Assembly: GCA_043754515.1 (NCBI GenBank)
Contig: JAYUUO010000308.1
Coordinates: forward strand, 1-20,362
Direction: 5' to 3'
Length of the DNA stretch: 20,362 nucleotides
Origin: Armatimonadota bacterium
GTDB taxonomy: Bacteria; Armatimonadota; Armatimonadia; Armatimonadales; Armatimonadaceae
How positions within the stretch are numbered: the stretch's first letter is position 1; the number at the start of each line of letters is the position of its first letter. The notes below the pieces were generated by a model, which saw only the letters and a program-made list of their open reading frames with translations, had not been told where the DNA came from and ran no database searches. The position numbers and the translations under genes are program-made. Shown in pieces: positions 1 through 20,362 of this stretch.

Positions 1-384
1 GACGCCCTCGGGGAGTGTTGCCTCGCCTGCGTACACGTTGCTCCTACCCAGCCGTTTTAGCGGGAGCCGGTAGGTGCCGTCGTCGGAGACGAACGTCACC
101 GGGGTGTTCTTCGCGAGGTCGGGCACTGTCTCGATGGCGGCGGCGAGGCGCAGGTTGTCCTGCTTCGGATACGGCCCCTTGCGCAGGTTGTCCGCGCCGA
201 ACCATTGGCGCACGCGTCCGGCGAGTTCGTCCCTATCCCCGTCGCGCTTGTTCATAGCGTCGGCGAACGACGCCACATTCAGCTCAGGGAGTTCGCCAGG
301 TGCCACTACTGCCGGTCGCGCGGGGGCGGGGATCGGGGCGGCACCGAGGAGACACAAAAGAAGGCAACTGTATAAAGATATCAT
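1..384 (-). CDS. 5' part of a secreted protein running off the window; possibly the N-terminal domain of an esterase (Fes-like)
   Basis: Not in the ORF track because it has no stop in the window. Hand translation from ATG 384 is open to base 1: MISLYSCLLLCLLGAAPIPAPARPAVVAPGELPELNVASFADAMNKRDGDRDELAGRVRQWFGADNLRKGPYPKQDNLRLAAAIETVPDLAKNTPVTFVSDDGTYRLPLKRLGRSNVYAGEATLPEGV. It has a hydrophobic signal peptide and GC-rich third codon positions. The product is a guess. Confidence 0.75.
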   Translation of the reverse strand, partial: MISLYSCLLLCLLGAAPIPAPARPAVVAPGELPELNVASFADAMNKRDGDRDELAGRVRQWFGADNLRKGPYPKQDNLRLAAAIETVPDLAKNTPVTFVSDDGTYRLPLKRLGRSNVYAGEATLPEGV

Positions 385-534
385 AGTGAGACATTATTCG
401 CCGGCGAACCCCCGACTTCCTGCCGGAACAAGTATCGGGCACGAAATGCGCCGGTTGAGCGTTGTGACGGCTGTAGAAACAATAGCCGATGCCAATAAGG
501 CGCGGTGGGTTTCCTTGAAAGGTATTAAAAGTTG

Positions 535-1083
535 ATGCGAAGGTCTTTTCTGTTAGCCGGGCTTGTTGCGGTAGCCGCCCTGATCGCCCCCGCCGCGCAT
601 GCCGCGGATGTCGTCGGTGTCGCTATGTCCAACCCACAGTTCACCACTCTGGTAAAGGCGATTAAAGCCGCCGGTCTTGTCGGCACGCTCAAGAAAGCGA
701 AGAACATCACCGTGTTCGCGCCCACCAACGCCGCGTTCGCCAAGTTGCCGAAGGGCACGCTCGCGATGCTCCTGAAGCCGGAGAACAAAGCCAAGCTCGC
801 CTCCCTTCTTGAGTATCATGTCGTCGGCAAGAAGATCATGGCCGCCGACGTGATGGCCATGACGGCAGCCGCCGATGTCCCGTCGCTCGCTGGCCCGACG
901 ATCCATGTCGGCATCAAGCCGCCGATGGTGAACAACGCGAAGATCATCAAGACCGATATCATCGCCGATAACGGCGTGATCCACGTCATCGACACCGTGA
1001 TCATGCCCGGCAAGTCCGGTACATCGGGCGGCAAGGTGACCCCAAAAATGGGCGGCAAGATGACACCGACGCCCAAAATGTAG
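535..1083 (+). CDS. Fasciclin (FAS1) domain secreted protein
   Basis: Signal peptide ending AHA. FAS1 motifs FTTLVKAIKAAGL, TVFAPTNAAF, LLEYHVV and ADNGVIHVIDTVIMP. SD-like AAAGGT upstream; ATG 535 is preferred to TTG 532. Confidence 0.95.
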   Translation: MRRSFLLAGLVAVAALIAPAAHAADVVGVAMSNPQFTTLVKAIKAAGLVGTLKKAKNITVFAPTNAAFAKLPKGTLAMLLKPENKAKLASLLEYHVVGKKIMAADVMAMTAAADVPSLAGPTIHVGIKPPMVNNAKIIKTDIIADNGVIHVIDTVIMPGKSGTSGGKVTPKMGGKMTPTPKM

Positions 1084-1105
1084 GTGCGCCGGATCTGGTA
1101 ATAGG

Positions 1106-1147
1106 GGCCGGGTGGGGCGTAGTAGATCGCCCCACCCGGTCTTTTTT
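1106..1147 (+). terminator. Rho-independent terminator
   Basis: GGCCGGGTGGGGCG-tagtagat-CGCCCCACCCGGTC stem followed by TTTTTT, about 20 nt after the fasciclin stop. Confidence 0.9.
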
Positions 1148-1206
1148 GTGTCTCATGATTGCACCGTCGGGTTCGGAATTTATTTAGGACGCGATAAAAT
1201 CCGCCC

Positions 1207-2988
1207 ATGCCACTCGACGAACTACTGACTTACGACGCCCTTAGTGCGCTGACCGACCCCCAATCGCTGTCACTGGGGGAGGATTACTTCCGCTCCGGCG
1301 CGGCGCGGGATGTCACTGTTGGCGAGGACAGTATCCGCGCCCAGGTGATGGGGGAGGAACTCTACAGCGTCGCGATTTCCGCGTCCCAAAAGGGCGGCTT
1401 GAACTACTCGTGTATCTGCCCCTACTATGAAGATGAGGGCGTCTTCTGCAAACACTGTGTCGCCGTCGCGCTGACCTATATCCGGGACTACGCCGGTTTC
1501 CGCACGGTCGGGGTGGATGACGATTACGTCGCGCCCAAACGCACCCCCACCCGACGCGTCGGAAAAAGTGTGACGGCGGATCACCTGCGCGACTGGCTCT
1601 CAAATCAGTCCACGGACGCGCTCGCCGCCCTGATCTGGGAACAGTCGAAACTGGACGCGGACTGGCGAAAGCGGCTGTTCCTGCGCGTCGCCTCCGACAC
1701 CGCGCGGGGGGTGAATGTCGCCGCGCTCCGCAAAACGATCGAGGGTGCGACCAAAGCCCGTGCCTACCCCGATGCCCGTCAACTCAAGGCGTTCGTGCAG
1801 AATGTCGAGGAGGTCGCGGTCACGCTTAAGGAGCTACTGGCGATAGGCGAGGGGCAACCAGTGCAAGAACTCGCCCTGTTCGCGTCCGACCGCGTGATAG
1901 AGGTGTACGGCCGTAGCCGGGGTGCCGCGGACGCTGTTCGGGAGATAGCCGCCCGCCTCATTGAGATATACCGGGAAGCCGTGCAGGTCGCGCCGCCCGA
2001 TCCGATCGAGCTTGCCGCAGTGCTGTATGAGCGGGTAGTCGGCGGTGAGTACAGCTTCTGGAAGGACGCACTCCAGACCTATGCGAAGCGGCTCGGCGAC
2101 GAGGGGATCCGCGAGTTCCGAAGCCTCCTGCAAGCCGACTGGGCGAAGATCGCACCGCTGACACACGAGAACCGCCGGTACAACAGTTACGACCCGCGCC
2201 GCGCCCGCATCGCGACGTTGCTAGAGTCTTTCGCCCGCGCGGACAACGACACGGATGCGCTGATAGTGGTTTGGGACAAAGATCTTACAACCCCCGATCG
2301 CTACAACATGATCGTCAAAGCCCTCCGCGACGCGAGCCGCGACGAGGAGGCGTGTAAGTGGGCGGAGCGGGCGTTGGCGGCGTTCGGTAATCAGACGAAC
2401 CAGGCGGTACGTGAATTCCTGATCGAGCAGTACAGGGATGGGGGGGAGAATGAGCGGGCGTTACTGGTACTATGGCGACTCTTCGAGGCACTCCCGAACG
2501 TCGAGAACTACCAGTCGTTACGCGATTTTGCCCTGCCGCTCGGCACTTGGGATGAATGGCGGGAACGTGCGATACAACTTCTGCGCGAACGGCTCACGGC
2601 GCAACCGGCGCGGAGCACCGTGGCCAGCTACCACCAGGAGGTGACCGCCGCCGACCGCCTGATCGCTCTATATCTGTCCGAAGGGGACGGTGACACGGCG
2701 TGGGCACTCGCGCAAGCGCACGGCACGGATGACGAAAGCTGGAAGCAACTCGCGCCTCTGCGCGAGGCGACGCATCCGGACGAGGCACTCACCGTCTACC
2801 GCCGCTTGCTTACCAAAGCCATCGCGGCGGGCACCACCCACGAGATCGTCGAACTACTGAACGACCTGAAGACGGCGCACCGGCGAACGGGCAAGGAGGG
2901 CGACTTCGCGGAGTACGTGACGAAACTAAAGGGCGATCACCTGCGCAAGCGTGCGTTCTCGGCCGCCATCAAAACGAGCGGCCTTTAA
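1207..2988 (+). CDS. SWIM zinc-finger protein with helical (TPR-like) C-terminal region
   Basis: SWIM signature CxC-x9-CxH (CICPYYEDEGVFCKHCVAVAL), preceded by the typical GEDYFRSG..A.V.G...Y.V segment. Long alpha-helical tail. Confidence 0.9.
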   Translation: MPLDELLTYDALSALTDPQSLSLGEDYFRSGAARDVTVGEDSIRAQVMGEELYSVAISASQKGGLNYSCICPYYEDEGVFCKHCVAVALTYIRDYAGFRTVGVDDDYVAPKRTPTRRVGKSVTADHLRDWLSNQSTDALAALIWEQSKLDADWRKRLFLRVASDTARGVNVAALRKTIEGATKARAYPDARQLKAFVQNVEEVAVTLKELLAIGEGQPVQELALFASDRVIEVYGRSRGAADAVREIAARLIEIYREAVQVAPPDPIELAAVLYERVVGGEYSFWKDALQTYAKRLGDEGIREFRSLLQADWAKIAPLTHENRRYNSYDPRRARIATLLESFARADNDTDALIVVWDKDLTTPDRYNMIVKALRDASRDEEACKWAERALAAFGNQTNQAVREFLIEQYRDGGENERALLVLWRLFEALPNVENYQSLRDFALPLGTWDEWRERAIQLLRERLTAQPARSTVASYHQEVTAADRLIALYLSEGDGDTAWALAQAHGTDDESWKQLAPLREATHPDEALTVYRRLLTKAIAAGTTHEIVELLNDLKTAHRRTGKEGDFAEYVTKLKGDHLRKRAFSAAIKTSGL

Positions 2989-3016
2989 CGCCATGGGCAT
3001 CCGCCACCGCGACCCG

Positions 3017-3835
3017 TTACCTCTTTTGGAACCGGGCGACGAGCGCGAGGGGTACGCCGCTCTGGTCGCGCAAACCGGCATAGGTGTTCGCGATGTGCCG
3101 CTCGGGGACCGGTTCGGCGAGGTGGTCGAGCGCGAGGCCCGCCTCGAAACCGGTGCTAAACAAGGTGCTCACGGTGTGGACATACTGACCGATCCGGTAA
3201 TCATCCCCGCCTGCCGAAGTGAAGCGCAAGAAAGGTGCCCTCTCCGTGTTGCCGTCGCGCGACACGGCGTCCGCCCGCGTCTGTGCCAGCGGGTGCGGGT
3301 GGTAGTCGCTGACGATAAGCGAGCCGCCGGACGCGAGCACGCGCGACATTTCGCGTAACGCCCCGCCCACCTCCAGCAGAAACGAGAGGGTCAACGCGCA
3401 AATGACGACGTCTACCGCGCCGTCCGCGAGCGGCAACCGCTCCAGCAAATCGCCGCGCCGCCAGGTGATCACGTCGTCGAGTTCGCCGCGCTCCGCCTTG
3501 CGCCGCGCGACCGCGAGCATTTCAGGCGACAGGTCAATGCCAACCACGCGTGCCGCGCCCATCCGCGCGACCTGAAGTGCGTACCGGCCCGTGCCACAAC
3601 CGACGTCGGCGACGCTCTTCCCGGATAACTCCGGCAGGGCGGACAGTGCCTCACCGCTTTCCAATGCGAGCAGGGGGTTGCCCGCGAGCCGCCGGTCGTA
3701 GGTCGGCGCGAGCGCGTCGAACCCCTCGGCGGGCGACAGGTAGTAGGTGCCCAGCAGGCCCGAAAGCGCGGGCGAGTCGCGGCGGCTCAGTCGGCTTTCC
3801 GTGTTCGTTGGCTGGTCGTTCGGACTTTGACTCAT
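3017..3835 (-). CDS. Class I SAM-dependent methyltransferase (BioC/UbiE-like)
   Basis: Motif I VADVGCGTG, then GIDLSPEML, LPLADGAVDVV and EMSRVLASGG. The start is moved to ATG 3835 because the longer ORF overlaps the IDH gene in another frame. Confidence 0.92.
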   Translation of the reverse strand: MSQSPNDQPTNTESRLSRRDSPALSGLLGTYYLSPAEGFDALAPTYDRRLAGNPLLALESGEALSALPELSGKSVADVGCGTGRYALQVARMGAARVVGIDLSPEMLAVARRKAERGELDDVITWRRGDLLERLPLADGAVDVVICALTLSFLLEVGGALREMSRVLASGGSLIVSDYHPHPLAQTRADAVSRDGNTERAPFLRFTSAGGDDYRIGQYVHTVSTLFSTGFEAGLALDHLAEPVPERHIANTYAGLRDQSGVPLALVARFQKR

Positions 3836-3849
3836 GGGAAAAAGGGCTT

Positions 3850-4899
3850 CTACTCCATCGCGCCTATGACCGCTTCCACGAACTCCGCCGTGCCCGCCGT
3901 GCCGCCCAGATCGCGCGTGAAGTGCTTGCCGTCTGTGAACACCTTGAAGAGCGCGGTTTCCGTGCGCACCGCCGCCTCCGTCTCGCCGAGGGCGCGGAGC
4001 ATCAGGATGCCGCTCATGAGGAGCGCGGTTGGGTTCGCGAGTCCTTTCCCCGCGATGTCGGGAGCCGTGCCGTGAACCGCCTCGTATATCGTAGCGTCCT
4101 CGCCGATGTTCGCGGAGCCGGTGACGCCCAGCCCGCCGACGAGCCCCGAAACAAGGTCGGAGATGATGTCGCCGTACAGGTTCTCCATCACCATGACGTC
4201 GAACTGACCGGGTTTGGTTACCAGTTGCATACAGCAGTTGTCCACGATCATCTCGGTGTACTCGATCTCCGGGTAGTCGCGAGAGGCACGTTTGCAACAC
4301 TCCAGAAACAAGCCGTCTGAAAGTTTCATGATGTTCGCTTTGTGAACGGCGGTCACCTTTTTGCGCCCATGGGCGCGGGCGTGGTCGAAGGCGTGACGCG
4401 CGATGCGCGACGACGCCTTTTCGGTGATGATCTTCAGCGACTCGACCACGCCCGGCACGACGACGTGCTCGATACCGCTGTACAGATCCTCGCTGTTCTC
4501 GCGCACGACCACGATATCAACATCCCGGAAGGGGGTAATGACACCGGGGAGGCTACGGGCGGGCCGCACATTCGCGTACAGACCGAGCCGTTGCCGCAGG
4601 GTGACGTTGACGGAAGTGAACCCGCCACCGACCGGGGTGCCGATGGGACCTTTGAGCGCGAGTCCCGATTTCACGACGGCGTTCACGACATGCTCCGGTA
4701 GGGGCGTGCCGTGCATCGGGATCACCTCCGCACCGGCCTGCTGGTAGTCCCATAGGAACGGGACGCCGGTCGCTTCCAGCATCTGCACGGTCGCGTCCAT
4801 GACCTCGGGGCCGATGCCGTCGCCGGGTATCAGGGTTACAAAGTAGGGGCGGGTTCGGGCGGCTGTGGGCGTCGCCGGGTTGGTCGCGGGCATGGTCAT
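3850..4899 (-). CDS. icd: Isocitrate dehydrogenase (NAD-type), isocitrate/isopropylmalate dehydrogenase family
   Basis: [28 protein letters not shown] (isocitrate-binding S/N/R pattern), [28 protein letters not shown] and [12 protein letters not shown] (NAD-type). Confidence 0.88.
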
Positions 4900-4955
4900 T
4901 TAGTTAGGGAATCCTTGAAACAGTCGGCGGGTTCGGGAACGAGAACGCCGCCCTG

Positions 4956-4985
4956 ATTGTAGCCGAAGAAAGGTGCCGTCGGCAA
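4956..4985 (-). promoter_or_regulatory. Putative sigma70 promoter of icd
   Basis: Minus strand reads TTGCCG-N18-TACAAT, about 55 nt upstream of the icd start. Confidence 0.5.
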
Positions 4986-5212
4986 CCGGAAACAATCAGG
5001 CCGAACATTTTTGACGGGAAGGTTGCAACGCCGAACCGACGCGATACACTGCTCTTGTTCCTTCCAAACGCGACACCCGTGGAACCGTGTGTACCCATTC
5101 AATTTTTGCGCTGACGCTGTTTTCGGTTCCCCTTGCCGCTCCAATCTAATAGAGTGACGCTGTCAATAGTTGTAAGTCACTTCCTTATCCTGGCGTTGTC
5201 CAGAGAGGGTGT

Positions 5213-5578
5213 ATGGTGTGCAATATGGTCTCTTTAACCCCCCCGCGTGCGAACCGGCTACACGGTTTGCCTGTCATTGACCTGTCCGGCGATCTCGACT
5301 GTTACAACGCCCCCGCGCTTCGCGAGCGGCTGTTCAAGATGATCGAGAATGGCGAGCATGACCTGGTGCTGGATCTGAGCGGCGTGTCCTACCTGGACTC
5401 CGTCGGCGTCGCCACCTTGGTCGCGGTACACGAGAACGTGTCCGCCCGAAATGGCTCGCTCCGAGTGCTGTGCGCAAACCGTGCCATCTGGCGCGTGTTC
5501 GAGATAACGGGGCTTCAGCGCGTCTTCCCGATCTTCCAGGAGCGGACCGCTCTGGTGTCATCGCTCGACGCGAAGTAG
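5213..5578 (+). CDS. STAS-domain anti-sigma factor antagonist (SpoIIAA/RsbV-like)
   Basis: LSGDLDCYNAPALR, LVLDLSGVSYLDSVGVATL (phosphorylatable Ser) and VFEITGL. SD GAGGG upstream. Confidence 0.93.
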   Translation: MVCNMVSLTPPRANRLHGLPVIDLSGDLDCYNAPALRERLFKMIENGEHDLVLDLSGVSYLDSVGVATLVAVHENVSARNGSLRVLCANRAIWRVFEITGLQRVFPIFQERTALVSSLDAK

Positions 5579-5598
5579 TGCGCTACGCGCCCCGTCGC

Positions 5599-6373
5599 TC
5601 AGCGGCGCGGTGACTTGCCAGTCAGTCGGTGGATGCGCGCCTCAACGGCATGTATTCCGTCGTTGTAGGGCAGTGCGTACAGGAGCGCGAGGGCACCGAG
5701 CACACACAGTGTTGCCGGCACGCTGACGAAGCCGAGCGCGAAACACGCGGCGTAGATCAGCGGCCCGAACCGGTACCGCTGATGCACGCGCTCGAAAAGG
5801 CGCGGGTCGAGCGACGTGTCTAGCAGGCGGTTGCCCCGCGAGGAGTGGTTCCAGATCAGGTTAAACGCCACCGCCATCAGAAAGCTGGTGTCAGCGTAGA
5901 TCAGCACCGCCGCCTTCGGCATAGGGCGCGGGATGCGTGAGGTAATCGGCGAGCACTGCCGTCGCGAACGGAATGAAGGCGACGACGAGCAACAGGAGCG
6001 AGCTGAGCACCGTGAGCAGATGGTCGTTGCGCCTGATGTAGCGGAACAGCACGCAGTGATTCGCCCACATGATCCCGACGGTGACGAACGACAACACGTA
6101 CCCGAAAAGCGAGGGCCAGATCGCGCCGAAATGACGCAAAACATCCCAGAGCGTCTGGCCCGGTTGCTCCACGGGACGCAACACCTTGATTTCGAGGATC
6201 AGCAGCGTGATCACGATGGCGGAGACGCCGTCGGACAGGTACAGGAGCCGCTCGTTGTTGCTCCCCTCGACCGCCGTCTCTTCTGCCTCCAGTTGGTCAG
6301 GTGCCGGTGACTCGCCCCCCGCGCTCACTCGCGGACGTGGCGAAGCCCCGGTGCCAGGAGGATCGCCTACCAC
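5599..6373 (-). pseudogene. TMEM175-family (DUF1211) potassium channel, frameshifted
   Basis: The N-half (ERLLYLSDGVSAIVITLLILEI..WPSLFGYVLSFVTVGIMWANH..FIPFATAVL) and C-half (KAAVLIYADTSFLMAVAFNLIW..) lie in different frames, with the shift near 5915-5925. The start is uncertain (GTG 6373 or GTG 6328). Confidence 0.85.
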
Positions 6374-6853
6374 TCAGGCGAGTTCCCGCACATAAGTCAG
6401 AACGGCGTCGCCGTGGCCATCTACTTTCACGCGCGGGAAGACACGGGCTATGGTCCCATCTCTCGCGATCACGAACGTGGTACGCTCGATCCCCATGCTC
6501 TTCTTGCCGTAGAAGTTCTTCTCTTTGTATACGCCGTACGCCGTTGAAACGGCCGTATCCGTGTCCGCGAGGAGCGGGAATGGTAATGTGTACTTCTCCG
6601 CGAATGCCTTGTGGGAGTCAACGTCATCGAGTGAGACACCCAGAATGACCGCGCCCGCCGCCGCGTAGTCACCGTTCAGATCGCGGAACGCGCAGGACTC
6701 CTTGGTGCATCCGGGGGTGTCGTCCTTGGGATAGAAATAGAGCACCACGACTTTGCCGCGAAAATCCGACAGGGTGACGGGCTTATCGCTCGCGTGGGAC
6801 GGTAATGAAAACAGAGGAGCGGGTTGCCCCTCTTCGGGTCTCTCATGTGCCAT
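6374..6853 (-). CDS. bcp: Peroxiredoxin Bcp/PrxQ
   Basis: VVLYFYPKDDTPGCTKESC (peroxidatic Cys plus resolving Cys, CxxxxC), LPFPLLAD, GIERTTFVI and KVDGH. Confidence 0.96.
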   Translation of the reverse strand: MAHERPEEGQPAPLFSLPSHASDKPVTLSDFRGKVVVLYFYPKDDTPGCTKESCAFRDLNGDYAAAGAVILGVSLDDVDSHKAFAEKYTLPFPLLADTDTAVSTAYGVYKEKNFYGKKSMGIERTTFVIARDGTIARVFPRVKVDGHGDAVLTYVRELA

Positions 6854-6882
6854 ACGGCTATTTTACCGCACGTGACTTATTT

Positions 6883-7701
6883 TCACTTCGCCGGGGGCGG
6901 CGCGGGCGCGGTCTGGGGCGGGACTGGCACTGTTCCGGGATTCGTGGGCGTAGCGGGGACGGTTTGCGGGGCGGTACCCGGTAGCGCGGGTACCATCCCC
7001 GGCGCGGTGACCGGAGCCGTCGGTTGGGCGGCGGGAGCCTGTGCCCCGGTCGGCGTTTGTTCGGGGATCAGCCCCGTTGGGATCGGCGACGGTGGGGCGA
7101 ACGGCTTGCCGCCGATGCTATTCCCGTTCGGTGCCGCTGACGGTGGCACGGTCGCCACCAGAGACTGGCCGAACCCGCCGCCTTTGCGTGCTTTGCCGAT
7201 GTTCTGGCACGCGGCGTTCACGCGGGCGATCACGTCGGTGTCCTTTACGGTGCCGCCGAGGGCGATCCGGTTCGCCTGGTACTGGAAGCCGTCCCGATCC
7301 CAGCCGCCGGTACAGCGCAGTGTATAACCGGCATGGATGTTGCCGAGAGACGTGAGTTGGTATCCGCGAGCGATGCGCGTCCCCATCCCGGCGACCACGG
7401 TCGCGAACTCGTTGGCCTCCGTCACGACCGAGATAGTGCCTTCCTGGGTATTTGGTTCGTCAATCACCACCGCTTTCATGCTGACTGGCGCGGCGGGTTT
7501 GGGCTTGTTGTGGGCGTCGCGACCGTGCTTAGGATGCCTCTTCGATAACTTCTTGGCGGGCGTGACGGTCAGTCGCGTCCGCTGTGGCCTGGCGACCTGA
7601 GGCGAATCCGGCGAGGAAGCCGGGGACGCGATCAAGGGGGCCGTGACACCGACTGAAACGGCGGCGAGGGCGGCGAGGATAAATTTTATGGTGTGGGACA
7701 T
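6883..7701 (-). CDS. Secreted hypothetical protein with an OB-fold-like (DUF5666-like) domain and Pro/Thr-rich tail
   Basis: Signal peptide from ATG 7701 (ATG 7737 is an alternative). Beta-rich core GTISVV..TRIARG..SLGNIHAGYTLRCTG..YQANRI, then a PAPT-rich C-terminus. Confidence 0.75.
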   Translation of the reverse strand: MSHTIKFILAALAAVSVGVTAPLIASPASSPDSPQVARPQRTRLTVTPAKKLSKRHPKHGRDAHNKPKPAAPVSMKAVVIDEPNTQEGTISVVTEANEFATVVAGMGTRIARGYQLTSLGNIHAGYTLRCTGGWDRDGFQYQANRIALGGTVKDTDVIARVNAACQNIGKARKGGGFGQSLVATVPPSAAPNGNSIGGKPFAPPSPIPTGLIPEQTPTGAQAPAAQPTAPVTAPGMVPALPGTAPQTVPATPTNPGTVPVPPQTAPAPPPAK

Positions 7702-7850
7702 CGCTTGGTATGGTCGGACGAAAACGCCGCTCCTCATGAATGCTTTAGTGCTTGGAAAGGTTTCCTGTTTGGCGACAGTTTACCCCGTCGAGCCGATTCT
7801 CCTTCTTTTATCGGTGATTCCACGTCCCTGGCGTAGGGTAAAGGGTCCTT

Positions 7851-9284
7851 CTACTTCTTCTTATACACAAACACCACCCAGAGTGAGAACAAAACCGTGA
7901 CCGCCACGAGAGCCGCGAGCGCGGGGACTCCCCAGTGCCCGGTTTGTATCGGGTCGTTCGCCGTATCCCAGAGTAGCTTCATATTAAGTAGCGCGATGGT
8001 CACGCAGACCGCGTAAGCGAGCACGGTGAGCCACGGCGGGCTGACGAACTCGCCCATCCGCTTGCGGTCCGATGTGAACATCGTCAGTGGGAAGATGGCG
8101 AACGACAACTGGAGCGAAAGCACGACCTGCGACAGGACCAGCAGACCCACCGTGTTTTTACCGCCGGTGACCACGATCATGATCACCGCCGGGATGATCG
8201 CGAGGCCCCGGGTGATCAGGCGGCGGAGCCAGGGCTGGATGCGAATTCTCAGGAAACCCTCCATCACGATCTGGCCCGCGAGGGTTCCGGTGATCGTGGA
8301 GGACTGCCCCGAGGCGAGCAGGGCTACCGCGAACAGGGTCGCCGCCGCGCCGTTCAGGAGCGGCGTCAGGAGCCTGTGCGCGTCCCCTAGCTCCTCGACC
8401 GGTTTTCCGCCCTTGTGGAACACCGCCGCCGCCAGCACCAGGATCGCCGCGTTCACGAAAAACGCGGCACCGAGCGCGAGGAACGTGTCCAGGGTGTTGT
8501 AGCGGATCGCCTGACGGATGCCGTCCGGCGTCTGATCGTTAGCCCGCGTTTGCACGATGGAAGAGTGCAGGTACAGGTTGTGCGGCATCACTGTCGCGCC
8601 CAGGATACCGAGCGCGATAAACAGCGCGTCTTTTCCGGGCAGGGCGGGCGTCACCAGCCCGATCCCGACCGCGTGCCAGTCGGGTTTCGCAAAGAACATC
8701 TCGACTGCGAAGCAACCGGCGACGGTGGCGACGAGCGTGATCACAACCGCCTCCAGTTTGCGGAAGCCGAAGTGCGACAGACCGAGGATCGCCAGCACGT
8801 CCAGACTGGTTAGCACCACGCCCCACAAGAGCGGTAGGTGGAACAGCAGATTTAGCGCGACCGCCGATCCGATCACTTCCGCCAGATCACAGGCGATGAT
8901 GGCGATCTCGCACAATATCCAGAGCGCGATCGCCGCCGGCTTCTGGTAGAAGTCGCGGCAGGCCTGGGCTAGATCCTTGCCCGTCGCCAGCCCAAGTCGG
9001 GCGCAGAGAGTTTGTAGCAGAATCGCCATCAGGTTCGAGGCAAGGATCACCCAAAGCAAAGCGTAGCCGAACCGCGAGCCGCCCGCGAGGTCCGTCGCCC
9101 AGTTGCCGGGGTCCATGTAGCCGACGCTGATCAGAAAGCCGGGACCCGCGAACGCCAGGAACCGCTTCCAACGCGGCACCCGCGTCGCGCCTCCTGTTCC
9201 GGGAACCGGGACGGATCGGTGAGATTCCGGTAGCGATACCATCTCGTCGCCCGGATCGGATACGCGTCGTGTGGTCATAATCAT
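7851..9284 (-). CDS. mntH: Nramp-family Mn2+/H+ symporter
   Basis: GPGFLISVGYMDPGNW (DPGN), GATVMPHNLYLHS (MPH) and GQSSTITGTLAGQIVMEGF (conserved transport motif). Confidence 0.97.
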   Translation of the reverse strand: MIMTTRRVSDPGDEMVSLPESHRSVPVPGTGGATRVPRWKRFLAFAGPGFLISVGYMDPGNWATDLAGGSRFGYALLWVILASNLMAILLQTLCARLGLATGKDLAQACRDFYQKPAAIALWILCEIAIIACDLAEVIGSAVALNLLFHLPLLWGVVLTSLDVLAILGLSHFGFRKLEAVVITLVATVAGCFAVEMFFAKPDWHAVGIGLVTPALPGKDALFIALGILGATVMPHNLYLHSSIVQTRANDQTPDGIRQAIRYNTLDTFLALGAAFFVNAAILVLAAAVFHKGGKPVEELGDAHRLLTPLLNGAAATLFAVALLASGQSSTITGTLAGQIVMEGFLRIRIQPWLRRLITRGLAIIPAVIMIVVTGGKNTVGLLVLSQVVLSLQLSFAIFPLTMFTSDRKRMGEFVSPPWLTVLAYAVCVTIALLNMKLLWDTANDPIQTGHWGVPALAALVAVTVLFSLWVVFVYKKK

Positions 9285-9289
9285 AGTTT

Positions 9290-10084
9290 CTACCAGCGGC
9301 GGGAGATCCCGCCCCCCACGAACCAGGAGTCCCGGGTGCCCAGTATGCCCACGCCCCCGCTGATGTCCAGCATTGTGTTAGCGGCGACTCGGTACGACGC
9401 TCCGGTGTCGAAAAAGTTCTGATGGATCTCTCCGACTCCTGTGTCGGAGACGCGGTACACCTCGCCGAACGACTGCCAGAGCGGCGAGATGTTGATGTTC
9501 AAACATAAGCCCGTGCCCCATTCGTCATAGCGCGCCCCGCCCTGCCGGATCCCCGCGTAGGTCACGTTGCCGCCCAAACTGAAGCGTTCGCCCAGGTCCC
9601 AACCTGCTTCGAGTGCCAGAGACGGCTGGTAGTCATCCTCACGGAGGTCGCGTGTGCCGGTCGGTAGTTCTACCCCGCCGATGAAGGCGAGGGCGGGCAG
9701 AAACTTTTGTTTCGGGTTCGTCTCCAGAAAGCGGTACTTGAGGCTCACCGAGGCATCGCCCAGCCCCTTCGCGTCCGCGCTACCGGTCTGCCGCAGGTAA
9801 GAGGGCAGACCTAGTCGGGCTTCCAGATTATCGCGCAGGGGGAAGCGCAGTTGTGCGCTGTCGCCGAACGACGACTGCTGGTCGCTGCCGCTCCGGTGTA
9901 CGCTGAGGCCCGCCTCCAACTGAATCCGCCCAGGAGTTACCGTATCGGTGCCGCTCGTGAATCCGGGGCGTTCCGCCGGAATGGGTGTCACGTCACCCTG
10001 CGCCAGTGCGATCCCTCCAAAGAGGGGACAGAAAACCAGGGAGCATACAAAAAATAGCGATGATATTCGGCGCATTAGGTTCAT
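9290..10084 (-). CDS. Outer-membrane beta-barrel 'transporter' (SphA / Phenol_MetA_deg-like)
   Basis: Signal peptide ending ALA-Q. Motifs ERPGFT..TDTVTPGRIQLEAG, GLGDASVSLKYRF and VELPTG, alternating beta strands, and a C-terminal aromatic beta-signal (GGGISRRW). ATG 10084 overlaps the mntR TGA (ATGA). Confidence 0.85.
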   Translation of the reverse strand: MNLMRRISSLFFVCSLVFCPLFGGIALAQGDVTPIPAERPGFTSGTDTVTPGRIQLEAGLSVHRSGSDQQSSFGDSAQLRFPLRDNLEARLGLPSYLRQTGSADAKGLGDASVSLKYRFLETNPKQKFLPALAFIGGVELPTGTRDLREDDYQPSLALEAGWDLGERFSLGGNVTYAGIRQGGARYDEWGTGLCLNINISPLWQSFGEVYRVSDTGVGEIHQNFFDTGASYRVAANTMLDISGGVGILGTRDSWFVGGGISRRW

Positions 10085-10554
10085 TTCGTTGTTTCTTGTG
10101 CCGGAGTCGCGGCAACCGATTGCGGCACGGTGCCGTCGGGGCGTGGTATCGGAGCACCGTGCGGACACGTCTCGGGGAACCCGAGAAAGGCATCGAGGCG
10201 GGTCTCGAACTCTTCCGATATCACGTGTTCGAGCCGTTCCGCCTCCTCGTGCGCCGCGTCCGGCGAGAACCCCAAACAGTCGGCGAGAAACCGCTCCAGC
10301 AGGCGGTGGTGGCGGGACAGTTCTACCGCGCTCTGCATTCCGATCCCCGTTAGGCGCACCCCGCGATAGGGGGCGTAATCTACTAGGCCGTCGCCCCGCA
10401 TGGTTTTGAGCATCTTGGTGACAAACGCCCGCGAGGTGCCGGTGCGCCCGGCGATGTCGGATGGCAGGGCGACCCCGCCGACGTCGGGGACGTCCTGTAG
10501 CGAGTAGATCGCCTTCAGCACATCGCCGGTCGCCTTTGTCAGGGAGCGGTTCAT
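10081..10554 (-). CDS. mntR: DtxR/MntR-family metal-dependent repressor (Mn type, no FeoA/SH3 domain)
   Basis: DVLKAIYSL, winged HTH, PYRGVRLT..G, HHRLLERFL, AHEEAERLEHVIS and CPHGAPIP. It has Asp and Glu at the positions of DtxR Met10 and Cys102, the Mn-sensing pattern. The start is moved to ATG 10554. Confidence 0.9.
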   Translation of the reverse strand: MNRSLTKATGDVLKAIYSLQDVPDVGGVALPSDIAGRTGTSRAFVTKMLKTMRGDGLVDYAPYRGVRLTGIGMQSAVELSRHHRLLERFLADCLGFSPDAAHEEAERLEHVISEEFETRLDAFLGFPETCPHGAPIPRPDGTVPQSVAATPAQETTK

Positions 10555-10561
10555 CTGAGAT

Positions 10562-10591
10562 TTAACCACGGTTAACTTAACCACGGTTAAC
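10562..10591. promoter_or_regulatory. Tandem palindromic operator, probable MntR box pair
   Basis: Exact 15-bp direct repeat TTAACCACGGTTAAC x2. Each unit is the palindrome TTAACC-N2-GGTTAA. The pair lies between the -10 box and the mntR ATG. Confidence 0.8.
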
Positions 10592-10620
10592 TTTATACCC
10601 CGGCCCACGCCCGATGTCAA
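10592..10620 (-). promoter_or_regulatory. sigma70 promoter of the mntR operon
   Basis: Minus strand reads TTGACA-N17-TATAAA. Confidence 0.88.
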
Positions 10621-10707
10621 CACTGCGGGAACCACGGAATGAAAAGTAGGTATAATGGAACAAAATAAGCCTCGCGGTAGCCAAACAAAGCAGGGTTCGT
10701 AAACTAA

Positions 10708-10730
10708 TTCCGTCCGAAATTCGGACGGAA
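10708..10730. repeat. Perfect 11-bp inverted repeat in the response-regulator leader
   Basis: TTCCGTCCGAA-A-TTCGGACGGAA, downstream of a TATAAT at 10651-10656. Confidence 0.7.
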
Positions 10731-10762
10731 CCCATCTAGAGAACGGGAAATCTAAAGCAACA

Positions 10763-11179
10763 ATGAGTTTTGCGGTAACGAACGAGGTGACGACGTCGGC
10801 CGAAACGGCCGCTCCCAAGCGCACCGTGCTGGTGGTGGAAGACGATCCGGGCATTCTCCGGCAGATCGCCTTCAATCTGGAGTCGCACGGCTACGCCGTC
10901 GAGACGGCGATCACAGGGCTACAGGCACTGCGCCTGCTGATGCGAAAGCGCCCCGACCTGTTGATCACTGATGTCATGATGCCGGAGATGGACGGCAACG
11001 AACTGGTGTCTAGCGTCCGCGCGGACGCCGATCTCGCGGATTTGCCGGTCATCATGTTGACCGCGCGTACCCAGGACGAGGACATGATAACCGGCTACCA
11101 CAGCGGCACCGATCTGTACCTGACCAAGCCGTTCAACCCCGCCGAACTGGTCACCTTCGTGAAGCGGATCTTAGGCTGA
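10763..11179 (+). CDS. Single-domain response regulator (CheY-like receiver)
   Basis: VLVVEDD, PDLLITDVMMPEMDG (phospho-Asp), PVIMLTA and YLTKPF. No output domain. Confidence 0.95.
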   Translation: MSFAVTNEVTTSAETAAPKRTVLVVEDDPGILRQIAFNLESHGYAVETAITGLQALRLLMRKRPDLLITDVMMPEMDGNELVSSVRADADLADLPVIMLTARTQDEDMITGYHSGTDLYLTKPFNPAELVTFVKRILG

Positions 11180-11183
11180 TCCC

Positions 11184-11849
11184 ATGCTGAAGCTTGAAGC
11201 GAACCAGAAACTACTTTTTATCGGTGACTCTGTTACGGACGGGGAACGCAAGCGTCCCGACGGCGAGGGGCTTTTCGACGCGCTCGGGAAGTCCTACCCG
11301 TCGCTCGTGGACGCGCTACTCGAAGCGTCGTACCCCGCCCGCGCGATCCGCGTCGTCAACCAGGGCAACGGGGGCAACACCGTGCGCGATCTCGCCGCCC
11401 GCTGGGAAACCGACGTGCTCGCGCAACGCCCGGATTGGCTCTCGATCTGCATTGGCATCAACGACGTCTGGCGGCAGTTCGATCAGCCGCGCCGCCCCGA
11501 GGTCGCCGTGCCGCTCGACGAGTACAAGGCGACGCTTATGCGCCTTTGCCGCGCGACGCGCCCGACTCTCCCAGGCGGTCTCATCCTCATGACGCCCTTT
11601 TACGTGGAAGACAACCCTGCCGACGCCATGCGCAAGCGGATGGATGCCTACGGCTCGGTGGTAAGAACCATCGCCTCCGAGTATGACGCTGTGTTCGTTG
11701 ACACACAAGCGGCGTTCAACGAGGCGTTGCGGCACCGACACTCCGCCGCGCTCGCGTGGGACCGCGTACACCCGAACCTGGCGGGACATATGATCCTCGC
11801 GAAGGCGGTCCTGGACGCGCTCGGCTTCGAGTGGAACGGCGGGGCGTAA
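11184..11849 (+). CDS. SGNH/GDSL hydrolase (acetylesterase-like)
   Basis: Block I FIGDSVTD, block II NQGNGG, block III GIND and block V DRVHPN. Confidence 0.95.
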   Translation: MLKLEANQKLLFIGDSVTDGERKRPDGEGLFDALGKSYPSLVDALLEASYPARAIRVVNQGNGGNTVRDLAARWETDVLAQRPDWLSICIGINDVWRQFDQPRRPEVAVPLDEYKATLMRLCRATRPTLPGGLILMTPFYVEDNPADAMRKRMDAYGSVVRTIASEYDAVFVDTQAAFNEALRHRHSAALAWDRVHPNLAGHMILAKAVLDALGFEWNGGA

Positions 11850-11879
11850 CCTGTCACTCGCCGACCGGGAAGATAAATC

Positions 11880-12499
11880 GTGAGTACTATCGTCTGCTAC
11901 GGCGATTCCAACACGCGGGGAACCGACCCCGCTACATACAGCCGCTTCCCGCTCCCCGCGCACTGGACGGGCGTGTTCGCCCGCGAGCTAGGCGACGCAT
12001 GGCACGTGGCCGAGGAGGGGCTGCGGAATCGGACCACGGACGTAGACGACCCGTCGCTCCCGCACCACGATGGCTCGCGGTTCCTGCCCATGGTTCTCGA
12101 AACGCACGCCCCCGTCGCCGTTCTGATCATCGCGCTCGGCACGAGCGACCTCAAAGCGCGTTACGGCCGCGACGCGTTCGATGCCGCCGCAGGGGGGAAC
12201 GCCTCGTGGAGCAGACGCGATCCGCCGGAGCCGCGCGGGAGATACTGATTCTCGTGCCCGCGCCGATGCGGGAGGTCGGGGGACTCACCGTGGAGTTCAA
12301 GGGCGCGCGGGAAAAATCGCTAGCCTTCGCCGAAGCCTACAAAAAAGTCGCGGAACGTCGGGGTTGCGTGTGTCTTGACACCGGAACGATCTAGACGCCC
12401 AGCCCGATTGACGGGGTTCACTTCGCGGGCGAGGAACACGCCAGGCTTGGGCAGGCGGTCGCGAGATGCCTCATGGCATTCCTCGAAATACCCCTCTGA
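11880..12499 (+). pseudogene. Second SGNH hydrolase (arylesterase-like), disrupted
   Basis: Motifs CYGDSNT, EEGL..RTT..DDP and LGTSD (block III Asn lost). There is a frameshift in the G6 run at 12192-12197 and an in-frame TAG at 12392-12394. The catalytic DGVH lies after that TAG, and the frame ends at TGA 12497-12499. Confidence 0.88.
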
Positions 12500-12561
12500 T
12501 GTGACCGAGCATGTCCGCCATCCAGGTCTAACAGTTCGCCGCGTCGTACATGCTTCACATC

Positions 12562-12954
12562 TCATATGTAGCCGAATATAGCCCTTATGCTGGACTCATC
12601 CTGTGTCTCCTTTAGCAAATAATTCATGCAAAGTAATAACAACTGTGAGTTGATATCTAGGTCTAAAGCATGAAGACTATACTCTTCAAAGGCAATATTG
12701 ATCTCTTGCAAAGTGAGCCAATTCGTGGCAAGGTACAAGGTGTCGAAGCCATTGTATAAAATGTTTCTCGGCCACTCGCGCCTTGGTACGAGTGGCAAGA
12801 TATTGTCGTACCGGACGTCGAAAACGCATGAGATAAAGCGGCGGTCGTCAAGCCCATTGTTCTGAAACTCTAACGAGGAACAACTCGACCACTTCGGCTT
12901 GTCTTTGCTAAAAAGCGGAATATACTCTATGTAAGCAAAGATTTGTATAGACAT
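12562..12954 (-). CDS. Low-GC hypothetical protein (130 aa)
   Basis: Open AT-rich frame from ATG 12954, with TATAGT 6 nt upstream. Globular-looking composition. Confidence 0.7.
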   Translation of the reverse strand: MSIQIFAYIEYIPLFSKDKPKWSSCSSLEFQNNGLDDRRFISCVFDVRYDNILPLVPRREWPRNILYNGFDTLYLATNWLTLQEINIAFEEYSLHALDLDINSQLLLLCMNYLLKETQDESSIRAIFGYI

Positions 12955-13000
12955 TATGCTACTATATCTACCCCTCAATTCAGTGGCTCGGGACTGCGTT

Positions 13001-13156
13001 TCAATCCGCCTCTTCGCCTGAATCTGTCAAACGGCGATCTGCCCTCTCCCAGCGGCACTGCGAATGCTCCCACGGCTCAAGTTCGTCCTCCGTCAGGTTC
13101 CCAAGCACGGCTGATAGCGGGTACTCCATGGTTCTGCCATCTTCAACCCTTCTCAT
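13001..13156 (-). CDS. Small acidic hypothetical ORF (51 aa)
   Basis: MRRVEDGRTMEYPLSAVLGNLTEDELEPWEHSQCRWERADRRLTDSGEEAD. Its ATG overlaps (ATGA) the terminal TGA of the upstream frame. It is too short for the ORF track. Confidence 0.35.
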   Translation of the reverse strand: MRRVEDGRTMEYPLSAVLGNLTEDELEPWEHSQCRWERADRRLTDSGEEAD

Positions 13157-13524
13157 CCTTCTATCACCAACAACTCCGCACGGTTACTAAAACTAGAAGG
13201 TTATTCACTAGCGACACTGTCATCCATGAATTAGGAGCACCCGGTTAAATCATCAACGAAATCTCGGTTGGTGAATTTATTGCAAACCAAAATCAGGCCG
13301 ACCGATTCCGTACCAATATCGCCGATAATGCGGTCGTACAATTCGTCGAAAAGGATGCCATGATGACTCTCCAGTTGCTTGAGGACACCACTAGAAACGA
13401 GTGCTTCACTGAACTGGTAAAGGTTCCTGACGTCTGAAGTATTCACGCAGTACACGACGGGATGTCGTTTTTCAAGTCTGCAACTACGGAGCATAAAGGG
13501 CTGATGTTTACTTTCCATTTTCAT
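13153..13524 (-). pseudogene. Barstar-like protein with two premature TAA stops
   Basis: AGGA SD before ATG 13524. VYCVNTSDVRNLYQFSEAL..HHGILFDELYDRIIG parallels barstar INGEQIRSISDLHQTL..YYGENLDALWDCLTG. The frame continues past TAA 13231-13233 and TAA 13201-13203 to ..NRAELLVIEG-TGA. Confidence 0.5.
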
Positions 13525-13814
13525 CTGGTCCTGGCTAAAGGAGGAACACATGTAGCGGCTACAGCATCCGGACTAACGGCGGTTAGCCTATAGTAATGAG
13601 TCTCAATCTAGCATACCGAGCCAGTACTGAGAGTAGTCACTCTATCACTCCGTCTATACTATCCAGCACGTCCGACATCGAGTACTCGATGCTCGTTCTC
13701 CCGCACAATTTGTCAGCGCGGGTCGCCTCGCCGACCCCGAGGTTGTACGCCTCCAGCACGAGCGTGGTGTTGCGGCGTCAAATAACTCAGCGGATCCGGG
13801 TACACTTTGTCTCG

Positions 13815-14576
13815 ATGCACGACACCATTCCCGCGCGAAAGCGCGTTCTTCTCACCGGCGCGAGCGGGCGTATCGGGCGGATTGTGGCCCCGCCACTCGC
13901 CGAGATGTTCGACCTCCGGCTTTTTGACCGGCATGACCCCGGCGACATACCCGGCTTGATGACCGGTGACCTGGCGGACCCGGAAGGGTTGATGCCCGCG
14001 CTTGAAGGTGTTAACACCCTGATCCACCTCGCGGCGCAGTCCACCGAAGCCGACTTCGTCTCCGTGCTGGTGCCGAGCAACGTGGTCGGGCTGTATCACA
14101 CTTTCGAGAACGCCGTGCGTGCCGGAGTGAAGCGGATCATCTTCGCGTCCACGATCCAGGCGTTCGACGCCTACCCCATGGATCACCAGATCACCGAAAC
14201 CGACCTACCGCGCCCGGTCACGCTCTACGGCGCGACCAAGGCGTTCGGCGAGACGATGGGACGTTGGTACCACGACCGGCACGGCATCGAGTTTCTGGCA
14301 ATGCGGATCGGCTGGTTTTTAGTGCCGGAAGACGTGCACGACCGCGAACTGCTCCGAACGCATGGGGGCGCGACGCGCATCTGGCTTTCGCCGCGCGACA
14401 TGGTGCAGATACTCACCAAAGCCGTCACGGTGCCCACCATCGGCCCGGATGGCTACGGGATTGTCCACGCTGTTTCGCGACCCATCATGGAGCGTATGTC
14501 GCTCAAACCGGCGCGGGAACTGCTCGGTTACGAGCCGCTCGACGACATCCGCGAGTACACGGGACGGTCCGGCTAG
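13815..14576 (+). CDS. NAD-dependent epimerase/dehydrogenase (extended SDR, uronate dehydrogenase-like)
   Basis: VLLTGASGRIG, IHLAA, RIIFAST, YGATK (YxxxK), RIGWF and WLSPRD. The start is moved to ATG 13815 because the longer ORF runs through the low-GC islet. Confidence 0.92.
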   Translation: MHDTIPARKRVLLTGASGRIGRIVAPPLAEMFDLRLFDRHDPGDIPGLMTGDLADPEGLMPALEGVNTLIHLAAQSTEADFVSVLVPSNVVGLYHTFENAVRAGVKRIIFASTIQAFDAYPMDHQITETDLPRPVTLYGATKAFGETMGRWYHDRHGIEFLAMRIGWFLVPEDVHDRELLRTHGGATRIWLSPRDMVQILTKAVTVPTIGPDGYGIVHAVSRPIMERMSLKPARELLGYEPLDDIREYTGRSG

Positions 14577-14788
14577 CGTCACCTGCCTCTACGCCCTTTT
14601 TACTTGTTCGGGTACTGCGCGAGGAACGGCTCCAGTAACTCCTTCACGGCGTTCCCGACCGAGTTAATCTGCCGGTTGTTGCCCTCGTTTTTCGATGAGC
14701 AACGAAAATATGGTGATTTCAAGGTTCATTGCTACTCATGCGAGCAGAGGGTTCTGACCGGAAGTCACGCGTTCACTGTAGTCGAACA

Positions 14789-16855
14789 CTACTTCCGCGC
14801 CACCTTCGTCGCTACCCCCGCGCCCGACGCTACGATCTCGCGCCCGCCGCGCAGGAACCGGGCGAACTCCTCCGGCGTGTCCGTCTTGCCGACCGGCTTC
14901 GTCACCGGCTTGCCGTCTGTGTCAAGCACGGCGTAGAGCGGCAACTCCACCGTGCCGAATGTCTTCTCCTGATAGGACTGCAACGCGGGCCCGGCGGCGC
15001 GGTCGTCGGTGTACAGGCGCACGCGCACGAACTTCGTCAATTCCTCGTTCACTGGCGGCTTCGGGAAGATGTTACGCTCCATCCAACGGCAGTTCGTGCA
15101 GGTGTAGCCGGTGAAGTCAACGAAGATCGGCTTGTGTTCCGCCTTCGCCCGCGCCAGCCCTTCTTCGAGCGTCGGAAGGTAGGACAGCTCGTCCGCTTCT
15201 GCCCTCGCGCCCACTCCGTAGTCGGCGGGCGGCAGGTACGCCACGGTGAAGGAGTCTAGCGGCCGTCCCGTCAACCCGTACACGCAGTACAAACCGACAC
15301 CGATGAACAGCACGGCGAAGCCAGCCCGCGCGCGTGTCGGCGGCGCGTCCGGACTGCTCCACCCGATGCGGAGCATCCCGAGTAGCCAGAGCCCGGCGGC
15401 GATAAATACCATCGCCCAGAGCGCGAGAATGGTCGGCGTATTGAGTAGCCGCCACTGGAACACCTGGTCCGCGCCGGACAGGAACTTCACGGCGGCGGCG
15501 AGCTCGATCCAGCCCATCGCGCCCTTCACAGTCGAGAGCCACGAGCCGGATTTCGGCATCCGGGCGAGGAGCGCGGGGAACAGCGCGAGCACGAAAAACG
15601 GCAGGGCGAGTGCCAGCGCGAAGGTGGTCATGCCCAGGATCGGGCGCACCCATTGCCCGCCGGTTTGCGCGGACGCAGCGGCGACCAGCACCGTGCCGAT
15701 GAACGGCGCGGTGCAGGTGAACGCGGCGATCACGAATGTCAGCCCCATGCCGAGCACGCCCCACGCGCCCACATTCCCGCCCGCGCCGGAACGGTTGGTC
15801 AACTTTTGCAGGAACGCGGGCGGCTTGAGTTCCAGCACTTCGAGTAGCGACAGCGCGAACACGATGAACAGCACCCCGAAGCCGAGGTTGACGTACGGGT
15901 TGGACGCGAGCCGGTTCGCCCCCGCCGCGCCCACGGTCGCCGCGAGTACTGCGCCGATGGCGGTGAAGGCGAACACGATACCGAGGCAGTAGAGCGCGGC
16001 AAGTTTGACAACCCCGCCCGCCTTCGTCTCGCCCGTTTCAGTCGTCACCTGCTTGGTGAAGAACGCCAGCGTGACCGGGATCAGCGGGAACACGCAGGGT
16101 GTTACCAGCGCGACCAGTCCCGCCCCGAACGCGGTGGCGAGGAACGCCCCGATGCCTGATTGCCCTTGCTCCGTTCTCGTGAGGGTGGGGGCGGCTTCGG
16201 TCGCGGTGGTCGCGACGCCACCCGCGACTTGTCCCTCCGGAGGAGTGGCGTCACCGGCCCCGGACTCTCCTCTCTCGCTCCCGTTGGGGAGAGACGCGGA
16301 GGGGGAGAGGGCACCCGCGCTAGCCAAAAACTCTTTGCGCGCCGCGCCCGCCTGGATCTTGATCGCGGGGATGGCCACTGTTACCGTCTTCGGCGGCAGG
16401 CAGGAGCGGTCGTTGCACGCCATATACAGCACCGACGCCGAGACGGGCGCGGAACCCGGCTTTGCGGCTTTAGGCACGGACAGAGTCTGCGTGAACGTCG
16501 CGGTGCCTTCGTGCATCCCGATCCGCATGTTGAAATTCTTGTCGTCAATGATCTCCGGCTTGGTCTCTGTTGGCTTACCGACGGGGGAAACCCCTTTCGC
16601 GGTTACCGTGACCACGGTCGCCTGCGGGCCCATTGCTGCGCCGGGCACGGCACTGTAAATGTGATATCCCATCTTAATGGCGGCGGTGACACGCACCGCG
16701 ATCCGCTCGCCGGGGCGGGCGGCGGGGCGTGAGAGTGTTCCGCTCCAAGTGACGACCGGCGTCTGCGCGCGCGCCCCCGTTACACCTGACAGGATGGGTA
16801 GTAGCGCGAGCAGGAACGCTCGGAGGAGAGCGGGGAGGGGGCTTAGTTTAGACAT
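14789..16855 (-). CDS. dsbD: Thiol:disulfide interchange protein DsbD (three-domain)
   Basis: Signal peptide; alpha domain YMACNDRSCLPP; membrane domain TPCVFPLIP and FTCTAP; thioredoxin domain DFTGYTCTNCR. Confidence 0.93.
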   Translation of the reverse strand: MSKLSPLPALLRAFLLALLPILSGVTGARAQTPVVTWSGTLSRPAARPGERIAVRVTAAIKMGYHIYSAVPGAAMGPQATVVTVTAKGVSPVGKPTETKPEIIDDKNFNMRIGMHEGTATFTQTLSVPKAAKPGSAPVSASVLYMACNDRSCLPPKTVTVAIPAIKIQAGAARKEFLASAGALSPSASLPNGSERGESGAGDATPPEGQVAGGVATTATEAAPTLTRTEQGQSGIGAFLATAFGAGLVALVTPCVFPLIPVTLAFFTKQVTTETGETKAGGVVKLAALYCLGIVFAFTAIGAVLAATVGAAGANRLASNPYVNLGFGVLFIVFALSLLEVLELKPPAFLQKLTNRSGAGGNVGAWGVLGMGLTFVIAAFTCTAPFIGTVLVAAASAQTGGQWVRPILGMTTFALALALPFFVLALFPALLARMPKSGSWLSTVKGAMGWIELAAAVKFLSGADQVFQWRLLNTPTILALWAMVFIAAGLWLLGMLRIGWSSPDAPPTRARAGFAVLFIGVGLYCVYGLTGRPLDSFTVAYLPPADYGVGARAEADELSYLPTLEEGLARAKAEHKPIFVDFTGYTCTNCRWMERNIFPKPPVNEELTKFVRVRLYTDDRAAGPALQSYQEKTFGTVELPLYAVLDTDGKPVTKPVGKTDTPEEFARFLRGGREIVASGAGVATKVARK

Positions 16856-17034
16856 TATGTTTTCGTGGGGCGGAAATACACAGTTCGGCTAGCCCCCCTT
16901 AATATACCAGCGGGGGGCGGTGAAAGTTCACTCCCTTTGTCAGTGCGGCAGGATAAAACCGGGAGCGGAGCGAACTAACCGGGAAATAGTATCATCGGTG
17001 GTTCAAATTGGTGCCGATTCGACCGATACTATAA

Positions 17035-18528
17035 ATGCCACATCCCATGTCCAACACACGCTTTTATGCCCGCGCCGCTCTCGGGGTCGCCGTCGGCGTC
17101 CTCTCGATCGCCTTTCTGCCGCTCTCCGGCGTCCTGACCGTCCGCGCGGAGGGAGCCGAACTGCTACCCGATGTCGCAGCGCGGGGTGACGTCGCCGGGG
17201 TACGTCGCCTACTCGATGGCGGCACCCCCGCCGACACGCGGCAACCGTCTACGGGCTGGACCGCCCTGATCGCGGCGTGCCGGGCGAACAGAGCGGGGGT
17301 CGCCACCCTTCTCCTGGAGCGGGGAGCGAACCCGAATGCGGCGGGGGGTAACGGGTACACGCCCTTGATGGCGGCTGCGCAGGCAGGGAACGTTCCGCTA
17401 CTGCGTACCCTTCTCCTGCGCGGGGCGGACCCGAATCGCGCGACACGAAAGGGATTGACTCCACTGATGGTTGCCGCCGGGAACGCGAACGATGTAAAGA
17501 CCGCGCCGGTTAATCTGGAATGCGTGAAACTGCTGTTGCGCGGCGGCGCGGACCCGGACAAGCAGTACGGGGACGGCGTGACCGCGCTTTCGGTCGCGGA
17601 GTCGCGTGGCGCGACACTGATCGCGGTGTACCTGCGGCGCGTCGGCGCGGCGCGTAACGGGGCGGGGGATCGAGAAACTGCCCTGGTCGGAAACGGCGTC
17701 CTCGCCGGGAGCGTCCTCTATCGGGAGCGTATCGCGGTCTCGCCCGCCGCGTTCTCGCTGGTACGACTGCTCGATGTCTCTCCGAAGGTTCCCGTCGTGC
17801 TCTCGCGGGCCGTTACTCCGTTCGCGGGGAAGCAGGTGCCCGTCGCGTTCTCGCTCCCATATGCCGGTGCCCGACTCGCCGCCCGCCCGAACGCCCGGCT
17901 CGCGATGGACGCACGTATCATCCTGGGATGCGCCACTGAGTTCGCATCCGCGAAGCCAGTCCCGGTGCCGGGGGACGTGACGAAGAACAAGAACATCATA
18001 CTGGCGGTGACGCGCACCGGGGGTGCGCAACGCGCCCTGCTCGCCGGGGAAGCCATCAATGCGACCGACTTGGCTATCAGAAAAGCGGGTGTTAGCGTCA
18101 GCGGGCGTCGGAACACCGGTGATCTGCGCACGAAATACACCGCTTCCTTCTTGGGTGGGCGGCTGGTTCGCATCACGGCCAACTCGACCCAGGGCGACTA
18201 CGGCAACCGAACGGACCGCTTCTACTTCGGCGAGGGTGCCGACAGCGAAGGGTTCCTGCCGTTGCGGGCGGCTTTCCTTCACGCGCGCCGCGTCTCGCGG
18301 ACGCAACCCTCGCTGGGCGGCGGCGTATCCGCCATCATCCTTGGATCGTTCGACCAGGTCGAGCAGAAGATCATTCTCGGGGACGGCGGGGAGATCCTGT
18401 CCTCGGGCAAGACGGTGAACCGGCGACAGCAGTCGGTGACGGGTTCGGACACGAGCGCGGCACGCAACTTCGCGCGCCTACTCGCCAGCGACGCGACGCG
18501 CGCGGCGGCGGGGAGGCGAGGCCGCTAG
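17035..18528 (+). CDS. Secreted ankyrin-repeat protein fused to a YbaY/YscW-like domain and an unknown C-terminal domain
   Basis: Signal peptide. Ankyrin repeats GWTALIAA, GYTPLMAA, GLTPLMVA and GVTALSVA. YbaY signature GSVLYRERIA..LVRLLDVS..QVPVAFSLPY..ARI. Confidence 0.85.
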   Translation: MPHPMSNTRFYARAALGVAVGVLSIAFLPLSGVLTVRAEGAELLPDVAARGDVAGVRRLLDGGTPADTRQPSTGWTALIAACRANRAGVATLLLERGANPNAAGGNGYTPLMAAAQAGNVPLLRTLLLRGADPNRATRKGLTPLMVAAGNANDVKTAPVNLECVKLLLRGGADPDKQYGDGVTALSVAESRGATLIAVYLRRVGAARNGAGDRETALVGNGVLAGSVLYRERIAVSPAAFSLVRLLDVSPKVPVVLSRAVTPFAGKQVPVAFSLPYAGARLAARPNARLAMDARIILGCATEFASAKPVPVPGDVTKNKNIILAVTRTGGAQRALLAGEAINATDLAIRKAGVSVSGRRNTGDLRTKYTASFLGGRLVRITANSTQGDYGNRTDRFYFGEGADSEGFLPLRAAFLHARRVSRTQPSLGGGVSAIILGSFDQVEQKIILGDGGEILSSGKTVNRRQQSVTGSDTSAARNFARLLASDATRAAAGRRGR

Positions 18529-18548
18529 CGGTGCCCGTGCCCAGTGCC

Positions 18549-19826
18549 CTACGGCGCGGGCGTCGGATCGGGCTGGTGTGATCCGACCGGTGGGAACGTG
18601 ATGTCTCTCGGGGCGGGCCGGTCCCCGCTTTTGATCGAGAGGGTGATCCCGTTCCGAGCCGCGTCGCGCAGAGTCTTCGCGTATTTCTGGGAGTCACGCG
18701 CCAGTGTTTCTATCGCGACGCCGTTGATCGCCCGCACAACATCCCCGCTTCGTAAGCCCGCCTTCGCCGCCCGCGAGTCCGGCAAGACCAGATTAATCAC
18801 GTAGGCTTTGCTCATCGGTATGAAACTGATGCGGAACCCGATCTGCTTCTTCTGCTCCGTCGCCGCCCGTGCCCGCTCCTGCCGAGCGTAGTCCTGCGCC
18901 TTATAGACGATGAACGTCGCGCAGAGGAGCGCGAACGCGGTGCCGATAAGCAGGTCCCGCCTCTCCTGCTTCGTGAACGCCGCGTGGCGGGCGTTGGCGA
19001 TGATCACCGCGACACCCATTGGGGCCAGTGCCGGGAGCGGGAACCCCACCCACTCGACCTCCAGGAGCGCGACGAAGAGCAGGGCGAACATCCAGCGGAA
19101 GCTAGCCGTGCTTTCCAGACGGAGTAGAAAAATGGAGGCGAAGAAGACGGACAGGAATAGTACGTCTGCCGGCCCGATGGTGACGCCCGAAATCACTGTC
19201 CATGTTTTATGGGCGGCTTGCGGCAGCGTGCTCCCCACCCCGACCGATACCATGGAGATGAGTTGCGATCCGGTCGCGGTCAGCGCGGCGACGGTGCCCA
19301 TGGTCACGATCACGATGTCGAAAAAGATGGCGAACCCGGCGGCGGCGAGCAGGGTGTTCGGGTGCCGAATGATCCGCCCGACGGCGGTGCCCAGTAGCGC
19401 GACCCCCACCGGCAGGAACAGGTTGTTCGCGGTCAGGATCAGCCACGTGGGCGGCGAGACGTTCAGGTACTGCAAGAGCAACACCGTACCCATCGGTGCG
19501 GCGAGCGACAGACCGGCGATAATTAGCGGCGGCGTGGTCACCGGTAGTAACGCGGCGGCGCGGGTCATGCGCATCAGGGAGTAGAGAAGTCCGGCGAAGT
19601 ACAGACTCGCGACCAGGTGTTGCCCCCACACCGGGAACTTGTCCAGCGGCACGACCGCGCCCAGGAAGCGGTTGACCAGGGTCAGGACGCAGGCGAGCAG
19701 GGCGAACGTCGCGAGTTGTAGCGCGGGCGGCACGGACTCGCCCGGCACCTCCAGGGCTGGGGAGGTACCCGGTGACCGTGCCATAATATCCGGCAACCCG
19801 GCTGAGTTAGCAACATCGGTGCTCAT
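18549..19826 (-). CDS. Polytopic membrane protein with presenilin/SPP-like motifs and a C-terminal PDZ domain
   Basis: About 9 hydrophobic segments with FFD170, IGPAD221 and LPAL (265-267). PDZ: IGFRI..VINLVLPDSRAAKAGLRSGDVVRAING. Confidence 0.8.
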   Translation of the reverse strand: MSTDVANSAGLPDIMARSPGTSPALEVPGESVPPALQLATFALLACVLTLVNRFLGAVVPLDKFPVWGQHLVASLYFAGLLYSLMRMTRAAALLPVTTPPLIIAGLSLAAPMGTVLLLQYLNVSPPTWLILTANNLFLPVGVALLGTAVGRIIRHPNTLLAAAGFAIFFDIVIVTMGTVAALTATGSQLISMVSVGVGSTLPQAAHKTWTVISGVTIGPADVLFLSVFFASIFLLRLESTASFRWMFALLFVALLEVEWVGFPLPALAPMGVAVIIANARHAAFTKQERRDLLIGTAFALLCATFIVYKAQDYARQERARAATEQKKQIGFRISFIPMSKAYVINLVLPDSRAAKAGLRSGDVVRAINGVAIETLARDSQKYAKTLRDAARNGITLSIKSGDRPAPRDITFPPVGSHQPDPTPAP

Positions 19827-20012
19827 AGTTATTCAGAACGGTAAAGGGGGGTGGGTAGTTCCGCCCGGTAATAAAAATAGGGAAGCGGGCTCGCCTCCTC
19901 CGAGGGGGGATCCGCAGGCAAACTTCGCCTTGCCACGGTAGACGCGGAACCGGAAGGGGAGCCACCTCGCGTTCATGCGTCATTTGACGAAGTCGCTACC
20001 GCCGTTATACAA

Positions 20013-20362
20013 TAGACCGCTTGCATAAGTCTATTTGCAGATCTCCAGGTTGTGAATCGCTGCTATCAGATTGAATCGCAACCCGAAACGCTTGCGACGG
20101 TTTCGATACCGCTCCGACAAAATGCGGAACACCTTCAGGCACCCCATGATGTGTTCGCAACCGATGCGTTTTTGCGCGAGACCACGATTCCTCTTTTTAT
20201 CGTCAACCGTCAAGGGGTGATGCTTGGACTTTCTCTTGGGGCGCGCTGTTCGCATGGCTCTGACGAATCCCCTGATAGCCGCCGTCCGCCACCATCCGAA
20301 TCCGCGACAAGATTGCCGTCTGGCTGGCGTGGTACAAGGCTAGGCCGTGCCTCTTACCGGCG
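20013..20362 (-). mobile_element. 3' end of an IS5-family (ISL2/IS702-like) element with a frameshifted transposase
   Basis: Transposase C-terminus ADGGYQGI..HANS / PKRKSK..RIGCEHIMGCLKVFRILSERYRNRRKRFGLRFNLIAAIHN, with a frameshift near 20241-20244. A terminal-IR-like TAGACCGCTTGCATAAGTC lies at 20013-20031. Confidence 0.88.

Follow-up and report, generated by a model that had tools for sequence, protein, structure and literature searches.

The window, by which we mean the whole 20,362-nucleotide stretch of DNA analyzed here, encodes a 425-residue protein (P0001; 18549..19826, reverse strand) that is almost certainly a homologue of the A22 (presenilin/signal peptide peptidase, SPP) intramembrane proteases, as fold and profile comparisons together indicate. 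The gene is a usually single-copy member of a family that is nearly universal in the phylum Armatimonadota, which the earlier note on this DNA had missed. The family is a distant branch of the A22 fold that lies below the Pfam thresholds, and it carries a PDZ domain in one lineage. We consider that P0001 would be a housekeeping inner-membrane di-aspartyl protease acting on N-in/C-out stubs, with the PDZ domain as a filter, and we give this reading a probability of roughly 0.6.

The 425-residue reading frame is a real gene. Its GC content by codon position (0.63/0.48/0.83) is of the coding type, and Met1 is supported by the start MSTD(V/A), which is common to the close relatives P0003-P0005. 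The AF2 model of the full protein (pLDDT 85; 83 for the model of the membrane domain) has nine membrane helices, and the membrane domain covers residues 34-311 (18894..19727). All three motifs claimed in the earlier note, FFD170, IGPAD221 and P265-A266-L267, are present at the positions it gave. Asp170 (19317..19319), the predicted first catalytic Asp and the equivalent of YD, lies near the end of helix 5 (156-175) and is followed by a conserved Gly177. The motif G218-P-A-D221 (19164..19175), equivalent to GxGD, holds the predicted second catalytic Asp, which opens helix 6 (219-235). The PAL motif (residues 265-267; 19026..19034) stands directly before helix 8 (267-281). The extra membrane helix and the PDZ domain that were said to follow the core are likewise seen in the AF2 model and by Pfam: helix 9 spans about residues 291-311 (18894..18956; hydropathy and alignments), and the PDZ domain spans residues 329-411 (18594..18842), with the binding loop I329-G330-F331. 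Helix 9 also occurs in members without PDZ, lies outside the range aligned to A22 chains and would carry the C-terminus to the side of the catalytic loop.

A loose regular expression for the three motifs matches 10 of the 31,376 stop-to-stop frames of this genome, so the motifs alone are not beyond chance and independent support is needed. One kind of support comes from the predicted fold. In a wide VIA-align search of 48,161 chains with the membrane-domain model (residues about 65-285 aligned), the top four were SPPL2a (Z 10.4, rmsd 4.1, 186 residues aligned), PSH (8.3), PS1 (8.1) and PS2 (8.0), and the next chain scored 5.9. In a second comparison, 20 A22 entries reached Z 8.5-11.3 (rmsd 3.4-5.3, 153-195 residues aligned) and the next entry 5.0; the model is a predicted one, and Z 8-11 is within the range that, as VIA-align warns, helical bundles can reach. 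Identity to characterized A22 proteins in the structural alignments is 11-16%. Foldseek ranked presenilin first for the membrane domain with an E-value of only 0.066, and its matches for the full model were all to PDZ domains, with E-values above 0.001.

The other kind of support comes from profiles. Searches with the single sequence or its close clade (Pfam, NCBIfam, phmmer against PDB, profiles A3 and A4) gave no match for the membrane domain, and the query matches no A22 model in Pfam (PF01080, PF04258, PF06550) or NCBIfam and no A22 protein among the PDB sequences. Profile A2 retained PDZ columns, and its matches were dominated by PDZ proteins. Profile A5 was built from 68 diverse core-only segments and compared with 177,635 PDB sequences; it gave seven matches at E<=10, all to PS1, PS2 or SPPL2a (E 0.0026-0.032), in which GxGD and PAL pair in register with those of PS1 (GLGD) and SPPL2a (GFGD). 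A weak sub-threshold stretch pairs D170 and G177 with D257 of PS1 and the Gly after it. Four of the 68 members touch the Pfam model Presenilin and three touch Peptidase_A22B (best E 4.8e-5, PF04258). The best bit scores are below the cut-offs (19.4 of 23.3 for PF04258, 18.4 of 34.3 for PF01080), and all members for which scores were shown stayed below the curated A22 cut-offs. Thus the family falls outside A22A and A22B as they are modeled and represents a distant A22-fold branch. The comparison with presenilin, Peptidase_A22B and archaeal SPP profiles that the earlier note had proposed therefore failed for the query and gave sub-threshold matches for some members. The fold does resemble presenilin, both Asp are conserved, and no unrelated membrane family was matched with confidence. 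Each signal of homology is modest, and it is their agreement that carries the case.

The closest known enzymes are the SPP/SPPL proteases (MEROPS A22B, PF04258; SPPL2a, PDB 9K92/9K93). They are similar to P0001 in fold (Z 10.4), in motif order, in being a single chain and in the orientation proposed below. They are separated from P0001 by its bacterial origin, by an identity of about 11%, and by its GPAD motif, C-terminal PDZ domain and sub-threshold Pfam scores. The two Asp of SPPL2a (D351, D412) are 61 residues apart, compared with 51 in P0001 (PMC12745688, partial text). Helices 2-8 of P0001 align with the presenilin/SPP core, but there are apparently two fewer core helices and one extra helix at each end. 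Judging by the end points of the alignments only, helix 2 matches TM1 of A22 proteins, four helices rather than six lead from there to the first Asp, helices 5 and 6 carry the Asp residues, and the match leaves out helices 1 and 9. PS1/PS2 (A22A, PF01080) and PSH/MCMJR1 (PDB 4HYC, 4HYG, 4Y6K; PF06550) score Z 8.3-11.3 against the model. The profile match to presenilin extends from GLGD to PAL, and D-x6-G-(T/P) weakly matches the segment that follows D257 in PS1. Unlike these proteins, P0001 has no long catalytic loop, no PF06550 match and, probably, an orientation inverse to that of presenilin, and it has a PDZ domain.

A search with residues 30-320 yielded 121 proteins at E<=1e-3, of which 120 were listed. 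All named relatives are from Armatimonadota, and the closest share 74-80% identity with the query. The wider set consists of roughly 300-residue proteins without PDZ, mostly with GxGD; most family members have the canonical GxGD and no PDZ. The family profile matches 287 of 301 Armatimonadota genomes, usually once, and 229 of the 238 high-quality ones. None of the five small genomes of family f17 (G016, G030, G044, G057, G070) has a match, and nine f17 loci inspected next to leuS or the regulator contained no hidden divergent copy. The family was not found in the plasmids or viral contigs searched, and further broad searches returned almost only the known clade; named matches in the ESM Atlas scored 0.81-0.84 and are leads only. 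A locus labeled Janthinobacterium (L034) was rejected as an out-group: its neighbors are common to Capsulimonadaceae loci, its group matched in 56 of 61 genomes, and it is probably mislabeled. A broader picture, in which the phylum has a core pathway of the presenilin/SPP type with a substrate class of its own and one family has added the PDZ fusion, is possible but rather doubtful.

Several loci depart from the usual single short gene. The gene is present in two tandem copies 25 bp apart in L072 and L074. P0194, P0184, L103 and L140 are longer or have inserts before the helix that precedes the first-Asp helix; the insert of P0194, presumably FHA-like, has no Pfam match. A second paralogue of about 940 residues (P0262) is encoded at L089:361-3213 (+). 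It consists of a signal-peptide-like start, a carboxypeptidase-regulatory-like domain, one helix, an Arg-rich stretch, an A22-like core with GAGD and PGLPAL, and a hydrolase-like region (weak DLH match). Open frames of more than 1,000 residues in four genomes suggest that paralogues of this kind recur.

The PDZ fusion is real, and the hydrophobic-Gly-hydrophobic loop is kept. The domain scores above the Pfam cut-offs (PDZ_6, E 8.7e-8; PDZ, E 1.3e-6), and all NCBIfam and PDB sequence matches of P0001 are to this part. It most resembles the CtpB/HtrA type (CtpB PDZ in VIA-align: Z 10.1, rmsd 2.5 over 83 residues) and has no close paralogue in the genome. G330 is kept in 100 of 102 PDZ sequences, and the next residue is mostly F, W, I, L or M. 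The domain diverges fast, with a median identity to the query of 28%, whereas the core has 59%. Of the 120 close homologues 102 carry it, but 101 of 125 phylum-wide sequences do without it, which marks it as dispensable, and among the loci from phylum genomes it occurs only in the window's own, Armatimonadaceae-like family. That family has a match in 31 of 32 genomes. Of these matches, 26 read on into the PDZ domain without a change of frame, two end ahead of it, and three are partial. A quick tree of 66 rows places the PDZ proteins together (SH-aLRT 87), within a branch supported at 98, and their group is nested among PDZ-less GPAD proteins; there is one exception, P0059, which looks frameshifted. 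Thus GPAD came first, and the PDZ domain was probably acquired in a single event in the Armatimonadaceae-like family.

The genomic context bears on the alternative of a dedicated signaling protease, which would act on a single conserved substrate (an anti-sigma factor, for instance) or with an ANTAR or kinase partner, with PDZ as a sensor. In relatives the gene is divergent from genes for an ANTAR response regulator and a GAF-GAF-HisKA_2 kinase. Of 24 named close loci, 21 have the regulator next to the gene, and the other three have no upstream DNA. Among 60 hand-picked diverse loci, the regulator is present in 24 and the kinase in 22. These linkages, together with the paralogue that has extra outward domains, favor signaling. 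However, the gene stands before leuS just as often (22 of 60), so the linkage to the regulator looks like old gene order. The regulator is also kept in four of the five f17 genomes, which have no family gene; therefore the linkage need not be functional. No sigma or anti-sigma gene recurs among the neighbors of the family loci. On balance a dedicated signaling role appears unlikely.

In the window itself the upstream side of the gene is altered. An insertion-sequence fragment (20013..20362, reverse strand; DDE_Tnp_4, E 3e-8) lies at the contig end, about 190 bp upstream, and recurs as a repeat on other contigs. In this genome (G000) the ANTAR regulator is located at the end of contig C229, with another repeat next to it. 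The gene and the regulator were probably split by an insertion, which may have changed the promoter region of the gene. On the other side there is a convergent gene (17035-18528, forward strand) with a signal-peptide-like start, ankyrin repeats and a YscW-like domain; it adjoins the family gene only in the closest relatives (L001, L003/L139).

Conservation of the motifs bears on whether the protein is an enzyme. We used two alignments: a close one of 120 rows (the query and 119 homologues, with P0002, the window's own protein, left out) and a phylum-wide one, for which 152 loci gave 144 members and, after removal of duplicates, 125 sequences. The latter over-represents the window's own family and the best-scoring family, so its proportions are not phylum frequencies. 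D170, G218, P219, A220, D221, P265 and A266 are kept in all 120 close homologues and L267 in 114. Across the 125 sequences D170, G218 and D221 are invariant. The second-Asp motif is the canonical GxGD in 80 and GxAD, the type of the query, in 45; the PAL position is looser than in close homologues (PAL 61, AAL 28, PGL 20). The residue before D170 is I in 46, V in 31, F in 29, A in 15, Y in two, L in one and M in one; the query (FFD170) thus lacks a strict YD and has the hydrophobic-D form, as which the first-Asp motif of A22 proteins is given (PMC12745688, partial text). The homologue alignment proposed earlier therefore upheld both Asp throughout, and PAL firmly in close homologues and more loosely across the phylum (61 of 125), and it revealed the PDZ fusion to be lineage-specific. 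The conservation of the motifs is beyond chance.

The suspicion that the GPAD change marks an inactive or repurposed protein is not supported. GxAD is found in 45 of 125 sequences, 21 of them, from several families, without PDZ, and published GxAD enzymes stay active, so GPAD is not a sign of a dead enzyme. Human SPP G264A keeps high activity (PMC5669866, partial text), and PibD of S. acidocaldarius is naturally GGAD and active (PMC10117864, partial text). MCMJR1 G219A and PS1 G384A are slower (PMC2947513, partial text); a reduced rate is therefore possible for GPAD. The Gly-to-Ala change would tune rate or specificity without abolishing activity.

A protein of the A22 fold that serves as a channel, a scaffold or a pseudoprotease, or one that uses its Asp dyad for a reaction other than peptide hydrolysis, would agree with the low identity to characterized A22 proteins (11-16%), with Pro at the x position of the motif in 84 of 125 sequences, with the two core helices that are apparently missing, and with the ion-channel activity reported for GxGD proteins (PMC10117864, partial text). 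Such a protein is nevertheless quite unlikely, because the Asp pair and the first Gly in 125 of 125 sequences and GxGD in 80 are hard to explain without catalysis. On balance P0001 is probably an active protease.

The orientation in the membrane determines which substrates such a protease could cut. The mean number of Lys and Arg residues is 1.9, 2.5 and 3.7 in the short loops H4-5, H6-7 and H8-9, whereas the PAL loop has 0.25 and the catalytic loop 2.0 over its 39 residues. Basic residues also occur at the C-terminal end of helix 9 (1.7 in nine residues), which counts against an outward C-terminus, and the summed bias is about 11 for the SPP orientation versus 7 for the other. In the paralogue P0262 the Arg-rich stretch before helix 1 places the start of that helix inside, and in a protein of nine helices this puts the catalytic loop and PDZ outside. 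The SPP-type orientation, with both on the outer side, is probable from these sequence features. The inverse arrangement, an active A22 protease oriented like presenilin, with the catalytic loop and PDZ in the cytoplasm and type I substrates, could invoke the basic residues after helix 9 of the query (K309, R316, R319, R321), the many PDZ-less members that end in Arg or Lys just past helix 9, and the best Z-score, which is to PS1 (11.3), tied with SPPL2a (10.4). It is improbable in view of the summed bias, the architecture of P0262 and the resemblance of the PDZ domain to those of extracytoplasmic proteases.

For the preferred reading, a housekeeping protease with a PDZ filter, we propose the following arrangement. 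The N-terminus would be inside, and the loop between D170 and D221, the PAL motif and the C-terminus would face outward after nine helices, as in SPP. Enzymes of the SPP family have an orientation opposite to that of presenilin and cut type II proteins (PMC12745688, partial text). With an outward-facing site, P0001 would therefore cut N-in/C-out (type II) helices, the simplest candidates being the stubs of signal peptides or anchors that remain after an initial cleavage. The PDZ domain of the Armatimonadaceae-like family, on the outer side near the site, would select substrates by excluding bulky ectodomains or by reading the new C-terminus, as on the unrelated RseP. The PDZ domains of RseP are a size filter (PMC7728848, partial text), and by this analogy there is about an even chance that the PDZ domain of P0001 acts on substrate access. 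The analogy with RseP/RasP (M50) is functional only: these enzymes have an extracytoplasmic PDZ and act on N-in/C-out substrates and signal peptides (PMC7728848, partial text), but they are zinc metalloproteases of unrelated fold whose PDZ lies between helices and not at the C-terminus.

A different gene of this genome encodes RseP, which has a PDZ domain of its own. P0001 has no HExxH, the M50 matches of the genome are elsewhere, and the TIGR00054 match of P0001 covers only the PDZ part (326-389). RseP was matched in 101 of 101 genomes (93 over the cut-off), and we rejected the family as a replacement for it. SppA is over the cut-off in 80 of 151 genomes and absent from this one; complementarity with SppA was also rejected, f17 having neither SppA nor the family. 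RseP is universal and SppA patchy, so neither is simply replaced, and clearance of signal peptides is not obviously vacant. A link to prepilin-like proteins was rejected too, since f17 genomes have 19-46 prepilin-type motif matches each and no family gene. The search for PEP-CTERM matched in no genome and is hence uninformative on a link. The f17 genomes, without a family or SppA match and with RseP present, form a natural comparison set for co-lost substrates.

To our knowledge, A24 peptidases (PilD, FlaK, PibD) lack PAL. That P0001 is a divergent A24 prepilin/preflagellin-type peptidase, or a member of an unrelated membrane family with look-alike motifs, is highly improbable and largely refuted by the register of PAL with PS1 and SPPL2a in profile A5 and by the fold ranking, in which only A22 chains stand out: A24 enzymes share the di-aspartyl, GxGD-type motif, with a natural GGAD in PibD (PMC10117864, partial text), and a phylum genome may hold many prepilin-like proteins (19-46 in five f17 genomes), but f17 has these prepilins without a family match, and no sequence or fold match to A24 was seen. 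PF01478 matches neither the query nor the 120 homologues, and the A24 gene of this genome is a separate one. The FlaK fold was not listed in the fold searches, from which its exclusion does not follow.

The A22 proteases in the literature consulted are from eukaryotes and archaea. The phrase "bacterial presenilin homologue", which we take to mean the archaeal PSH, was met there once, in a partial text and without an organism name. Raut et al. (2021), going by the title, may address bacterial members. A 2025 paper on the SPPL2a structure contrasts A22 proteases with the unrelated bacterial SppA (PMC12745688, partial text). Neither the Armatimonadota family nor a PDZ-fused A22 protein was found in the literature searched, which covered few subscription papers and included PMC9263693, PMC12067869 and PMC8396450 (partial texts). 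About 95% of the sampled phylum genomes have an A22-fold gene, mostly in single copy, that Pfam and NCBIfam miss. This points to a membrane pathway that is so far unstudied, although bacterial A22-like sequences are already in databases (the ESM Atlas lead), which tempers the surprise. Because the small single-chain proteins of the family form natural series of GxGD versus GxAD and of PDZ versus no PDZ, they allow tests of the role of the second Gly and of the gating of a presenilin-type site by PDZ. If the broader picture given above, of a phylum-wide pathway, is true, a PDZ-gated aspartyl intramembrane protease would have arrived at the design of RseP independently, on the presenilin fold, and it would serve as a minimal bacterial model in which the presenilin G384A change has a natural counterpart.

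Elsewhere in the window, two genes, at 11880-12394 (forward strand) and 5599-6373 (reverse strand), are each apparently split over two frames, which may reflect frameshifts or assembly errors; we take them to be a GDSL/SGNH-like hydrolase and a TMEM175-like channel, respectively. The region 12562-13551 has a GC content of 0.54-0.55, versus about 0.63, and small open reading frames on both strands, and is possibly a foreign insert. An apparent manganese-uptake locus at 7851-10875 (reverse strand) includes a PF13557 protein and, presumably, an NRAMP-like transporter and a DtxR-like regulator.
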